Source: Candidatus Gottesmanbacteria bacterium (GTDB lineage: Bacteria > Patescibacteriota > Microgenomatia > UBA10105 > UBA927). From it: a stretch of 64,000 nucleotides of DNA. The stretch lies in contig CAVQFA010000003.1 of assembly GCA_963711735.1 (NCBI GenBank), positions 284,367-348,366 on the forward strand, written 5' to 3'. This document shows positions 1 through 64,000 of the stretch, piece by piece (position 1 is the first letter of the stretch; every line of letters begins with the position of its first letter). The notes under the pieces were generated by a model. It was not told where the DNA came from, searched no databases, and worked only from the letters and a program-made list of their open reading frames with translations. Made by a program: the position numbers and the translations under genes.

Positions 1-1310
1 ATTTGCCTGAGACTGCAGTTACTATATCCAATCGGATTTTGAGACCTAAGCTGGTTGGAGAGAACGGGAAATACACCTGTTCAAAAATCCGGGTTAAGTG
101 CGGTCCGACATCTTTCAGTCTTTTGAAAGCTGATGCATGAATACCTGTAGGGACTAGCCTCGATGCTTCTGCGTAAATCGTTCCGGGAAAAGGATTTGCT
201 CTGGGGTCTATCCCCCGAGCAGTCAGTTCTTCGGTTACAAGATCATATATGCCTAATAATCCGTGCCCGTTTGCTTTCATAATACCCGCGGCGATTGCAT
301 GTAAAATAAACGTTTCAATCGCCATATTGCCTCCGAGATCTCCGACACCTCCGAGAGTTCCGTGAATTCCTGCTATAAAGGGTTCGTTACATGCGTTTAC
401 TGCATTTGCAACAGCGTTTCCTAGCATATTATGGGTATGGATTTCCCAGATACGATCCGGATACATCCTTACGAATGTGTCTTTAATATGATGCAGTAAA
501 TTGGCTGTCCACGATGGCTGGATGCCGCGGCTGCAGGTATCGCAAATACAAATTCCGTCTGCTCCCGAATCAAGTGCGGATCTGAAAAATATATCCAGAT
601 CCTGAGGAAATGAACCATAGGTATCTTCAAAAGGTACGATAACACCGCCTATGTGCGGGTCGTTTTTCAGTTCCGATACGGAATTTGCCACCCAATCCGA
701 TATAGAACGGGTATTCCATTTTTGTTGTCCCTCCGCAAGCATTCTGATTCTTGAGCTTCCCACAAACGCATAAACCCATAACTTTTGCCCATAATTTTTG
801 TAAGCAAATTCAGCAGTTTCGCGTATTGCAATTACATCATCATCTGCGGTTCTTCCGGCTACGGCAGGAATTATCGGTATGTTGTGTCGGGATAAAAAGG
901 ACACCATGTCCAGAATTTTTTGTTGTTCTTTCGGGCCGGATACCGGCATACCAAGATCAGCGATTGTTACTCCGATTTCCGGAAGCCGTTTCAATATGTC
1001 TTTGGCAATATCAAGGCGGGAGCTTAATCTAAATACACCCGGAACACCGATCTGATCGCCGTCACGAAGACCTTCATATTGAATATATACTGGTTGGTTT
1101 CTTGGTTCTTGTGTATGAGGGGAATCAAATTTGTGATGTGGCCAATCATATATGAGAAGATTTAATATATCATTTTCAGTTATAAGTTTCTGTTCAAGCA
1201 TGTGCTCAAGCTTCAATAAATCACCGGAATTTTTCTCCAGGATTAATTCCCCGGCGACCATTCCGGGATCACCGGAAATCTGAAGATCCTGGTGTTCTTT
1301 GATAAGCATT
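1..1310 (-). CDS. HMGL-like pyruvate carboxyltransferase (2-isopropylmalate / citramalate / homocitrate synthase family); N-terminal part only, the gene runs off the window start
   Basis: Reverse-strand translation from the ATG at 1310-1308 reads MLIKEHQDLQISGDPG... and contains YEGLRDGDQ (the LRDGEQ-type metal/substrate motif) and HTHNMLGNAVANAVNA (the HxHNDxGxAxAN motif). The ORF stays open to position 1. The + strand 93-aa ORF at 751-1032 is antisense noise. Confidence 0.6.
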
Positions 1311-1390
1311 TAATTTATACGAAATTTGTAATTACTATAAGCATAATTTATCATACACTAATTCCGTATTCATAAGTATACAATTTTACT

Positions 1391-2173
1391 ATGCGTGAAT
1401 TGATCGAATGGTTTAAAGAAGATCTGCCGCCTGACAGCAATTTTAATGATTTAAAACAAAGGTTGGAGAAGGAAACTTTTGTTTTTGATTCTTATTTGGG
1501 CTTAGCGAGCAGACCTAACGATGTAAACCGGGCAACGGAGATTTTATCTTCCGGGAAAAGGCGGATCATAGGGGCTCATATCGGAGGGAGTGTAGGAGGT
1601 TTTCTGTTCAATCCCTATCATCCGTCAAGCGTTAACGAAATTGTACGGATAAAGAGTGTCGGAGGAACCAAACGTCAGGAATTATTCAGTATGGTTATAA
1701 ATGCCCAAACAGTGAATGAAATTACGGTACCCGGGAATATCGACCGGATCCGGTGGACGGACGCAGCAGGAGCATGTTTTATACAATTTCCCATTCCAGA
1801 AGAAGCAACCCGTCTTATACCCGAACAGTTTTATCACAGGGATGAGGAAAAAGAATTAATTTTTGCCCAGTGTTTTATTGCCGGAGAAGGAAGTATGTTT
1901 GATACGCTTATAACACAAACTACCGGATCATATAAAGTACCGTTTCTCGGGGGAACCTCAGCAAATTATTCGGGTTGGGGATCAATTGAAACCAGATTGG
2001 GTGCTGCCAGATTTTCCCTCGGTAACGCGATATATTTCCTCGACGATGATGTGCCATCTTCTCATACCCTACGTGGTTCCTATACAATAATTCGTATAGT
2101 CGCAAATATACCGGAATTGGTTCGGAACGGAAATATTGGTTATGATACATTAGTATCGCGACTCATATCATAA
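1391..2173 (+). CDS. hypothetical protein (260 aa)
   Basis: Long ORF lying in the AT-rich gap after the divergently transcribed gene. I recognise no family. Confidence 0.35.
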   Translation: MRELIEWFKEDLPPDSNFNDLKQRLEKETFVFDSYLGLASRPNDVNRATEILSSGKRRIIGAHIGGSVGGFLFNPYHPSSVNEIVRIKSVGGTKRQELFSMVINAQTVNEITVPGNIDRIRWTDAAGACFIQFPIPEEATRLIPEQFYHRDEEKELIFAQCFIAGEGSMFDTLITQTTGSYKVPFLGGTSANYSGWGSIETRLGAARFSLGNAIYFLDDDVPSSHTLRGSYTIIRIVANIPELVRNGNIGYDTLVSRLIS

Positions 2174-2185
2174 ATGTAGGTTAAT

Positions 2186-3520
2186 ATGTATTCAACTGAC
2201 CCAAAACTTCAACAGACGCTCAAATCCCTCTGGAAGCTTGAAAAAATCATACTTGATACCCTTGAATTTAATCAGGTAGTTGAGAAGATCGTGAACAGCA
2301 TGCTCGTAGAACTTGGATATCTGAATCTGGGGTACAGGATTATTGTTTTGATTCTTCACGACCCAAAAGAAAATTCACTGAAACGCGTTTCTTTGTCCCA
2401 GACAGAAGAGGCAACGAAGTTATTATCTACAACGACTATTCCGTTTCCGAAAATGGATATTCCGCTTACAGCGGAAAATAATTTATGCGTAAAAGCATTT
2501 AAGGAGCAGACAATGCTTCATACCATATATTGGCCGGATATTCTGACACCTCCCTTTGACAAGGTAAACGCCGAAAATTACCAAAAACTGGCGGGAATAC
2601 ATACAAGCATGGTTTTTCCGGTTGTTGTAAAAAATACTTCACTTGGGGTTCTGATATTCAGTATGGTCAAACCATTCGATCAGGTTTCATCAGAGGAAAT
2701 GGACTTAATAAAAGGATTTACTGATGTTGTCGGGATCGCTGTCCAAAACGCCAAGCTTTACAGTGAAGTTGAAAAGACAACAGAAGGGCTCAATAAAGCC
2801 AATAAAGAGCTTCATGAACTTGATAAACTGAAAGATGAGTTCGTGTCGCTTGCGTCCCACGAACTGAGGACTCCGATGACGGCAATCAGGGGATCACTCT
2901 CAACGATACTTGAAGGGTATGCCGGAGACGTGTCCGCGAGTGTCCGGGAATTTCTCACTGCCGCCTATAACGAAAACGAACGACTGCTTAGGCTCGTAAA
3001 CAACCTCCTCAACATTTCCCGGATCGAATCCGGTAGGTTTACATTCACCATCGTGAACGTCAATTTGGATAAAGTAATTGAAGAGATCGTCGCAAACCTC
3101 GAAGGTGCCGCAAAGGAAAAAGGTTTGACCCTTACATTTGAACATGAGGGGCTTACCCCTCTGGTAGCAGCTGATGAGGATAAGGTAAAAGAAGTTGTCA
3201 TAAACCTCGTCGGTAACGCTGTAAAATTTACGCATAAAGGGGGAGTAACGGTAAAAACACATACAGAAAACAATATGGTTGTGACATCAATAACTGACAC
3301 CGGATCAGGAATTGCCAAAGAAGATCAGGAGCTCCTGTTTAAGAAATTTTCACAGGTACGCGGAAGCTATGCCAAACAAACCGGAGGTACGGGTCTCGGG
3401 CTCTATATATGTAAAATTATAGTGGAAGGGCTTGGAGGAAAAATCTGGCTTGAATCGACTATCGGTGTCGGGAGCGTATTCTATTTTTCCTTGCCACTTG
3501 CTTCCAAGGATACGATATAA
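2186..3520 (+). CDS. sensor histidine kinase with N-terminal GAF-like domain (cytoplasmic, no TM)
   Basis: H-box SHELRTPMTAIRG and ATP-lid G-box GTGLGLYICK are present, giving a HisKA + HATPase_c architecture after a ~200 aa sensory domain. Confidence 0.85.
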   Translation: MYSTDPKLQQTLKSLWKLEKIILDTLEFNQVVEKIVNSMLVELGYLNLGYRIIVLILHDPKENSLKRVSLSQTEEATKLLSTTTIPFPKMDIPLTAENNLCVKAFKEQTMLHTIYWPDILTPPFDKVNAENYQKLAGIHTSMVFPVVVKNTSLGVLIFSMVKPFDQVSSEEMDLIKGFTDVVGIAVQNAKLYSEVEKTTEGLNKANKELHELDKLKDEFVSLASHELRTPMTAIRGSLSTILEGYAGDVSASVREFLTAAYNENERLLRLVNNLLNISRIESGRFTFTIVNVNLDKVIEEIVANLEGAAKEKGLTLTFEHEGLTPLVAADEDKVKEVVINLVGNAVKFTHKGGVTVKTHTENNMVVTSITDTGSGIAKEDQELLFKKFSQVRGSYAKQTGGTGLGLYICKIIVEGLGGKIWLESTIGVGSVFYFSLPLASKDTI

Positions 3521-3526
3521 TGAAAT

Positions 3527-3914
3527 TATGGCGAAGATTTTATTCATAGAAGATGATCCTTTGATAGTTAAGATTTACTCGACAAGGCTCAAGGCAGACG
3601 GACACGATGTGACATCAGCAGAAAACGGGGAAGAGGGTTTAAAAAAAGTGTATGAAGTGAAACCTGATATCATCGTTTTGGATGTTATGATGCCACGTAT
3701 CGACGGTTTCGGAGTATTGGAAAAGCTCCGTGCAGATCCGCTATTCAGCTCAACACCAATTCTCATGTATTCGAACCTTAATAACGAAGATGAAATTACA
3801 CGGGCAAAAGAGATGAAAGCAACAGAGTTTATTGTAAAAGCGAATCTTTCTCCCACGCAGATGGTTGATAAGATTAAACAATACGTACCGCACGACGCCC
3901 CGTCTCCTTCCTAA
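3527..3914 (+). CDS. single-domain response regulator (CheY-like receiver)
   Basis: MAKILFIEDDPLIVKIY...IIVLDVMMP carries the receiver-domain acidic pocket and phospho-Asp context. The ATG at 3527 lies right after the kinase stop, so the longer 3432 ORF is a frame artefact. Confidence 0.8.
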
Positions 3915-4014
3915 TAGACAAAACGGTTTAATCGCGGAGAAAAGATGCTACTTTCAAAAGAGAGTATGGTATACAATAAAATAAACCGGTTTTTGACGAC
4001 CCGGTACGTTTGAT

Positions 4015-5691
4015 ATGATTCAAGCTGCCCAACTGCGTGAAATTATTTTAAAATCAGGATTTGTATCTCCGGAAGATTTCGATAATGCAAAGAAAAGTTC
4101 AGATGAACTGGGTAAAGATCTTTCCGGAATCCTTATCTCCCGGGGGCTTGTCAGCGAAGATGTGCTTGGACAGATTATCGGTGAATTTTACGGAGTACCT
4201 TTTGTTAAACTTGCTCATAAAGTTGTGCCTCTTGATATCCTCACACTAATTCCTGAGGAAGCATCAACAACCTTTCATGTGATTCCTTTTGCCCGGGAAG
4301 GAAACGAAATCCAACTTGCCATGCAGGATCCCGGAGATTTGGAAGCTCGGGAATTTGTGAAGAGAAAAACCGGAATGAAAGTGAAAATATTTTATGCTAA
4401 CCCTCCGGATCTGGGAGCTGCCATCGGACAATACAAAAAAAATATCAAGGAAGTATTTACAAAGATTATAGAAGAAAACATCCAGAAAAGCTCTTTCCAA
4501 TCGAAAGACATTACCAAGCTTGGGACAGACCTGCCTGTTATAAAAATCCTTGATACGATACTCGAGTATGCATCAGCAGAAAGTGCAAGCGATGTACATC
4601 TGGAGGCTGCAGAATCGGAATTCCTTGTCCGTTTCCGTATTGACGGCGTGCTTCATGACATACTCACGCTGCCAAAAACCATCCACCCCGCAATTGTTGC
4701 ACGCATAAAAATTCTGTCACAGCTTAAAATCGACGAGCACCGGATACCGCAGGATGGCCGGTTTAAATTTAAAATCAATGAAGCGTATATTGCACTCCGT
4801 GTTTCCATACTGCCGGCATTTTACGGTGAGAATATCGTCCTTCGTATATTGTCGGAATCAGCGCGTCCGCTGGCGCTAGAAGAATTGGGTTTGACGGGTC
4901 ATAATCTGGAGCTTGTGAAACGCAATATTAAAAAACCGCACGGGATGATACTCGTAACAGGTCCTACAGGTTCAGGGAAAACCACAACCCTTTACAGCAT
5001 TCTGAACATCCTCATATCAACGGAAGTGAAAATATGTACTGTCGAAGATCCTGTAGAATACGGTATATCCCGCGTGAACCAGACACAGATACAACCGCAG
5101 GCAGGGCTTACGTTTGCCGCAGGACTTCGGTCGCTCCTCCGGCATGATCCGGACATTATCATGGTCGGCGAAATACGCGACAAAGAGACTGTAGAAATGG
5201 CAATTCATTCTGCTCTGACAGGCCATTTGGTTTTATCGACACTCCACACCAATGACGCAGCCGGTACCGTTCCTCGGCTTTTGGATATGGGTGCTGAAGG
5301 ATTTCTTGTTGCATCAACACTCAACCTCGTGGTTGCCCAGAGACTGGTCCGAAAAATCTGTACATCATGCATAGAGCCGTATATAGCTCCTGATGAGACC
5401 ATACAATACCTTTCGAAATTCGGAGAGCTTGGTGATGTCTCCAATAAATTTTATCACGGGAAGGGTTGTCCGGAGTGTAAAGGCAAAGGGTATAAAGGAC
5501 GTATCGGAATTTTTGAAATACTCGAAGCCAATGAGGAAATCCGTCAGATGATTGCCAAGCGCGTTTCTGCTGATGAGCTAGCGAAAGCCGGTATTGCAAG
5601 CGGCATGATCCCATTAATACGGGACGGGATAAATAAGGCAAGCGGAGGAATTACCACAATCGAAGAAGTTCTCCGTGTGGTGAGGGAGTAA
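4015..5691 (+). CDS. pilB: type IV pilus assembly ATPase PilB / GspE family
   Basis: Has an N-terminal GSPII_E_N-like domain, Walker A GPTGSGKTTT, and the C-terminal tetracysteine CTSC...CPECKGKG. Confidence 0.9.
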   Translation: MIQAAQLREIILKSGFVSPEDFDNAKKSSDELGKDLSGILISRGLVSEDVLGQIIGEFYGVPFVKLAHKVVPLDILTLIPEEASTTFHVIPFAREGNEIQLAMQDPGDLEAREFVKRKTGMKVKIFYANPPDLGAAIGQYKKNIKEVFTKIIEENIQKSSFQSKDITKLGTDLPVIKILDTILEYASAESASDVHLEAAESEFLVRFRIDGVLHDILTLPKTIHPAIVARIKILSQLKIDEHRIPQDGRFKFKINEAYIALRVSILPAFYGENIVLRILSESARPLALEELGLTGHNLELVKRNIKKPHGMILVTGPTGSGKTTTLYSILNILISTEVKICTVEDPVEYGISRVNQTQIQPQAGLTFAAGLRSLLRHDPDIIMVGEIRDKETVEMAIHSALTGHLVLSTLHTNDAAGTVPRLLDMGAEGFLVASTLNLVVAQRLVRKICTSCIEPYIAPDETIQYLSKFGELGDVSNKFYHGKGCPECKGKGYKGRIGIFEILEANEEIRQMIAKRVSADELAKAGIASGMIPLIRDGINKASGGITTIEEVLRVVRE

Positions 5692-5695
5692 TAAA

Positions 5696-6925
5696 ATGGC
5701 GAATTTTACGTATAAAGCCATCGACGCAAATAAAAAAGTCATTCAGGGAAAACAAACCGCTAAAACCAGGGAAGAAGTGGCGCAGGCTCTTGCAAAACGG
5801 AATTTAATGCCGCTCGTCATAAAATCAGATGTTGATCAGCTTGTGATACGCGGTTCCATCCCTACTATTGAAAAAATAACATTCTGCAGATACCTATCCA
5901 TCATGCTTACGACCGGACTTTCTCTTTCTGAAGGGATAGAGGTCCTACGGAACGAGACAAAAAATCCTCTCATGGCAAAAATTCTCGGAGATATGAATTA
6001 TTCCATGGAACAGGGCCAGCAATTATCGACTATTTTTGAGAGGTATCCCGGAATTTTTGAACCTTTTTTCCTGACACTTGCACGGGCAGGAGAAGTCAGC
6101 GGAAAACTGTCGGACGTATTTAAGTATCTGGAAACCGAGCTCCGGGCAGAATATAGCCTGAATGCAAAAGTAAAAGGTGCGCTTTTGTATCCTGCGGTCG
6201 TTTTCGTTGCCATGATTGTCATCGGAACGATGATGTTTTTTTTCGTTTTGCCGCAGATAGGGAGGGTATTTCTCAGCCTCCGGTTGCCTCTGCCGTTTCT
6301 CACAAAAACTCTTTTTACCGTCTCCATTGCACTTTCTGCGCAATTTATACCGATTGTGATCTCTATGATGGTGCTAGGCGGACTTTTTGTTCTGTCATTG
6401 AAAAACCGTACGGTACGCGATTTTCTCTTTACCATAGTCCGGCCGATTCCGATAATCCATAAACTGCTTGTCAAAATAGATATAGCCAGATTTTCCCGCA
6501 TATTCTCCACACTCCTTCGCAGTGCCGTACCGATAACTGAAGCATTGGAAATATCGTTTAATACCCTCACGCTTCCTGAATATAGGGATATGGCTGCAAC
6601 CATTCCGGATGAGGTAAAAAAAGGGAAAACACTTTCTTCGATCGTTAAGAGCGATCCGAAATTTCCTTCACTTCTCGTACAGATGGTAGCGGCAGGAGAA
6701 AAAACAGGAACACTGGATGCGACACTTGCTGATCTTGCATCCTTTTATGAAGAAGAAGTAGAGGAGGAAGTAAAGGGATTAACGCAGATTATCGAACCGG
6801 TTCTCATGCTTTGCGTAGGTGTTGCGGTCGGCGCAATGATTCTTTCCATTATTGCGCCAATTTACAGTGTCGTCGGAAATTTCCAGTCTGCAGCCGGTGC
6901 TCCTGGCGGGATGGCGCCGAAATAA
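5696..6925 (+). CDS. pilC: type IV pilus platform protein PilC / GspF family
   Basis: 409-aa polytopic protein with duplicated T2SSF-like halves, located immediately after pilB. Confidence 0.85.
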   Translation: MANFTYKAIDANKKVIQGKQTAKTREEVAQALAKRNLMPLVIKSDVDQLVIRGSIPTIEKITFCRYLSIMLTTGLSLSEGIEVLRNETKNPLMAKILGDMNYSMEQGQQLSTIFERYPGIFEPFFLTLARAGEVSGKLSDVFKYLETELRAEYSLNAKVKGALLYPAVVFVAMIVIGTMMFFFVLPQIGRVFLSLRLPLPFLTKTLFTVSIALSAQFIPIVISMMVLGGLFVLSLKNRTVRDFLFTIVRPIPIIHKLLVKIDIARFSRIFSTLLRSAVPITEALEISFNTLTLPEYRDMAATIPDEVKKGKTLSSIVKSDPKFPSLLVQMVAAGEKTGTLDATLADLASFYEEEVEEEVKGLTQIIEPVLMLCVGVAVGAMILSIIAPIYSVVGNFQSAAGAPGGMAPK

Positions 6926-7052
6926 TCTTGTAGTGCGGAATAATAAACGCGCAACCCGTACGTACTCATATTACTTTTTCTCTAGTACGAATATATAATG
7001 TGGTATACAATATCTTCATGTAACGCCGGTTTATTCCGGTGATTTTCATGTA

Positions 7053-8489
7053 TTGATATATATGACCAGTCTGCCCGACTTACTGCTGCCGAAGATCAAA
7101 CACTTCGGTTTATCCATTGAACGATGGTCACTTCATGCTGTTGAAACGGATAGAAACGGAAATCCTATTCATGCATCAGAAGTAAAAATCCCAACTGATA
7201 CTTTTGCAGAAGGAATTCTCGTAAAAAAAGACATATTTGCAGAAGCAGTTCGCGAACTTATTAAGGCAGGCAAATTTACGACACCATACGTCGCTGTTAC
7301 ATTTCCGGAAGTTTTTGCGTATACGCGCGGATATACGGTCCCGATACTTCCGACGGAAGAGATACATGAGGCTATCAGTTGGCATACGAAAGATCTTTTT
7401 CCATTTTCTCCTGAGGATATTTACTTCGATTGGAAAATTCTTGTGAAAACTGATACGGAATATCAGGTATCGGTCGTTGCGGTTCAACGGAAAGTCCTCG
7501 ATACACTCGTTGACACACTTGTAAAAATCGGACTTAAACCTCTCCGGTTTGAACCTGACGCATCAGCTCTGACGCGTCTCCTTGCCATTGGGCCTCAAAC
7601 ATACGCGGTGCTTATAGAAATCAATGAACCAGGTGCTTATGTGACGATAGTGGAAGGGGAGAAAGCTATATTTACTACAGTAATTACGTATGCTGCGGGA
7701 GATACACCGGAGGTGTATCTTGGCAACATCGATCAGACTCTTACGGAAATAGCAACGTATTACAAAAAAAAGGACATTTTAACTTCGGACAAAACACGCG
7801 TATTTGTCACGGGACAAATGGCATCACCTCAATGGGTAGACCACCTCAAACAACTTTTAGGATATCCGGTAGACGTACTTACCACGTCGATGCAATACAG
7901 TGCATATAACAAATCATTTGCTGCAGCGCGGCAAATTATCCAGCCTCCTACGGATCCCATGTCAATCAACCTCCTTCCGCTACTGACTCAACAGCACTAT
8001 GAAGCGCAAAGAACGGATATATTTTATAAAACCCTATTTGTCCGCCTGTGTATTTTTATGCTCTGTATGCTTACCGTTTCGGGTAGTGCGTATTGGCTCG
8101 TAACAGCAGAACGATATAGGCTGGATTCCCGGGTAAAAACACTGCGTTTGTTCAGTGAGTCACAGGTGGGGAGTATGAAAGACATACTGCTTCTCAATAC
8201 CCAGTCCCGGAATATTGTGGGGCTTGCTCCTTTGCGAAAAACACCAAAATACGCATTAAACGCACTGTCGGAGATTATTCCAAAAGGAATTTTTGTGACG
8301 CAATGGGAATATGATGACCCAAAACTGACATTTAAAGTTACGGGTATCGCTGACACCCGTGAAGACCTTGTGACATTCAAAAAGGCGCTCGATGCATCTG
8401 AATATTTTACAAATGTAACTTTACCGCTTGGATCACTTGAAACTGCACAGCAGGCACCGTTTGTCATGACATTTTTAGTAAAAAAATGA
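7053..8489 (+). CDS. pilM: PilM-PilN fusion (actin-like PilM domain + TM + PilN-like periplasmic domain)
   Basis: The first ~320 aa form a PilM/FtsA-like ATPase fold. They are followed by a single TM helix (IFYKTLFVRLCIFMLCMLTVSGSAYWLV) and a ~130 aa PilN-like tail. Context is between pilC and a pilO-like gene. Confidence 0.6.
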   Translation: MIYMTSLPDLLLPKIKHFGLSIERWSLHAVETDRNGNPIHASEVKIPTDTFAEGILVKKDIFAEAVRELIKAGKFTTPYVAVTFPEVFAYTRGYTVPILPTEEIHEAISWHTKDLFPFSPEDIYFDWKILVKTDTEYQVSVVAVQRKVLDTLVDTLVKIGLKPLRFEPDASALTRLLAIGPQTYAVLIEINEPGAYVTIVEGEKAIFTTVITYAAGDTPEVYLGNIDQTLTEIATYYKKKDILTSDKTRVFVTGQMASPQWVDHLKQLLGYPVDVLTTSMQYSAYNKSFAAARQIIQPPTDPMSINLLPLLTQQHYEAQRTDIFYKTLFVRLCIFMLCMLTVSGSAYWLVTAERYRLDSRVKTLRLFSESQVGSMKDILLLNTQSRNIVGLAPLRKTPKYALNALSEIIPKGIFVTQWEYDDPKLTFKVTGIADTREDLVTFKKALDASEYFTNVTLPLGSLETAQQAPFVMTFLVKK

Positions 8490-8493
8490 TTGT

Positions 8494-9048
8494 ATGGAAA
8501 CAAAAGCACCAACATCACTTAAAAGGGTTAACATGCTTCTGCCTCTCATCATTCTTCTTGGGACGCTGGTTATAGTGGATTTTGTTTTCCTTTTTCTGTT
8601 TCGAAGTCAGATAACGACAGTTAAACTGCTTAAAACGGAAGCACAACAGCTCGATACTGACCGCAGGATCATAACGGCATCCGCAGACATAGAATCAGAA
8701 TATAAAAAAGAAATAAATGCCATATCCGGGGTATTCCCTACAGAAGAGACAATTCCTCTTTTCATCCAGTCGCTGGAGTCGGCAATCCGGACATTTACCG
8801 AGGATTATACGTTTAAGTTTGCTTCACTTCATCCCGTGGCAGAACAGGATAAGCTATTTCTTCTGGTTACGGTATCCATGAGGTGCGAGTTTGTATACCT
8901 CATATCATTTCTGGAAAAATTAGAAGTAATGCCATATATGACACATGTTGTCAATATTCAGGCAAAAACACCGGAAAATATAACCGGAAAAAGCGATATC
9001 AGTGTGGCGCTTAAAGTTTATGTTCAAAACCCATTCACAACAAAATAG
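8494..9048 (+). CDS. PilO-like bitopic pilus alignment protein
   Basis: N-terminal TM (LLPLIILLGTLVIVDFVFLFLF) then a coiled-coil/periplasmic domain. Position in the pilus operon supports the call. Confidence 0.45.
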   Translation: METKAPTSLKRVNMLLPLIILLGTLVIVDFVFLFLFRSQITTVKLLKTEAQQLDTDRRIITASADIESEYKKEINAISGVFPTEETIPLFIQSLESAIRTFTEDYTFKFASLHPVAEQDKLFLLVTVSMRCEFVYLISFLEKLEVMPYMTHVVNIQAKTPENITGKSDISVALKVYVQNPFTTK

Positions 9049-9052
9049 TGCA

Positions 9053-9223
9053 ATGATAACGGCGATAGGTCTTGCTTTATCTATCGTTATTCTCATTGGT
9101 ATTCATTTAGCTATCTTACTTCCTGGTGTAACGGAAATTTATATACGCGGAAAGGAGTCCGTCAGTAAGGATCCTATTGACAGAGTTACGGTTAATGAAG
9201 CGATTAAGCTGCTTGAGGACTGA
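9053..9223 (+). CDS. small single-TM protein (56 aa), possible pilus accessory
   Basis: The ATG at 9053 is 5 nt after the pilO-like stop. A hydrophobic helix ITAIGLALSIVILIGIHLAILL is present. Confidence 0.25.
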   Translation: MITAIGLALSIVILIGIHLAILLPGVTEIYIRGKESVSKDPIDRVTVNEAIKLLED

Positions 9224-9331
9224 CACTGTCAATGTATGAATTGACAACGCTTGGGAGCATTTGTTACGCTGGTAATGTCCGTAATGTTTGGACCTAAGAA
9301 GTAATGATTAAAGTGAAAGGGGGTGAACAGA

Positions 9332-9766
9332 ATGAATATAATTTCAAAACTAAAAAACAGAAAAGGATTTACGCTTATCGAATTGCTGGTAGTTATCGGT
9401 ATTATCGGAATCCTCGCAGCAGTTGTACTCGTTGCAGTTAATCCGGCGAGACAATTTGCCTCTGCACGCGATACGCAGCGGAGAGCTGATCTATACGGCA
9501 TAACGAATGCCATATATCAGTATGCGACGGAAAATAATGGCAATTTGCCCGTTATTATAACCGAAACACCAGGTCATATTGGTACCGGCGGTATCGATTT
9601 GGCGACAATAATAGTCCCGACGTATATTGCGGCAATGCCGAAAGATCCGTCAACCGGGACAGAAGCAGATACGCAGTACACAATCTACCGGGATATTAAC
9701 GGAAGAGTAGTTGCGAGTGCGTCAAGTGAATTAAATCCGGGCGCCAGCATCACCGTTATCAGGTAA
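9332..9766 (+). CDS. type IV pilin (prepilin with class III signal peptide)
   Basis: KNRKGFTLIELLVVIGIIGILAAV carries the canonical G/FTLIE prepilin-peptidase site. The RBS AAAGGGGG sits 8 nt upstream of the ATG at 9332. Confidence 0.85.
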   Translation: MNIISKLKNRKGFTLIELLVVIGIIGILAAVVLVAVNPARQFASARDTQRRADLYGITNAIYQYATENNGNLPVIITETPGHIGTGGIDLATIIVPTYIAAMPKDPSTGTEADTQYTIYRDINGRVVASASSELNPGASITVIR

Positions 9767-9818
9767 ACTTTGTACGCGATTTGATTACGCGTAATTGAAT
9801 ACGTAAGTATTTACACAA

Positions 9819-9850
9819 CCTTCCCTGCCAAGGGAAGGTTTGCGTTTTTT
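9819..9850 (+). terminator. rho-independent terminator closing the pilus operon
   Basis: Stem CCTTCCC/GGGAAGG with loop TGCCA, followed by TTTGCGTTTTTT. Confidence 0.6.
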
Positions 9851-9911
9851 CCGTCAGTCAAACTCCTCTGCCATTGCAAAGAACACCCCGATTCTCTACA
9901 GTAAAAGTAGC

Positions 9912-10664
9912 ATGATGAAACAGCGCGATGATAATAAAATTATTCTTGTCACAGGTGCAGTGTTGGTCATTCTTGTGATTCTTGTTGTAGTTATAGTATC
10001 GCGAATCGGTAACAGATACGGATCGAATATCGCATCTGTTTCCAATCAGCCGCCCCCTGCGCAAAGCTCCCATACGGAGAAAGAAACGATTACGAGACTG
10101 CGCATTCAAAGGCCGGGAGAAAAAGGGTGTATGGAAGTCTCACCGGACGGTTCGGTACGCCAATATGCCGTATGTCAGGAAGAACTTGTGAGCGCCAGGC
10201 GTTTAAATGATGCCAAATACATCATACGTCTTATGAAACTTGTTTCTGAGGCAAAATACGCCGAGTATGACGGGACATCATACTGCAGTACGTATTTAAT
10301 TCACGTTGAAACAGAAAGCGGAACGAGGACATTTTGTGTGGACAGTGTAAACGGTGGGTCCGGCGGAGGAGGTACCGGGCCGGGACCGGGTGCTGATATC
10401 ATCAGAACAATTGAAGACATCATTGAGGAAATACCTCAGAATACTCCGACCCCAGGTCCGGGAGTCAGCACGTATCCAACGCCGACAATTTTTGGACAAC
10501 CGACAGATACTCCTACACCAACCGGTGAGGTATATATTACCCCGACTCCGGTACCAACCGGAACAAACAAAGGATTCACGTGTGATTTTGATGAAAATGG
10601 TGCCAGGAAGCCCTTTGCTGTTTCCGGTGTGGTTTGTAGTACGGATCCGATACCGATACCTTGA
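9912..10664 (+). CDS. membrane-anchored Pro/Thr/Gly-rich secreted protein, hypothetical
   Basis: Start placed at MMKQRD because the longer ORF overlaps the terminator. Has a TM anchor, a Cys-containing domain, GGSGGGGTGPGPG and a PT-rich tail. Confidence 0.4.
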   Translation: MMKQRDDNKIILVTGAVLVILVILVVVIVSRIGNRYGSNIASVSNQPPPAQSSHTEKETITRLRIQRPGEKGCMEVSPDGSVRQYAVCQEELVSARRLNDAKYIIRLMKLVSEAKYAEYDGTSYCSTYLIHVETESGTRTFCVDSVNGGSGGGGTGPGPGADIIRTIEDIIEEIPQNTPTPGPGVSTYPTPTIFGQPTDTPTPTGEVYITPTPVPTGTNKGFTCDFDENGARKPFAVSGVVCSTDPIPIP

Positions 10665-10731
10665 AGATTAATACATTAAGTAAATATATACCCTCACTAT
10701 TCAGAGACAGCATTTCAATGAAGCAGTATTA

Positions 10732-11493
10732 CTACAGAACAAAAATAATATAGAAAAGCGCAACGGCAATTCTGTACCACCCGAACGGTACAAATGAATG
10801 GTGTTTCACAAATGTGAGAAACGTCTGAACCGTGATATAAGCAGTGACAAACGCACCGATAAACCCGACAGCAAGAATTGCGTATTCCCCCGAGCTGAAT
10901 TGAGAAGATGACCGGGCAATGTCAAGAACGGTTGCGGCAAACATTGTCGGGATTGCAAGAATAAACGAAAATTCAACCGCCTCGGACTTGGAAAGTCCGA
11001 CATATAAACCGCCGACAATTGTCGCTGCGGCACGGGATACGCCCGGAATCATGGATATAGTCTGAAACAAGCCAATGACCAGGGCGTCCTTATACGTAAG
11101 TCCGGTCATATTTTTTTCATTATTATGAAATAGTCTGTCGACAAAAAGCAAAAAAATACCGCCCAGAAAAAGAAATACGACGACAACCCACGCATTTCCG
11201 ATGAGATATGTTTTAATGGCGGAGTAGAGTACGAGCCCGATTCCCATTGCGGGGAGAAATGCAACAAAAACTTTTTTCCAGAGGTTTACACCGAAAATAA
11301 CTTTTCGCCAGTATAAAAAAACTACTGAAAGTATGGCTCCGAACTGGATAATAATTTCAAAACTTTTGGCAAACTCCGTCTGCGGAATTTTGAGAATGTT
11401 GGATAGAAGTATCATGTGTCCGGTTGATGATACCGGTAGGAATTCCGTCACACCCTCAACAATTGACAAAATAATTGCATGTATGATTGTCAT
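10732..11493 (-). CDS. uppP: undecaprenyl-diphosphate phosphatase
   Basis: MTIIHAIILSIVEGVTEFLPVSSTGHMIL is the BacA/UppP signature. 253 aa, polytopic. Confidence 0.9.
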   Translation of the reverse strand: MTIIHAIILSIVEGVTEFLPVSSTGHMILLSNILKIPQTEFAKSFEIIIQFGAILSVVFLYWRKVIFGVNLWKKVFVAFLPAMGIGLVLYSAIKTYLIGNAWVVVVFLFLGGIFLLFVDRLFHNNEKNMTGLTYKDALVIGLFQTISMIPGVSRAAATIVGGLYVGLSKSEAVEFSFILAIPTMFAATVLDIARSSSQFSSGEYAILAVGFIGAFVTAYITVQTFLTFVKHHSFVPFGWYRIAVALFYIIFVL

Positions 11494-11496
11494 ATT

Positions 11497-12651
11497 TCAA
11501 CGATAGTACTTTTTCAGATACACGAATACCCCCAATATGAGCAATCCGGAAATGATGAATGGAATATCTTTATTAAGCAGATTAAACATGTAACCGCCGG
11601 CAATAGGACCCAAAATCCGTCCGAGGCTTCCGGCTGATGCAAGAAGTCCTAATGTTTTACCGTACTCTTCTTTAGGAACGTTTTCTGAGGAAAGAGACTG
11701 GATGACGGGATTTACCAGTCCGTTGCCTATGGGAATGAGAGTTTGTGAAATAACGAGTAAGTACGGGTGTATGGTAATAGCCAGGCTGAGAAGTCCGATT
11801 CCGAGAATTCCTGTAGCGTACACGAAAATCTTTTTTTCACCGATCTTTTTCAGAAGCCTCGGTAACAGTTGAAGTTGTACCGCAACCACCATAATACCGA
11901 TGTACGTAAAGACGAGTCCGGTTTGTGTCGGTCCGAAACCAAACGTATGCTCAGCCCACAATGCGAAATTACCCTGCATGAGAGAAAAAGCAAAGTTCAG
12001 CATAAAGAAAACGAACAGAAATAACCTGATGGGTGAACAGCAGAGAACTTCCTTAAACTCTGTCCATGTAAATTTCGTCTTCGGAGATTTTTGTGCAACT
12101 GTTACATTTACGGATTCCCTGAGAAACAGCACTGTCGTTATAATCGTAATGAGTGAGATGGATGCTGCAATGTATGCCGGAACAGCAAATCCCCATCGTG
12201 AGGATATTCCTCCTATTGCAGGACCGAAAATAAATCCGAGTCCGAATGCCGCCCCGATTAAACCCATGGCTCTCGCGCGGTTTTCCTTTGACGTGATATC
12301 GGAAATGTAAGCCTGGGCAATGGAAATATTTCCGCCGGTTGCTCCGTCTATAATTCTCGAGAGAAACAACAGCGGTATGGAATTAGCTACGCCCAATATC
12401 AAAAAACCCAAGAATGTTCCCAGTTGTGATATGATGAGTAATTTTTTCCGTCCGTAACGGTCTGAAAGCCTGCCCAAGATCGGTGCGGAAAGAAGTTGGA
12501 AAAATGAATACACTGCCGTTAATAACCCGATTACAAAAGGGTTGGCTCCGTATTTTTCACCGATAAACGGGAGCAGGGGAAGAATAAGCCCGAATCCTAA
12601 AAGATCGATAAATACTATGAGAAAAATCGTTATGAGATTTCTGTTATTCAT
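11497..12651 (-). CDS. MFS transporter
   Basis: 12-TM profile; GRLSDRYGRKK motif A in loop 2-3. Confidence 0.8.
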   Translation of the reverse strand: MNNRNLITIFLIVFIDLLGFGLILPLLPFIGEKYGANPFVIGLLTAVYSFFQLLSAPILGRLSDRYGRKKLLIISQLGTFLGFLILGVANSIPLLFLSRIIDGATGGNISIAQAYISDITSKENRARAMGLIGAAFGLGFIFGPAIGGISSRWGFAVPAYIAASISLITIITTVLFLRESVNVTVAQKSPKTKFTWTEFKEVLCCSPIRLFLFVFFMLNFAFSLMQGNFALWAEHTFGFGPTQTGLVFTYIGIMVVAVQLQLLPRLLKKIGEKKIFVYATGILGIGLLSLAITIHPYLLVISQTLIPIGNGLVNPVIQSLSSENVPKEEYGKTLGLLASAGSLGRILGPIAGGYMFNLLNKDIPFIISGLLILGVFVYLKKYYR

Positions 12652-12752
12652 ACTTTTCCGTTCATAAGAAAACCGGACAATAAATGTGTAATAACAAGTA
12701 TTTTATATCTCTGTGAATGGGATTTCCATGGTAAAACGAGTCTGCCGGAAGA

Positions 12753-13211
12753 CTATTTATGCAGCGTATCCGTGAGGGTGTGAGCCCACTTTTTAATCGA
12801 TTCGGTGTGTTTCTCCTGATTATAGAAAAATCCATCTATCCGAAGGGACGGAATTATGAGAGTACCGCCGGCGGATTTGATAAATCCCTCCAGAACATCG
12901 ACGCTTCCGCAAAAATGCGTGTACGATGAGTCTCCAAGACCCATGACGGCAAACTTTGTGCCGGTGAAAGATACCCCTTTTGCTTTATGTATAAATTCGA
13001 TAAAAAGCTCATGCGGTTGTCCTTCAAGTCCGTTTAGATCCCATGTTGGTGTGCAGAAAATGACAACGTCATAGGTTTTTATCTCATCGGGTTTCACATC
13101 TCCGGGTGACTTAACCCTAACAGTATGGTGTGAGGTAAGTTCCTGCGAGAGAATCTCACTTGCAGCCTGGGTACTTCCTGAATATGTAGCAAAAAGCTGA
13201 AGAATCCGCAT
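12753..13211 (-). CDS. flavodoxin (short-chain)
   Basis: YSGSTQAASE phosphate-binding loop (T/SxTGxT type) and FMN-binding aromatic positions; 152 aa. Confidence 0.7.
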   Translation of the reverse strand: MRILQLFATYSGSTQAASEILSQELTSHHTVRVKSPGDVKPDEIKTYDVVIFCTPTWDLNGLEGQPHELFIEFIHKAKGVSFTGTKFAVMGLGDSSYTHFCGSVDVLEGFIKSAGGTLIIPSLRIDGFFYNQEKHTESIKKWAHTLTDTLHK

Positions 13212-13220
13212 AGCCTGGAA

Positions 13221-13637
13221 TTATATTTTTATCCGGTACAGTTTCGTTCTGGATGCTCCGGTTTTTAATGTTGCCCGCACGATGAGCTCTGCATCTGCAA
13301 TATTGTAATGAGGTGTGCATACACCTTTACTGCATGTGCCAAAATACAGATCCCGTACTTCACTTGATGATGTCGGTATAAGCGTGCCTGTTGCTCCCTG
13401 AGCAATACCATTTGCATCATACGAGAGTTCATACGAGACGCTTTTTACCGACTGGAGGTTGAGAAACGTAACAATGACGGAATTTGTCGGTCGTGAAAGT
13501 TTTGCGCTTGAATAAGAAACAGCGCTTTTGCCGGATGCAGTTTTTCGGCGTACACGGAGTTTCGCAGCTATAACCGGACTGCCGGCAAGAGTAAGCACAA
13601 TAGCCGCTAAAACAATTACACTTAATCGTTTCATCAT
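13221..13637 (-). CDS. secreted hypothetical protein
   Basis: Signal peptide MMKRLSVIVLAAIVLTLAGSPVIA. Confidence 0.4.
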   Translation of the reverse strand: MMKRLSVIVLAAIVLTLAGSPVIAAKLRVRRKTASGKSAVSYSSAKLSRPTNSVIVTFLNLQSVKSVSYELSYDANGIAQGATGTLIPTSSSEVRDLYFGTCSKGVCTPHYNIADAELIVRATLKTGASRTKLYRIKI

Positions 13638-13715
13638 ATCTTAATGGGAATATTATATACCATTCCTCCCCAATTTTCGTTTTTTCAGTATAACAAACCA
13701 TACACATGATATACT

Positions 13716-14378
13716 ATGAGAGTAATTATTGCGGATGAGCATATGAATAAGAAAGTACTCATAGTTCTCGTGACACTCCTTGTCGTTGTGATTATCTCCG
13801 TACCGCTTGTCTATTTCGGCATACGTTCCCGCACGCAGAAATCCTCTGACGCATCACGCTTAGGGGGAGTGACACCGACACAAACGCCCGATAAGTTGAC
13901 GACGTGGGAAGACCCGGCCGGGTTTACGTTTCAGTACCCCGAAGGTATAGTTGTCAATAAACATGATGAAGATACGGAAAATTATGCACATGTAGAATTG
14001 ACCCAGAAAGATCATCCCGGAAATGTTATCGTGTGGGTGAAAGATACGACGGCACAGGATATTCTGTCCTGGGCACGAACGGACGCGCGTTTTGCCGGTG
14101 CACCTTCGATTGATACGACACTCGGCGGAGAAAACGCAAAAAAATTTCTGCTTACCACTCCCAAACCTATGGCTGTCACCGGTACCATATTTGAAGGTCT
14201 CTTGTTCTCCGTAGAAGCCGATTTGGCAGATAAACCATACTGGGATAAGGTGTTCACGACGGTTACCGGAACATTTACTCTTATACCATTCGAAGAAAAT
14301 TCAACAAGTAATTCTTCGGCATCCGACAACACCGGCGCAGATTCGGGAACAATTGATGAAGAAGAAACTATAGAATAG
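13716..14378 (+). CDS. membrane-anchored hypothetical protein
   Basis: N-terminal TM then a soluble domain with an acidic C-terminal tail. Confidence 0.4.
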   Translation: MRVIIADEHMNKKVLIVLVTLLVVVIISVPLVYFGIRSRTQKSSDASRLGGVTPTQTPDKLTTWEDPAGFTFQYPEGIVVNKHDEDTENYAHVELTQKDHPGNVIVWVKDTTAQDILSWARTDARFAGAPSIDTTLGGENAKKFLLTTPKPMAVTGTIFEGLLFSVEADLADKPYWDKVFTTVTGTFTLIPFEENSTSNSSASDNTGADSGTIDEEETIE

Positions 14379-14544
14379 ACGCGTCCGGTGGGCATAATGT
14401 AGAGAAACCGCTCAGCATGTGATATACTACCCCTGTCCAAGGAAAGAAGCAGAATTGTCCGTGAGAAGAGGGTTTATTCCCAAATATTTTTCTCTTCAGG
14501 CGTGATAGTGTTTCTTCTGGTCCTCTGGAGAGAAAGGAGCCCAT

Positions 14545-14811
14545 ATGGCAGCGAATTTGTTTGTCGGCAATCTGGCTTACACTACAGATGATGCCAAACT
14601 TGCTGAAGCATTTGCTCAGGCAGGAACAGTCGCGTCAGCCAAAGTCATCAAAGATAAATATTCAGGCCGTTCACGCGGTTTTGGATTTGTCGAGATGTCT
14701 TCTGACGAGGAAGCCAAAAAAGCGATAGAGCTTTTTAACGGTAAAGACCTCGATGGCAGACCACTGGTTGTTAACGAGGCACGTCCTCCGCAACAGACAG
14801 CACGCACGTAA
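14545..14811 (+). CDS. RRM-type RNA-binding protein
   Basis: RNP-2 LFVGNL and RNP-1 RGFGFVEM are present. RBS GAAAGGAG sits upstream. Confidence 0.85.
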   Translation: MAANLFVGNLAYTTDDAKLAEAFAQAGTVASAKVIKDKYSGRSRGFGFVEMSSDEEAKKAIELFNGKDLDGRPLVVNEARPPQQTART

Positions 14812-14835
14812 AATAAAAAAATATTTTTATACAAG

Positions 14836-14866
14836 TCAAAGCCCTAAGGTTTCTTAGGGCTTTGCT
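14836..14866 (+). terminator. hairpin terminator after the RRM gene
   Basis: CAAAGCCCTAAG-GTTT-CTTAGGGCTTTG forms a perfect 12-bp stem. Confidence 0.5.
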
Positions 14867-15362
14867 GTATAATATGGCACATATGTCCGATGGGTTTCAC
14901 AGTCCAACATGGGGAGATATCACGTTGCCTTCTGTGCGGACGCATATTCTCGGGTTTATAAAAGAAGATATCCAGCGTGTTTACCGGTTAGTCATTGGTA
15001 CGGATTCACAAACGAAAAACGGAGACGGGGTGGATTTCGTAACGGCAATTGTTATCCATAGGGTAGGTGCGGGAGGTATCTATTTCTGGAAACGGACGTG
15101 TCTCGTGAAGCGTTTGGTTCTCCGGGAACGGATGTATGAAGAGGCTGCAAGATCCCTAGAGACAGCTGATAATGTTCTTGCACTTCTCAAAAGCGATGGT
15201 TTCACCCGGTATGACGTCGAAATTCATGTGGATATAGGTTCATTTGGGCCAACTCGGGACATGATTTCAGAAATTGTCGGTATGATACGCGGCGTAGGGT
15301 ATGCGGTGAAGATCAAACCTGAGAGCTTCGCAGCAAGCAAAGTGGCGGATAAATATACATAA
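14862..15362 (+). CDS. DUF458 / YkuK-like RNase H-fold protein
   Basis: Conserved core VIGTDSQ...; the true start is possibly the ATG at 14874 or 14883. Confidence 0.45.
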   Translation: MLYNMAHMSDGFHSPTWGDITLPSVRTHILGFIKEDIQRVYRLVIGTDSQTKNGDGVDFVTAIVIHRVGAGGIYFWKRTCLVKRLVLRERMYEEAARSLETADNVLALLKSDGFTRYDVEIHVDIGSFGPTRDMISEIVGMIRGVGYAVKIKPESFAASKVADKYT

Positions 15363-15400
15363 TGGTACAATAGCGCGTAAGAGAAAGGAGAAACGCATTT

Positions 15401-15922
15401 ATGGCAAATAAAGCAATTATCGCGTTTGCAGTTATTATTCTCGGTGTCTTTGCCGGGTGGTATCTTTTCGGAGGAAAAGGGGGAATTCCGACATTTCCGG
15501 ATAGTAAAAGATTAACCCTGACTCCCAAGGCAACGCCGACAGCAGAACCGACAGGCACATACCAGTTTACAGAGGAAAATGCTAAAGCGACACCGGAACC
15601 TAATGTTACAAGTGTGACAAAAGGCGGGATCGAAGAAACGAAGTCTGCCGTATCACGCATAACCTTTACGGATACCGGTTTTACACCGAGCGTCCTGACG
15701 GTCAAAGTCGGAACCGCAGTGACATTTGTAAACCAGTCAAAGGTATCCATGTATGTGATATCTGCCATACACCCCACACACCAGGTTTTGTCCGGACTCA
15801 ATGAAGGGAAAAGTGTGGTAAACGGCGGCACATATACCTACACATTCAGCAAGGTAGGCACATGGAAGTATCACAATGAAAATAAGCCGGATCAAACCGG
15901 TGCTGTAATTGTGACGCAATAA
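15401..15922 (+). CDS. membrane-anchored cupredoxin-like domain protein (no obvious Cu ligands)
   Basis: TM anchor, PT-rich linker and a beta-sandwich-like domain TGFTPSVLTVKVGTAVTFVNQS. The domain lacks Cys. Confidence 0.35.
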   Translation: MANKAIIAFAVIILGVFAGWYLFGGKGGIPTFPDSKRLTLTPKATPTAEPTGTYQFTEENAKATPEPNVTSVTKGGIEETKSAVSRITFTDTGFTPSVLTVKVGTAVTFVNQSKVSMYVISAIHPTHQVLSGLNEGKSVVNGGTYTYTFSKVGTWKYHNENKPDQTGAVIVTQ

Positions 15923-15936
15923 TATACAATGTTTTC

Positions 15937-17448
15937 ATGAGGTATCGAATCGGTTGGATATCAATTATCTGTGCCATCCTATCCGTCTTACTCATCGGCA
16001 TTATCCAATTTTCCCAACCCGTTATTATCGGAGCTGACGGATATCTCCACGGGAGAATGGCACTCATGCTCAGTGAGCAGGGATTTCTCAAAAGACTCCC
16101 GCAGGCCCAGTATTCCTGGTTTAATACCGACCGTTTCAGCGACAAAGATTTTCTGTATCACGTTTACCTCTATCCGTTTGTCCGTACATTCGGGTATATG
16201 ACCGGAACGAAAACCGGAGCATTTGCGGCAACCGCGATTCTTTACATTTCCGTTATCTATATCCTTTCCGTGTATACGGGCACCAAAATTCTTCCGTTTA
16301 TGACTGCAGGACTTTTTTTATCCGCTCAGTTTATACGGGATACGGCAGAAGCACGTCCGCTTGTTTTTGCACTAACTCTGACTGTGTGGGGTATACACTC
16401 AATTCTCAAAAAAAAGCCATGGGCCGTATTATTTGTGAGTTTGCTTTACGGTATGGTTCATCTCTCCGCATTTGTGTTACCTGTTTTTGCGTTCCTTTGG
16501 CTTTTAGTTTCGTGGGTGCAGGGTAAAGGAGGTACCCGGAAAATCTTTGTTGCATCCGTGTCGGGATATATCATAAGCTTTCTTCTCCACCCGAATTTTC
16601 CGAACAATATTTTTTTTGCCTACCTAAACGGGCTCCTCGTTCCCATCATGATACTTCGCGGATCAATCCTTGAGCTCGGTGCGGAATTTTTCCCGCTTAC
16701 GACCCGTGATACGTTTATCCGTTTCCCTTTTCTGGTTGCGGGTTTCGGGATTATGATTCTTTCATTTCTCGTGAGTCGGTCAAAAATTCGGTATGAATCC
16801 CGTATATGGGTTGTTGCTGTTTTATTTTTCGGTGTCATGGGACTTTTTTCCGTGCGGAACATAACGCACATGTATCCGATTGCACTTATTGCTTTCGGAT
16901 CACTCCTTCATGATACGGAGGGTATGCTTAAAGAAGTAAGCGATACACTCCGGAGGAGAGTTTATATCCTGTCGGCGTTGTTATTCGGAGGTATTGCCGT
17001 GTTTGCCCTTACCATGACGATACCGACCCTCCGAAACATGATGCGCTCCGACTTGATATACGACGCGCATTTCATACGTATTGCCAAAGTTATAGAAGCA
17101 CAGGTTCCCAAAGGTTCTGTTGTTTTTCATACCAACTGGTCTGACAGCCAGTACCTCATCGGACTTGCGCCGGAATACAGATACATAGAGACACTGGATC
17201 CTATTTATATGTATACGTACAATACAAAACTCTACACCCTCTACAGGAGTGTAAGTTTCGGTAATGTTGATAATGTGTATGGCGCACTGACAAAGGGATT
17301 TCATTCGTATTACGGGTACGCCGGAAAAAATTACTTCCGCGGGTTTATCGACAAAATCCGCAAAGACAGCAGATTTTCCATAATAGCGGAGGATGAATTG
17401 GGACTTCTGTATGGGATTTCCCAGAAATCTTCAGAAAATAAGAAGTAG
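15937..17448 (+). CDS. polytopic integral membrane protein (503 aa), possible GT-C-like glycosyltransferase
   Basis: More than 10 predicted TM helices with a large C-terminal soluble domain. I recognise no family. Confidence 0.45.
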   Translation: MRYRIGWISIICAILSVLLIGIIQFSQPVIIGADGYLHGRMALMLSEQGFLKRLPQAQYSWFNTDRFSDKDFLYHVYLYPFVRTFGYMTGTKTGAFAATAILYISVIYILSVYTGTKILPFMTAGLFLSAQFIRDTAEARPLVFALTLTVWGIHSILKKKPWAVLFVSLLYGMVHLSAFVLPVFAFLWLLVSWVQGKGGTRKIFVASVSGYIISFLLHPNFPNNIFFAYLNGLLVPIMILRGSILELGAEFFPLTTRDTFIRFPFLVAGFGIMILSFLVSRSKIRYESRIWVVAVLFFGVMGLFSVRNITHMYPIALIAFGSLLHDTEGMLKEVSDTLRRRVYILSALLFGGIAVFALTMTIPTLRNMMRSDLIYDAHFIRIAKVIEAQVPKGSVVFHTNWSDSQYLIGLAPEYRYIETLDPIYMYTYNTKLYTLYRSVSFGNVDNVYGALTKGFHSYYGYAGKNYFRGFIDKIRKDSRFSIIAEDELGLLYGISQKSSENKK

Positions 17449-17515
17449 AACATTTATTCAGAAATGTTAATGATTCCCGAGGTGCAAACCTGCCTGCCGG
17501 CAAGGCAGGGCTAAA

Positions 17516-18247
17516 TCACTCCAGGAGTGGAGAATACATAAATTTGAATGTGGAGAGGATTTGGTCTGTGCGTTCTTTATTTACTAGTGTTGGTTCTGAA
17601 GTAAATAATGATATTTTTGTATTTCCTTTAAGGATATACGTAACATATCGGTTTCTTTCTCCCTTTATCTGTCCTTTAATTGCTTTATACCCATCTATGG
17701 TAGTATCTTCAATAGAATTAACAAGTAAGTCGCTTTTTAATTGCTGAAACTCAGACTCAGTTATTATAGACGTCTTTTGCCAAATAATATAAAGCTGATA
17801 AGCATTTTTCGATGGAACAGAATTATTGAACGAATAATTCTGAATATAGGCAGTAAAATCGTTGCCTGGATTTGACACTTCAGAGTGGACGGATAATTCA
17901 GGAGGAACTTTAAAATTTAACTGTAAAGGTGAAAATGTATATGATTGCCAATCTGCTGTGAGGTTTGGAACAGAAGCAGGGCATGGTGCAAATTCACAAT
18001 TAGGACCGGTTCTCCCAACAGAAGACCCGTCAGGACAGAGCTTTGCTTCCATAGTACAAGCCGTTGGGGCAGGGAATGATAATGGTTTGGTAGCCAAATA
18101 ATATCCACCTATACCACCAATACCGAAAAGTAATACCCCTAAGAGCACAATAACTAAAGGATGTATGGATTTTTTTGTTTGCATTGGAATTACAGGGGGA
18201 GAAGGTTCCTGAGGAATGGGTTGAACCGGTTGTGGATTATCAGTCAT
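17516..18247 (-). CDS. membrane-anchored extracellular hypothetical protein
   Basis: N-terminal Pro-rich region, one TM, then a Cys-rich segment (C...C...C..C). Confidence 0.4.
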   Translation of the reverse strand: MTDNPQPVQPIPQEPSPPVIPMQTKKSIHPLVIVLLGVLLFGIGGIGGYYLATKPLSFPAPTACTMEAKLCPDGSSVGRTGPNCEFAPCPASVPNLTADWQSYTFSPLQLNFKVPPELSVHSEVSNPGNDFTAYIQNYSFNNSVPSKNAYQLYIIWQKTSIITESEFQQLKSDLLVNSIEDTTIDGYKAIKGQIKGERNRYVTYILKGNTKISLFTSEPTLVNKERTDQILSTFKFMYSPLLE

Positions 18248-18350
18248 ATATTCAATATACCATAGACATAGAATCGATTGATGATAATATGTTCAAACAT
18301 CGTATACCCGACAGAGTAAATAGGTTGAAGCTTCGATCATTAAAAGTTGA

Positions 18351-20927
18351 TTATGGTGTTAGTGTCGGTGACAGGGCGGGGGTGGGGATGGGGGCACAGC
18401 GTCCACCGAGAGGTTCGGTGCCTTTAACAAAGTATTCTACCCTTCCATAATAACAGGGGAGTGAAATTACATTTTCCGGTTTTGGTGCGACTTCATCAGG
18501 TTTGTTCTTCAGAAGTGCAGTCATAATATCGTGCCATATGGGAGATGCTCCCGTGATGCCGGAGGTAAGAACCGGATCCATCGGAGAGTTATTATTATTT
18601 CCGACCCATACCGTTGTCACATACGACGGAGTGTACCCGATAGTCCAGTTGTCGCGTTTTTCGTTTGTCGTTCCGGTTTTAACGGAAACTGTTTTGCCGG
18701 GTATGACTAAGCTAGAATTGGGTCCGAAAGCAGAGGAGCGCGCCTGGTTGTCAGCAAGGATGTTTCCCATGATCCATGCAACTTCCGGAGTTGTGGCTGG
18801 TATCCCGGTATCGGGCGCATTTTTTTCTACAATATGTCCTGCATAGTCAGTGATCTCAAGAATAGGAAGGAGATCTACATGCCTGCCGGTGTTAGCGAGT
18901 GTTCCGTACGCCTCAGCCATTTCAAGCATCGTGACATCACCACCGCCGAGTGTGAGTGAGAGCCCGTACCGTGATGTGTCCTGCCACGAGTCGATACCCA
19001 TGAGCTGTGCCTTCTGCATCATCGTGGGGAGTCCGATTTTCGCAAGTACCTTCACTGCCGGTACATTGTAGGAGTTAGCAAGTGCCATCCGAAGAGGAGT
19101 AAGTCCATGGAACTTGCCGTCGTAATTAACTGGTGCGTATGAGGGGCTCCCGTATACACGATAGATAACGGGTGAATCATCGATAATCGATGCTGCGGTA
19201 TACCCGTTTTCGAGAGCCGCAGTATAGGTTATAATTTTTATGGATGATCCGGGTTGCCTGAGGGAAGTAGTGACATTGACATTCCCATCGCTTGCCGTAT
19301 CAAAATAATTTTTGCTTCCGACCATTGCGAGTATTTCACCGGTTTTCGGATTTGTGACAAGCGCCGCACCGTTGCCGACCCGAAGAGGGGCAAGTGCAGT
19401 AATCTGGTTTTCCACTATATTTTGTGCCGTTTCCTGTACGGATATATCCAGAGATGTTATAACACGAAGCCCTCCGCGCTCTACGAGACGTGTTCCGTAC
19501 CGTTTCTCCAGTATATTTTTTATGTACATGACAAAGTGCGGTGCGCGCATCTGAACTGCGGGGGATGCATACACGAGCGGTTCGTTTGCAGCTTCATCTG
19601 CCTGTTGTTTGGTTATGTATCCGTCCTCTGACATCCGGCGTAATACTTCGCGCTGTCGCATAACGGCTTTTTCGGGATGAGCACCAAAGGGGGAATATTC
19701 TGTGGGTGCCGCAGGGAGACCGGTGAGAAGCGCTGCCTCTGCAAGAGTCAAATCCTTCACGGATTTATTGAAGTATGTCCGGCTTGCTGATTCGATACCC
19801 CACGCGGTTCCTCCGTACGGAACCTGATTGAGATACATTTCCAATATTTGATTTTTCGTATACATCTGTTCAGCCCAGAATGAAAGAAGAATTTCCTTAA
19901 ATTTCCGTACAATTGTTACCTCCGGAGTCAGAAGAACGGATTTGATAAGCTGCTGGGAAATTGTCGATCCGCCCTGCAGACGATGATTCACGAACGTTTC
20001 TATGAAAGCACGCGTTATCGCACGTATTGAAAATCCCTGATGCTGGTAAAATTCACGGTCCTCAATGGCGATGGTTGCCTCGCGGACCATGGGAGGAATC
20101 TGGGCAAGAGTGAGCGGCGTCCTGTTTTGGTCAGCGTATATTTCGTACAAAAGTATTCCGTTCCGGTCAAATATTTTTGTCGTTACCTCGAGATCCCTGT
20201 GTGTAAGGAGATTTGGATTGGGAAGGGATACAAGCCACTGATAGCTTACAAACGGAATAACTATAAAAACCAGGGTGACGAAAATGCCACTCAGAAACCA
20301 CCTGATGCTGTTGATAATAAGTGATGGTTCGTATTTTCTCTGCCTGGGGGTTTTGGGTGTTATAGTTTTCGTGCGTTTCAGATTTTTTATAAATGACAGG
20401 AAGGGAATATGTAATTTTTTCGGCGGATATATTTCACCCTTCAGGGATATGTTTTTTTTCTTACTTACGTACGTTGTCTGCGTCTTCAAAAAAGATGAGG
20501 AAGGTTCTTTATGTTCGGGAAATCCGATGGAAGCAGCTTTATTTGCAAGTGACGAGAACCACGCCGTGAAGCTCCGGACAATGGTATTTTGAGCAGAATA
20601 GGCTGTACTTTTTGTTGCTGCCCGCAACCGGTCTGATGACCGTTTGGATATGTAATAAAATGCACCTGTCCGTTCACGGATTCTGATTCCGGCAAGCGCG
20701 TAATAGTACTTTAAAAATGCGACAAGCAAAAGAAACTGTTTCCGAACATAGGTGTAGAGGAAAGTATCGACTGAATTTATTATATTATAGGTTATTTTAA
20801 ATGCGAAAAGTAGGAATTTAAAAAATGATCGGACCAGATCTCCGATTTTTTTTAATAATAAGAAAATACCCGTGATTAATTGAAGAACGATATCCATATG
20901 CGCAATACAAAAAAACAGGAAGTCCAC
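18351..20927 (-). CDS. class A penicillin-binding protein (transglycosylase + transpeptidase) with ~200 aa N-terminal extension
   Basis: GT51 motifs IEDREFYQHQG and RQPGSSIK (SxxK) are present; the remainder of the transpeptidase (TP) domain follows. Confidence 0.85.
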   Translation of the reverse strand: MDFLFFCIAHMDIVLQLITGIFLLLKKIGDLVRSFFKFLLFAFKITYNIINSVDTFLYTYVRKQFLLLVAFLKYYYALAGIRIRERTGAFYYISKRSSDRLRAATKSTAYSAQNTIVRSFTAWFSSLANKAASIGFPEHKEPSSSFLKTQTTYVSKKKNISLKGEIYPPKKLHIPFLSFIKNLKRTKTITPKTPRQRKYEPSLIINSIRWFLSGIFVTLVFIVIPFVSYQWLVSLPNPNLLTHRDLEVTTKIFDRNGILLYEIYADQNRTPLTLAQIPPMVREATIAIEDREFYQHQGFSIRAITRAFIETFVNHRLQGGSTISQQLIKSVLLTPEVTIVRKFKEILLSFWAEQMYTKNQILEMYLNQVPYGGTAWGIESASRTYFNKSVKDLTLAEAALLTGLPAAPTEYSPFGAHPEKAVMRQREVLRRMSEDGYITKQQADEAANEPLVYASPAVQMRAPHFVMYIKNILEKRYGTRLVERGGLRVITSLDISVQETAQNIVENQITALAPLRVGNGAALVTNPKTGEILAMVGSKNYFDTASDGNVNVTTSLRQPGSSIKIITYTAALENGYTAASIIDDSPVIYRVYGSPSYAPVNYDGKFHGLTPLRMALANSYNVPAVKVLAKIGLPTMMQKAQLMGIDSWQDTSRYGLSLTLGGGDVTMLEMAEAYGTLANTGRHVDLLPILEITDYAGHIVEKNAPDTGIPATTPEVAWIMGNILADNQARSSAFGPNSSLVIPGKTVSVKTGTTNEKRDNWTIGYTPSYVTTVWVGNNNNSPMDPVLTSGITGASPIWHDIMTALLKNKPDEVAPKPENVISLPCYYGRVEYFVKGTEPLGGRCAPIPTPALSPTLTP

Positions 20928-20995
20928 TGAACAGCCTGTGAACTAGTGTTATATCATATTCTATGGGACTATTCAAGAAGAATAATTTCGGAAAA

Positions 20996-23260
20996 TTACC
21001 GTATGATTACGGGTTTTTTGGCATCATGATTACAATCTAAACACCACATGGATAACTCATCGCGAAGTACATCATGATCCTGAATTTCAACATTTTCAGG
21101 AGCTGTTGTCTGTGTGGCAAGATCACCGGTTGTTTTATCTATAGGGACACTCATACGTAACTGTTCACGGGCTGTGGGAACTGTGCCTTTTATGAAGTAC
21201 TCATACCGTGTTGAACATCCCTTATCTCCTTCGCTATTAGGAGGAAGCAAACCGGTCGTGGTGCACACTTCGGCACCGACAATACCTTCGGGTTGTTTTG
21301 GCCAGATATCAGGTTGATTTTCAAGTACCCGCTTCATGAGCTTATTCCATATCGGAGCTGCTCCCGTTACTCCGGAAACAAGCGCCTGGTTCATGCGGGT
21401 GTTATTGTTGTTGCCTACCCAAACTGCGATGAGAAATTGCGGTGTATACCCGATCGTCCAATTATCCCGGTGTTCATCCGTTGTTCCGGTTTTAACCGAT
21501 ACCGCGTGTCCCGGGATAACAAGCGCTGAGTTTGTCCCGAACATGGCAGCGCGGGCGTTGTTATCCAGAAGTATGTGTGAAATGAGATACGCGGTTTCCG
21601 CGGAAAGAACCCTCGGTCCGGAGATAAGAATCTGTGAAGGTACGGACTTTTTCAGATTAGGATCTTTCTGTTCAAAGAGTATCTTTCCCTGGTTGTCCGT
21701 TACCTTTGTGATAGCTATCAGGTCTTTCCGTACTCCTGAATTGGCAAATACGGAAAATGCTGTTGCCATATCCGTCATCCTTACCTCTCCGCCGCCGAGA
21801 GTCAGAGAGAGTCCGTAGTTTTTGGGATCTTTGATAGTAGAAAGTCCGAACGCACTTGCCGATGCGACAAACCCTTCGACAGAATTTATCTTTAACATTT
21901 TTACCGCCGGAATGTTAAAAGAATTACCGAGTGCAAACCGAAGCTGCTGGGGTCCGTGAAATTGGAAATCATAGTTGTTCGGACAGTAGAGGGGTTGGTT
22001 GATGGATGCAAAACATGTCGGTACGTCCAGAAACATTGTTGCGGGTGTAACCCTTTTTTGCTCAATACCGATGCCGTAATTTATGGGTTTTATGGAAGAA
22101 CCGGGTTGCCTGAGAGCTGTGGTGACATTGAAACTGCCGGAGGGTGTGGCGAAATAATCCACACTTCCGACCATGGCGAGTATTTCACCAGTTGCCGGTT
22201 TGGTTATAAGTGCAGCGCCGTTTGATACGTCATAATGCTCTAAATCTTTAATTTCCGCCGCCACTGTTGCCTGTGCATAATCCTGGAGTGTAATATCCAG
22301 AGTTGTTGTGACATTGAGTCCGCCGCGTGCCACGAGTGTCTCGCCGAACTCTTCAACAAGTTTTTCTTTTACGTACATGATAAAATGCGGTGCCCTTATG
22401 TTTGTCTGTTTGGCATATACGAGTGCTTCCTTTTTTGCCTTTTCAGCTTCAGCTTGTGTTATATATCCGTCCTCGACCATACGACGTAAAACTTCCACTT
22501 GACGGTTTTTTGCCAATTCCGGATGGGCACCGAACGGGGAGTAATAAGTAGGAGCCTGAGGAAGACCGGCAAGAAGAGATGCTTCAGCAAGTGTCAGATC
22601 TTTAGCACGCTTGGCGAAATACTTTTCCGCTGCTGTTTCTATACCCCACGCAGTGCCGCCGTACGGAACCTGGTTGAGGTATAACTCAAGTATTTTATCC
22701 TTGGGATAGAGAAGTTCCACCCAAAAAGAAAGGACAATTTCACGGATTTTACGGACGACACTCCTTTGCGGTGTAAGGAGTGCGGTTTTTACTAACTGCT
22801 GTGTGATAGTTGACCCTCCCTGCAGACGTTTTCCCGTGATGGTTGCAACAACCGCCCGGAGCATTCCTCCGATAGGACTTACACCACCGTGCTTATAAAA
22901 ATTTTTATCTTCTATGGATATGGTAGCTTCGCGGACATAAAGCGGAATTTCTGAAAGCGTAACGGCTGTTCTGTTTTCCTCTACAAATATATCGTGGAGA
23001 AGTATACCGTTTCTGTCATATATTTTTGTAGCAAGAGGAACAGAATATGTTTCAAGTCCTTTTGGTGAAGGAAGGTCTTTGAAAATGAGAAGATATGACC
23101 CTATGATAAGTGACAGAGGCAGAAGCCAAAATGCCCATTTGATACGTTGACCGTGTACCCGGGGAATTGGTAACGCAAAACGGGAAACGAAGGATTTGAC
23201 ACCCTTCAGGGAGATTTTATGAAATCCTTTTTCAATCCTTTGTCGAAATGTAGACGTCAT
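20996..23260 (-). CDS. class A penicillin-binding protein (paralog)
   Basis: IEDKNFYKHGG, RQPGSSIKP and KTGTT are present, and the protein is collinear with the upstream PBP. Confidence 0.9.
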   Translation of the reverse strand: MTSTFRQRIEKGFHKISLKGVKSFVSRFALPIPRVHGQRIKWAFWLLPLSLIIGSYLLIFKDLPSPKGLETYSVPLATKIYDRNGILLHDIFVEENRTAVTLSEIPLYVREATISIEDKNFYKHGGVSPIGGMLRAVVATITGKRLQGGSTITQQLVKTALLTPQRSVVRKIREIVLSFWVELLYPKDKILELYLNQVPYGGTAWGIETAAEKYFAKRAKDLTLAEASLLAGLPQAPTYYSPFGAHPELAKNRQVEVLRRMVEDGYITQAEAEKAKKEALVYAKQTNIRAPHFIMYVKEKLVEEFGETLVARGGLNVTTTLDITLQDYAQATVAAEIKDLEHYDVSNGAALITKPATGEILAMVGSVDYFATPSGSFNVTTALRQPGSSIKPINYGIGIEQKRVTPATMFLDVPTCFASINQPLYCPNNYDFQFHGPQQLRFALGNSFNIPAVKMLKINSVEGFVASASAFGLSTIKDPKNYGLSLTLGGGEVRMTDMATAFSVFANSGVRKDLIAITKVTDNQGKILFEQKDPNLKKSVPSQILISGPRVLSAETAYLISHILLDNNARAAMFGTNSALVIPGHAVSVKTGTTDEHRDNWTIGYTPQFLIAVWVGNNNNTRMNQALVSGVTGAAPIWNKLMKRVLENQPDIWPKQPEGIVGAEVCTTTGLLPPNSEGDKGCSTRYEYFIKGTVPTAREQLRMSVPIDKTTGDLATQTTAPENVEIQDHDVLRDELSMWCLDCNHDAKKPVIIR

Positions 23261-23390
23261 GGGTACATTATATATACTGAAAAATCTATAGTTTGTAAAT
23301 GTTTTTCCAAAATATACTATTCTGCTAACCTTTTTCAGCTGTCCGCAATCGGAAGCAAATTTCTACCCGGAGTAAGAATGGTATAATAGT

Positions 23391-24179
23391 TTGACGTATT
23401 TTAACAGTATTTCGGATGTTTCGCACATATCACTTTCTGGGTTTACAGGTACCGGTATGAAACAACTCGATCCTATTTTCCTTCGGTCAAGAACTCTTAT
23501 TCCCCACCTGTCCGAGGTGCATGCTCAAACAATGGGAAATGCGAAACGGCAGGAAGATACGATAGGAAATTACCTGGATGAGTTTTATGTTCTTGCAGAC
23601 GGAGCGGGAGAAACGCCTCATGGGGATATGTCCAGCAAACTTGCGGTAGAAACCGCAATATGGGGGTATAAACTGATAAGACAAAGACGGTATTATTGGA
23701 CGGAAAAAGACAGGTTAGTGTACAGAATTTTCCGGTCGGTAAACATATGTCTTTGGCAAAAAAGGAGAGAAGATACCTTTACGGAAGGACTGGCAACGAC
23801 GTTGGCATGTGCGATTCTCGGAAATAATAAAATTTGGATAGGGTCATCCGGTGACAGCAGAATATTTCTTATCCGTAACGGAGAAATTCTCGTTAAAACT
23901 GAAATTGACAGAGACCAAAACGGACGCTGCAACCACATGCTCGGAGTTGACCGTTACGGTATCATGCCGCATATATATGTTATTCCGTATCACCGCGGAG
24001 ATACGGTTGTATTCACATCAGATGGAGTGACGGATTATATTTCCGACAGTGAAATACAAGTGCATGTAACGGAACATATCAATGACCTGAAGATTTGTGC
24101 AGACTATTTCATCAAAGAAGCGGGAAAAAGAGGTTCAAAACAGAATGCAACCGCACTCATTGTTCACAGAATGACATAA
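23391..24179 (+). CDS. PP2C-family Ser/Thr protein phosphatase
   Basis: Metal-binding motifs RQEDT, LADGAGE, GDSR and TSDGV are present. Confidence 0.7.
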   Translation: MTYFNSISDVSHISLSGFTGTGMKQLDPIFLRSRTLIPHLSEVHAQTMGNAKRQEDTIGNYLDEFYVLADGAGETPHGDMSSKLAVETAIWGYKLIRQRRYYWTEKDRLVYRIFRSVNICLWQKRREDTFTEGLATTLACAILGNNKIWIGSSGDSRIFLIRNGEILVKTEIDRDQNGRCNHMLGVDRYGIMPHIYVIPYHRGDTVVFTSDGVTDYISDSEIQVHVTEHINDLKICADYFIKEAGKRGSKQNATALIVHRMT

Positions 24180-24225
24180 ATCTACATCTTGTTAAAACTG
24201 TGAAGTATGTACATAATATAAGCAT

Positions 24226-25710
24226 ATGACTGCCCAGTTATTTGAATCAATTTATAACAACGATACACCTCCTACGTATAAGTATTTCAACGGATCCGCA
24301 TGGGTAGACAGTACAAGCGGACAAACCAGAGACGTTCAATCACCCGTTGACAACACGATCATCGGAAAGTTGTCTGTTGTATCCAAAGAAGAAATCGACA
24401 AAGCACTCGAGAAGGCAAGGGATGCACAGGGCAAATGGGAAAATGTACCTTTAAATCAGCGGATAAAAATAAATCATTTAGCTGCAGATTACATCCGTCT
24501 TCACCAGGAATATCTGACGTCACTTCTCGTTTCGGAAGTCGGTAAATCGGTTGATGAAGCAAAAAGCGAAATCGCACGGACTGCTGACCTTATAGATTAT
24601 TACGCTGATGAAGCACAATCCATCAGAGGTGAAACGCTTGACAGTGACAATTTTCCCGGATTTGATAAGGGAAGAATTGCAGTTATAGAACGTGTTGCAC
24701 ACGGAACGGTTCTTGCTATAGCACCGTTTAATTATCCGGTAAATCTTTCTGCATCAAAAATTGCACCGGCACTTCTTATGGGCAACGCGGTTGTCTTTAA
24801 ACCACCGACACAGGGCGGAATAAGTGCTTTACATCTGGCGCAGATGTATATCGCAGCCGGAGTACCTGAAGGAATCTTAACAGTGCTAACCGGAAGCGGA
24901 GCAGATATAGGAGATTATCTTGTTAGCCATCCGCTTGTTTCCATGGTGGCTTTCACAGGATCAAGCATTACCGGTGAGGCTATAGCAGGAAAAGCGGCAA
25001 TGAAACCACTCCTTTTTGAATGCGGCGGCAATAACCCCGCAGTCATATTACCGGATGCGGATATGAAGCTGACGGCGAAAGAAATTGTCAAAGGTGCATT
25101 TGCGTTTGCAGGACAGCGATGTACGACTATAAAATATGTTTTAGCTACACCCGGAGTCCTTGAAACATTTAAACCGATTCTTCTGTCTACTATGACGGAG
25201 CTTATCCATATGGGGGATCCCAGAAGTCCGCACACCAAATTGGTCGGACCTGTCATCACTGAAGAAGTCGCAGGGAAAATCCAGGAGGTTATCGATGAGG
25301 CGGTACGGGAAGGCGCAAAAATACTCACGGGAGGAAAAAGAAACGGTGCATATGTGGATCCGACAGTTTTGGAAAATGCAACACCGTCTATGCGCATCGT
25401 ACGTCAGGAGATATTCGGACCTGTGTTGTCACTCATTGCGGTATCAGGCATGGAGGAAGTGACCAAGATAATCAATAATTCACACTATGGATTGCAGGCG
25501 TGTGTATTTACCTCCGACGAAGGATCAGGACTTATTGCAGCAGGGCCTCTTCATGTCGGCACTGTTCAGATTAATGGTTCTCCGCAGCGCGGACCTGATC
25601 ATTTCCCGTTTTTGGGTATAAAAGGATCGGGAGTCGGGGTTCAGGGGGTCAGATATTCACTGGAAGCAATGAGCCGTTTGAAACCTGTCGTCATTAACAA
25701 ACCCCAGTAA
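24226..25710 (+). CDS. NAD(P)-dependent aldehyde dehydrogenase (GapN-like non-phosphorylating type)
   Basis: Catalytic Glu motif LFECGGNNP and catalytic Cys in FAGQRCTT are present. Confidence 0.85.
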   Translation: MTAQLFESIYNNDTPPTYKYFNGSAWVDSTSGQTRDVQSPVDNTIIGKLSVVSKEEIDKALEKARDAQGKWENVPLNQRIKINHLAADYIRLHQEYLTSLLVSEVGKSVDEAKSEIARTADLIDYYADEAQSIRGETLDSDNFPGFDKGRIAVIERVAHGTVLAIAPFNYPVNLSASKIAPALLMGNAVVFKPPTQGGISALHLAQMYIAAGVPEGILTVLTGSGADIGDYLVSHPLVSMVAFTGSSITGEAIAGKAAMKPLLFECGGNNPAVILPDADMKLTAKEIVKGAFAFAGQRCTTIKYVLATPGVLETFKPILLSTMTELIHMGDPRSPHTKLVGPVITEEVAGKIQEVIDEAVREGAKILTGGKRNGAYVDPTVLENATPSMRIVRQEIFGPVLSLIAVSGMEEVTKIINNSHYGLQACVFTSDEGSGLIAAGPLHVGTVQINGSPQRGPDHFPFLGIKGSGVGVQGVRYSLEAMSRLKPVVINKPQ

Positions 25711-25762
25711 AATAAATATCTATTTGCTCCTGTTTTACGGGATGTGATATGATCCATTCAGC

Positions 25763-26686
25763 ATGAGACGAAAGCTTGTTTTTCTGGTAATAATCGTAAT
25801 TTTTATCGTTGCCGGATTTTTTCTTTATCGGCTTATCCGCGGAACACCAGCCCGACTCGGAGTTCTCAAAGTTACCACTTCGCCCTCAACCACGATTTTT
25901 TTGGATAACCGTCATTTAGGACGGGTACCGTATGAAGACAAAGTACCGGAAGGAGAGTACACGGTTAAGTTGGTTCCTGAAACCGCAACAGAACCGGTTA
26001 TTTCCTGGCAGGGTAAGATAAAAATAGTCAGGAATCTGCTTACCTATATTAATGCGGACCTGGCTGATTCAGAATTTTCGTCATCAGTCGATATCCTGTG
26101 GCTTGAAAAAATCCCGTCCAAATCATCGGAGTTATCAGTAATAACAAATCCGGACGGGGCGACGGTATCCCTTGACGGGGATGTAAAAGGAGCAAGTCCT
26201 ATTGTTGTTGCGGACGTTGTACCCGGCGATCATACAGTGACAATCGTATCTCCCGGATTTCTTCCGAGAACCCTGAAAATCAAAACGACAAGCGGGTATA
26301 AATTACTGGCAAATATTAAACTCGCTCTTGCACCGGGCGGTACACAGATATCACCGACGCAAAGTGTAGCTTCACAATCAGCAACACCAACGGTTAAACC
26401 CGGTGCCCGCGTGAGTCCCCAGACGAGCCCCTCACCGACAGCTTCTGTTTCATCAACACCCAAGACTACAGCGGATCCTCCCAAACCGTTTGCACTCATA
26501 AAAGACACACCCACAGGATTTTTACGCGTACGGATGGAGCCAACTACTGCTGCCACGGAAGCCGCGAAGGTATATCCCGGTGATAAATTTACCATATTTG
26601 ATACAAAAAGCGGGTGGTATCAAATTGAATATGACGGTACGAATAAAGGGTGGATTTCCTCACAGTACGCTACGAAGGTTGAATAA
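25763..26686 (+). CDS. PEGA-domain protein with C-terminal SH3b domain
   Basis: TM anchor, two PEGA-like repeats (…PEGEYTVKL…, …PGDHTVTI…) and a C-terminal SH3b-like segment GDKFTIFDTKSGWYQIEYDG. Confidence 0.55.
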   Translation: MRRKLVFLVIIVIFIVAGFFLYRLIRGTPARLGVLKVTTSPSTTIFLDNRHLGRVPYEDKVPEGEYTVKLVPETATEPVISWQGKIKIVRNLLTYINADLADSEFSSSVDILWLEKIPSKSSELSVITNPDGATVSLDGDVKGASPIVVADVVPGDHTVTIVSPGFLPRTLKIKTTSGYKLLANIKLALAPGGTQISPTQSVASQSATPTVKPGARVSPQTSPSPTASVSSTPKTTADPPKPFALIKDTPTGFLRVRMEPTTAATEAAKVYPGDKFTIFDTKSGWYQIEYDGTNKGWISSQYATKVE

Positions 26687-26690
26687 TTCT

Positions 26691-27629
26691 TCATCCGCCT
26701 ATTCCTAAAATTACCAGAAGGACACTTGCTCCCCATAACATGACGGTGAGTATAAGAGGTGAATCGCTAGTCAGTACTTTTTCAGGAGATTCACCCTTTC
26801 CTTCATAAATAAGCTGCATATACCGCATAATTCCATACAGGACAAACGGTATAGTGATCATCATCCATTTTCTGTTGGTAAAATCATCAACAAATCCCGT
26901 GTATCCGCGAAACAGCATTCCTTCGCGGACAGGATGTTCCAGAAAGGTATAAAACGCATACGCGATAAATGTGGAATTTGCAAACATCGCCGTATAGGTA
27001 TCGAGAAGCTTTTCCGAGTAATGAGACAGAGTTTCGCGTGTCTGGCTCGGAAGGATACCTTTATATCCCTGAATAAGTGTAAGCTCTGACCGGCGTTTTC
27101 CGATTGCCAGAAACAATGAGAGAGAAAGTGCGGCAAGTGCGAGCCATACGGAAATATGTAAACCGGTTATAGCTTCTCCCGCGTATACTCTGATGATATA
27201 TCCGCCGGTGATTGCAAGAATATCAATAACACTGGTTTTTTTCAGAAGGAGTGAATACGTGTATTGGAGAACAACAAAACAGATTGACAGGAAAAAAAAT
27301 GATACGGATAACGTGTAACTTAATACCAGGCCTGCGACCATAAAAAGGAGTGATGCAAAGAGTGCAATCGGTATAGGAAGGGATCCGCTTGCGACAGGCC
27401 TAAAACGTTTAAAAGGATGTTTTCTGTCAGACGGAGCATCAAGAACATCATTGATAAGATAATTAGATGAAGCGAGGAAACAAAATACGATAAATCCGAC
27501 AGCGGTCGGCAAAAAATGTTCGGGTGAAAAGATCGTTCCTGTAAACAGGAGTGTAGAAAAAATCGCTACATTTTTCAGCCATTGTCTTGGTCTCGCGGTT
27601 TTGAAAATTGCGTAAAGAATTTTACCCAT
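26691..27629 (-). CDS. UbiA-family prenyltransferase, decaprenyl-phosphate phosphoribosyltransferase (DPPR synthase)-like
   Basis: ARPRQWLKN opening and NDVLDAPSDRKHPFKRFRPVASG (NDxxDxxxD...KRxRPxAxG). Confidence 0.7.
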   Translation of the reverse strand: MGKILYAIFKTARPRQWLKNVAIFSTLLFTGTIFSPEHFLPTAVGFIVFCFLASSNYLINDVLDAPSDRKHPFKRFRPVASGSLPIPIALFASLLFMVAGLVLSYTLSVSFFFLSICFVVLQYTYSLLLKKTSVIDILAITGGYIIRVYAGEAITGLHISVWLALAALSLSLFLAIGKRRSELTLIQGYKGILPSQTRETLSHYSEKLLDTYTAMFANSTFIAYAFYTFLEHPVREGMLFRGYTGFVDDFTNRKWMMITIPFVLYGIMRYMQLIYEGKGESPEKVLTSDSPLILTVMLWGASVLLVILGIGG

Positions 27630-28657
27630 ACAACAAATCCTCCAAATGCCACTGCTACCAATAATAATGCAAACACTTTCTGTTGGCTAGTGACCGTTAG
27701 GGCAATAATACCGAGAACGAGTGTAATGAACCAGTAAAAAACAGCAATTCTCCGTTTTCCCCACCCGATATCCAGAAGCATATGATGCAGGTGTCCGCGG
27801 TCAGCCTGTACCGGTGACTTGCCTTTTTGTACGCGTCTAAGAAGCGTATATACGGCATCGATCATCGGTATGCCTAAAACCAGCAGTGCCGTACCGACTT
27901 TAGCTGAGGATAAAATCCCGAGAACCGCAAGCATCAGACCGGCGAGTGTTTTTCCGCCGTATCCGGGCATAATTTTCTGCGGGAAAAAATTCCAGACAAG
28001 AAATCCCGCAAATGCGCCGGATACGATAAACGCGAGAACCGCGGTGTTTGCTACACTTGGATCCGTCGGGACAAACCGAAGTGATAAAAGTCCAAGCACA
28101 GCAGCAGCAATGGCTACAAAACCGGGCATCTGTCCGTCGACACCTGCTGACCAACCTATGATATTGATGGTCCATAATATCCAAATGAATGCAGCAATGT
28201 TTGAAAATACAATCAGTGAGTATGGGAGTATTTCTGCAAACGGAAGATGATACATATCAAGTCTGAGTACTCCGCCTGTGAGGGGATTTGTAATATACGG
28301 AATATTGACACCGGCATAAATGATACAACCGGCAGCAATAGCGTTTGTTGCCAGACGGATATACGGGCTCACGTCCCGTTTATCATCAAAAAGACCGACA
28401 ATGACAAGGAGGAGTCCGGCGCCGAGAATAATACATAATTTAGCAGAAATTCCGAGGAACGTATACGAAATAATACCTATTCCGATAATAAGAGCGAGTC
28501 CTCCAGCGCGGGCGATAATCCCGGTATGCGTGTGTGCAGGGTGATATCTTTTATGAGGATCATCAACGAGGCCGTATATAAAAGCTATTTTAATAACCAG
28601 AGGCGTAACAACACAGGTAAGAATAAATGATGATACGAATGCTAAAGCAATTATCAT
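27575..28657 (-). CDS. glycosyltransferase family 4 polyprenyl-phosphate sugar-1-phosphate transferase (WecA/MraY-like)
   Basis: LVDDPHKRYHPAHTHTG plus the DD/D motifs and a 10-11 TM topology. Overlaps the downstream UbiA-like gene by 55 nt. Confidence 0.8.
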   Translation of the reverse strand: MIIALAFVSSFILTCVVTPLVIKIAFIYGLVDDPHKRYHPAHTHTGIIARAGGLALIIGIGIISYTFLGISAKLCIILGAGLLLVIVGLFDDKRDVSPYIRLATNAIAAGCIIYAGVNIPYITNPLTGGVLRLDMYHLPFAEILPYSLIVFSNIAAFIWILWTINIIGWSAGVDGQMPGFVAIAAAVLGLLSLRFVPTDPSVANTAVLAFIVSGAFAGFLVWNFFPQKIMPGYGGKTLAGLMLAVLGILSSAKVGTALLVLGIPMIDAVYTLLRRVQKGKSPVQADRGHLHHMLLDIGWGKRRIAVFYWFITLVLGIIALTVTSQQKVFALLLVAVAFGGFVVWVKFFTQFSKPRDQDNG

Positions 28658-28660
28658 ACA

Positions 28661-29050
28661 TTATGTTATAAGCGTTATGATTTTCGCGACAATAATGAGC
28701 GAGAGTGTAGAGGTAAAAGCGGAAACGAGAAATGCTGTTTGCATAAAAACGCGGTAACGGGGCTCCCATTTCATACCAATTGCCGTATAGAATATATGCC
28801 AGATAATATTTACCGCAGGTAACAGAAAAAGATATCCGGGTGATGCGAGCCGTTCCGTTCCCCATGGTTTGATATACCAGAAGGGTACAGCCGGAGGAAG
28901 ATTCCGCCAATACAACGCAATAAGAAGAAGAGAAGCGAGCGTCGTGATTGCCACACACGATGTGGCTACGGAAAATATCCAATTATGTGAAAGGGTCTGA
29001 ATGTTAAAACGGAGTATCCTCCAAACATTCGGAACGTCGTTGGTGAGCAT
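28661..29050 (-). CDS. small 3-4 TM membrane protein
   Basis: Hydrophobic profile; packed tightly between the GT4 and GT-C genes. Confidence 0.35.
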   Translation of the reverse strand: MLTNDVPNVWRILRFNIQTLSHNWIFSVATSCVAITTLASLLLIALYWRNLPPAVPFWYIKPWGTERLASPGYLFLLPAVNIIWHIFYTAIGMKWEPRYRVFMQTAFLVSAFTSTLSLIIVAKIITLIT

Positions 29051-29051
29051 A

Positions 29052-30422
29052 TTAGTTTTTTTTCACGGACACGTTTACGGTACTCCCGGTATTGAGGTAT
29101 GTTTTATACCGGATAGTAATTTGTCCTTTTGAGTCTACAATTATTGCACGGGATGGGTATGTCGGTATGTCATACGCAAAATATTTAGCGGAAAAAACCG
29201 CATCTCCTATGTACCATGGGAATTGAGCGCCTGTCGGATTATAGAGGTATACACCGTTTTTATTCTTGGCATAATAGAGTGTTTCAAAAAAATGCAGGGA
29301 ATTGGAAGCATAGATAACGTCGTGACTCTGCCTCATACCGTTTGCTTCCTGGATAACGTCTCTCCACGGGAATTTTGCATGCTTAGGAGGATACCAGATA
29401 TTGAAAGCGATGCATGATAGGATGAAAATAGCTGCAACAGAGAGTTGTATACGGGTATTGCGAATTGTTGATAATGCATACGCAATCAGAAATACTTCCG
29501 ATATCGTAACAAAAATAAGATATCTGTTTACAAACATGGGTTTAAATAATGAAATTCCGATAATGATACTTAACGGAATGAAAACATTAAGAAGGAAATA
29601 TCCCACTATATGCCTGTTTGATTTACGTATCCATGCAACAGCAAATACTATAAGTAAAAATAATGACAGATATGCGGTATACATCCAGCCATACCAGGGA
29701 GTACCTTCGTAACTGATAAACATATTGCCAAGGACTGATTTAACCAGATGTATATCAACGGGAAAGTACCATGAGTCTTTTAATTTCCCGGACAAAACAA
29801 TAATCCGCATAAGCCACGGAAGCATTCCTACAAACGTAAGTGTCATCGCCCGGACAAATGTATTTGCAGTAAGACGGGATAATTGAGAAAAAGATACTTT
29901 ACGATGTTTTAATACACCCAGGATGAACCAATGGATACTTTGTACAAACGGAATGAAAATAAAAAACGCGTGCGTATAGAATCCGCAAATATTAGCAAAA
30001 ATTAATAAACGGTATCGCCGTGATATATAGCTGTATATGGAGAGGAGTGCAAAAAAGATATACCAACCGTACGTCCGAACCTCAAAGGCATAGTACAGTA
30101 TCATGGGATTGAAGATGTACAGGATAGGAAGAATAACAGATATTGCTGATCGTTTAAACAGTGTTTCTGACCATTTTATAAGAAGAATAGCGGAGAGGAC
30201 TACACCTGTAAGAGACAGGGATCGCGCGGCAATTTCACCGGTACCGAACAATCTGATCCATAAATGGAGAAATATATAGTACAACGGCGGTTCAAATGAC
30301 AACTTCGTGAAGTATTCGATAATCGGACGCTGGGCTACCATGATGGAAAAAACTTCATCACGCCATAAACTTTGGACAAGATACAGAAGTGGTGTGTTGG
30401 ATAAAAGCCAATTGATTAGCAT
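29052..30422 (-). CDS. GT-C fold membrane glycosyltransferase (ArnT/PMT, GT39/GT83-like)
   Basis: N-terminal DE-containing first loop (LWRDEVFS) and a 12-TM profile. Confidence 0.55.
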   Translation of the reverse strand: MLINWLLSNTPLLYLVQSLWRDEVFSIMVAQRPIIEYFTKLSFEPPLYYIFLHLWIRLFGTGEIAARSLSLTGVVLSAILLIKWSETLFKRSAISVILPILYIFNPMILYYAFEVRTYGWYIFFALLSIYSYISRRYRLLIFANICGFYTHAFFIFIPFVQSIHWFILGVLKHRKVSFSQLSRLTANTFVRAMTLTFVGMLPWLMRIIVLSGKLKDSWYFPVDIHLVKSVLGNMFISYEGTPWYGWMYTAYLSLFLLIVFAVAWIRKSNRHIVGYFLLNVFIPLSIIIGISLFKPMFVNRYLIFVTISEVFLIAYALSTIRNTRIQLSVAAIFILSCIAFNIWYPPKHAKFPWRDVIQEANGMRQSHDVIYASNSLHFFETLYYAKNKNGVYLYNPTGAQFPWYIGDAVFSAKYFAYDIPTYPSRAIIVDSKGQITIRYKTYLNTGSTVNVSVKKN

Positions 30423-30509
30423 ACGTATGAACCAAATACCGTTAAGAAACGATAATCACCGGACGCACGGTATTGTATCATCTATAAGACTATGAACCGT
30501 ATATGTGTA

Positions 30510-32015
30510 TTATACCTTTTCGGTAACCCGGTATTCCAGCCTTTTTCCCAACATCAATCGTGTGTGAGCATCAAGACCCGGAAGTGCGGAGAGGAAAAAA
30601 GATACGATCGGAATCGTCAGCCATTGTAAATAAAGGAAGGGGAGTCTCCATGCTGCAAATTCTTTCGGGCGGGGAGGTTTTGTCTTTATATCGATGATAA
30701 CTACAACAAGTATGAAAATGAACGACAATGTCATAATACCGCTTGAAAGTTGAGCGAGATTATGACCAAGTGCAGTTCTCGCAAAAACCGGATTGACAAG
30801 AGGCGGGATTATGCTTCCGACGGTCAGGATAAACCAGTTTGCAGGCCAAAAAATATGATGTTCAAGAAGTTGAACAAGTCTCCGTATGCGGTCAAAAATT
30901 GGGATTTCCGGATGAAGAATCATTCCCCGGATGACATACGGTATATCGGAAACACCCCATGCCCAGCGTTTGGATTGTTCATATTGGTTCACAACAGTCC
31001 GGAAAAATCCATGTGATTCCGCTGCGTCAACGAGTACGGGCAGAAATATACCTCGGGTTTGTACGTTTCCTCCTTTAGAAAAATATACTTTGAAAAACAA
31101 ATGATAATCTTCCGGTATGACATCCGGATCCCAGAATCCCGCAGAGGATACCGTGCTGAATGATAACGAGTACGTGGAAAAGTTGATAAATTTGCTGCCC
31201 TGTGTCAAAAGGGACAAATTCCAAATGCTTCCCATCGTATTAAGTACCCGGCTCGGGAGAGGAACACGCCAGATATTGGAATAAAAGAGAATTGCACCCT
31301 GGTAGAAGTGATACTGTCTGTCCGGGTCAGTCAGAAATTCATACGTAAGTGCGGATATATATTTAGGATGAAGGAGAGCATCGGCATCGCATGATGTAAT
31401 AGTAGTCCACTCGGGATTTATGCCCCACCCGGCAAGGTTGGAGGAGACTTCTTTCGCGGCGCATGCCATGTTGGATGATTTACCTGCTACTTCACCTGCA
31501 ACAAGTGTATGTTTTGTTACGAGAAAGTGACCGAACTTTTTCTGAAATTGTTTTGTGAGAAGCAAGGCTTTTGCGTCTGCATCGGGATCTTTAGCCTCCT
31601 GGGCAAGAACAATAATAATGCGGTTTTTGGGATACTCCTGATATGTCAGGTTTACAAGCGTTTTTTGTAGGATGTGCAAAGGTTCCCTGTATTCTGGAAT
31701 GACAATAATATGATATGTATCCTTAAAATGAGGAAGTGACTTCGCTTTTGACAGCCAATCAACTTTTGTATGCGCATTCATGGTTATAAACGATTTCACC
31801 GCATGGAACGCAAGTGTGAAGGACTTATAAAACCAGTAGATGTCAAAGGTAATAATAATGTAGGCAACAATAGCAGGATGCCAGAACGAAAGCCATAAAG
31901 GCATCGTGATGAGAAGCCATGATGTTGCAGGTATTGCTATTTCAAACAACCGCTTTGTGGCATTAGGGTAGAGAAGGATAAGTTTTTTCATGCTTTGGAT
32001 GTTATCAGATACCAA
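30510..32015 (-). CDS. membrane-bound GT2 glycosyltransferase, processive (cellulose-synthase-like) type
   Basis: DxD (TSCDADALL) and QxxRW-like motif QSKRWAWG, flanked by TM helices. Confidence 0.55.
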   Translation of the reverse strand: MVSDNIQSMKKLILLYPNATKRLFEIAIPATSWLLITMPLWLSFWHPAIVAYIIITFDIYWFYKSFTLAFHAVKSFITMNAHTKVDWLSKAKSLPHFKDTYHIIVIPEYREPLHILQKTLVNLTYQEYPKNRIIIVLAQEAKDPDADAKALLLTKQFQKKFGHFLVTKHTLVAGEVAGKSSNMACAAKEVSSNLAGWGINPEWTTITSCDADALLHPKYISALTYEFLTDPDRQYHFYQGAILFYSNIWRVPLPSRVLNTMGSIWNLSLLTQGSKFINFSTYSLSFSTVSSAGFWDPDVIPEDYHLFFKVYFSKGGNVQTRGIFLPVLVDAAESHGFFRTVVNQYEQSKRWAWGVSDIPYVIRGMILHPEIPIFDRIRRLVQLLEHHIFWPANWFILTVGSIIPPLVNPVFARTALGHNLAQLSSGIMTLSFIFILVVVIIDIKTKPPRPKEFAAWRLPFLYLQWLTIPIVSFFLSALPGLDAHTRLMLGKRLEYRVTEKV

Positions 32016-32076
32016 AAGTAAGTCATGTACTACGGGAGATTCTAAACAACGCTATTAATTATATCATTCAGACGCC

Positions 32077-32778
32077 TTATTCGCGAATATCAGGGAAGCC
32101 GACAACGTTCGCCTTCCTCCAGATGAAGTAGTTGAAAAATACTTTTGGGATGCGAAGGAGAAGCCCTATACCTTCATTACCGCGGCGACCAGATGCCCGG
32201 ACATATTCGGATTGTGTAAAAACAATTTTCCCTACAGTCATGAGTCTTCGTGCTATCTCTATGTCTTCCGCAATTTTGAAATGCTCCGGAAATCCTCCGA
32301 CTGCAATTGCTTTTTCTCTCCAAAACGCCATATTTTGACCCGTCGCCATAGGCATCCGGAATAAAAAAAACAACAAACTGTTAAAGAACGGTTGGAAGAT
32401 ATTTACATAGATTTTATACCACCATGGTCCGTCAGGAACGCGGAATCCGCCGAAATACCCGACAACGCCGGGTTTCGTCAAATAGCGCTCAATTCGTTCA
32501 AGCCAATCGGGTGGCGGGGTAGCGTCCGCGTCAGTAAACGCGATAATATCGCCTGCTGCTTTCTGAAGGCCTTTCTGTCTGCTGTACCCGATAGTCAGTT
32601 TCGGAGCGTTTAATACACTCGCTCCTTCTTTTTCTGCAATTTCTTTCGTTTTGTCTGTTGATGATGCGTTGACGACAATAATTTCGTCGGGCTTACGGGT
32701 TTGAATATTCAGAGCCTGAAGTGTGAGGAGAATGAGTTTTTCTTCGTTGTACGCGGGAATAACAACAGATATTTTCAT
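32077..32778 (-). CDS. GT2 glycosyltransferase (dolichyl/polyprenyl-phosphate sugar synthase-like)
   Basis: VVIPAYNEE and FTDADATPPPDW (DxD) are present. Confidence 0.8.
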   Translation of the reverse strand: MKISVVIPAYNEEKLILLTLQALNIQTRKPDEIIVVNASSTDKTKEIAEKEGASVLNAPKLTIGYSRQKGLQKAAGDIIAFTDADATPPPDWLERIERYLTKPGVVGYFGGFRVPDGPWWYKIYVNIFQPFFNSLLFFLFRMPMATGQNMAFWREKAIAVGGFPEHFKIAEDIEIARRLMTVGKIVFTQSEYVRASGRRGNEGIGLLLRIPKVFFNYFIWRKANVVGFPDIRE

Positions 32779-32792
32779 ATATATTCATCATA

Positions 32793-33593
32793 CTATGACC
32801 CGATTGTGAAATGGAAGAGGCGTTCAGCATTTTTTGTTGTCTGGTTCCGGATTTCCTCATTGGACAGATTCATATAGTGTGCAATTGTATCCGCGATGAT
32901 CGGCAGATATTGTGGTTCGTTCCTTTTTCCCCGGTGCGGAGAAGGCGTGAGAAGCGGAGAATCGGTTTCCAAAAGAAGGTGTGTAATCGGAACGGAGGAA
33001 ACGATCTCCCGGATATGTTTGGCATACGTGATATTTCCGTCTATACCGAAAAAAAGTTTCCTTTTTACGGCATCACGGATATCCGCCTTTCCTCCCGAAA
33101 AACAATGTATAACACCGCGCGGCAAGGATTCAAGGGTGTCCAAAACGGAAAACATGTCATCAAATGCTTCCCTGCAGTGAATGATGACGGGAAGATCATG
33201 CAAAAGAGCAAGGCGGAGATGTTCTTCAAAAAGTCTTTTCTGTCTGTCTTTTTTTCCGGTTGCACGTTCACCTTTGAATGGGTAATAATCCAAGCCGCAT
33301 TCCCCGATTGCCGTTATTGATGACCTGTTTTTTTTAAGAATTGATACGACCGAATCAAACGATGGGTTGTGATCGGTTTCATGAGGATGAATTCCTACAG
33401 CCGCATAAATGCCCGGTGTGTTTCGGGCAAGCGTAATTGCCGAACCGCTTGTTTTTTCATCAACTCCCGGAACAAGCATATATGTAACGCCCGACTTTTT
33501 TGCTTTTCGGATAACATCTTTACGGTCTGCATCAAATGCGGAGAAATTTAAATGGCAATGTGTATCAATTAGCATGGGTATATATGCGTACAA
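32793..33593 (-). CDS. tatD: TatD-family metal-dependent hydrolase
   Basis: LIDTHCHLNF and later His/Asp/Glu motifs. Confidence 0.85.
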   Translation of the reverse strand: MYAYIPMLIDTHCHLNFSAFDADRKDVIRKAKKSGVTYMLVPGVDEKTSGSAITLARNTPGIYAAVGIHPHETDHNPSFDSVVSILKKNRSSITAIGECGLDYYPFKGERATGKKDRQKRLFEEHLRLALLHDLPVIIHCREAFDDMFSVLDTLESLPRGVIHCFSGGKADIRDAVKRKLFFGIDGNITYAKHIREIVSSVPITHLLLETDSPLLTPSPHRGKRNEPQYLPIIADTIAHYMNLSNEEIRNQTTKNAERLFHFTIGS

Positions 33594-33594
33594 T

Positions 33595-35046
33595 TTACTT
33601 CAAGCGCGGAAAGAGCGGCTTTTGGCTAACGATTTTCTGTTTGGAATATTGAGCGAGAATTACGCTTCCTGCGGAGGGAAGGAACGGAAGTAAAAGCGTT
33701 GCGATTTCCTGTATGGATGGTATGAGAGCATTTATAGTCTGAGTTTTTTCTTTTCCCGTTTGCTTCCACGGTTCACGACTGTCAATGAATTTATCCTCCG
33801 TTTTTATAAGAGACCATACGTACGCAAGCGCTTCATCAAAGCGGAATGATTCAAAAGCCAAACGGTAGATATTATGTTTTTCGGTTGTTGTCAAATCAGG
33901 AAAAGAAAGAGGTTTCGGGATTACAACATTATCTGTCTGGCATGCAAGTTTCGCAACCCTGCTTATTAGGTTTCCGAGGCCGTTTGCGAGGTCTGCATTA
34001 TAGAGTTCCTTAAATCGGGATTCGGAAAAGTCGCCGTCTGCAAAAGGGGGAATTTCCCTCAGGAAATAGTACCGCAATGGGTCTGCGCCGTATTTTATGA
34101 TAAGGTTAACAGGATCGATGACATTTCCCAGAGTTTTGCTCATCTTCTGTCCGTTGACTGTGAAGTATCCGTGTATAAAGATAGACTTCGGTAACTTAAG
34201 ATTCGCGGACAGGAGAAATGCAATCCAGTAAACTGCATGAAAACGTGATATTCCTTTGCCGATGACATGGACATCAGCCGGCCACCATTTTTCATACAAT
34301 TTTTGATCCCATCCGAATCCTATACCGGATTGATAGATATTGAGCGCGTCAAACCAAACATATATTTTTTGTGTCGGATCATCCGGCACGGGCACTCCCC
34401 AATTTCTCGCGCGCTCATTAGACCGGGATATTGAAATATCCTGAAGCGATTGTTTGAGGAATGATAAAACCTCGTTTTTACGGAATGTCGGCACAATACG
34501 TACGGTATCCGAAGTTATAAGATTGATAAGAGTTTTCTGGTATTTCGATAAACGGAAGAAATAATTCGTTTCTGAAACAACATCAAGCTTTTTGCCGGGA
34601 TGCTCGTAACATTCTCCGTTTTCATTCAGTTCCGTTTTACTGTAAAATGTTTCGCACCCGACACAATACAGACCTTCATATTCTTTCTTATAAATATCTC
34701 CCCGCGCTTCGCATAATCTCCAGAGTTTTTGGCTTGATTTGAAGTGTTTGTTCTCATCACTTCCGCGCTGAAAAAAGTCAAATTGTACATTGAGCTTGAC
34801 TGCCAGTTTTTCAAACAGCGCCGTATTTTCATTGATAAATTCACGGATATCTTTACCTGCCTGTTGGGCAGCCTGTACGTTTTTCAGCGCATTTTCATCG
34901 CCTCCCGAAAGGAGCGCGCAATTATCTCCGACTAAACGATGATACCGAGCAATAGCATCCGCCTGTACAAATTCGAGCGCGTGCCCTATATGTGGTTTAG
35001 CGTTAACGTACGGAATGGCTGTGGTTATATAAAATTTTCGTGTCAT
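33595..35046 (-). CDS. metG: methionyl-tRNA synthetase (short form)
   Basis: HIGH (PHIGHA), KMSKT, and the CVGC...CYEHPG zinc knuckle. The ATG at 35046 is preferred over the upstream TTG that the ORF track used. Confidence 0.9.
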   Translation of the reverse strand: MTRKFYITTAIPYVNAKPHIGHALEFVQADAIARYHRLVGDNCALLSGGDENALKNVQAAQQAGKDIREFINENTALFEKLAVKLNVQFDFFQRGSDENKHFKSSQKLWRLCEARGDIYKKEYEGLYCVGCETFYSKTELNENGECYEHPGKKLDVVSETNYFFRLSKYQKTLINLITSDTVRIVPTFRKNEVLSFLKQSLQDISISRSNERARNWGVPVPDDPTQKIYVWFDALNIYQSGIGFGWDQKLYEKWWPADVHVIGKGISRFHAVYWIAFLLSANLKLPKSIFIHGYFTVNGQKMSKTLGNVIDPVNLIIKYGADPLRYYFLREIPPFADGDFSESRFKELYNADLANGLGNLISRVAKLACQTDNVVIPKPLSFPDLTTTEKHNIYRLAFESFRFDEALAYVWSLIKTEDKFIDSREPWKQTGKEKTQTINALIPSIQEIATLLLPFLPSAGSVILAQYSKQKIVSQKPLFPRLK

Positions 35047-35078
35047 GCGGATAATTGTACCGTAAGCGTGTAGCAAGC

Positions 35079-35405
35079 TCAATCTATAGAGCGTTTGGAT
35101 AAATATGCATCAGATGTTACAACGAGGATGAGTAGTAAAATACTGTAGAGTGCTTCCCGCAGATAGAGAAACCGTAAGACAAGATAAATGATTCCTCCGC
35201 ATGTCATAAGAACCGCCCTTAGTACGTTGTTTGTGAGGTACATGACGGAGGAAAAGATGGCACATCCGATGAGAGTAATACAAATACCAATGTATAAATA
35301 TAGTTGCGGCGGATACGTATTGACAAACCAGCTGATAATACAAGCGAAAATAATTGCAGTAAACAACCATATTATATTATGTCGGGAAGTATTGAATCTC
35401 GTCAT
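35079..35405 (-). CDS. small membrane protein, hypothetical
   Basis: 3 TM. An internal Met start is chosen to avoid overlap with rmuC. Confidence 0.3.
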   Translation of the reverse strand: MTRFNTSRHNIIWLFTAIIFACIISWFVNTYPPQLYLYIGICITLIGCAIFSSVMYLTNNVLRAVLMTCGGIIYLVLRFLYLREALYSILLLILVVTSDAYLSKRSID

Positions 35406-35442
35406 ACGTTTTTCATTGTAGTCGTACGAAGCGGATGCTACA

Positions 35443-36483
35443 ATGATGCCTATTATGACTGTGGAATCTGTAAGTCTTCTTTTGGCAATTGCTCTGGGGT
35501 TTGGCATACTCTATTTCTTCATCAGAAATGAACTGAATAAGGTTACAAAAGAGCCGGAAAATAAAGCTCTTTTGGAATGGTTGAGAAGTATGCAGACGTC
35601 GATAGATAAAACCAATAAAGACCTCAATGAGGCAATGCGGGGAACGACAAGCGATGTCGCGCGTGCCATACAGTCAAATACGAAACAACTCAACGACAGG
35701 CTTGATAAGGCGGCAGAAGTAATCGGAGGGCTTCAGAAAAATCTGGGAGAGATGAGTGAGGTTGGCAGGGGAATTAAATCTCTGCAGGAATTTCTCCAAT
35801 CGCCGAAACTTCGGGGAAATATCGGTGAGCAGGTGCTTTCGGATATGATCGGTCAGACCTTTCCCAAAAATTCTTTTTATCTACAATACGCTTTTCATAG
35901 CGGAGCAAAGGTTGATGCGGTTCTCAAAACTGATGCCGGACTACTCTGTATTGATTCGAAATTTCCGATGGAGAACTTTACTGCCATGCACAAAGGGGAG
36001 ACGGAAAGTTTGAGAAATGCAGCAAAAAAAGACCTGATGAACGATGTAAAAAAACATATAGGAGATATAAGCAAAAAATATATCTTACCCGAGGAGGGAA
36101 CGATGGATTTCGCCCTCATGTATGTACCGTCTGAAGCAGTCTATTACGAAGTGGTGAACAATACCGATCTTATGGATTTTGCCCGGAAATCGAGAGTTTA
36201 TCCTGTATCTCCCAACACGCTCTATGCGCACCTTCAGGTATTATTATTATCTTTTCAGGGTAAAGAGCTCGAAAACCGTTCGCGGGAAGTGTTCCGGCTT
36301 CTTCGGGCTATCCAAAAAGATTACGGGAAGACGGAAGAGTCATTATCGGTTCTCGGCAAACATATCAATAACGCATATAACTCTATGAGTACCGTGACCG
36401 GCGCATTTACCCTTCTTGGGCAGAAATTATCAAGAACCCAGACGTTAAAAGATACCGGGGATAGTAAGGAAATCGAGAGTTAA
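35443..36483 (+). CDS. rmuC: DNA recombination protein RmuC
   Basis: N-terminal TM, coiled coil, and C-terminal nuclease-like domain with [18 protein letters not shown] (the RmuC D...D/E-x-K core). Confidence 0.7.
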
Positions 36484-36485
36484 AT

Positions 36486-38310
36486 ATGACATCTTCAATT
36501 GTCCGAAAAAAATATATAGATTTTTTTAAAGCCAGAGGGCATGCGGAGATTCCGTCAGCTCCTTTAGTGCCTGAAAATGACCCATCAACACTTTTTAACT
36601 CAAGCGGCATGCAACCTTTAATTCCATATCTTCTCGGAGAACCGCATCCGTCAGGGAAAAGACTTGTCAATTCGCAGAAATCATTCAGGGCGCAGGATAT
36701 CGATGAAGTCGGTGATAACAGGCACACGACGTTTTTTGAAATGCTCGGAAATTGGTCTTTGGGGGATTACTTTAAAAAAGAACAACTTACCGTGGTTATT
36801 TGAATTCTTAACAAAAGAACTTAGTCTTGATCCTAAACGGTTATACGTAACCGTATTTGAAGGGAATGATTCCGTGCCGAAAGATGATTCCTCAATTTCC
36901 ATATGGAAAGATATTTATTCAAATGTAAACATTGATGCTGAAGTTGGAGAACGTATATTCCTTTATCCGGCGAAAAACAACTGGTGGAGCAGGTCCGGGG
37001 AACCGGAAAAAATGCCCGCCGGTGAACCTGGCGGACCGGACAGTGAAGTGTTTTACGATTTCGGAGCGGAGTTAAAAATTCACGAAAAATCTAAGTATAA
37101 AAATGAGAGATGCCATCCTAACTGTGAATGCGGTCGGTTTATGGAAATTGCTAACTCGGTATTTATGCAGTATCAGAAACAATCCGACGGTAGTCTCAAA
37201 GAACTCTCACAGAAAAACGTTGATTTTGGCGGGGGCCTGGAGCGTCTGACAGCAGCAACCGATAATACTCCTGATGTATTTCAAACTGATTTGTATACGT
37301 CGTTGACAGGCATACTCGAGAATGTTTCGAAGCAGAAATTCGGAGAAAAACAGGAAGAAACGAAGGCGATGAGGATTATTGCTGACCACATAAAAGGATC
37401 AGTCATGATGATGAGTGACGGAGTTACACCATCCAATAAACAGCAGGGATATATATTGCGGAGGCTCATACGACGCGCTCTTCTATATGGGAGAAACATA
37501 GGACTTACATCGGATTGGAAATATATAGGGGATTTGGTTGAACCGGTTGCGGTTATTTATAAAGACGCGTACCCCGGCGTATCGGCGAAAGTATCCGCGA
37601 TCAAACACACTATAGAAGAGGAAGCGCTCCGTTTCGGGAAAACGCTCGAGAAAGGGTTGAAAGAAATCGATAAGATCGATACATTGGACGGATCCAATGC
37701 GTTTAAGCTGTACGAAACGTACGGTTTCCCGTGGGAAATGACAGAAGAGTTGGCACGGAAGAGAGGTCAATTGCCGGACAGGAAGCAGTTTGAATCGGAG
37801 TTTCGTAAACACCGGGAGCTTTCAAGGACCGCGGCAGCCGGAATGTTTAAAGGCGGACTGCAGGATCATAGCTTTGATGTGACAAAACTACATACCGCAA
37901 CACATCTTCTCCATCAGGCGCTTCGTATGACGCTTGGGGATCATGTTTCACAGAAAGGTAGCAATATTACGGCAGAAAGACTCCGGTTTGATTTTTCCCA
38001 TTCGTTGAAAATGACGGATGAACAAATCCGAAAGGTAGAAGATATTGTTAACGACCAGATCAAGAAAGATTTACAGGTAACATATACAACAACAACGTAT
38101 AAGGAAGCCATAAAGGATGGAGCATTGGCTTTTTTCGGAGAGCGGTATCCGGAAAAAGTAAAGGTATATTCAGTAGGTACATTCTCCAAAGAAATATGCG
38201 GAGGACCGCATGTAGAGCGTACCGGGAAAATCGGTCAATTTAATATTATAAAAGAAGAGTCTGCTGGTGCCGGAATCCGAAGAATCTACGCATCTGTACA
38301 CACGAAATGA
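36486..38310 (+). CDS. alaS: alanyl-tRNA synthetase (catalytic + editing domains, no C-Ala domain), interrupted by apparent +1 frameshift at ~36783-36790
   Basis: Frame 0 (36486-36803) encodes the AlaRS N-terminus ...[17 protein letters not shown]. Frame +1 (from ~36787) continues [12 protein letters not shown]...; the editing-site HxxxH/CGGPHV motif is near the end. The two frames join if one nucleotide of the AACAAC repeat is removed. Confidence 0.75.
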
Positions 38311-38385
38311 TTTGCTTCCTTATTTATAAACTTGCTTATCAGGCTCGTACCTTGTTAGTATAAAGTACGGGGTGTTTTTTCACGT

Positions 38386-40842
38386 ATGAAGCTGCCATCG
38401 ATTGTTACAGAATTATTTCAGAAAAAGAAGAAAGAACAGAAATTGTACCTCAGTCTTGTTCTTGAATCCGATCATGTGGTCGGGGCTGTTTTCCAAATTC
38501 TTGATGACGGAACACCTGAGATAGAGCACGCTGTCGCAAAGCGCATAGCATCCGATTCATGGGAGGACAGAATAATCGGTGCTGATGCTGTCATCTCTGC
38601 TTTGGAGAAGAAATTAGAAACGACTGATTTTCATGAGGTCATTTTTGGGCTCCCTGCATCATATTTGTCACCAAACGGCTCAATAACCACGTCTGTGAGG
38701 CCTCACCTGAAAGATGTAGCGACAAAACTCACACTCAATCCAATTGGTTTTGTCCCTATACATCAGGCACTATTGTATAAATTGAAAACAGAAGAAGGCA
38801 TACCTCCTTCAATAATTTTATTGGAAGTAACCACGAGGACTGTTACGCTCTCATTATTTAAAGTCGGAATGCTTACAGGCCAATCGATCATACCCAATAA
38901 CAATTCGGTAGTTCAGGAAATAGAAAATGCTCTTCGAAGTTTTCCGAACGCCGAAGTACTCCCGTCCAGGATTTTATTATCCGGCATAGATGACGGAAAA
39001 TTAGAGAATTTGAAGAAACGCATCACGGAACATCCGTGGACGATACGCGCAAATTTTCTGCATTTTCCCCGTATAGAAACACTACCCCTTGATGTTTCTG
39101 TAGAGAGTGTCTCTTTAGCAGGCGCGAGTGAAATCGGCGGTACTGAAGGTTTTCACTCCGACAATCCGGAACAGGAAATATCGGATGGTACGGGTGATTC
39201 TCCGGAATCCCAACACCCATCTGTCGATACGTACTCTCCTGAAAATTTTACAGACGATGGAAGTGTTGAAGGGAGACCGGATGATCTGAAAGAATACTCT
39301 ACAGGTATAAAACAACCCTCCGAACCACAAGAGAACGATGAGGTAATAGGCGAAACTTCAAAAGAAATAAAGCCAAAAGATACAAGTAATATTGGTAAAT
39401 ATGCTGATGATACAACCCTAACCAATCAGGAAGACATAACAGAGAAGTCGAACGTCACATTCGTGAACCCTGAGGATATCGGTTTCACCAAAGACACGGA
39501 CGTTTTATCAGAAAAATCTGAACTCACACGTGCACAAGCTCTGAAAACTCGTAAACCTGAAAGTACCGATATGTCAGTCGAAGTCAAAGGTAAGCACAGC
39601 ACGCCACCTGTATATTCTCTGGTACTCGTGAAAGGAAAAGAAATTTTCTTGAAAACAAGAAGCATTATTGCAGGGATAGTTCACAAAATACCAATCAGCA
39701 GGAAATTGTTGTTGATCGGAGGTATTGTTGTAACGGTTGCAATCATTCTTTTCGGACTTTTCTATTGGATTATGCGTGAATTTCCAAAGGCAGAGGTTAC
39801 GCTTACGGTTGTCCCGGAAATACTTCAGGCTAAAGAGACTTTAGAATTCAGTACAGGCATAACGACACCTGACAAAGAAAAAAAGATATTTCCTGCTGAG
39901 AAAATTGAGACACAAATTTCTCTGGATAAAAATATCTCAGTTACAGGAAAGAAAAAAGTCGGTGATCCTGCAACCGGCAGCGTGGTTATATATAACAAAG
40001 CAACTTCATCGAGAAAATTATCAAAAGGCACCATCCTGACGAGTGACAAATTATTATTTACATTAGATGCCGATATACAGGTTGCATCTGCATCGGAAAG
40101 TATCGGATCCATAACATTTGGTAAAACAAACGCCCAGGTTACTGCCTCTGCAATCGGAACATCCAGTAACCTGCCTGCAAATACGGAATTTGTTTTTAAG
40201 GATATTTCTTCAAGTATACTTATTGCCCGCAACGATAGCGCATTTACCGGTGGAACAAGCAGGGATGTTACCGTTGTGACAAGAGCTGACTATGATTCCT
40301 TAGTGAAACTTGCTCTTGAAGATGTTAGAAAAAATGCGCAACAGGAGTTATCAGGGAGTATGAGCGGAACGATGAAGTTAATCAGTAATACGGTAGCGAC
40401 GACCGTTAAAGATAAGTCTTTTTCTAACGAATTGGACGAAGAGGCAAAACAGCTATCTGGAACGGTGAATATAGGTATTACCGGTTTAGCATACAACGAA
40501 GATGCATTAAAACGTTTTATTGAAACATTGGAAATGCAGAATGTCCCGTCCGGATACCGGATAATGACTGATAAATCCACCGCGACCATAGACTCTGTCA
40601 AAATCGGGAAAGACGGCACCGTCACAGCAAGTATTTCGTACAAAGGGACCGCAATCCCTTCGTTTACGGAAACGGATTTGTCAAAATTGATAGCCGGAAA
40701 GAGAATATCCGATGCACGGACAGATCTCACAAAGATACGCGGAATAAAAGACGTTTCATTTAAAGTAACACAAACTTTACGGCCGGATTATCTCCCTTTG
40801 AAAAGCGATCGTGTTGTGATAACGGTTCTTTTAAATGAATAA
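38386..40842 (+). CDS. 818-aa bitopic protein with N-terminal actin-like (FtsA/PilM-like, degenerate) domain, acidic linker, TM, large extracellular domain
   Basis: YLSLVLESDHVVGAVF and ILLEVTTRTVTLSLFKVG resemble actin-fold phosphate-1/2 strands. TM segment is LLLIGGIVVTVAIILFGLFYWIM. Confidence 0.4.
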   Translation: MKLPSIVTELFQKKKKEQKLYLSLVLESDHVVGAVFQILDDGTPEIEHAVAKRIASDSWEDRIIGADAVISALEKKLETTDFHEVIFGLPASYLSPNGSITTSVRPHLKDVATKLTLNPIGFVPIHQALLYKLKTEEGIPPSIILLEVTTRTVTLSLFKVGMLTGQSIIPNNNSVVQEIENALRSFPNAEVLPSRILLSGIDDGKLENLKKRITEHPWTIRANFLHFPRIETLPLDVSVESVSLAGASEIGGTEGFHSDNPEQEISDGTGDSPESQHPSVDTYSPENFTDDGSVEGRPDDLKEYSTGIKQPSEPQENDEVIGETSKEIKPKDTSNIGKYADDTTLTNQEDITEKSNVTFVNPEDIGFTKDTDVLSEKSELTRAQALKTRKPESTDMSVEVKGKHSTPPVYSLVLVKGKEIFLKTRSIIAGIVHKIPISRKLLLIGGIVVTVAIILFGLFYWIMREFPKAEVTLTVVPEILQAKETLEFSTGITTPDKEKKIFPAEKIETQISLDKNISVTGKKKVGDPATGSVVIYNKATSSRKLSKGTILTSDKLLFTLDADIQVASASESIGSITFGKTNAQVTASAIGTSSNLPANTEFVFKDISSSILIARNDSAFTGGTSRDVTVVTRADYDSLVKLALEDVRKNAQQELSGSMSGTMKLISNTVATTVKDKSFSNELDEEAKQLSGTVNIGITGLAYNEDALKRFIETLEMQNVPSGYRIMTDKSTATIDSVKIGKDGTVTASISYKGTAIPSFTETDLSKLIAGKRISDARTDLTKIRGIKDVSFKVTQTLRPDYLPLKSDRVVITVLLNE

Positions 40843-40847
40843 CAAAT

Positions 40848-41585
40848 ATGCCCATATACCGTTACGTTAAAAAATACCCGCGTAAAAAGTTTCAGCCTCC
40901 GCGGTTTGCTTCATATCTGCTTATATGTATGGGGATCGTGATGCTTTTATGGGTTGCATGGCCGATAGTAAGTTTTAAGTTTATTTCTGTTATCGGTTTC
41001 TCGCGGACGATAACCCCCTTAGGTTCGCAAAACGGTCAAATTTCTCCGATCGGAGACGGAATTGTCCATGCTGCAAGTCAGGATCAGACGAACTATGCTG
41101 ATCCGAACACCTGGTTTCCCGGCAAACCGCAAAAAAAGATCGTTACTCCAATAAATACATACTCGTTATCTATTCCGAAGCTGCACATTGAAAACGCAAC
41201 CGTTGTTATTGCCGGCGATTCACTCGATAAAAGTCTCATCCACTACGGGGGAACTGCAATACCAGGGGAATACGGTAACACCGTCATTTTTGGGCATTCT
41301 ACGCTACCGGCTCTCTATGATCCAAAAAGCTATAAAACAATATTTTCCTTATTACCAACACTCGATGCGGCGAGCGCAACCCGTCCGGGAGATGACATAT
41401 TTATCACATATGACGAAATTACGTACAGATACGAGGTTATCGATATTGTTGTTACTAAACCGCAGGATTTATCTCCGTTAGAGCAAACATTTGATGATTC
41501 GTACGTGACTCTTGTTACGTGTGTACCTCCTGGTACCTACTGGGAGAGGATGTATGTAAAAGCCAGAATTATTCCATTACAATGA
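40848..41585 (+). CDS. sortase family transpeptidase
   Basis: N-terminal TM, His motif VIFGHS, catalytic TLVTC, and a downstream Arg. Confidence 0.75.
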   Translation: MPIYRYVKKYPRKKFQPPRFASYLLICMGIVMLLWVAWPIVSFKFISVIGFSRTITPLGSQNGQISPIGDGIVHAASQDQTNYADPNTWFPGKPQKKIVTPINTYSLSIPKLHIENATVVIAGDSLDKSLIHYGGTAIPGEYGNTVIFGHSTLPALYDPKSYKTIFSLLPTLDAASATRPGDDIFITYDEITYRYEVIDIVVTKPQDLSPLEQTFDDSYVTLVTCVPPGTYWERMYVKARIIPLQ

Positions 41586-42865
41586 AAGTATCTACTTCTG
41601 TTTCATCAGACATATCGAATAAAGAGCTGGCAATTACTGCAATAAAAAAGAAGCTCATTGGGAAAAAATTATCATACAATGAAATTTTTGCCGTCATGGA
41701 TCAGATCGCAAACGAACGTTTAGGACCGGTTCTCACAACGTATTTTGCTGCAGCAGGATTTAAAGAAGGTTTTAGTCCGGACGAATTGTATTATTTAACC
41801 AAAGCAATGGTAGACACCGGTCCGAAACTGCACTTCCCGGGGATAATTGCCGGAAAACATTCTATAGGTGGAGTTGCCGGAACAAGAACAACAATGATTA
41901 TTGTTCCTATTATTGCAGCAGCCGGATTTCTTATCCCAAAAAATTCATCCCGCGCAATAACATCTCCCGCCGGAACAGCGGATACTATGGAGGTTTTGGC
42001 TCCGGTTTCGTTTACACCGACACAGATAAAAAAAATCGTGGAAAAAATTGGCGGATGCATTGTATGGGGAGGCAATCTCGGTTTAGCTCCCGCGGATGAC
42101 GTTATTATTCAGATAGAACAGCCGTTGGCATTTGAATCATATGATAAGTTCATTATTGCCATAATGGCAAAGCAAATTGCATCGGGCGTAACACATTTAG
42201 TGCTTGATATTCCCGTTGGTCCAACGATGAAAGTGAATCATTTTAAAGACGCAGATATCATAGCAAAAAAATTTCAATATCTTGCGAAAAGATTCGGCAT
42301 TACCTTAGTTACGGATATCAATGAAACACGTCAGAATGCCGGACGGGGTGTGGGACCTTTACTTGAAGCAAAAGATGCGCTATCCGTTCTAGAACAGCAT
42401 CCGGAGAGACCTTTGGAACTTGAAAGCAAAGCACTTCGTTTGGCGGGTAAACTTCTTACGATTTGTTTTCGGAAAAAACCGTCAAAATTCATTTCAGACC
42501 CTGAGGAATACGCACGTGAATTACTCACAAGCGGTGTTGCGGCAAAGAAGATGAGTGAAATTATTAAAGCCCAGGGAGGAAACCCTCATATAACCGCATA
42601 TGATTTAAAACCCGGTAATAAGCAATATCACGTGCTCGCGCCGCGCCACGGGAGAATTATTGCTATAAACAATCAGCATATTTCCGTCATCTGCAGAATT
42701 CTCGGATGTCCCGTCGATAAACGATCCGGTATGTATCTCAACAGAAAACTTGAAGACCAGGTAGACAAAGGTGATATACTATGTACGCTTTATGCTGATG
42801 ATGCCTGGAGAATAAAAGAAGCGTGTGATACGCTCAAGAACATTCCTATATATACAGTACGATGA
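41582..42865 (+). CDS. thymidine / pyrimidine-nucleoside (AMP) phosphorylase family, glycosyltransferase family 3
   Basis: KHSIGGVAGTRTTMIIVPIIAAAG...ITSPAGTADTMEVLA matches the TP phosphate/ribose-binding core. The ATG overlaps the sortase stop (ATGA). Confidence 0.8.
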   Translation: MKVSTSVSSDISNKELAITAIKKKLIGKKLSYNEIFAVMDQIANERLGPVLTTYFAAAGFKEGFSPDELYYLTKAMVDTGPKLHFPGIIAGKHSIGGVAGTRTTMIIVPIIAAAGFLIPKNSSRAITSPAGTADTMEVLAPVSFTPTQIKKIVEKIGGCIVWGGNLGLAPADDVIIQIEQPLAFESYDKFIIAIMAKQIASGVTHLVLDIPVGPTMKVNHFKDADIIAKKFQYLAKRFGITLVTDINETRQNAGRGVGPLLEAKDALSVLEQHPERPLELESKALRLAGKLLTICFRKKPSKFISDPEEYARELLTSGVAAKKMSEIIKAQGGNPHITAYDLKPGNKQYHVLAPRHGRIIAINNQHISVICRILGCPVDKRSGMYLNRKLEDQVDKGDILCTLYADDAWRIKEACDTLKNIPIYTVR

Positions 42866-42866
42866 T

Positions 42867-43061
42867 ATGCTGAAAAATATTATTGCACCGGTACAGGCAT
42901 GGCTCCTCTATCAGGGAAAATGCGTAGGTTGCGGAAAAACACTTCCCCGGAGGGATGACGCCACCGGATATAAGCAGGTGACATGTTCATGCGGAAGGAT
43001 ATATATGTATGATGCAACTGCAAAAAAATTCAGGAGGGCAACTTTTGAAGAAATTAAATAA
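42867..43061 (+). CDS. small zinc-ribbon-like protein (CxxC...CxC)
   Basis: GKCVGCGK ... CSCGRIY; 64 aa. Confidence 0.3.
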   Translation: MLKNIIAPVQAWLLYQGKCVGCGKTLPRRDDATGYKQVTCSCGRIYMYDATAKKFRRATFEEIK

Positions 43062-44025
43062 TTTGGGTTTTGTGCGCATAGGAATATTAATAATCGTATT
43101 ATTTACGGTTGTATTAGGATTTCTGGTGTGGTGGAAAGACGCTGCAGGACCCGTAGATAACAAAGACATGCAACCGATTCTTTTCAAAATTCAAAAAGGA
43201 GAAGGTGTAAAAAGTATCATATACCGGCTTTCAAAAGAACGGCTTATACGAAGTCCGTCTGCATTTTTTTTGTATATTAAACTGTCCCACCTGGAAAAAG
43301 ATTTACAGGCCGGTGATTTCCGTTTAAACAGAGGAATGGATTCCAACACCATTGCCCAGGAGTTAACCCACGGTACTTTGGATGTATGGGTTACGTTACT
43401 TGAAGGGTGGCGTAAAGAAGAAGTTGCCGCCCGTCTGTCAAAAGATTTAGATATTCCGGAATCGGAATTTATTCTTCATTCTAAGGAAGGATATCTTTTT
43501 CCTGATACATATTTAATTCCTAAAGATGCCACAGCCGGGGCAGTATTGGAAGTTCTTACAAATAATTTCAACAGCAAAGTAACAGAAGAAATCCTCCGGG
43601 GTTTTGCTGCAGAGCATTTGTCCACATCCGATGCAGTGATTCTTGCATCTATTGTTGAAAGGGAAGGCAGAACTGAGGAAGACCGTCCTATGATAGCCGG
43701 AATTTTAATGAATCGTTTGCAAAAAGATTGGCCTTTACAGGCTGATGCAACACTACAATATATATTAGGATATCAGGCGAATGAAAAGACATGGTGGAAG
43801 AAAGAATTAACGGACTACGACAAAAAAATTGATTCTCCGTACAATACCTATCTATATAAAGGTTTGCCGAAAGGACCCATATCAAATCCCGGACTTTCGT
43901 CAATTCGGGCAGTTGCTTTCCCAAAAAAATCCGAATATATGTTTTATCTACATGATAAAAGTGGTTTTGTCCATTACGCTAAAACGGCAGAAGAACATGC
44001 AATGAACGTGTCGAAATATTTATAA
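43009..44025 (+). CDS. mltG: endolytic murein transglycosylase MltG (YceG family)
   Basis: TM anchor plus the YceG signature SPYNTYLYKGLPKGPISNPG. Confidence 0.8.
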   Translation: MMQLQKNSGGQLLKKLNNLGFVRIGILIIVLFTVVLGFLVWWKDAAGPVDNKDMQPILFKIQKGEGVKSIIYRLSKERLIRSPSAFFLYIKLSHLEKDLQAGDFRLNRGMDSNTIAQELTHGTLDVWVTLLEGWRKEEVAARLSKDLDIPESEFILHSKEGYLFPDTYLIPKDATAGAVLEVLTNNFNSKVTEEILRGFAAEHLSTSDAVILASIVEREGRTEEDRPMIAGILMNRLQKDWPLQADATLQYILGYQANEKTWWKKELTDYDKKIDSPYNTYLYKGLPKGPISNPGLSSIRAVAFPKKSEYMFYLHDKSGFVHYAKTAEEHAMNVSKYL

Positions 44026-44070
44026 TCTTAATATTTCTTTCGGGATTTAAATAATTGTTAAAACTCCACC

Positions 44071-44098
44071 TTGACAATTCCGGAATACATCATATAAT
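44071..44098 (+). promoter_or_regulatory. sigma70-like promoter for rpoBC (TTGACA-16nt-TATAAT)
   Basis: Consensus hexamers at 44071-44076 and 44093-44098. Confidence 0.45.
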
Positions 44099-44122
44099 AA
44101 TTACTAATTTGATAGCCTTTAT

Positions 44123-44153
44123 GAGGCGAACGTTCATTGTTCGCTTCTTTTTT
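44123..44153 (+). promoter_or_regulatory. terminator-like hairpin + T6 in the rpoB leader (putative attenuator)
   Basis: GAGGCGAAC / GTTCGCTTC 9-bp stem (one G-U), 7-nt loop, then TTTTTT, lying 35 nt before the rpoB ATG. Confidence 0.35.
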
Positions 44154-44187
44154 CGTTTATATCGTCCATTCTGCAGAATTTATTTTA

Positions 44188-47100
44188 ATGGCAAAAGCTG
44201 ATCCACAACCAACCAGAGATTATTGGGGAGCGAATTATTCAAATATTCCTCAATTGGATTTAACTCTTGTACAACGAGAGTCTTATCAATGGTTTTTGGA
44301 AGAAGGGATAAGAGAACTTCTTTCCGAAGTTACCCCCATAACTGATTTTACGGGTAAGAATTGGGAATTGGTATTCGGAGATTATTTTTTTGGAAAGCCA
44401 AGACTCACACCAATAATTGCCCGTGAAAAAGGTTTGACGTATGACATGCCACTTCGCGTTACGGCAACACTGACAAATAAGCAAAACGGCCATCATGTAA
44501 CACAGGAAGTATTCTTGGGAGATATTCCTGCGATGACAGAACATGGTACGTTTATTATTAACGGCATTGAACGTTGTGTGGTTAATCAGCTCGTGCGTTC
44601 TCCGGGGATTTATTTTACGGGTACCGTAGATTCCACAACCGGAAGGACATTGTACAGCGCTGAAATCCGTCCGATGCACGGAAGTTGGCTTGAATTTATT
44701 ACGACAAGAAACGACGTCATAATGGTAAGAATTGACAGACGCAGAAAATTTGTTGCATCCACATTTCTTCGGGCTATTGGTCTCGGAACAAATGAAGAAA
44801 TTCAAAAAGCATTTCAGGACATTGAAGTAAATGGTGACCATAATTTTATCGAATCAACATTGTCAAAAGATACGACAACAAATCAGACAGAGGCTATTTT
44901 GGAGCTGTACCGGAAACTTCGGCCCGGCGAACCAATAGTGCTGGAAAATGCTCAGGAACTCATGCGAAGCATGTTTTTTGATTACCGGAGATATTCTCTT
45001 GAACGGGTAGGCAGATATAAAATGAATAAGAAATTGGAAATTGCTGTATCGAATCAAAAGAATAATTGGGTTTTGACAAAAGAAGATATTTTAGGAAGTG
45101 TAAGATATTTAATCAATTTAGCTAATGGTAAAGGTGACGTTGATGATATTGATCATCTCGGAAACCGCAGGGTTCGCAGGGTAGGTGAACTGGTTGCTAC
45201 AAACGCATTCAGGGTTGGTTTATTGCGTCTCGAGCGGTCGGTCAGAGAAAAAATGAGTTTAGCTGGTCCTGCAGCCATAGATTTAACTCCAACGCAGCTT
45301 ATCAACGCGCGTCCGATTATTGCTGCAATAAATGATTTCTTCCGTACAAGCCAATTATCTACAATACTCGATCAAACCAATCCATTATCAGAAGTTGATA
45401 ATCTCAGACGTCTCACTGTTATGGGCGTCGGTGGAATTTCCCGGGAGCGGGCCTCGTTTTCCATCCGTGATATCAATGCATCTCAATATTCACGGATTTG
45501 TCCGGTCAGAAGTCCTGAAGGACCGAATATCGGGCTTGTAACATACATGTCCCTCTTTACCAGGGTAAATGAATTCGGTTTTCTGGAAGCTCCTTACCGA
45601 AAAGTAGAAAAAGTGAAATCAGGCGAAACCGTAAGGATGAGAATTACCGATGAAGTGGTATATATGGATGCCAGTGATGAGCAATATCACCATATAACAC
45701 ACGCATCAATATCTATAGATCCTAAAGGATATATTCTGGATGAACGGGTTCCTACCAGGTATAAGGGAGAATTTTTGGAAACAGACGTGACAAATATAGA
45801 ATTTATAGATTCTGTTCCAAAGCAGGTAGTGGGGGGTCCGGCATCGTTAATTCCGTTTATTGCGCATGACGAAGCAAACCGTGCGCTTATGGGAACACAC
45901 ATGCAATGTCAGTCCGTGCCATTATTAATTCCTCAATCGCCGGTTATCGGGACCGGGATGGAAAGTCCGATTGCATCTGCAATGGACAGAGTTATCCGGG
46001 CGAAAGACGATGCAACAGTAACGTTTGCTGACGGTTCTATGGTTGTTGTGGAGACGAAGGATAAACAGAAAGAGACGTATCTGATAGAAAAATTTAAAAG
46101 ATCAGCACAATCCACAAGCTACAATCAAAAGGTGCTTGTGAAAACAGGAGAAAAGGTAAGTGCAAATACAGTACTCGTGGACGGACCGGCATGTGACGGG
46201 GGCGAACTGGCGCTCGGATCAAATTTGGTTATTGCATATATGAGTTTTGACGGACTTGGATACGAGGACGCAATTGTTATATCAGACCGGTTAGTGAGAG
46301 AGGATGTCCTGACAAGCATTAATATAGAAGAACACGAAGCAAGCGTAGTGGATACAAAACTCGGACCTGAAGAAACTACCAGAGATATTCCGAATGTGGG
46401 TGAGGAAGCATTAAGAAATCTGGACGCGGACGGTATAGTCGTTGTTGGTGCTGAAGTCGGTCCCAACGATATTCTTGTTGGTAAGATTGCACCAAAAGGC
46501 GAAACTGAACTTACAGCAGAAGAAAGATTGCTACGGGCAATTTTCGGAGAAAAAGCCCGTGAAGTGCGGGACACAAGCCTTCGCATGCCGCATGGAGAAA
46601 GAGGAACAGTCATTGAAGTGAAAATACTGGATAAAGAAAAGGGTGATGAATTGGAGCCAGGTACCAACAGAAAAATAATCGTACGCGTTGCACAAATCAG
46701 AAAAGTAGTAGTCGGGGATAAACTTGCTGGACGACACGGAAATAAAGGTGTTATTTCAAAGATCGTGCCACAGGCAGATATGCCGTATATGTCTGACGGC
46801 ACAGTTGTAGATATAATAATTTCTCCTCTTTCCGTATTGTCCCGTATGAATTTAGGTCAACTACTTGAGGCACACCTGGGTTTTGCGGCATCAAAGCTGA
46901 ATAAAAAAATCGCATTACCGGTTTTTGAACATATTTCGGAGGAGAAAATTACAGACATGCTTAAAAAGGCAAGCCTTTCTCTTGACGGTAAAAGTGAGTT
47001 GTATGACGGACGAACCGGAGAGTTGTTTAAAGAGCGGGTTGTGGTAGGAATTGAATATGTCATGAAACTGATTCACATGGTAGAAGATAAAACGCATGCG

Positions 47101-47616
47101 CGTTCAACTGGACCATATTCACTTGTTACCCAGCAACCTCTCGGAGGAAAAGCGCAAATGGGCGGACAGAGATTGGGAGAAATGGAAGTTTGGGCGTTAG
47201 AATCTCATAGAGCTTCACATGTCCTTCAGGAAATGCTCACAATTAAATCAGATGACGTTGTAGGAAGAGCTAAGGCTTTTGAGGCTATTGTAAAAGGGAC
47301 GGAAATTCCGGCATCAACAGTTCCGGAATCATTTAAAGTTTTAGTTAAAGAATTACAGGCTTTAGGATTAAATGTTATTCCAACCGGCGTAGTTACTGCC
47401 AAACCGGTAAGTTCAACGCAATCTGATCAACCGGTTGTTCCACAACCATCATCTCAGACATCAAACCCGGTTCCTCCACAAACTTCAGTACCCAACGATG
47501 TGAAAGATGACACTAAAGAGGAAGTTGCGATCGTTCCTGAGATTATCAGTGAACCGGAAGTTCTTAAGGAAGATGTCAAAGCAATTGAAAATCCTCATTC
47601 AGAGGGGGAGGCATAG
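44188..47616 (+). CDS. rpoB: DNA-directed RNA polymerase subunit beta, with ~100-aa low-complexity C-terminal tail
   Basis: Full RpoB domains present. The ATG at 44188 (MAKADPQPTRDYWG...) is preferred over the 44137 frame extension. Confidence 0.95.
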   Translation: MAKADPQPTRDYWGANYSNIPQLDLTLVQRESYQWFLEEGIRELLSEVTPITDFTGKNWELVFGDYFFGKPRLTPIIAREKGLTYDMPLRVTATLTNKQNGHHVTQEVFLGDIPAMTEHGTFIINGIERCVVNQLVRSPGIYFTGTVDSTTGRTLYSAEIRPMHGSWLEFITTRNDVIMVRIDRRRKFVASTFLRAIGLGTNEEIQKAFQDIEVNGDHNFIESTLSKDTTTNQTEAILELYRKLRPGEPIVLENAQELMRSMFFDYRRYSLERVGRYKMNKKLEIAVSNQKNNWVLTKEDILGSVRYLINLANGKGDVDDIDHLGNRRVRRVGELVATNAFRVGLLRLERSVREKMSLAGPAAIDLTPTQLINARPIIAAINDFFRTSQLSTILDQTNPLSEVDNLRRLTVMGVGGISRERASFSIRDINASQYSRICPVRSPEGPNIGLVTYMSLFTRVNEFGFLEAPYRKVEKVKSGETVRMRITDEVVYMDASDEQYHHITHASISIDPKGYILDERVPTRYKGEFLETDVTNIEFIDSVPKQVVGGPASLIPFIAHDEANRALMGTHMQCQSVPLLIPQSPVIGTGMESPIASAMDRVIRAKDDATVTFADGSMVVVETKDKQKETYLIEKFKRSAQSTSYNQKVLVKTGEKVSANTVLVDGPACDGGELALGSNLVIAYMSFDGLGYEDAIVISDRLVREDVLTSINIEEHEASVVDTKLGPEETTRDIPNVGEEALRNLDADGIVVVGAEVGPNDILVGKIAPKGETELTAEERLLRAIFGEKAREVRDTSLRMPHGERGTVIEVKILDKEKGDELEPGTNRKIIVRVAQIRKVVVGDKLAGRHGNKGVISKIVPQADMPYMSDGTVVDIIISPLSVLSRMNLGQLLEAHLGFAASKLNKKIALPVFEHISEEKITDMLKKASLSLDGKSELYDGRTGELFKERVVVGIEYVMKLIHMVEDKTHARSTGPYSLVTQQPLGGKAQMGGQRLGEMEVWALESHRASHVLQEMLTIKSDDVVGRAKAFEAIVKGTEIPASTVPESFKVLVKELQALGLNVIPTGVVTAKPVSSTQSDQPVVPQPSSQTSNPVPPQTSVPNDVKDDTKEEVAIVPEIISEPEVLKEDVKAIENPHSEGEA

Positions 47617-47624
47617 GAACATTT

Positions 47625-50600
47625 ATGGATAAAAAAGCCACATTTGCAAATATAGTTGATTTTACAGGGTTAAAAATTAAACTAGCTTCGCCGGAAGAGA
47701 TAAAGGCGTGGTCATACGGAGAAGTAACTAAACCGGAAACGATAAATTATCGTACACTAAAACCGGAAAAAGACGGTTTATTCGACGAACGTATTTTTGG
47801 ACCGACAAAAGACTGGGAATGTTATTGCGGAAAATATAAACGGATTCGGTACAGAGGTATTATCTGTGATAAGTGCGGTGTTGAAGTGACTCAAAGTAAA
47901 GTACGTCGTGAAAGAATGGGACACATATCGCTGGCGGCTCCTGTTGTACATGTCTGGTTCTTTAAAGGTGCACCTTCCAAATTATCTCTTCTTCTTGATA
48001 TTAGTCCACGGGCATTGGAAGGAGTAATTTATTTTGCACAGTATCTAGTAGTGAAAGTAGATGAGGAAAAGAAAAAAGAAATTCTCGAAAAAATTATTGA
48101 ATCAGGAAACATCCGTATAAAAGAAGTTGAAAACCGATATAAAGAAAATATTGACCAAAAAAAGGATCAGTTTGCCAAAGAAAAATCAAATATTAAGGAT
48201 AAAGTAAAAGGTTCAGAAGCGAGAGACTTGGCAGCATCAGAGCTTACGTTAAAAGAAAAGCAGGAAATAAATGCATCGGATGCACAGCTTGAACAGGAAA
48301 AACAGAAAGTGAAAGAAGTTGTTGATTCCCTTATTTCTATTGTGAAGGGAATACACCAGTTTGCAACAATTACAGAGGATGAATACCTTCGCCTTTTTGA
48401 ATATGATGCAACATCATGCTTTACCGTAGCCATGGGTGCTGAAGCAGTATCAGAAGTAATTAAAAAACTTGATTTAGATAAAATAGCTGCGGACTTACGG
48501 GAAGAGATTCGGACAAGTTCAGGACAACGACATATTAAGGCAACGAAGAGGCTGCGTGTTGTTGACGGAATCCGAAAAGCTGCGGTGAATCCGTCATGGA
48601 TGATTATTAACACCTTGCCGGTTATTCCTCCTGATTTACGGCCGATGGTACAGTTAACCGGCGGACGTTTTGCCACAAGTGATTTAAATGATTTATACCG
48701 CCGTGTTATCAATAGAAATAACCGTCTTCGCCACCTGATGGATTTAGGTGCTCCTGAGATAATTCTCAGAAATGAAAAACGCATGCTTCAGGAAGCGGTC
48801 GACAGTCTTATTGATGCTACACAACGTCCGTCATCACGTGCGGTTATTCAGCCCTTGCGTTCTCTTTCTGATATGCTTCGGGGCAAACAGGGACGTTTCA
48901 GACAGAATTTACTCGGTAAAAGAGTAGATTATTCAGGCAGGTCAGTTATTGTCGTCGGTCCTGATTTAGCATTGACGCAATGCGGTATTCCGAAAGAAAT
49001 GGCTCTTGAGATGTTTAAACCGTTTGTATTAAGAGAACTTATCGTACGCGGAATAGCTCCGAATGTTAAAAACGCTAAAAATGTTCTTGAAAAAAGAACA
49101 CCTGAAGTTTTTGATATTTTGGAAGAAATAACGAAAAATCATCCGGTGCTTCTCAACCGCGCGCCCACACTTCATAAACTTGGAATTCAGGCATTTTACC
49201 CAATTCTTATAGAAGGTTCTGCTATACGCATTCATCCGTGTGTGTGCGCAGGATATAATGCGGATTTTGACGGAGATCAGATGGCTGTCCACATCCCGTT
49301 ATCAAAAGAATCGCAGGAAGAGGCCCGGACTCTCATGCTTCCGACTCATAATTTATTAAAACCGGCAGACGGATCTCCGATTACAGTTCCAAATAAAGAA
49401 ATGGTTTTAGGTTGTTATTATATTACGACAATCAATTCTTCATATAATATCAAGGATGTTGATGCGCTTCCAAAATATGGGAGCGTTCAGGACGCAATAT
49501 ACGATTGGCAAAGCGGAGGCATCGACATCCGGCAACCTATACGTGTTAACAGAGAAAATGAATATTTAACTACATCTTTAGGACGTATCCTTTTTAATGA
49601 ACGTTTGCCTCAGGCACTTCAGTTTATCAATGAACCTGTAAAAGCATCAATGATTAAAACAATAATCACAAAAGCTCTTTCTCTTTTTTCAAAGGAAGAA
49701 GTGGTGAAACTTATCGATGCAATAAAAAATATCGGTTTTTGGGGAGCAACAATATCCGGAGGTTTATCTGTTTCGGTATTTGATAATCATATAATTAAAG
49801 AAAAATCAAACATCATTAAAGAAACCGAAGAGAGAGTAAAAGTTGTAGAAAATAACTATTTTCAGGGGCTTATAACTCTCGAAGAAAAGAAACGGTTATC
49901 AAATGAAATATGGATTGAGATCACTGAAAAAATTGCCAATATGACCTGGGAGAATTTGAAAGAAACGAACCCGGTGAAAATGATTATTGAATCAGGAGGA
50001 GCACGCGCATCAAAAGATCAATTGAAACAGTTATGTGCAGTCAAGGGACTTGTAGTTGATCCATTGGGCAAAATTGTGGAACTTCCGACTAAATCGAATT
50101 ATCGTGAAGGACTGTCGATTTTTGAATACGTTACCAGTACCCGTGGTTCACGCAAAGGTTTGACGGATTCAGCATTAAAAACTGCAGATGCTGGATATTT
50201 AACCAGAAGACTTGTTGATGTGGCACATGACATGATTATCCGAATGGAAGATTGTGGCACTGAAGAAGGGTTTGAAATTCATCGTCAGGAAGACCGTCAA
50301 ACACCTTTTATAAACCGAATTATCGGACGGATTGCGGCTACCAATATTGTTGTTCCCGGAGGAAAGAAAGTTATTGTCCAGAAGGGTGAATACATAACTG
50401 AGGAACACGCAAAACTGATTGATGAACATGAAGTGAAATCCGTAAGCGTACGCTCACCGATTACATGCGGAGCAATGGTTGGTATGTGTGCACAATGTTA
50501 CGGACGTGATTTTTCTACAACACAACCTGTAGAGATTGGCGTTCCTGTTGGCGTTGTAGCAGCCCAGTCTATCGGTGAACCGGGAACTCAACTCACCATG

Positions 50601-51353
50601 CGCGTACGTCATGCCGGAGGTATAGTCGGATTGGACGTCACCCAAGGTCTTCCCCGTGTGGAAGAACTTTTTGAAATTCGGACACCCCGGAATATGTCAC
50701 CCATATCGGAAATAGCCGGTAAGGCGGACGTCGAAGAAACCGAGCACGGATACAAAGTCACAATCCGGAACACTTCGATAAAACCTGCAGAAGAGCGGGA
50801 ATACATGATACCACTCACATCAGAGCTGAAAGTAAAAAACGGCGATCTTATTTCTACCGGGGATCAATTAGCAAACGGTAATTTGGATATTAAAGAAGTT
50901 TTACAGGTTCGGGGACTTCGAGGTGCACAAAAATATTTGATCACTGAAATCCAAAGAGTATATGAACTACAGGGTATCATGATTGCGGATAAACATTTTG
51001 AGGTTATAGTTCGCAAGATGAGTGATAAAGTGCGTATCGATAACTCAGGAGACACGACTTTACTTCCCGGCGAGCTGATTGACAGATCCAAATTCCAGGA
51101 AGAAAATGCACGGGTTCTGTCCCAGGGGGGTGAACCGGCAACAGCACAAATTATTATCCTTGGTATTACACGTGCATCGTTATATACGGAGTCGTGGTTG
51201 TCTGCAGCATCATTCCAGGAAACGACGAACGTTCTGACGGATGCCGCTCTTGCCGGCAAGGAAGATAAGTTGCTGGGTCTTAAAGAAAACGTTATAATCG
51301 GACGACTCATTCCCGTATCACCTGAGCGTGCAATTATTGGTATTAAACCATAG
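47625..51353 (+). CDS. rpoC: DNA-directed RNA polymerase subunit beta'
   Basis: Zn finger [20 protein letters not shown] and the catalytic loop NADFDGDQM. Confidence 0.95.
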   Translation: [1242 protein letters not shown]

Positions 51354-51374
51354 AGTTTATTATTTTTACAGAGT

Positions 51375-51812
51375 ATGCCGACAATAAATCAATTAGTCAG
51401 AAAAGGAAGAAAATTTAAATCAAAAAAGATAAAGGCAACAGCGCTTCGAAAGTTTTTTAATGCAAAAGACCGTTTAATGAAGCAAATGCCCTCACCGTTT
51501 AAACGCGGAGTTGTGACTGTCGTCAAAACTATGACGCCAAAAAAACCTAATTCCGCACTCAGAAAAATTGCACGTGTCCGTTTATCAAATAAACAGGAAG
51601 TTACTGCATATATTCCGGGAATCGGTCATGAATTGACAGAACACGCAATAGTATTAGTTCGGGGAGGCAGAGTCCCTGATCTTCCCGGAGTAAAGTATCA
51701 TATCGTCCGGGGTAAGTATGATTCAACCGGAGTGGCAAACAGGAAAAAAGGCAGGAGCCGTTACGGAACAAAGAGAGGAAGTACAGGACCCGTTACCGCT
51801 GCCGCCAGTTAA
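51375..51812 (+). CDS. rpsL: 30S ribosomal protein S12 (extended, 145 aa)
   Basis: [23 protein letters not shown] and [13 protein letters not shown] are present. Confidence 0.95.
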
Positions 51813-51817
51813 TTTAT

Positions 51818-52297
51818 ATGCCGAGAGCAGGAAAAATCATCAAAAAAATTTCAGAACCCGATCCGGTTTACGGTAACCGTCTAGTTACGCGGTTGGTCAA
51901 CCGTATTATGGAACGCGGGAAAAAGACAGTCGCACAAGGGCTGGTATACCGAGCATTTGAAGTAATCAAAGAGAAAGGCATGGAAGATCCTATCAAAGTA
52001 CTGGATAATGCCGTAAATACAGTAGGTCCTAAAATAGAAGTTCGGCCCAGGAGAGTCGGGGGGGCTTCATACCAGGTTCCGATGGAAGTCAGGGGTGATA
52101 GGCGGGTAGCTCTTGCTTTACGGTGGATCGTAAGTTTCGCAAAAAAAAGATCAAATAAGGAGTATAAAACATATGCTGATAAGTTAGCTGCTGAGCTTAT
52201 TGATGCTGCAAACGGCGTCGGCGATGCAATAAAAAAACGGGATACGGTACACCGTATGGCCGAAGCAAACAAAGCATTTGCTCATTTCCGGTGGTAA
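51818..52297 (+). CDS. rpsG: 30S ribosomal protein S7
   Basis: MPRAGKIIKK... 159 aa with S7 core conservation. Confidence 0.95.
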   Translation: MPRAGKIIKKISEPDPVYGNRLVTRLVNRIMERGKKTVAQGLVYRAFEVIKEKGMEDPIKVLDNAVNTVGPKIEVRPRRVGGASYQVPMEVRGDRRVALALRWIVSFAKKRSNKEYKTYADKLAAELIDAANGVGDAIKKRDTVHRMAEANKAFAHFRW

Positions 52298-52424
52298 GAT
52301 TCTGCCATAATTACTGTAAACGTGTGTCAAAACAATTAGAGCTTCCCATTCAGTCAATAAAAAGAACAGCAGTTGTTGTTCTGGATCTGTTCTTATTGGT
52401 CTTGTCAAAATTAGCCAAAATGTA

Positions 52425-53738
52425 TTAACGATACAATTTCCAATCTCCGAAGACTTCATTTTTATAGACAGTTATACCATCGATACGAATCATTTTTCCC
52501 GGAGGTACATTTCGGATGAGACGTACAACAATTTGATTCTCGAGTAACGCTCGGGAAACACCTTTCATGTCCGGGTATAGGGATAGTCCAATGTACGATC
52601 TGTCCGGAATGCCGGATATAAAAGTACGGTATTTTAGTTGTCCGAGACGTATGAGCCGTTGGGATCTTTTCTTTGCGTTATATACTGATAAGGGCGCATA
52701 CTGTTTTTCCATAGACGAAGCTCTTGTATTTTTCCGGTTGCTGTAACGGAAGATATGAAACTTAGAGATAGGGTGAGTTTGCAGAAATGTGAAGGTTTCC
52801 TCAAAATTTTCTTCGGATTCACCCGGAAAACCCACAATAATATCAGTTCCTATAAGCGCATCGGGATTTACGGATGCAATCTGATTTATCCGCTCAGAAA
52901 TATATTTTTTTGTATATCCGCGGTTCATACGCAGTAAAATTTCGTCTGATGCAGATTGGATGGGAATGTGGAAAAAATGAACAAAACGATTATCATCAGA
53001 GTGATTTTTATACCACACAATAAATTCATCCGTGATACTCCACGGATGTAAAGAACCAAGACTCAGCCTGGAAACAGAGGTATTTTCCAATACGGCATCA
53101 AGAAGAATAGGCAATGATTCACCATGACCCCTCCCGATATATTCGGTATTTATTCCGGTAATGATAACTTCCTTTATTTTTGATTTATATGCACGTATGC
53201 ATTCAATAACTTCTTTTGATGATTTTGTTGTGGGTTTTCCACGAAGGTAAGGAACTATACAGTAAGAACAAAATCGTTCACATCCGTCCTGAACTTTCAG
53301 TATGAGTCTGCCGGAATCTATAAATTTATCACCTGCATTTTTTTGTTGTGTCGGTTTTATTTTTCCTGTATCTGAATGCTGTTCTGATGCTGTCGGCGGA
53401 ATGAGAAACGAGCGCAGGAGATACGGTATTTGCTGTTTGTCCGAATTGGAAACTAGAAGATCTGTCTCTCTCATACGGTAACGCTCAGTTTTCCATAATG
53501 TTGCCAGACATCCGGTAACGAGAAGTATGGTGTCAGGAAATTTTCTTCGGATACGACGTATGAACTGACGCGCCTCCCGTTCAGCTTTTCCCGTCACTGC
53601 ACACGTATTTATAATATACACGTCCGGTTTGTCATCCGAATAAATAAACCCAAATGCACGAAGCTTCCTGTCGATTGCTATTTTTTCAGCCTCGTTGACT
53701 CTGCACCCAAACGTAAAACTGGCAAATGAACGTTTCAC
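52425..53738 (-). CDS. radical-SAM methylthiotransferase, MiaB/RimO/MtaB family (possibly RimO, the S12 Asp-methylthiotransferase)
   Basis: MTTase N-domain cysteines (FGCRVN, NTCAV, TGC), radical-SAM CERFCSYCIVP, and a TRAM-like C-terminus. Confidence 0.8.
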   Translation of the reverse strand: MKRSFASFTFGCRVNEAEKIAIDRKLRAFGFIYSDDKPDVYIINTCAVTGKAEREARQFIRRIRRKFPDTILLVTGCLATLWKTERYRMRETDLLVSNSDKQQIPYLLRSFLIPPTASEQHSDTGKIKPTQQKNAGDKFIDSGRLILKVQDGCERFCSYCIVPYLRGKPTTKSSKEVIECIRAYKSKIKEVIITGINTEYIGRGHGESLPILLDAVLENTSVSRLSLGSLHPWSITDEFIVWYKNHSDDNRFVHFFHIPIQSASDEILLRMNRGYTKKYISERINQIASVNPDALIGTDIIVGFPGESEENFEETFTFLQTHPISKFHIFRYSNRKNTRASSMEKQYAPLSVYNAKKRSQRLIRLGQLKYRTFISGIPDRSYIGLSLYPDMKGVSRALLENQIVVRLIRNVPPGKMIRIDGITVYKNEVFGDWKLYR

Positions 53739-53780
53739 AACACGTATTATACGAAAAATGAACTCTCAGCATGTAATGAA

Positions 53781-53804
53781 AACTATGATGAAAGTTTCAT
53801 AGTT
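53781..53804. promoter_or_regulatory. perfect 8-bp inverted repeat AACTATGA-N8-TCATAGTT in the divergent promoter region
   Basis: Lies between the divergently transcribed methylthiotransferase and Cas4-like genes. Confidence 0.3.
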
Positions 53805-53917
53805 ATTTAGGTTCGTTCTCAGTGTGGTATGATTACGGGTATAACGGAGTATATATTTTCATTTTTATAAAGAAATGTTTTCTAAATAATTAATAATTTT
53901 CTTAGTAAATTACATCT

Positions 53918-54739
53918 ATGAAAGATAAATATTCTGCCGTGTGGGTATCTCACTCATCTATTTCCGATTATCTCAAATGTCCGAGAGCATATTACCTCGC
54001 GAATATGTACAGGGATCCGAAAACAAATCATAAAATTACCCTGATGCAACCGCCGCTGGCACTCGGGCAGGCGGTGCACGGCACAATAGAGATCATTTCC
54101 ACATTACCTCTTGAAAATCGGTTTACCGTACCTCTTGAAGAACACTTTAATCAGCTATGGGATACCGTTTCGGGCAAAAGAGGAGGATTTCGTGAAAAAG
54201 ATGAGGAAAAGAAGTTAAAAGCACGGGGACTTGCTATGATAAAAAGATTATCCGAACACCCGGGACCGTTACAGCAAAAAGCAATAAAAATTCGTCAGGA
54301 GCTCCCGTATTATTGGCTGTCAGAAGAAGACAATATCATTTTATGCGGAAAAATCGATTGGCTGGAATATCGGCAGGATTCGGATTCGGTACGTATCATT
54401 GATTTTAAAACCGGAAAATTTGATGAAGATCCGGATTCACTTCAGTTACCTATCTATTATCTCGTTACAAAACACGCTCAGACAAAAAAAATTTCCGGTC
54501 TCGCGTACTGGTATTTGGACAGGGATGATGAACCGATTGATATGGTTCTTCCTGATGAAAATGAGTCAGCAAGATTAATTACGGAAATCGCGAAAAAAAT
54601 TGCCCTTGCACGGAAACTCGGACGGTTTGTATGCCGCGAGGGCGGGTGCAGAACATGCAAACCTTTCGAAGCGATTCTTGCAGGAAAAGGAGAGTATGTA
54701 GGGGTGAATGATTTTAATGCTGATGTATATATTTTATAG
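53918..54739 (+). CDS. Cas4-like / RecB-family PD-(D/E)XK nuclease with 4-Cys Fe-S cluster signature (standalone, no CRISPR)
   Basis: N-terminal Cys (YLKCPRAYY), motif II-III (IDWLEY, IIDFKTGK), QxxxY (QLPIYYLV) and C-terminal CREGGCRTC. Confidence 0.65.
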   Translation: MKDKYSAVWVSHSSISDYLKCPRAYYLANMYRDPKTNHKITLMQPPLALGQAVHGTIEIISTLPLENRFTVPLEEHFNQLWDTVSGKRGGFREKDEEKKLKARGLAMIKRLSEHPGPLQQKAIKIRQELPYYWLSEEDNIILCGKIDWLEYRQDSDSVRIIDFKTGKFDEDPDSLQLPIYYLVTKHAQTKKISGLAYWYLDRDDEPIDMVLPDENESARLITEIAKKIALARKLGRFVCREGGCRTCKPFEAILAGKGEYVGVNDFNADVYIL

Positions 54740-54756
54740 ATACAATAGGGATTTTT

Positions 54757-55917
54757 ATGAATACAATTACGTGCAACAAATGCGGTAATATTATTGAAGT
54801 TACGGATGCTCTGGAAGAACAGGCTCGGATTTCCATAGAAAAAAAATTACGTGAAGAATCAAAAAAAGAAATAGAGCATATCCAAAAGGATGCTGAGGAA
54901 AACGCAGGGAAAAGGTTAAAGGAGCATTTTGAATTTGAAACGAAACAGCGGCAAAGTGAAATGGAAGAGATGCGTAAGTATTCGAAAAATCTTCAGGAAC
55001 AACTCCTAACGCTTACCAAAAAACTTCAGGAAGAAAAAAGCAAATCACAGGATTTGGAAATAAAGATGCGCAAAGAGCTTTTAGAAGCTCAGGATAAAAT
55101 ATTTACCCAGGCAAAAACCAAAGCAGACGAAGAGCATAAACTGACTATTTCTGAGCTCACCAAACAGATTCAGGATTTTAAAAAAGCGAATGAGGAACTG
55201 AATAAAAAATTGGATCAGCGCTCTCAACAGCTTCAGGGGGAAGTACAGGAACTTGATTTGGAATCAACGCTTCGGTCTTCGTTTCCGTTTGACGGAATCG
55301 AACCGATTGGTAAAGGCGTAAAAGGTGCAGATGTACGCCAGATAGTGCGGACACAGATAGGAAATGTTTGCGGAGTAATACTGTGGGAATCCAAACAGAC
55401 GAAAACCTGGTCAAACGAATGGTTGGGGAAACTCAAAAATGACCTGCGGGCTGAGAAAGCCAATATTCCCATTATTATATCGACGCAACTTCCGGAGGAA
55501 GCACAATCAGGTTTTGGGATGAAAGATGGTGTAGTAATAGTAGGCCCTGCATTTATTATTCCGATTGCAGAAATGATCCGGCAGCGTCTTATAGATATTG
55601 CCAGGGAGCGTTATGTACTCGCAAACAGAGGCGGAAAAGCAGAGGATCTGTATACCTATATAACCAGTCACGAATTTCGACAGCAAATAGAAGTACTCAA
55701 AGAAACGTTTGATGATATGCAGCATCAGATTATACGTGAAAGAGTTGCATATGAGAAAAGTTGGAAAACCAGAGAAGCGCAAATCACAAAATTATTTTCA
55801 AGTACTGCGCGAATGCTCGGTAGCATGCGGGGAATAATCGGACAATCATTACCGAGCGTTAAAGGATTTGAACTTGAGGGAGAACACAATGAAAACGGAA
55901 CTATGGAAGATGTTTAA
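54757..55917 (+). CDS. DUF2130-like protein: N-terminal zinc-ribbon, ~150-aa coiled coil, C-terminal PD-(D/E)XK-like domain
   Basis: ITCNKCGNI at the N-terminus. A heptad-rich, E/K/Q-rich segment follows (aa 25-170). C-terminal GADVRQIV...VILWESKQT supplies a D...ExK. Confidence 0.5.
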   Translation: MNTITCNKCGNIIEVTDALEEQARISIEKKLREESKKEIEHIQKDAEENAGKRLKEHFEFETKQRQSEMEEMRKYSKNLQEQLLTLTKKLQEEKSKSQDLEIKMRKELLEAQDKIFTQAKTKADEEHKLTISELTKQIQDFKKANEELNKKLDQRSQQLQGEVQELDLESTLRSSFPFDGIEPIGKGVKGADVRQIVRTQIGNVCGVILWESKQTKTWSNEWLGKLKNDLRAEKANIPIIISTQLPEEAQSGFGMKDGVVIVGPAFIIPIAEMIRQRLIDIARERYVLANRGGKAEDLYTYITSHEFRQQIEVLKETFDDMQHQIIRERVAYEKSWKTREAQITKLFSSTARMLGSMRGIIGQSLPSVKGFELEGEHNENGTMEDV

Positions 55918-55989
55918 CGGGATCAATCATAATTACATATTCAGTTGAAGAAATTGTTCGGATTTTAATACACTTCTTTTTTGTAATGT

Positions 55990-57126
55990 ATGCACGATCG
56001 GTATGCAAAGTACTTGCTATACAGTAGTATATGTGCCTTCGGAGTATTGAGTATTATTCTCGGAGTGTTTTTAGTAAAAAAACAAGATAAAACTCCTTTA
56101 TTTCCGTATTCATACCAGAGTATTCTTCCGCATATCCGTTTTGGATTTTTAAAAATGAAAAATGATCAGTACGTACCGGAAAAACTGTCGCTTATCAGAA
56201 TTTTTCGTGAAGACCACAGATGGATCGCCACACTTTCTGCAGACCGTATTCGTACTGTCATTGTCACAGGTGATGTTATACCGGCCCGATCCGTTAATTT
56301 TCTGTCTGTCAGTCGGAATGATTTTTTATGGCCATTTGCAAAAACGTATACCACACTTGGGAATGCAGATATTACATTTATAAATTTGGAAACACCTCTT
56401 TTTCAAAAGTGTCCGCTGACAAATGAAGGAATGATTTTTTGCGGCAGTGACAAACACGTTCAGGGCCTAATTGCTGCAGGTGTAGACGTTGCAAGTCTTG
56501 CAAATAACCATATCGGTAATTACGGAACAGATGGAATCAATGAAACGGTAAAGACTCTCATGGGAGGAAATATTACCAGTGTCGGACTTGGAAATCTCTA
56601 TGTGCGTGATATTCGGGGAGTACGATTCGGTTTTTTGGGTTTTAATGATATCGGTGTCCCTGCTTTACCGATTGCCGTGGCGGACCCTGTCACTATAGTT
56701 CGTCAGATTCGTGATGCAAAAAACCAATCAGATATTATTATCGTTGCGTTTCACTGGGGAGAAGAATATACGCGCATGCCTACCGTTCGGCAACGAGAGC
56801 TTGCACACGCTGCTATTAATGCGGGAGCAGACGTTGTTATTGGTAATCATCCGCACTGGATTCAACCACCTGAGCTATATCAGGATAAGTTCATTATGTA
56901 TGCGCACGGTAATTTTATTTTTGATCAGATGTGGTCGTATGAAACGAGAGTGGGATTGATCGGGACATATTCATTTTTTGATACATCACTCATTGACGTG
57001 TCATTTGATCCCGTATTGATTGAAAATTACGGCCAGCCCGGAATATTGAAAGGTATGGAAAGACAGAAAATTTTACGTATAATAGAAGACGCGAGTGTTG
57101 ATAATGGCATAAGTAAGGTACAATGA
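55990..57126 (+). CDS. CapA/PgsA-family metallophosphoesterase (poly-gamma-glutamate capsule synthesis-like), membrane anchored
   Basis: NLETPL, ANNH, FHWGEEY and GNHPHW motifs. Confidence 0.7.
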   Translation: MHDRYAKYLLYSSICAFGVLSIILGVFLVKKQDKTPLFPYSYQSILPHIRFGFLKMKNDQYVPEKLSLIRIFREDHRWIATLSADRIRTVIVTGDVIPARSVNFLSVSRNDFLWPFAKTYTTLGNADITFINLETPLFQKCPLTNEGMIFCGSDKHVQGLIAAGVDVASLANNHIGNYGTDGINETVKTLMGGNITSVGLGNLYVRDIRGVRFGFLGFNDIGVPALPIAVADPVTIVRQIRDAKNQSDIIIVAFHWGEEYTRMPTVRQRELAHAAINAGADVVIGNHPHWIQPPELYQDKFIMYAHGNFIFDQMWSYETRVGLIGTYSFFDTSLIDVSFDPVLIENYGQPGILKGMERQKILRIIEDASVDNGISKVQ

Positions 57127-57755
57127 TAGAAAGACATATGAATTCTGATCAGACATTGGCAAAAGCCCAGATTGGATATTATCAGGAACTTATTTTCCTA
57201 TCTCCGAAGGCGGAAGCGGCAACCGGACAAATTACTAAATCAGCTGTAACTGATACAGCACCGGTTCCGGTACTTGCTCCGTATATGATGTATCTTCCGT
57301 TTGTTGTATTTTTCCTTCTCTTTATCGGTGTGTTTGCCATGCAGATTGTGAATAAAGTGAAAAGCGCAAGACAAATTATGATGGCATTTCTCTTTGCACT
57401 TGTTACAGCCGGAACTCCGTTTATTGTAACAATGCTGAATATGGGTATTGTGTTTCAGGCCAAAGCCGGTCCTGACGAGATACCGCGGAATATTCGTATC
57501 ATCTCCCAGTCGCCCGAATCGTTGCGCGTCATCTGGAGTACGGATGCTAAAAAAATCGGATCAGTGAAAGTGAAGGATATGTCGCATACACCATATACTG
57601 AACGTATTATTATCGGAAACTTCGGCGAACAAGTACAGGATCATCTGGTTAATATAGACGGTGTTCCGCGTGGAGCATCGTATGAAATGGAAATTTTTTC
57701 CGGAACCACGTGGTATGATAACCAGGGCAAACCTATCCAAATACAGTTAAAGTAG
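57123..57755 (+). CDS. membrane protein with C-terminal FN3/Ig-like domain, hypothetical
   Basis: Two TM segments followed by LRVIWSTDAKKIG...YEMEIFSG. The ATG overlaps the capA stop. Confidence 0.35.
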   Translation: MIERHMNSDQTLAKAQIGYYQELIFLSPKAEAATGQITKSAVTDTAPVPVLAPYMMYLPFVVFFLLFIGVFAMQIVNKVKSARQIMMAFLFALVTAGTPFIVTMLNMGIVFQAKAGPDEIPRNIRIISQSPESLRVIWSTDAKKIGSVKVKDMSHTPYTERIIIGNFGEQVQDHLVNIDGVPRGASYEMEIFSGTTWYDNQGKPIQIQLK

Positions 57756-57784
57756 TGAAGCATTTCTTCCGTCACAAACAAGTC

Positions 57785-58096
57785 ATGAATGTACAGGACC
57801 GTATATACCGTGTTGTGAAACAGATTCCAAAGGGTTATGTGCTCAGATATAAAGACGTAGCAACCTTATCCGGTTGCCCAAGCCCACGAACTGTTGGCAG
57901 TATTCTTCATCGAAATCCTTCTCCGGGTACCATTCCATGTCATAGGGTGGTGCATGCAAGCGGAGAGTGTGCCGTAGGGTACGCGTTTGGCGGAAAAAGC
58001 GGACAGGAGGCGAAATTACGAACAGAGGGAGTTTCTTTCCGTCACGGAAAAGTGATTATGGGTGAATCCTTATGGAAGAGTGTTGTGTATGAATAA
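57785..58096 (+). CDS. MGMT-like alkyltransferase domain protein (O6-alkylguanine-DNA alkyltransferase C-terminal domain only)
   Basis: YKDVATLSG...HRNPSPGTIPCHRVV contains the active-site PCHRV. It may instead start at the GTG at 57755. Confidence 0.65.
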   Translation: MNVQDRIYRVVKQIPKGYVLRYKDVATLSGCPSPRTVGSILHRNPSPGTIPCHRVVHASGECAVGYAFGGKSGQEAKLRTEGVSFRHGKVIMGESLWKSVVYE

Positions 58097-58165
58097 TTCG
58101 TACGTTTTATTACTGGACACCCGCAGGTAAATTTTATACAATTGGATAAAGAGTTATGAAGCATT

Positions 58166-58194
58166 AGCTGCTTCGGAAACGGAGCAGTTTTTTG
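58166..58194 (+). terminator. rho-independent terminator ending the inserted operon
   Basis: CTGCTTC-GGAAAC-GGAGCAG stem-loop followed by TTTTTT. Confidence 0.55.
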
Positions 58195-58265
58195 TTGTTG
58201 CATAAAATTGTGCATGATTGATCGGGATTACTTTGAAATCATTTCGCAATGTATGCAAAGAAACT

Positions 58266-60371
58266 ATGGCATCACAACAAACACAAATTACGCTGAACCG
58301 CGATGTTCCTCTTGAAAAAGTCAGAAACATCGGTATTATCGCGCATATCGATGCCGGGAAAACCACAACAACGGAACGGATTCTCTATTATACCGGTCGT
58401 TCATACAAGATCGGAGATATTGATGAAGGAACAACGGTCATGGACTGGATGGATCAGGAGAGGGAACGGGGCATCACGATAGTGTCCGCAGCGACTACAA
58501 CATTCTGGAAAGGATTTCGTTTCAATATCATAGATACTCCCGGACATGTAGATTTTACTGCAGAAGTGGAGCGGTCTTTGCGGGTCCTTGACGGCGGCAT
58601 TACGGTACTGGATGCTGAGGAGGGTGTGCAATCCCAATCAGAAACAGTCTGGCACCAGGCGGATAAATATAAAGTTCCGCGAATATGTTTCATCAATAAA
58701 ATGGATAAAATCGGAGCGGATTTCCGGGCTACTATCCATTCCATAGAAGAACGGCTTGGGGCACGGACTGCCGTCATGGTTGTTCCGATAGGGGCGGAAC
58801 ATGAATTTAAAGGAGTTATTGATCTTCTGTCCAAAAAAGCATATATCTGGGGGAGTGATGAACTGGGTGCCAAATTTGACGTTACGGACGATATTCCGGA
58901 AAAACTAAAAGCTGAAGTAGAAAAATCACGACATGATCTCATAGAAAGGATATCCGAAACGGATGATGTTCTGATAGAAAAGTACCTCAACGGGCAGGAG
59001 CCCACAGTTGATGAGCTTAAAAAAGCACTTCGCGCAGCCGTTATTGCATATAAATTAGTTCCGATATATGCAGGATCAAGCCTTCGGAATAAAGGGGTTC
59101 AGCCGGTACTCGATGCGGTTATTGATTATCTTCCGTCTCCTTTGGATTTACCTCCTGTTGAAGGTATTCATCCCAAAACAAAGGAAAAGTTACAGAGAAA
59201 ACGTATTGTTACGGATGCGTTTTCAGGCCTGGCTTTCAAAATTCAAATTGATCCGCATGTCGGGAAACTTACATATGTCCGCATATATTCAGGTAAACTG
59301 GAATCCGGTTCGTATGTGTACAATTCTACTAAGGATAAACAGGAACGCATCGGAAGACTTCTTCTCATGCATGCCAATCAGCGTGAAGAAATCAAAGAAG
59401 CGTATGCAGGAGAAATTGTTGCAGTTGTTGGTTTCAAAGATACAACTACGGGCGATACCATCTGTGATAATGATCATCCGATTGTTCTTGAGCAAATATC
59501 ATTTCCTGATCCTGTTATTTCCCTTGCTATTGAACCGAAAACGAAAAATGATCAGGAGAAAATGGGATTTGCCCTTCAGCGTCTGGCGGAAGAAGATCCG
59601 ACGTTCAAAATTCGCTCAAATCAGGAGACAAATCAAACAATCATTTGGGGAATGGGAGAGCTTCATTTGGACATTATTGTTGACCGGATGCAACGTGAGT
59701 TTAAAGTAGAAGCCAACGTCGGTGCTCCCCAGGTTGCGTACAAAGAAACAATAAAAACTCCCGCTGAAGGTGAAGGTAAATATATACGTCAGACCGGTGG
59801 CCGTGGGCAATACGGTCATTGTTTGATAAAAATTGAACCTAAAGGCAGAGGTGAAGGATTTGAATTTATTGATGCGATCAAAGGCGGCGCAATTCCGAAC
59901 GAATATAAAGCTCCCATCGAAAAAGGCATAAAAGAAGCTATGGAAAACGGTGTTCTTGCCGGATACCCGATCGTAGATATGGAAGTGACTCTTTACGACG
60001 GTACGTATCATGAGGTGGATAGCTCAGAGATTGCATTTAAAATCGCCGGAAGCATGGCACTGCAGGATGCAGTAAAAAAAGCGTCACCGATACTTCTGGA
60101 ACCGATTATGAAAGTAGAGGTTACGACACCTGATGAATATATGGGTGATGTGATCGGAGATCTCGGCGCGAAACGTTCTCAGATCATGGGAACACAAAAA
60201 CGCGGGACTGTTACCATCATTTTAGCGATGGTTCCGCTCGCTGAACTGTCCGGATATGCCACAACGCTGCGGAGCATGTCCAAAGGAAGAGCAACATACT
60301 ATATGGAACCGTCACATTATGAAGAAGTACCGAAAAATATTGCAGAAAAGATCATTGCACAAAAAGTATAA
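58266..60371 (+). CDS. fusA: elongation factor G
   Basis: [15 protein letters not shown] and DTPGHVDF are present. The ATG at 58266 ([11 protein letters not shown]...) is preferred. Confidence 0.95.
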
Positions 60372-60512
60372 GCTATGTTAGAATGCTGTCACAGCAGCTG
60401 AGAAATTCAGTTGTGTTTTTCAGTTGGCAGTAAGGTATAAGTCAGATGGATTTTGTTTTCCGATTTTCGTAAAAGTTGATAAAATCGTGAAGACACTTCC
60501 AGAAAGGAATAT

Positions 60513-61700
60513 ATGGCGGAACAGCAAAAGTTTAAAAGAACTAAAACCCATTTAAACATTGGGACAATTGGTCATGTGGATCACGGAAAAACGACATTAA
60601 CTTCAGCAATAACTCACGTTCTTGCAAAAGCAGGATTGGCAAAAGCTTTGAAATACGAAGAAATTGACAATGCTCCTGAGGAAAAAGCCCGCGGTGTGAC
60701 GATAAACATTCATCACTCTGAATACGAAACAGCGAAACGTCATTATGCGCACATCGATGCACCAGGACACGCTGATTATATCAAAAACATGATTACAGGA
60801 GCTGCCCAGATGGACGGCGCCATTTTGGTGGTATCAGCACCGGACGGTCCGATGCCGCAAACAAGAGAGCACATTCTTCTTGCGAAACAAGTGAACGTAC
60901 CGGCAATAGTCGTATTTATGAATAAATGCGATATGGTGCAGGACAAAGAGCTTCTTGATCTTGTTGAAATGGAAGTTCGTGAACTGTTAACCAAATATAA
61001 ATTTCCGGGCGATAAAGTTCCCGTTATCAGGGGGAGCGCACTGAAAGCACTTCAGGGTGATCCGGAAGCAGAAAAAATGATACAGAAACTGATGGATACG
61101 ATCGACACATACGTACCGGATCCGGTGCGTGAACTCGAGAAACCGTTCCTCATGCCTGTAGAAGACGTGTTTTCTATCAAAGGCCGGGGAACAGTTGTAA
61201 CCGGTAGGGTTGAGAGGGGAAAAGTGAAAGTAAATGAGACAGTTGAACTTGTTGGTATACGGGCGACGCAATCAACGGTGGTTACGGGTGTCGAAATGTT
61301 CCGGAAGCTTCTAGACGAAGGTATGGCTGGTGATAATATAGGCCTCTTGCTCCGTGGGATTGAAAAAAATCAGGTAGAGCGGGGACAGGTTGTAGCAGCA
61401 CCGGGGTCAGTGAAGCCTCATACGGAATTTGAAGCAGAGATATACATTTTAGCAAAGGAGGAAGGTGGACGACATACGCCGTTTTTCAGTGGGTATCGTC
61501 CGCAATTCTATATCCGAACAACTGATGTAACCGGAGAAGTAACACTTCCGGCTGGTGTAGAAATGGTTATGCCGGGAGACAGTACAAAAATGACTGCTAA
61601 GTTGATTGTGCCGGTTGCCCTTGAAGAAGGAGTACGGTTTGCTATCCGTGAGGGTGGTCATACAGTCGGAGCAGGAGTAATTACAAAAATTATTGCGTAA
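60513..61700 (+). CDS. tuf: elongation factor Tu
   Basis: [18 protein letters not shown] and NKCD are present. 395 aa. Confidence 0.97.
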
Positions 61701-61755
61701 TAAGATTGCCTACCAAACCAATCGTAAACATATCTATTACGGTTGATCAAACATA

Positions 61756-62064
61756 ATGCCGAAAGGAAGAATTCGTGTTCGTTTAAAAGCGTACGACAGC
61801 AGAATTTTAGATGATTGCTGTCAGAAAATATTGGATGTTGCCGTTAGAACCGGTGCGAAGGTTGTGGGACCGGTACCTTTGCCCACAGACAGAGAGCATT
61901 ATAACGTAGCCAGAAGTACGTTCATTGACCGCAACAGCAGAGAAGATTTTATCATTAAGACTCACAAACGTCTTATAGATATTATCGAACCGACCGATAA
62001 GACGATCGATCAACTCATGCATCTGGATTTACCGGCAGGTGTTGATGTTGAATTAAAAATGTAA
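61756..62064 (+). CDS. rpsJ: 30S ribosomal protein S10
   Basis: MPKGRIRVRLKAYDSRILD... 102 aa. Confidence 0.95.
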   Translation: MPKGRIRVRLKAYDSRILDDCCQKILDVAVRTGAKVVGPVPLPTDREHYNVARSTFIDRNSREDFIIKTHKRLIDIIEPTDKTIDQLMHLDLPAGVDVELKM

Positions 62065-62192
62065 CTATACGATAAGGGGATCTATACTTGTCGTTTAAGA
62101 GATACTTTGGTATACTACACGGTTACAAAGGTATGGAGAAAAAGACTTCATATTTGTAAAACGGTATACCAAAAGTCTCGATTGAGATTCTC

Positions 62193-62219
62193 ACGACCTC
62201 AAATCGAGGTCGTTTTTTT
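62193..62219 (+). terminator. strong intrinsic terminator hairpin + T7 between rpsJ and rplC (with alternative antiterminator pairing)
   Basis: ACGACCTC-AAATC-GAGGTCGT 8-bp stem followed by TTTTTTT. CTCGAT at 62178-62183 can alternatively pair with ATCGAG at 62203-62208. Confidence 0.55.
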
Positions 62220-62224
62220 GTTCT

Positions 62225-62848
62225 ATGCTTACTACCATACTTGGAAATAAAAACAGTCAGGAACAGGCATACACTCCGGAAGGAAAACGGATTGTTGTAA
62301 CGCGCCTTACGGTTGGACCGTGTTATATTACGTCCGTATCGGATGCTCCCAATGGGCGTCAGGTTCAATTGGGTTTCGGAAAACTTCATCATCCGAATAA
62401 AGCTATCCTCGGACACCTGAAAAAGGCCGGACTGGAAGATAAAAAACTGCACCACTTTCATTCTACGACGATTGACGCATCAGATGAGACCATCAAATTA
62501 GGTCAGGAAATCCGGGTGGAAAATCTTTTTCAGGTAAAGGATACGGTGACCATAGTTGGTACGAGTAAAGGAAAAGGATTTGCCGGAGTTGTTAAACGTC
62601 ATAATTTCAAAGGCGGCCCGCGGACCCATGGTCAATCAGACAGAGAGCGTTCACCCGGATCTATCGGACAGACGACTACCCCGGGTCGCGTCTACCGGGG
62701 GAAAAGAATGGCAGGACGTATGGGTGGTGAGAGAGTGACTGTGCATGGTTTACAGGTTGTAGACATTGATCCTAAAACAAACAGTATGACCGTACGTGGT
62801 TTGGTACCGGGAGGTACCAACGGACTATTAGTTATAACGAAGGAATAA
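62225..62848 (+). CDS. rplC: 50S ribosomal protein L3
   Basis: ILGNKNSQEQAY...VTRLTVGPCYITSV corresponds to ILGKKvGMTQ...VTVIEaGPcvVtQv. 207 aa. Confidence 0.9.
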   Translation: MLTTILGNKNSQEQAYTPEGKRIVVTRLTVGPCYITSVSDAPNGRQVQLGFGKLHHPNKAILGHLKKAGLEDKKLHHFHSTTIDASDETIKLGQEIRVENLFQVKDTVTIVGTSKGKGFAGVVKRHNFKGGPRTHGQSDRERSPGSIGQTTTPGRVYRGKRMAGRMGGERVTVHGLQVVDIDPKTNSMTVRGLVPGGTNGLLVITKE

Positions 62849-62852
62849 CACT

Positions 62853-63596
62853 ATGCCAACAAAAAGAATTCCAAAAAAGGAAGTAAAAAATAAACGTACC
62901 ATCAGTTCTGTACGCCGCAAGGCGGTTTCAGAGAACGCCGCACCCGTTAAAAAGCCCGCAGTGACAAAAAAACGTACACAAACTACCGCGGTCATTCCGA
63001 AAAAGAAAACTGAATCTTCCGATTTGCCAAAGTCTCTGTTTCAGGTTGAAGTAAAAAATGCAGTACTTACCCAGGCAGTACGCATGTATCTTGCCAACCA
63101 ACGTTTTGGCCAGGCATCTACGAAAACCCGCGGGCAAGTAGAAGGATCAACGAGAAAAGTTTATAAGCAAAAGGGAACCGGACGTGCTCGTCACGGTTCA
63201 ATCCGGGCACCGATATATGTCGGGGGCGGTATCGTATTTGGTCCAAAAACGCGTGATTACAGTATGAAAATGCCGCAATCCATGCGGCACGCCGCCATTC
63301 GTATGGCACTGAGCGTTAAATATTCTGAAGGAAATATTATAGTTACGGATAAGTTTGAAAAAATGGAGCCAAAAACAAAAGTAATGGCTTCATATCTTAA
63401 ACAACTTGCGGGTGACGGAAAGATGCTTATTGTCTGCGGAGACATGAAGCAAGAATATATCCGCGGACTTCGGAATATCAACCGGGTAACTCTCCTTCAG
63501 GCATCTTCTCTTAATACATACGAAATATTATCACACAAAAAAATTATCATAGAAAAAAAGGCACTACCGGTATTAGAAACAGTATTTGCAAAATAA
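62853..63596 (+). CDS. rplD: 50S ribosomal protein L4 with ~50-aa Lys-rich N-terminal extension
   Basis: KQKGTGRARHGSIRAPIYVGGG is the L4 signature. Confidence 0.9.
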   Translation: MPTKRIPKKEVKNKRTISSVRRKAVSENAAPVKKPAVTKKRTQTTAVIPKKKTESSDLPKSLFQVEVKNAVLTQAVRMYLANQRFGQASTKTRGQVEGSTRKVYKQKGTGRARHGSIRAPIYVGGGIVFGPKTRDYSMKMPQSMRHAAIRMALSVKYSEGNIIVTDKFEKMEPKTKVMASYLKQLAGDGKMLIVCGDMKQEYIRGLRNINRVTLLQASSLNTYEILSHKKIIIEKKALPVLETVFAK

Positions 63597-63597
63597 T

Positions 63598-63909
63598 ATG
63601 AATAACACGCTTATCAAGCCTATTGTGACAGAAAAAAGTATGAATTTAGCCGTGCTCGGTATGTTTACCTTCAGGGCAAACGTATCAGCAGATAAAACAC
63701 ATATCGCTCAGGAGATCCATACGCTGTACGGGGTTACCGTAAAGGAAGTCCGCACGATGAAAATGCACGGTAAGGTCCGCCGTTCAGGCAGACGCGCTCT
63801 TCCGCACACGCTCCCGGATTGGAAAAAAGTTATTGTGCGCTTATCAAAGGGTCAGACAATCGATGCATTTACGTTAAAAACTGAAAAGAACGAAGAAAAA
63901 GGTAAATAA
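63598..63909 (+). CDS. rplW: 50S ribosomal protein L23
   Basis: MNNTLIKPIVTEKSM... The ATG is 2 nt after the rplD stop. Confidence 0.9.
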   Translation: MNNTLIKPIVTEKSMNLAVLGMFTFRANVSADKTHIAQEIHTLYGVTVKEVRTMKMHGKVRRSGRRALPHTLPDWKKVIVRLSKGQTIDAFTLKTEKNEEKGK

Positions 63910-63917
63910 AAACACAT

Positions 63918-64000
63918 ATGAATACTGACAGACTCAAACGGCTCAAAAGTATACTCCCGAAAAACTCAGGGAGAGACGAAAAAGGACATGTATCCGTTCG
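63918..64000 (+). CDS. rplB: 50S ribosomal protein L2, N-terminal fragment (runs off window)
   Basis: LPKNSGRDEKGHVSVR corresponds to LxKxxxxxGRNNxGRITxRH, and the position after rplW fits. Confidence 0.6.
   Translation, partial: MNTDRLKRLKSILPKNSGRDEKGHVSV

Follow-up and report, generated by a model that had tools for sequence, protein, structure and literature searches.

The nucleases of the Cas4/RecB family and the RmuC-like nucleases are the described proteins closest to the two genes analyzed here. ACE1, a Cas4-family protein, is an ssDNA endonuclease that in cyanobacteria pairs, as a heterodimer, with the long-A pAgo encoded next to it (APACE1). RmuC domains degrade DNA in vitro, and an RmuC domain serves as the effector, ShdA, of the Shield system (PMC10270631). 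The DUF2130 family has been placed in the PD-(D/E)XK superfamily, its function being entered as unknown (Steczkiewicz et al., 2012; PMC3424549); our literature search otherwise found DUF2130 in catalogue mentions alone, with the function listed as unknown, and a search on Cas4-like nucleases of Patescibacteria found nothing.

We analyzed a stretch of 64,000 nucleotides, hereafter the window, in which a Cas4-like gene (G1) is followed by a DUF2130 gene (G2). A preliminary description of this DNA had proposed that the two form a tightly coupled nuclease module on an inserted island, a candidate for defence or for DNA end processing. Both open reading frames were recovered where it had placed them, on the forward strand (Table 1).

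Table 1. Coordinates of the two nuclease genes, their predicted elements and their neighbours within the window.
Feature	Position	Strand	Description	Basis
MiaB/RimO-like gene	52425..53738	-	radical-SAM methylthiotransferase, upstream of G1	Pfam search
Intergenic region	53739..53917	.	179 nt, AT-rich, between the divergent MiaB-like gene and G1	sequence
Gene 1 (G1)	53918..54739	+	273-aa standalone RecB/Cas4-family PD-(D/E)XK nuclease	PF12705, AF2 model
G1 Cys21	53978..53980	+	N-terminal ligand of predicted 4-Cys (Fe-S) cluster	26 homologues
G1 catalytic motifs	54356..54457	+	D147 (GKIDW), D162-F-K164 (IIDFKTGK), Q176xxxY180	sequence
G1 C239-x4-C244-x2-C247	54632..54658	+	C-terminal three cysteines of predicted cluster	sequence
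Spacer	54740..54756	+	ATACAATAGGGATTTTT, 17 nt, AGGGA Shine-Dalgarno-like element	sequence
Gene 2 (G2)	54757..55917	+	386-aa DUF2130 protein	PF09903, AF2 model
G2 N-terminal beta-hairpin	54763..54798	+	single C6-x2-C9 knuckle (half zinc site)	AF2, alignment
G2 long helix	54799..55209	+	residues 15-151 (137 residues), 46% charged	AF2
G2 PD-(D/E)XK core	55231..55542	+	residues 159-262: E162/E165/E169, D179, D192, E211-x-K213	
G2 C-terminal helical region	55546..55839	+	residues 264-361	AF2, alignment
CapA/PGA_cap family gene	55990..57126	+	conserved in rpsG-fusA slot	Pfam search
MGMT-type gene	57755..58096	+	short O6-methylguanine-DNA methyltransferase-type protein, PCHR motif	PF01035, E 1.3e-20

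Domain content of the two proteins

G1 belongs to the PDDEXK_1 family (PF12705; E 1.2e-23, score 84.8 bits, cut-off 22), its residues 10-247 covering model positions 2-240 of 247. The match to the Cas4 family PF01930 is marginal (23.0 bits against a threshold of 22.7), and the protein falls short of the equivalog level of TIGR00372 cas4 (34.2 bits where 65 are required). The RecB/Cas4 signature recognized earlier is fully present: the catalytic D, DxK and QxxxY residues (D147, D162, K164, Q176, Y180) and the one N-terminal and three C-terminal cysteines (C21, C239, C244, C247) that characterize Cas4-type nucleases are invariant in 26 homologues. By the pattern of the Cas4 and AddB families, the four cysteines would bind an Fe-S cluster. 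Compared with the Cas4/RecB family, G1 differs in its cysteine spacing (Cx4Cx2C) and in an extra element, a conserved C-terminal beta-hairpin tail.

The AF2 model of G1 (pLDDT 84.8, pTM 0.80) found its best Foldseek matches in ACE1 and in the nuclease domains of AdnA/AdnB, Dna2 and AddB, with Cas4 also matched. ACE1, which like G1 is a standalone Cas4-family protein of about 270 aa, is the best of these (TM about 0.6, E 1e-7), a match at the level of the fold, with just 14-16% identity. Unlike the gene for ACE1 in APACE1, that for G1 is flanked by the MiaB-like and DUF2130 genes and not by a long-A Argonaute; no Argonaute gene lies close to G1 in the window or in any relative examined. Unlike the AddB, AdnAB and RecB subunits, G1 is a single domain with no helicase domain fused to it and no UvrD-like helicase/ATPase next to it, and no helicase was found among its neighbours either here or in the relatives examined. 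Unlike CRISPR-associated Cas4, it has no cas1/cas2 or CRISPR array nearby; the earlier statement that the 64 kb lack both cas genes and arrays stands, since neither a cas gene nor a pAgo gene occurs among the annotated ORFs of the window and an array scan found no array-like repeat.

Two humbler identities for G1 had been named. Many homologues carry the JGI name “AddB,” but G1 is full length, single-domain and conserved from end to end, and we therefore reject the AddB-fragment identity. A search of PHROGs returned generic phage “exonuclease” families with modest scores; no relative of G1 was found in the phage and viral collections by tblastn and pattern scans, and an origin as a phage exonuclease was rejected on this ground.

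G2 is a full-length DUF2130 member (PF09903/COG4487; E 3e-56, score 191 bits, cut-off 26.7) of the short CPR type, whose proteins measure about 345-400 aa, and shows no family-level difference from DUF2130. Its AF2 model (pLDDT 86.6) consists of a beta-hairpin (residues 3-14), one helix (15-151), an alpha/beta core (159-262) and further helices (264-361). An alignment of 120 homologues shows little or no variation at C6xxC9, D192 and E211-x-K213; in the C-terminal helical region E328 and W336 are invariant, with R339 and E340 highly conserved. The D...ExK nuclease arrangement first read from the C-terminal half is thereby borne out, and the alternative that G2 lacks a nuclease fold falls away. 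Each gene encodes a complete and probably active PD-(D/E)XK nuclease.

The metal-binding and helical parts of G2 agree less closely with what had been described. The zinc knuckle exists, as a CxxC motif found in 85/85 DUF2130 homologues examined across phyla and predicted to bind metal; a complete zinc ribbon, with two knuckles and four ligands per chain, was rejected because there is just the one knuckle, the next conserved cysteine (C205) lying inside the nuclease core and not being invariant. As to the coiled coil of about 150 residues, a helix of that order is modelled, but its heptad signal stands modestly above that of shuffled sequences (z 2.5; period about 3.65), so that a coiled coil is plausible at most. 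Matches of this helix in PDB, PADLOC and NCBIfam were coiled-coil noise; a PDB sequence search with the DUF2130 profile likewise gave noise alone, e.g., SNAP-25 and kinesin, and PHROGs a tape-measure coiled coil and nothing else.

The RmuC-like layout holds, in that G2, like RmuC and ShdA, starts with an anchoring or oligomerizing element and continues through a long helical region into a PD-(D/E)XK core. This element is a membrane helix in E. coli RmuC and in ShdA; the G2 N-terminus (MNTITCNKCGNIIEV) has no hydrophobic helix and is modelled as the hairpin that carries the CxxC knuckle. A true RmuC, also reported previously, is encoded at 35443-36483 (PF02646, E 1.6e-51), and its core aligns with that of G2 (GxxGE helix; D; [DE]xK), the hhalign match being confined to the nuclease core (E 0.009, probability 4%); the PF02646 profile did not match G2 at E <= 0.1. 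Given this separate RmuC, the two are not redundant orthologues. With Rad50/SbcC, G2 has in common a single CxxC joined to a long helix. The Rad50 hook is built by zinc sharing, and two CxxC motifs of the G2 type could share one zinc ion in the same manner. Unlike Rad50/SbcC, G2 lacks the ABC ATPase heads that flank the coiled coil in SMC/Rad50-type proteins (no ATPase domain was found by Pfam search), carries its CxxC at the N-terminus and not at a coiled-coil apex, and has the nuclease in the same polypeptide; its match to Rad50 (E 0.034, far under the cut-off, helix only) is at noise level.

The locus and its relatives

The 17-nt gap between the genes does hold the AGGGA proposed as the ribosome-binding site of G2, and a promoter/terminator scan found no terminator within it; G1 and G2 are probably co-transcribed. 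The region between G1 and the MiaB-like gene is presumed to contain the promoter of the pair, although the promoter scan gave nothing better than chance there.

The suggestion of an inserted island finds no footing at this locus. None of its six genes is an integrase or recombinase (Pfam search), no tRNA was found by a tRNA scan, and flanking repeats amount to short chance repeats, none of them att-like; tRNA, Rfam, tandem-repeat and flanking-repeat scans revealed neither island boundaries nor RNA elements, and the GC content (0.38-0.41) does not shift from the window range (0.37-0.48). The slot between rpsG and fusA is, moreover, occupied by these genes in relatives. The order rpsG-[..]-G1-DUF2130-..-CapA-fusA recurs at L093, L094, L163, L164 and L167, and the rpsG..fusA arrangement is found at L085 too. 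The MiaB-like gene keeps the same syntenic position in six relatives (L085, L093, L094, L115, L164, L167) and a CapA/PGA_cap gene sits in the slot of L161, L163, L164 and L167, while MGMT homologues occur near G1 or DUF2130 at L005, L117 and L153. A second arrangement, MltG-G1-DUF2130-rpoB, is found at L012, L096, L099 and L100. G1 adjoins rpoB, rpoC, rpsL, rpsG or fusA in 11/75 loci, in three different relative positions.

Homologues of the two genes do occur together elsewhere, as had been expected of a module. DUF2130 lies within 6 kb of G1 in 11/80 G1 loci, adjacent in 8; no other neighbour family of G1 is as common, with at most 5 loci for any of them. From the other side, G1 lies within 6 kb in 4/80 DUF2130 loci. 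The ORFs overlap by 4 nt at L012, L088, L093, L094, L100 and L167, and at L125 they are adjacent in reversed order. “Tightly coupled,” however, overstates the case. The linkage is limited to one CPR sub-lineage, within which it is repeatedly broken: unrelated membrane-protein genes (EamA, TspO) separate the two at L163 and L164, and in the closest relative 6.4 kb of other genes come between them. The overlaps, the two flanking contexts and the one reversed order provide some evidence for a loose functional coupling; retention of the pair in two flanks, once reversed, hints at something tighter than loose.

The neighbours of both genes in CPR are housekeeping or repair genes. An HhH-GPD glycosylase stands beside G1 or DUF2130 at L089-L092, L162 and L166, an AP endonuclease at L162, and GIY-YIG and RNase HII genes at 5 loci each; these repair neighbours are few per family, and the figures are raw locus counts in which kinship is ignored. 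A deoxynucleoside kinase and MazG are encoded near G1 at L166. No cas family appeared among the clustered neighbour genes of 80 related loci.

Identities were compared over the same genome pairs. G1 (62-67%) ranks close to RpsG (69-78%) and RpoC (72-82%, with one 50-residue fragment at 90%), whereas MltG, CapA and the MiaB-like protein range from 45 to 56% and DUF2130 mostly from 40 to 49% (the two closest relatives reach 63% and 69%). At the distant L137, G1 retains 58% against 62% for RpsL, 50% for RpsG and 60% for EF-G. In its slow rate of divergence G1 is about equal to ribosomal protein S7, and the CPR subfamily to which it belongs is compact and evolves very slowly; at 50% identity the family counts 372 representatives of 1.84 billion, and at 90% identity 6441 clusters.

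Candidate functions of the pair

We favour, at a probability of roughly 0.55, the reading that G1 and G2 are chromosomal nucleases, inherited vertically, with a housekeeping task in DNA repair or recombination, co-transcribed, and neither a mobile defence cassette nor an obligate pair; DNA end processing, which the preliminary description had also offered, is the most plausible direction. The host is a Microgenomates-type CPR bacterium, in whose lineage the pair has probably long held the slot between rpsG and fusA, where other DNA-repair genes collect as well. By analogy with Cas4, AddB, AdnAB, Dna2 and ACE1, G1 most likely threads ssDNA ends or flaps and trims them, which would amount to resection or flap processing in repair, recombination or replication restart. 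G2 would present a PD-(D/E)XK endonuclease core on a long helical stalk with the single CxxC knuckle at its N-terminus; it may dimerize through the stalk, its two knuckles perhaps holding one zinc ion between them, and may cut DNA structures or ends as RmuC does. The two might then act successively, G2 cutting and G1 trimming.

A stronger version makes the two an obligate machine for breaks or hairpins, with which CPR bacteria would replace SbcCD plus AddAB/RecBCD in a minimal form: a zinc-clasped DUF2130 dimer would cleave hairpins, cruciforms and blocked ends (cf. SbcCD/Mre11-Rad50), and bound G1 would resect. The overlapping ORFs, which suggest translational coupling, would fit such a machine, as would the upkeep of the pair in two flanks, the rank of DUF2130 among G1 neighbours, the universal CxxC followed by a long helix and the likeness of G1 to the AdnAB and AddB nuclease domains. 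We nevertheless consider it unlikely, with 69/80 G1 loci and 76/80 DUF2130 loci lacking the linkage, the inserted genes and the 6.4-kb gap, strongly different evolutionary rates (about 65% against about 45% identity) and a DUF2130 protein without an ATPase head; nor did a concatenated query reveal any fusion among its best 120 matches, which were mostly DUF2130 proteins, the longest 490 aa. The neighbours could instead point away from repair, to nucleic-acid turnover in which imported or damaged DNA is degraded for nucleotide salvage, or to RNA processing tied to the adjacent transcription and translation genes. CPR bacteria, with their reduced biosynthesis, probably depend on salvage; the window also has genes for type IV pili and for a pyrimidine-nucleoside phosphorylase, and the proximity of G1 to rpoB/rpoC/rpsL/rpsG/fusA, the kinase and MazG genes of L166 and a conservation approaching that of informational proteins such as RpsG would all suit this idea. 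The characterized proteins closest to G1 in structure, however, all have DNA ends as their substrate, whether in repair or in immunity; the neighbour associations are sparse and an RNA-related domain is absent, so turnover appears quite improbable to us.

Of a two-gene anti-phage or anti-plasmid system, in which one nuclease senses or nicks invading DNA and the other degrades it, little survives. Both nuclease families are employed in defence (ACE1 with pAgo; the RmuC domain in Shield), a proteobacterial DUF2130 clade resides in defence islands, and in PADLOC-DB 2.0 G1 has weak partial matches to the Cas4, Aga-Cas4-like and DruK models (best E 5.5e-9), those of G2 being very weak and confined to the coiled-coil region (best E 0.008). 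Neither protein, however, gave a specific match to Shield or any other named system of that database, in line with the initial failure to assign the pair to one. The surroundings are no richer: among 101 neighbour proteins of CPR-type DUF2130 genes two PADLOC families were matched, by one protein each, and among 125 neighbours of G1 a handful of single proteins, so that neither gene sits among neighbours enriched in defence genes. Together with the S7-like conservation of G1, a chromosomal position fixed beside rpoBC and the str genes in relatives, the lack of island hallmarks, the absence of G1 homologues from the phage and viral collections searched, and the failure to find a pAgo gene, a cas gene or a CRISPR array in the window, this makes a defence system very improbable.

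DUF2130 across bacterial phyla

The divergent proteobacterial DUF2130 clade differs from the CPR-type proteins in being longer (about 415-440 aa), in a motif of its own (...LTESLAAPL...) and in its context, with 210 PADLOC families among 94 neighbours. Its members lie in defence islands, next to SIR2-HerA, PDC-S06 and type III methyltransferase genes; some overlap SIR2-HerA in an operon-like manner. Some plasmids, some prophage-like records and some viral contigs also encode DUF2130, and these occurrences, along with the defence-context clade, mean that the family is not purely housekeeping. A bolder and, to our minds, doubtful extension would see in DUF2130 an unrecognized class of stalked PD-(D/E)XK nucleases with roles in CPR and in defence, whose universal N-terminal CPxC half-site clasps a zinc ion shared by two subunits. 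Its part in defence would be played in Proteobacteria and Nitrospirota, as a member of operons in which it overlaps SIR2-HerA and adjoins AAA_13/PDC-S06 ATPases; in CPR, a domesticated form would make up a minimal cut-and-resect machine for breaks and hairpins with the Cas4-like G1.

Under the housekeeping reading that we prefer, the locus holds an ordinary pair of annotated, uncharacterized nuclease genes in a conserved chromosomal context, and no new defence system. As G1 evolves nearly as slowly as S7, it is probably central to the stripped-down DNA metabolism of CPR bacteria. DUF2130 emerges as a family of RmuC-like nucleases that is widely distributed and carries the CxxC knuckle throughout; its context splits sharply between housekeeping genes in CPR and defence islands in Proteobacteria, and this split is a readily studied example of a single nuclease scaffold serving repair as well as immunity.

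Chromosomal setting of the nuclease pair

The genes for a Cas4-family nuclease (G1) and a DUF2130 (PF09903) protein (G2) lie exactly where the preliminary description placed them, 17 nt apart, with AGGGA in the spacer; a scan of the intergenic stretch found no terminator-like site. That observation is confirmed, and the interpretation put upon it is supported in part.

rpsL-rpsG-fusA-tuf is a classical operon, and here a 5.9-kb stretch with six genes interrupts it between rpsG and fusA: a MiaB-like radical-SAM gene (opposite strand) is followed by G1, G2, and genes for CapA, a small membrane protein and a short repair protein of the MGMT type. The idea of an inserted island could not be upheld: the order rpsG-[MiaB-like]-G1-DUF2130-...-CapA-fusA recurs in the related loci L093, L094, L167 and L085 (a 3.3-kb contig showing the upstream part only), with variants in L163 and L164, and no integrase, tRNA, significant flanking repeat, Rfam element or compositional shift was found around the pair. 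Its place is no insertion peculiar to this genome. Relatives retain the split with varying content (EamA, TspO, LigT-like, HhH-GPD, AP endonuclease, bactofilin, flavodoxin); genes come and go in what behaves as a conserved slot, not as an island.

Homologue names put the window among the Patescibacteria (CPR), close to Gottesmanbacteria. The remaining window is ordinary chromosome, with type IV pilus genes, penicillin-binding proteins, aminoacyl-tRNA synthetases, rpoB/rpoC, rpsL/rpsG, fusA and tuf. Two of the penicillin-binding proteins, both of class A (transglycosylase plus transpeptidase), are encoded in tandem, an ordinary arrangement but worth noting for a genome this reduced. The gene just before a sortase gene, on its upstream side, encodes an 818-aa protein that gives a weak Baseplate_J-like match (24 bits) and matches no PHROG.

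Locations of the features discussed (window positions unless a numbered locus is named)
Feature	Location	Strand	Length
G1	53918-54739	+	273 aa
G2	54757-55917	+	386 aa
N-terminal knuckle of G2	54763-54798
rpsG-fusA stretch, six genes	52298-58217		5.9 kb
MGMT-type protein, window	57755-58096
MGMT-type protein, other loci	L005:7499-7807; L117:882-1187; L153:6855-7160
RmuC, listed ORF	35443-36483
ORF overlapping RmuC start	35079-35507	-	142 aa
Protein upstream of sortase gene	38386-40842		818 aa
Tandem penicillin-binding protein genes	18351-23260	-
Longer-clade DUF2130 in defence island	L032:670-7143

Predicted activities of the two proteins

In Pfam profile searches G1 matched PF12705 (PDDEXK_1) end to end (E 1.2e-23) and barely reached the Cas4 model PF01930 (23.0 bits against 22.7); the curated cas4 equivalog was not reached (34 bits against 65). 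The nuclease and cysteine motifs read from it earlier are all present, with C21, D147, D162-x-K164, Q176xxxY180 and C239x4C244x2C247 invariant across 26 homologues. For its confident AlphaFold model (pLDDT 84.8, pTM 0.80) the top solved structure is the standalone Argonaute-associated Cas4-family nuclease ACE1 (TM ~0.6, 14-16% identity), followed by the AdnA/AdnB, Dna2 and AddB nuclease domains, RecE and Cas4. All characterised structural relatives, namely Cas4, AddB, AdnAB, Dna2 and ACE1 (for the last, PMC12094033), act on single-stranded DNA ends or flaps. Judged by its motifs, G1 is a standalone RecB/Cas4-type nuclease with a predicted Fe-S cluster, and like these relatives it would process single-stranded ends or flaps, in repair, recombination or replication restart.

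G2 belongs to the DUF2130 family over its full length (E 3e-56) and is modelled (pLDDT 86.6) as a beta-hairpin with C6xxC9, a single unbroken helix (15-151), an alpha/beta core (159-262) and a helical tail (264-361); D192 and E211-x-K213 are invariant in 85 of 85 homologues. The structural reading first offered for both proteins holds with two corrections: G2 has one CxxC knuckle and therefore not the full zinc ribbon proposed, and of its coiled coil the long helix stands in the model while the heptad signal is modest (z 2.5). A single N-terminal CPxC knuckle directly precedes the long helix in all 85 homologues, across phyla (G2 and the DUF2130 loci L001-L080). Since two cysteines alone are insufficient for a zinc site, an inter-subunit, hook-like site is possible in the family; we infer that G2 dimerizes along the helix, its two subunits possibly holding a zinc site in common.

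The nuclease core of G2 aligns with that of RmuC, whose true gene (PF02646) is present in the same window, as had been noted; G2 differs in belonging to another family and in carrying the CxxC knuckle at the position of RmuC's membrane helix. RmuC domains degrade DNA in vitro (PMC10270631), and by this likeness G2 is a predicted RmuC-like stalked endonuclease. The RmuC ORF as listed shares 65 nt at its start with a minus-strand ORF, which makes a start further downstream probable.

Linkage and proposed role

Of 80 DUF2130 loci, drawn from species-representative genomes of many phyla, 4 have a G1 orthologue within 6 kb: it is adjacent in one (L012) and ~1.7 kb off in three Collierbacteria-type loci. 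From the G1 side (80 metagenome loci), DUF2130 is the commonest neighbour family, within 6 kb in 11 and adjacent in 8, every other family reaching at most 5; ten of the 11 belong to the closest relatives (at least 62% identity). As a pair the two genes form an operon restricted to one lineage, in a chromosomal slot that is conserved. An obligate two-nuclease machine would fit the 4-nt start/stop overlaps in six loci (L012, L088, L093, L094, L100, L167), the retention of the pair as a unit in two flanks (rpsG...fusA and MltG-pair-rpoB) and an adjacent pair in reverse order (L125), but we consider it unlikely: an EamA (L163) or TspO (L164) gene separates the two, two or three genes do so in L089-L092 and the Collierbacteria loci, and beside the closest DUF2130 relative (69% identity) G1 lies 6.4 kb upstream, past five unrelated genes. 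Each gene also occurs without the other (DUF2130 in L162; G1 in L166, L091 and L095), and a concatenated query gave no fusion among the 120 best matches listed.

That the pair is a defence system, as originally suggested, appears very improbable. Neither protein has a specific PADLOC match, and neighbours in the CPR (Patescibacteria) are nearly free of defence families: at E <= 1e-10, 101 neighbours of CPR-type DUF2130 gave two PADLOC families, one protein each, and 125 neighbours of G1 a handful of single proteins, against 210 families for 94 neighbours of proteobacterial-type DUF2130. Identity to the window in the same related genomes (for the G1 rate, L093, L094, L137, L163, L164 and L167) is 72-82% for RpoC (90% in one 50-residue fragment), 69-78% for RpsG, 62-67% for G1, 45-56% for MltG, CapA and the MiaB-like protein, and 40-49% for most DUF2130 proteins (63% and 69% in the two closest relatives); in L137, a more distant genome, G1 (58%) ranks with RpsL (62%) and EF-G (60%) and exceeds RpsG (50%). 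The slow divergence of G1 is comparable to that of ribosomal protein S7 and, in L137, to that of S12 and EF-G, which is unusual for a nuclease of uncharacterised role. Though large, the G1 subfamily is compact (6441 clusters at 90% identity; 372 matches among 1.84 billion representatives at 50% identity), and the phage and viral collections searched held no relatives. Slow divergence, compactness and absence from viral collections together point to a core housekeeping gene, not an arms-race defence gene.

We favour, at a probability of about 0.55, co-transcribed housekeeping nucleases of repair or recombination, both from known but uncharacterised families. G2 and G1 may act in succession, cutting and then trimming, which co-transcription makes plausible but leaves unproven; a role in nucleic-acid turnover or on RNA is doubtful, more so than the obligate machine.

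Recurrent CPR neighbours of either gene are DNA-metabolism genes (MGMT, HhH-GPD glycosylases, AP endonuclease, GIY-YIG, RNase HII, MazG). The short MGMT-type protein (101-113 aa; PCHR active-site motif in the window and L005 copies) turns up near G1 or DUF2130, a few genes away, in surroundings that are unrelated to one another. Small GIY-YIG proteins (~80-150 aa) immediately adjoin G1 in L105, L107, L109, L110 and L137 and lie near DUF2130 in L006 and L026, and RNase HII follows CPR-type DUF2130 in five loci.

DUF2130 outside the CPR

A longer proteobacterial/Nitrospirota clade, marked by ...CPxC.TEIKLTESLAAPL..., is found in defence islands (L032, L066, L074, L076, L063, L054, L056, L013). 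DUF2130 overlaps the SIR2 start by 4 nt in L032 and L066, where the SIR2-HerA system is followed by a type III methyltransferase; the immediate neighbour is an AAA_13/PDC-S06 ATPase in ~7 loci, and others include type III methyltransferases and ImmA/IrrE-like regulators. DUF2130 homologues in general (29-41% identity) are also carried by mobile elements and viruses: on 45 plasmids, mostly of Bradyrhizobium and Mesorhizobium (e.g., NC_002679.1), in 7 Helicobacter heilmannii phage-type records (within BK070121-BK070128) and on 33 IMG/VR viral contigs (L168-L200). These occurrences keep a defence role open for the longer clade, and its SIR2-HerA and ATPase neighbours suggest one that is as yet undescribed. 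This context does not carry over to the CPR pair, and the DUF2130 family is not uniformly housekeeping.

Follow-up and report, generated by a model that had tools for sequence, protein, structure and literature searches.

A conserved three-helix element with the make-up of a transcription attenuator between rpsJ and the rplC operon of Patescibacteria

What happens to RNA polymerase between rpsJ and rplC? In the 64,000-nt stretch of a Candidatus Gottesmanbacteria contig analysed here (hereafter the window), the 3′ end carries, in this order, fusA (58266-60371), tuf (60513-61700), rpsJ, a spacer of 160 nt, rplC, rplD and rplW. tuf and rpsJ lie 55 nt apart with no terminator between them, and rplC opens a long run of ribosomal-protein genes, so that the question raised by this locus is whether the spacer controls how much transcription enters that run. 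In a second assembly of the same contig, where the same rpsJ gene carries PF00338, the cluster continues without large gaps as L3-L4-L23-L2-S19-L22-S3-L16-L29-S17-L14-L24-L5-S14-S8-L6-L18-S5-(product with no Pfam match)-SecY-Adk; the product between S5 and SecY is possibly L15. A tRNA/tmRNA scan of the window found none. The coordinates of the features discussed below are collected in Table 1.

Table 1. Positions of genes and RNA features around the rpsJ-rplC spacer, numbered from the first letter of the window.
Feature	Position	Strand	Basis or remark
rpsJ (ribosomal protein S10)	61756..62064	+	ORF and translation; tblastn to relatives, 69-96% identity
Promoter-like site	62088..62116	+	consensus scan; conserved in relatives
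P1 5′ arm, GAGAUACUUUGGUA	62099..62112	+	alignments A1/A3; extends to 62116 in the window
Hairpin P1a in the P1 loop, UUACAA..GUAUGGAG / CUUCAUAU..UUGUAA	62123..62159	+	MFE fold
Putative mini-ORF, AUG GAG AAA AAG ACU UCA UAU UUG UAA (MEKKTSYL*)	62133..62159	+	conserved layout
P1 3′ arm, UACCAAAAGUCUC	62167..62179	+	alignment, covariation
Anti-terminator AT, 5′ arm, CUCGAUUGAG	62177..62186	+	alignment, covariation
Anti-terminator AT, 3′ arm, CUCAaAUCGAG	62198..62208	+	alignment, covariation
Predicted intrinsic terminator T	62193..62219	+	stem 62193-62200 / 62206-62213; U7 62213-62219
rplC (ribosomal protein L3)	62225..62848	+	first gene of a tight ribosomal-protein cluster

The initial annotation of this DNA gave the gap as 160 nt, which the gene ends at 62064 and 62225 bear out, and called it unusual for these two genes. 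This second point does not hold. The rpsJ-rplC spacer measures 73-440 nt in relatives (above 1 kb in a few), 90-920 nt in other Patescibacteria and about 100-250 nt in Bacteroidota; within the sample, short spacers (9-65 nt) occur only in Chloroflexota and Actinomycetota. Since such gaps are normal for the lineage, the length of the spacer carries no signal by itself. Its folding is more telling: the whole spacer reaches -50.7 kcal/mol vs -33 kcal/mol in shuffles (z = -4.7), and none of 200 shuffles did as well. rplC was also said to lack a Shine-Dalgarno (SD) sequence as a consequence of the hairpin in front of it. The SD sequence is indeed missing, but the hairpin is not the cause, as most window genes have none either. 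An SD-like 4-mer precedes only 9 of 45 window genes (background 13%), and many of the window genes show a TAnnnT element 6-8 nt before the ATG in leaderless style. The SD-like 4-mer of rplC, which is one of the nine genes, is the GAGG of the terminator 3′ arm and lies too far upstream to serve as SD.

The spacer closes with a G+C-rich stem-loop placed directly before a U tract, the composition of an intrinsic terminator. The stem (ACGACCTC / GAGGTCGT, loop AAATC, AAAUC in RNA) has eight pairs, five of them G-C (dG -12.3 kcal/mol); the seven T are followed by GTTCT and then by the rplC ATG. The sequence confirms what had been annotated here, namely an 8-bp hairpin with a T7 tract that ends 5 nt before the start codon. 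As only these 5 nt remain, no promoter is possible between T and the ATG. The hairpin pattern alone is not beyond chance, because eight terminator-like sites were found in 8 kb while 6.5 are expected in shuffles. On the sequence evidence, the significance of the hairpin comes from comparison with relatives.

A metagenome scan with S10 returned 80 loci at 69-96% S10 identity. A shared pattern was defined in the loci where S10 is at least 84% identical, together with loci L131 and L137. It consists of 5′-GAGAUACUUUGG(UAUACU), a variable insert, ACCAAAAGUCUCGGAUGAG, a short linker or optional hairpin, and AACGACCUC-AACC-GAGGUCG-U5-9. The 44 distinct instances were aligned (alignment A1), and the covariance model R1 built from A1 was run on both strands of the window and of all 160 loci, 1.17 Mb in total. 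It gave one strong match per locus, in the window and 45 further loci, always on the coding strand and in the rpsJ-rplC spacer. The match in the window (62099-62219) scored 88.9 bits with an E-value of about 1e-15; R1 found no second match in the 64-kb window and no other strong match in the 1.17 Mb. The 46 related loci that carry the element in this spacer belong to uncultivated Patescibacteria/Microgenomates; their S10 is 72-96% identical to that of the window and their L3 about 45-60%. By L3, the nearest genomes found do not exceed 55% identity (Patescibacteria MAGs of Gottesmanbacteria, Woesebacteria and Roizmanbacteria), with S10 up to 92%, and the L3, L4 and EF-Tu of the window are singletons at 90% identity. 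The comparative alignment that had been recommended for this region finds it present in every close relative recovered, as a structured and conserved RNA immediately before ribosomal-protein genes.

Natural variants of the element range from minimal 71-nt to 146-nt forms. In six loci (L082, L093, L098, L101, L105 and L112) it takes up the whole spacer, beginning at the rpsJ stop and ending 2-11 nt short of the ATG; the rpsJ stop codon is where the upstream helix P1 starts in these minimal versions. In most relatives 0-14 nt separate the U tract from the rplC ATG; seven have an insertion of 110-270 nt between T and rplC, with the stem and the U tract kept. In L131 and L128, rpsJ and rplC are more than 1 kb apart and the element remains adjoining rplC. 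It should therefore be considered the leader of rplC and not the trailer of rpsJ.

Conservation covers three competing helices, which we call P1, AT and T. The T stem and its tract of U5-U9 are conserved in the 46 loci, with 93-95% of the alignment cells paired and 4-5 pairs changed on both sides (A1 and A3, the latter a model-based alignment of 46 sequences). For P1 the corresponding figures are 92% and 4-6 pairs. Taken together, P1 and T are 92.9% paired on A1 (aligned with MAFFT), with both-side changes in 8 pairs and slid controls at 32-45%, and 93.2% paired on A3, with 11 such pairs and slid controls at 33-48%. On both alignments none of 500 shuffles reached the observed pairing of P1 and T; these shuffles ignore the kinship of the sequences. 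In the relatives P1 pairs GAGA-(UA bulge)-CUUUGGUA with UACCAA-(A bulge)-AG-UCUC. The GAUACU of its 5′ arm is invariant, the UA being bulged, and the minimal form, about 33 nt long, is a hairpin whose bulges are conserved. A search for other copies of the P1 arm within the window found none beyond chance.

The anti-terminator helix AT has ten pairs and one bulge in the window. Its 3′ arm is made of the end of the T 5′ arm, the T loop and the start of the T 3′ arm (alignment columns 154-156 and 163-165 of T plus the loop). Formation of AT therefore excludes T, since it takes parts of both T arms. A pairing of CTCGAT with ATCGAG that is mutually exclusive with the hairpin had been annotated, and it exists, is conserved and shows compensatory changes. 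ATCGAG is where it was placed (62203-62208), but CTCGAT occupies 62177-62182 and not 62178-62183, and the helix is longer than claimed, 10 vs 6 bp. The consensus in relatives is CUCGGaUGAG with CUCAaCCGAG; the change of GG to AU specific to the window is offset by a change of CC to AU on the partner arm. AT is 87.1% paired on A1 (slid controls 15-56%) and 87.9% on A3 (slid controls 23-64%), with five pairs changed on both sides in either case. Its covariation score of 0.15-0.16 compares with 0.10 in shuffles and was reached by none of 500, which again ignore kinship. Given the relatedness of the sequences, the shuffle figures for P1, T and AT are supportive and are not to be read as probabilities. 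One pair is especially informative: G108-C156 of AT becomes A-U in seven sequences, while the T partner of column 156 stays G, which speaks for AT in its own right and against its being a by-product of T. The AT 5′ arm of the window also has a local alternative fold, GUCUC-GAUU-GAGAU.

P1 and AT overlap as well, because CUC (62177-62179) both ends the P1 3′ arm and begins AT. P1 has thereby the position of an anti-anti-terminator, a sensor that could bias the choice between AT and T. The suggested reading of the spacer as a terminator/anti-terminator attenuator is thus supported by T and AT, conserved with covariation in 46 loci; it was incomplete in that both P1, which competes with AT, and a conserved mini-ORF were missed.

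The element had been described as a site inside an operon, and this is also only part of the picture, as a predicted promoter nested in P1 would make it the 5′ leader of an rplC unit too. In the window a -35 element TTGTCG (62088-62093) is followed after a 17-nt spacer by the -10 element TATACT (62111-62116), with TG at 62108-62109, and the predicted transcription start, about 62122-62124, falls 3′ of the P1 5′ arm. In 33 of the 44 instances TGnTATACT is present at columns 10-18, in the P1 5′ arm. Where rpsJ ends at least 12 nt before P1, so that there is room for it (34 instances), a TTG almost always precedes the P1 start at -11 to -9, again with a spacing of 17 nt. Since the -35 element lies outside the RNA motif, this fixed spacing speaks for a real promoter. 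No internal -10 was found in the six minimal relatives; L086, L131 and L137 have a -10-like element upstream of P1, with TGATATACT there in L131. RNAs born at the nested promoter could not form P1, because their start falls after its 5′ arm. With the predicted promoter counted, the element stands between a promoter and the gene, and none follows the terminator.

Downstream of this promoter, the P1 loop of the window contains the putative mini-ORF, which begins 16 nt after the -10 element. In every relative with a long P1 loop an AUG is found 10-20 nt after the -10 and opens a frame of 7-17 codons. In 19 of 25 cases this frame is closed by a stop before the P1 3′ arm is reached, where shuffling predicts 11.9 (P about 0.003); in the other two frames such a stop is present in 3/25 and 6/25. 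Most of these stops end at 13-17 nt from AT (range 4-17), immediately 5′ of the P1 3′ arm. The mini-ORF has statistical support in about 25 of the 44 instances and in a more distant clade and is absent elsewhere; the encoded peptides are not conserved. As many window genes are leaderless in style, an AUG near the 5′ end would be a normal translation start here. The start codon is buried in the hairpin P1a; in relatives, the partner of this AUG is a CAU further downstream. P1a is moderately supported: as a hairpin specified by hand it is 71% paired on alignment A2, and RNAalifold returned no consensus structure for the P1-loop region, in which outliers were misaligned.

How the three helices compete was estimated by folding. 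In most sequences the MFE structure includes T. AT is less stable than T by a mean ddG (AT minus T) of +4.8 kcal/mol when the P1 5′ arm is present and of +2.3 kcal/mol when it is missing. In prefixes that end at the AT 3′ arm, where T is not yet complete, all nine AT pairs (9/9) form without the P1 5′ arm; with the arm, P1 is closed and AT is mostly cut to six of its pairs (6/9). From the prefix folds and the ddG values we expect AT to form first, so that T has to displace it, and P1 to tip the balance toward T. The effect predicted for P1, about 2.5 kcal/mol, is modest because P1 and AT share only 3 nt.

These estimates can be arranged into a mechanism, in which a cis-acting attenuator in the spacer would gate the entry of RNA polymerase into the rplC operon. 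A closed P1 would hold the CUC needed by AT, AT would be weakened and T would form; read-through into rplC would be set by whether lower P1 is closed or open while polymerase crosses the U tract. Transcripts coming from tuf-rpsJ carry both P1 arms and would mostly stop at T, and RNAs of the nested promoter (start about 62123), devoid of the P1 5′ arm, would mostly pass it. T has to be conditional or leaky, since the six minimal relatives can transcribe rplC only through T. Taken alone, a conditional terminator built of three helices is in our opinion a strong conclusion from the comparative data, and control over the amount of transcription that enters the large ribosomal-protein operon is the most likely role of the element.

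The invariance of GAUACU and of the bulges in P1 goes well beyond the needs of pairing, in a stretch which at the DNA level is promoter spacer. This invariance, and the retention of P1 in nine instances without an internal promoter, suggest a trans-acting factor that recognises P1. Most likely, a protein would clamp the invariant bulged lower part of P1 (GAGA-UA-CU / AG-UCUC) and thereby favour termination. A site for a protein seems more plausible than a metabolite aptamer, for which a bulged hairpin of about 33 nt is too simple; hairpins of this sort are typical of protein sites. By precedent the effector would be a ribosomal protein from the operon itself, which would result in negative feedback, and analogy would favour L4 over L3. 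A repressor that binds P1 could not act on the promoter-born RNAs of the window and most relatives, because these lack the P1 5′ arm. For the explanation as a whole, that is an attenuator gating the L3-L4-...-SecY operon with the protein effector included, we see arguments of about equal weight for and against.

Several other candidates for the sensor were considered. A metabolite riboswitch was set aside, the minimal sensor being a single bulged hairpin of about 33 nt, and so was an RNase III site, for which the minimal helix is too short. Mimicry of rRNA was searched for by comparing the conserved segments with E. coli 16S and 23S rRNA, and nothing rose above shuffled controls. The best matches, AGAUACCCUGGUA in the 790-loop of 16S rRNA (11/13) and UCAACCGAG in 23S rRNA, were no better than those of shuffles. 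CUCGAUGAG, which we take to lie in 23S domain I near the L4 site and not to be conserved in B. subtilis, was dropped as a clue to mimicry of the L4 site. The N-terminal extension of L4 was uninformative as a clue to the effector, its length varying across all relatives. A BoxA in the P1 5′ arm was rejected too: 7/11 positions match and the variant positions covary as a helix. The common P1 variant CUCUGAUA has the critical BoxA U changed and covaries with the 3′ arm. The BoxA recognised by NusB/NusE is a single-stranded GYUCUUUAANA-like element (PMC5725501).

Two alternatives account for part of the same evidence by other means. T could be constitutive and select transcripts by their origin, insulating two transcription units and sensing nothing, without any trans-acting factor. 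The -10 element within the P1 5′ arm in 33 of 44 instances, the TTG exactly 17 nt upstream wherever there is room, a predicted start that always falls after the P1 5′ arm and an AT complete on nascent RNA without this arm can all be explained in this way. The lack of a terminator between tuf and rpsJ also agrees with it, as EF-Tu is needed in excess over ribosomal proteins. However, nine instances without a P1-internal promoter (the six minimal ones, L086, L131 and L137) keep P1, AT and T, and there all transcripts carry P1 and yet must reach rplC. Selection by origin also leaves unexplained the invariance of GAUACU and of the bulges in excess of pairing needs, and we consider it rather unlikely. 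Another reading, to which we give clearly less credit, is leader-ORF attenuation, where a ribosome terminating at the mini-ORF, or at the rpsJ stop in the minimal versions, would sit on one P1 arm and alter the choice between AT and T; if this were true, transcription of the operon would track translational capacity. It would explain the conserved AUG after the -10, the enrichment of in-frame stops, the location of these stops just ahead of the P1 3′ arm, the short ORFs of the same layout in the distant clade and the start of P1 at the rpsJ stop codon in minimal versions, and it fits the leaderless-style starts common among window genes. Against it, eight promoter-bearing instances have no AUG in the loop, neither a mini-ORF nor an rpsJ stop close by is present in L086, L131 and L137, and covering the P1 3′ arm would change nothing in promoter-born RNA, where P1 cannot form. 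Besides, the reach of a terminating ribosome (10 nt) misses AT in most cases, the peptides are not conserved and the conservation of the ORF could partly stem from the P1a stems. Both of these main rivals cover some of the data and break down for certain instances. They could also be combined into a switch with two inputs, in which the promoter lies inside its own sensor helix, T stops the tuf-rpsJ transcripts and is bypassed by transcripts born 10 nt further on, and a ribosome terminating at the nearly leaderless mini-ORF, or at the rpsJ stop in the minimal versions, opens the helix. We mention this combination as speculation that is probably wrong; if it were right, the operon would be tuned by ribosome availability and not by free ribosomal protein, and the switch would probably be of a kind not yet described.

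The remaining two alternatives concern the end of the element. The hairpin and its alternative fold could act mainly on translation, through protein-mediated repression or as a standby site, by controlling the access of ribosomes to the SD-less rplC start 11 nt downstream of it, termination being secondary. The U tract ends 0-14 nt from the ATG in most relatives, the U-rich single strand may be a loading site where there is no SD, and L4 of E. coli controls translation as well as transcription. Yet a GC-rich stem with 5-9 U behind it marks termination, and this arrangement is kept in the seven relatives despite their insertions of 110-270 nt. Primary control of translation is therefore very improbable in our view, though translational control can coexist with attenuation. 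Finally, T could be an ordinary terminator of tuf-rpsJ with chance complementarity upstream and leaky expression of rplC, or the end of a stand-alone sRNA gene. The hairpin pattern alone is, as stated, not beyond chance, and a promoter, an RNA of about 97 nt and a terminator could define an sRNA. However, AT covaries even at positions of the T loop which would otherwise be free to drift, and the P1 5′ arm covaries in spite of being upstream of the putative sRNA start. The 5 nt after T leave no room for an rplC promoter, and the minimal versions have no promoter at all. We regard both of these as least credible.

For the attenuator with a P1-binding protein, which we prefer, the closest known systems are the leaders of ribosomal-protein operons. 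Very few regulators are found in Patescibacteria, which cannot be grown alone, and to our knowledge almost nothing is known about gene regulation in this group (the candidate phyla radiation). Comparison with Rfam gave no match in the region at E-values up to 10, none in the window at gathering thresholds and none in seven relatives at E-values up to 1. In the literature searched, no ribosomal leader is described in Patescibacteria and none between rpsJ and rplC. The element would be a ribosomal-protein operon leader for Patescibacteria that is absent from both.

A likeness to the L4-mediated attenuation of the E. coli S10 operon had been pointed out, and it is valid as an analogy and not as homology, given the absence of an Rfam match and the location 3′ of rpsJ. 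Like the S10 leader, which is NusA-dependent and controlled by L4, the element is a structured leader with a conditional terminator before ribosomal-protein genes of the same cluster, including rplC and rplD. Unlike it, the element lies downstream of rpsJ, so that S10 escapes control. The 5′ position relative to rpsJ and the homology to HA-HE that mark the S10 leader were not found, on the assumption that Rfam covers this leader. The element has three competing covarying helices, and we know of no description of the E. coli S10 leader as a classical anti-terminator/anti-anti-terminator switch.

Other leaders share single traits with the element. Switching between terminator and anti-terminator by means of a protein-binding helix is known from the Firmicute leaders (L20 of infC-rpmI-rplT; L10, L13, L19, L21), which differ in genes, sequences and phylum and of which none scored against the window at E-values up to 10. 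The leader-peptide attenuators of trp and pyrBI have a short ORF after the promoter and before exclusive helices and a terminator. In contrast to them, the element shows no regulatory codon runs and no conserved peptide, a third of the instances have no ORF, and the distances from stop to helix fit the ribosome footprint only loosely. A candidate L4 leader of Archaeoglobi is located directly upstream of rplC-rplD-rplW-rplB, with L4 proposed as ligand by precedent and no Patescibacteria listed for it (Eckert and Weinberg, 2020; PMC7247131). It resembles the element in its position directly before rplC and differs in being archaeal and of an unrelated motif. The rpsJ motif of Peptostreptococcaceae, a recent ribosomal-leader candidate, resides in the rpsJ 5′ UTR (PMC11109978); the gene neighbourhood is the same, but the element comes after rpsJ, the phylum is different and no similarity was detected. 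We place the element as a new family among the ribosomal-protein leaders that switch between anti-terminator and terminator, with the nested promoter and the mini-ORF as possible departures from their type. If these two are functional, a single terminator would be read by both the origin of the transcript and the state of its translation. The three-helix mechanism is testable, and the natural variants are enough for the design of direct experiments. As in archaea, S10 travels here with elongation-factor genes and not with L3. S10 (NusE) would thus go together with EF-G and EF-Tu, while the boundary to L3-L4 would be regulated.

A more distant clade, whose S10 is 71-80% identical to that of the window, has weaker R1 matches (E-values from 1e-5 to 0.4) in the corresponding spacer. 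The sequences are different there: CGGAUUUUGGG pairs with CCCCGAUCCG inside the terminator GCCCCGAUCCGGGGC-U7, and the loop of this terminator pairs with an upstream CGGAU. The layout upstream is TTGCAA-17-TATAAT, then 7-17 nt, then AUCAUGRAG opening a frame of 5-9 codons (10 in L139), with the stop 6-16 nt before the CGGAU arm of the anti-terminator (22 nt in L139). Despite the difference in sequence, this clade appears to share the same switch logic.

Terminator-like hairpins seem to be recurrent in front of the core transcription and translation genes of this genome. Hairpins followed by T runs are located immediately upstream of both tuf and rpoB, and a further one, preceded by a promoter-like site, was found in front of fusA, whose ATG (58266) lies about 75 nt downstream. 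The fusA-upstream site may constitute a second leader/attenuator. Neither rpsL nor rpsG was found ahead of fusA in the window; the ORF upstream of fusA contains a PCHRV motif, which we take to be typical of Ogt/MGMT-type methyltransferases. No Rfam family reached the gathering threshold anywhere in the 64 kb window, and no tRNA gene was predicted by ARAGORN within positions 1-64000.

Features of the window discussed in this part, with their coordinates
Feature	Position	Details
Hairpin and T run immediately 5' of rpoB	44123-44147 (region 44123-44153)	dG -13.1 kcal/mol
Promoter-like site TGGACA-17-TACAAT followed by strong hairpin and T run, upstream of fusA	58114-58195	hairpin with T run at 58166-58189, dG -13.8 kcal/mol
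Hairpin and T run immediately 5' of tuf	60394-60414 (region 60356-60420)	preceded by -10-like TG-TAGAAT
rplD (L4)	62853-63596	247 aa

Translation starts were surveyed over the whole window for 45 ORFs of at least 150 aa each. An SD-like 4-mer (AGGA, GGAG or GAGG) was present upstream of only 9 of these genes, against a background of 13%, and many window genes have a -10-like TAnnnT hexamer 6-8 nt 5' of the ATG (e.g., at 1391, 15937, 17516, 20996, 24226, and 33595). Together, these features suggest that leaderless mRNAs are widespread.

The rpsJ-rplC spacers of related loci hold two kinds of repeated insert, both of which resemble small mobile elements or repeats. A hairpin repeat of the GTCATCCCGAGCGAAGTCGAGGGAT type follows the rpsJ stop codon, upstream of the predicted attenuator element, in L001, L086, L090, L094, L099, and L113. 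The other kind, a 110-270-nt insert (GATGrCTGGTTAGCGAG...CAATCCGCCA...), is located between the U tract and rplC in L081, L085, L089, L106, and L107. In L128, L131, L149, L151, and L156 the two genes are separated by a 1-2 kb insertion, presumably comprising one or more genes; among these loci the element is detectable in L128 and L131, where it adjoins rplC. An additional hairpin of variable sequence (e.g., AAUCCGCAAAGGGCGGAAA), absent from the window, lies within the loop of the anti-terminator helix, between its 5' arm and the terminator, in L081, L108, L110, L111, L114, and L116.

L4 of the window carries an N-terminal extension of about 55 aa, rich in lysine and arginine. The length of this extension is very variable among the relatives, whose complete L4 proteins (those not cut by a contig end) are between about 204 and 307 aa long.
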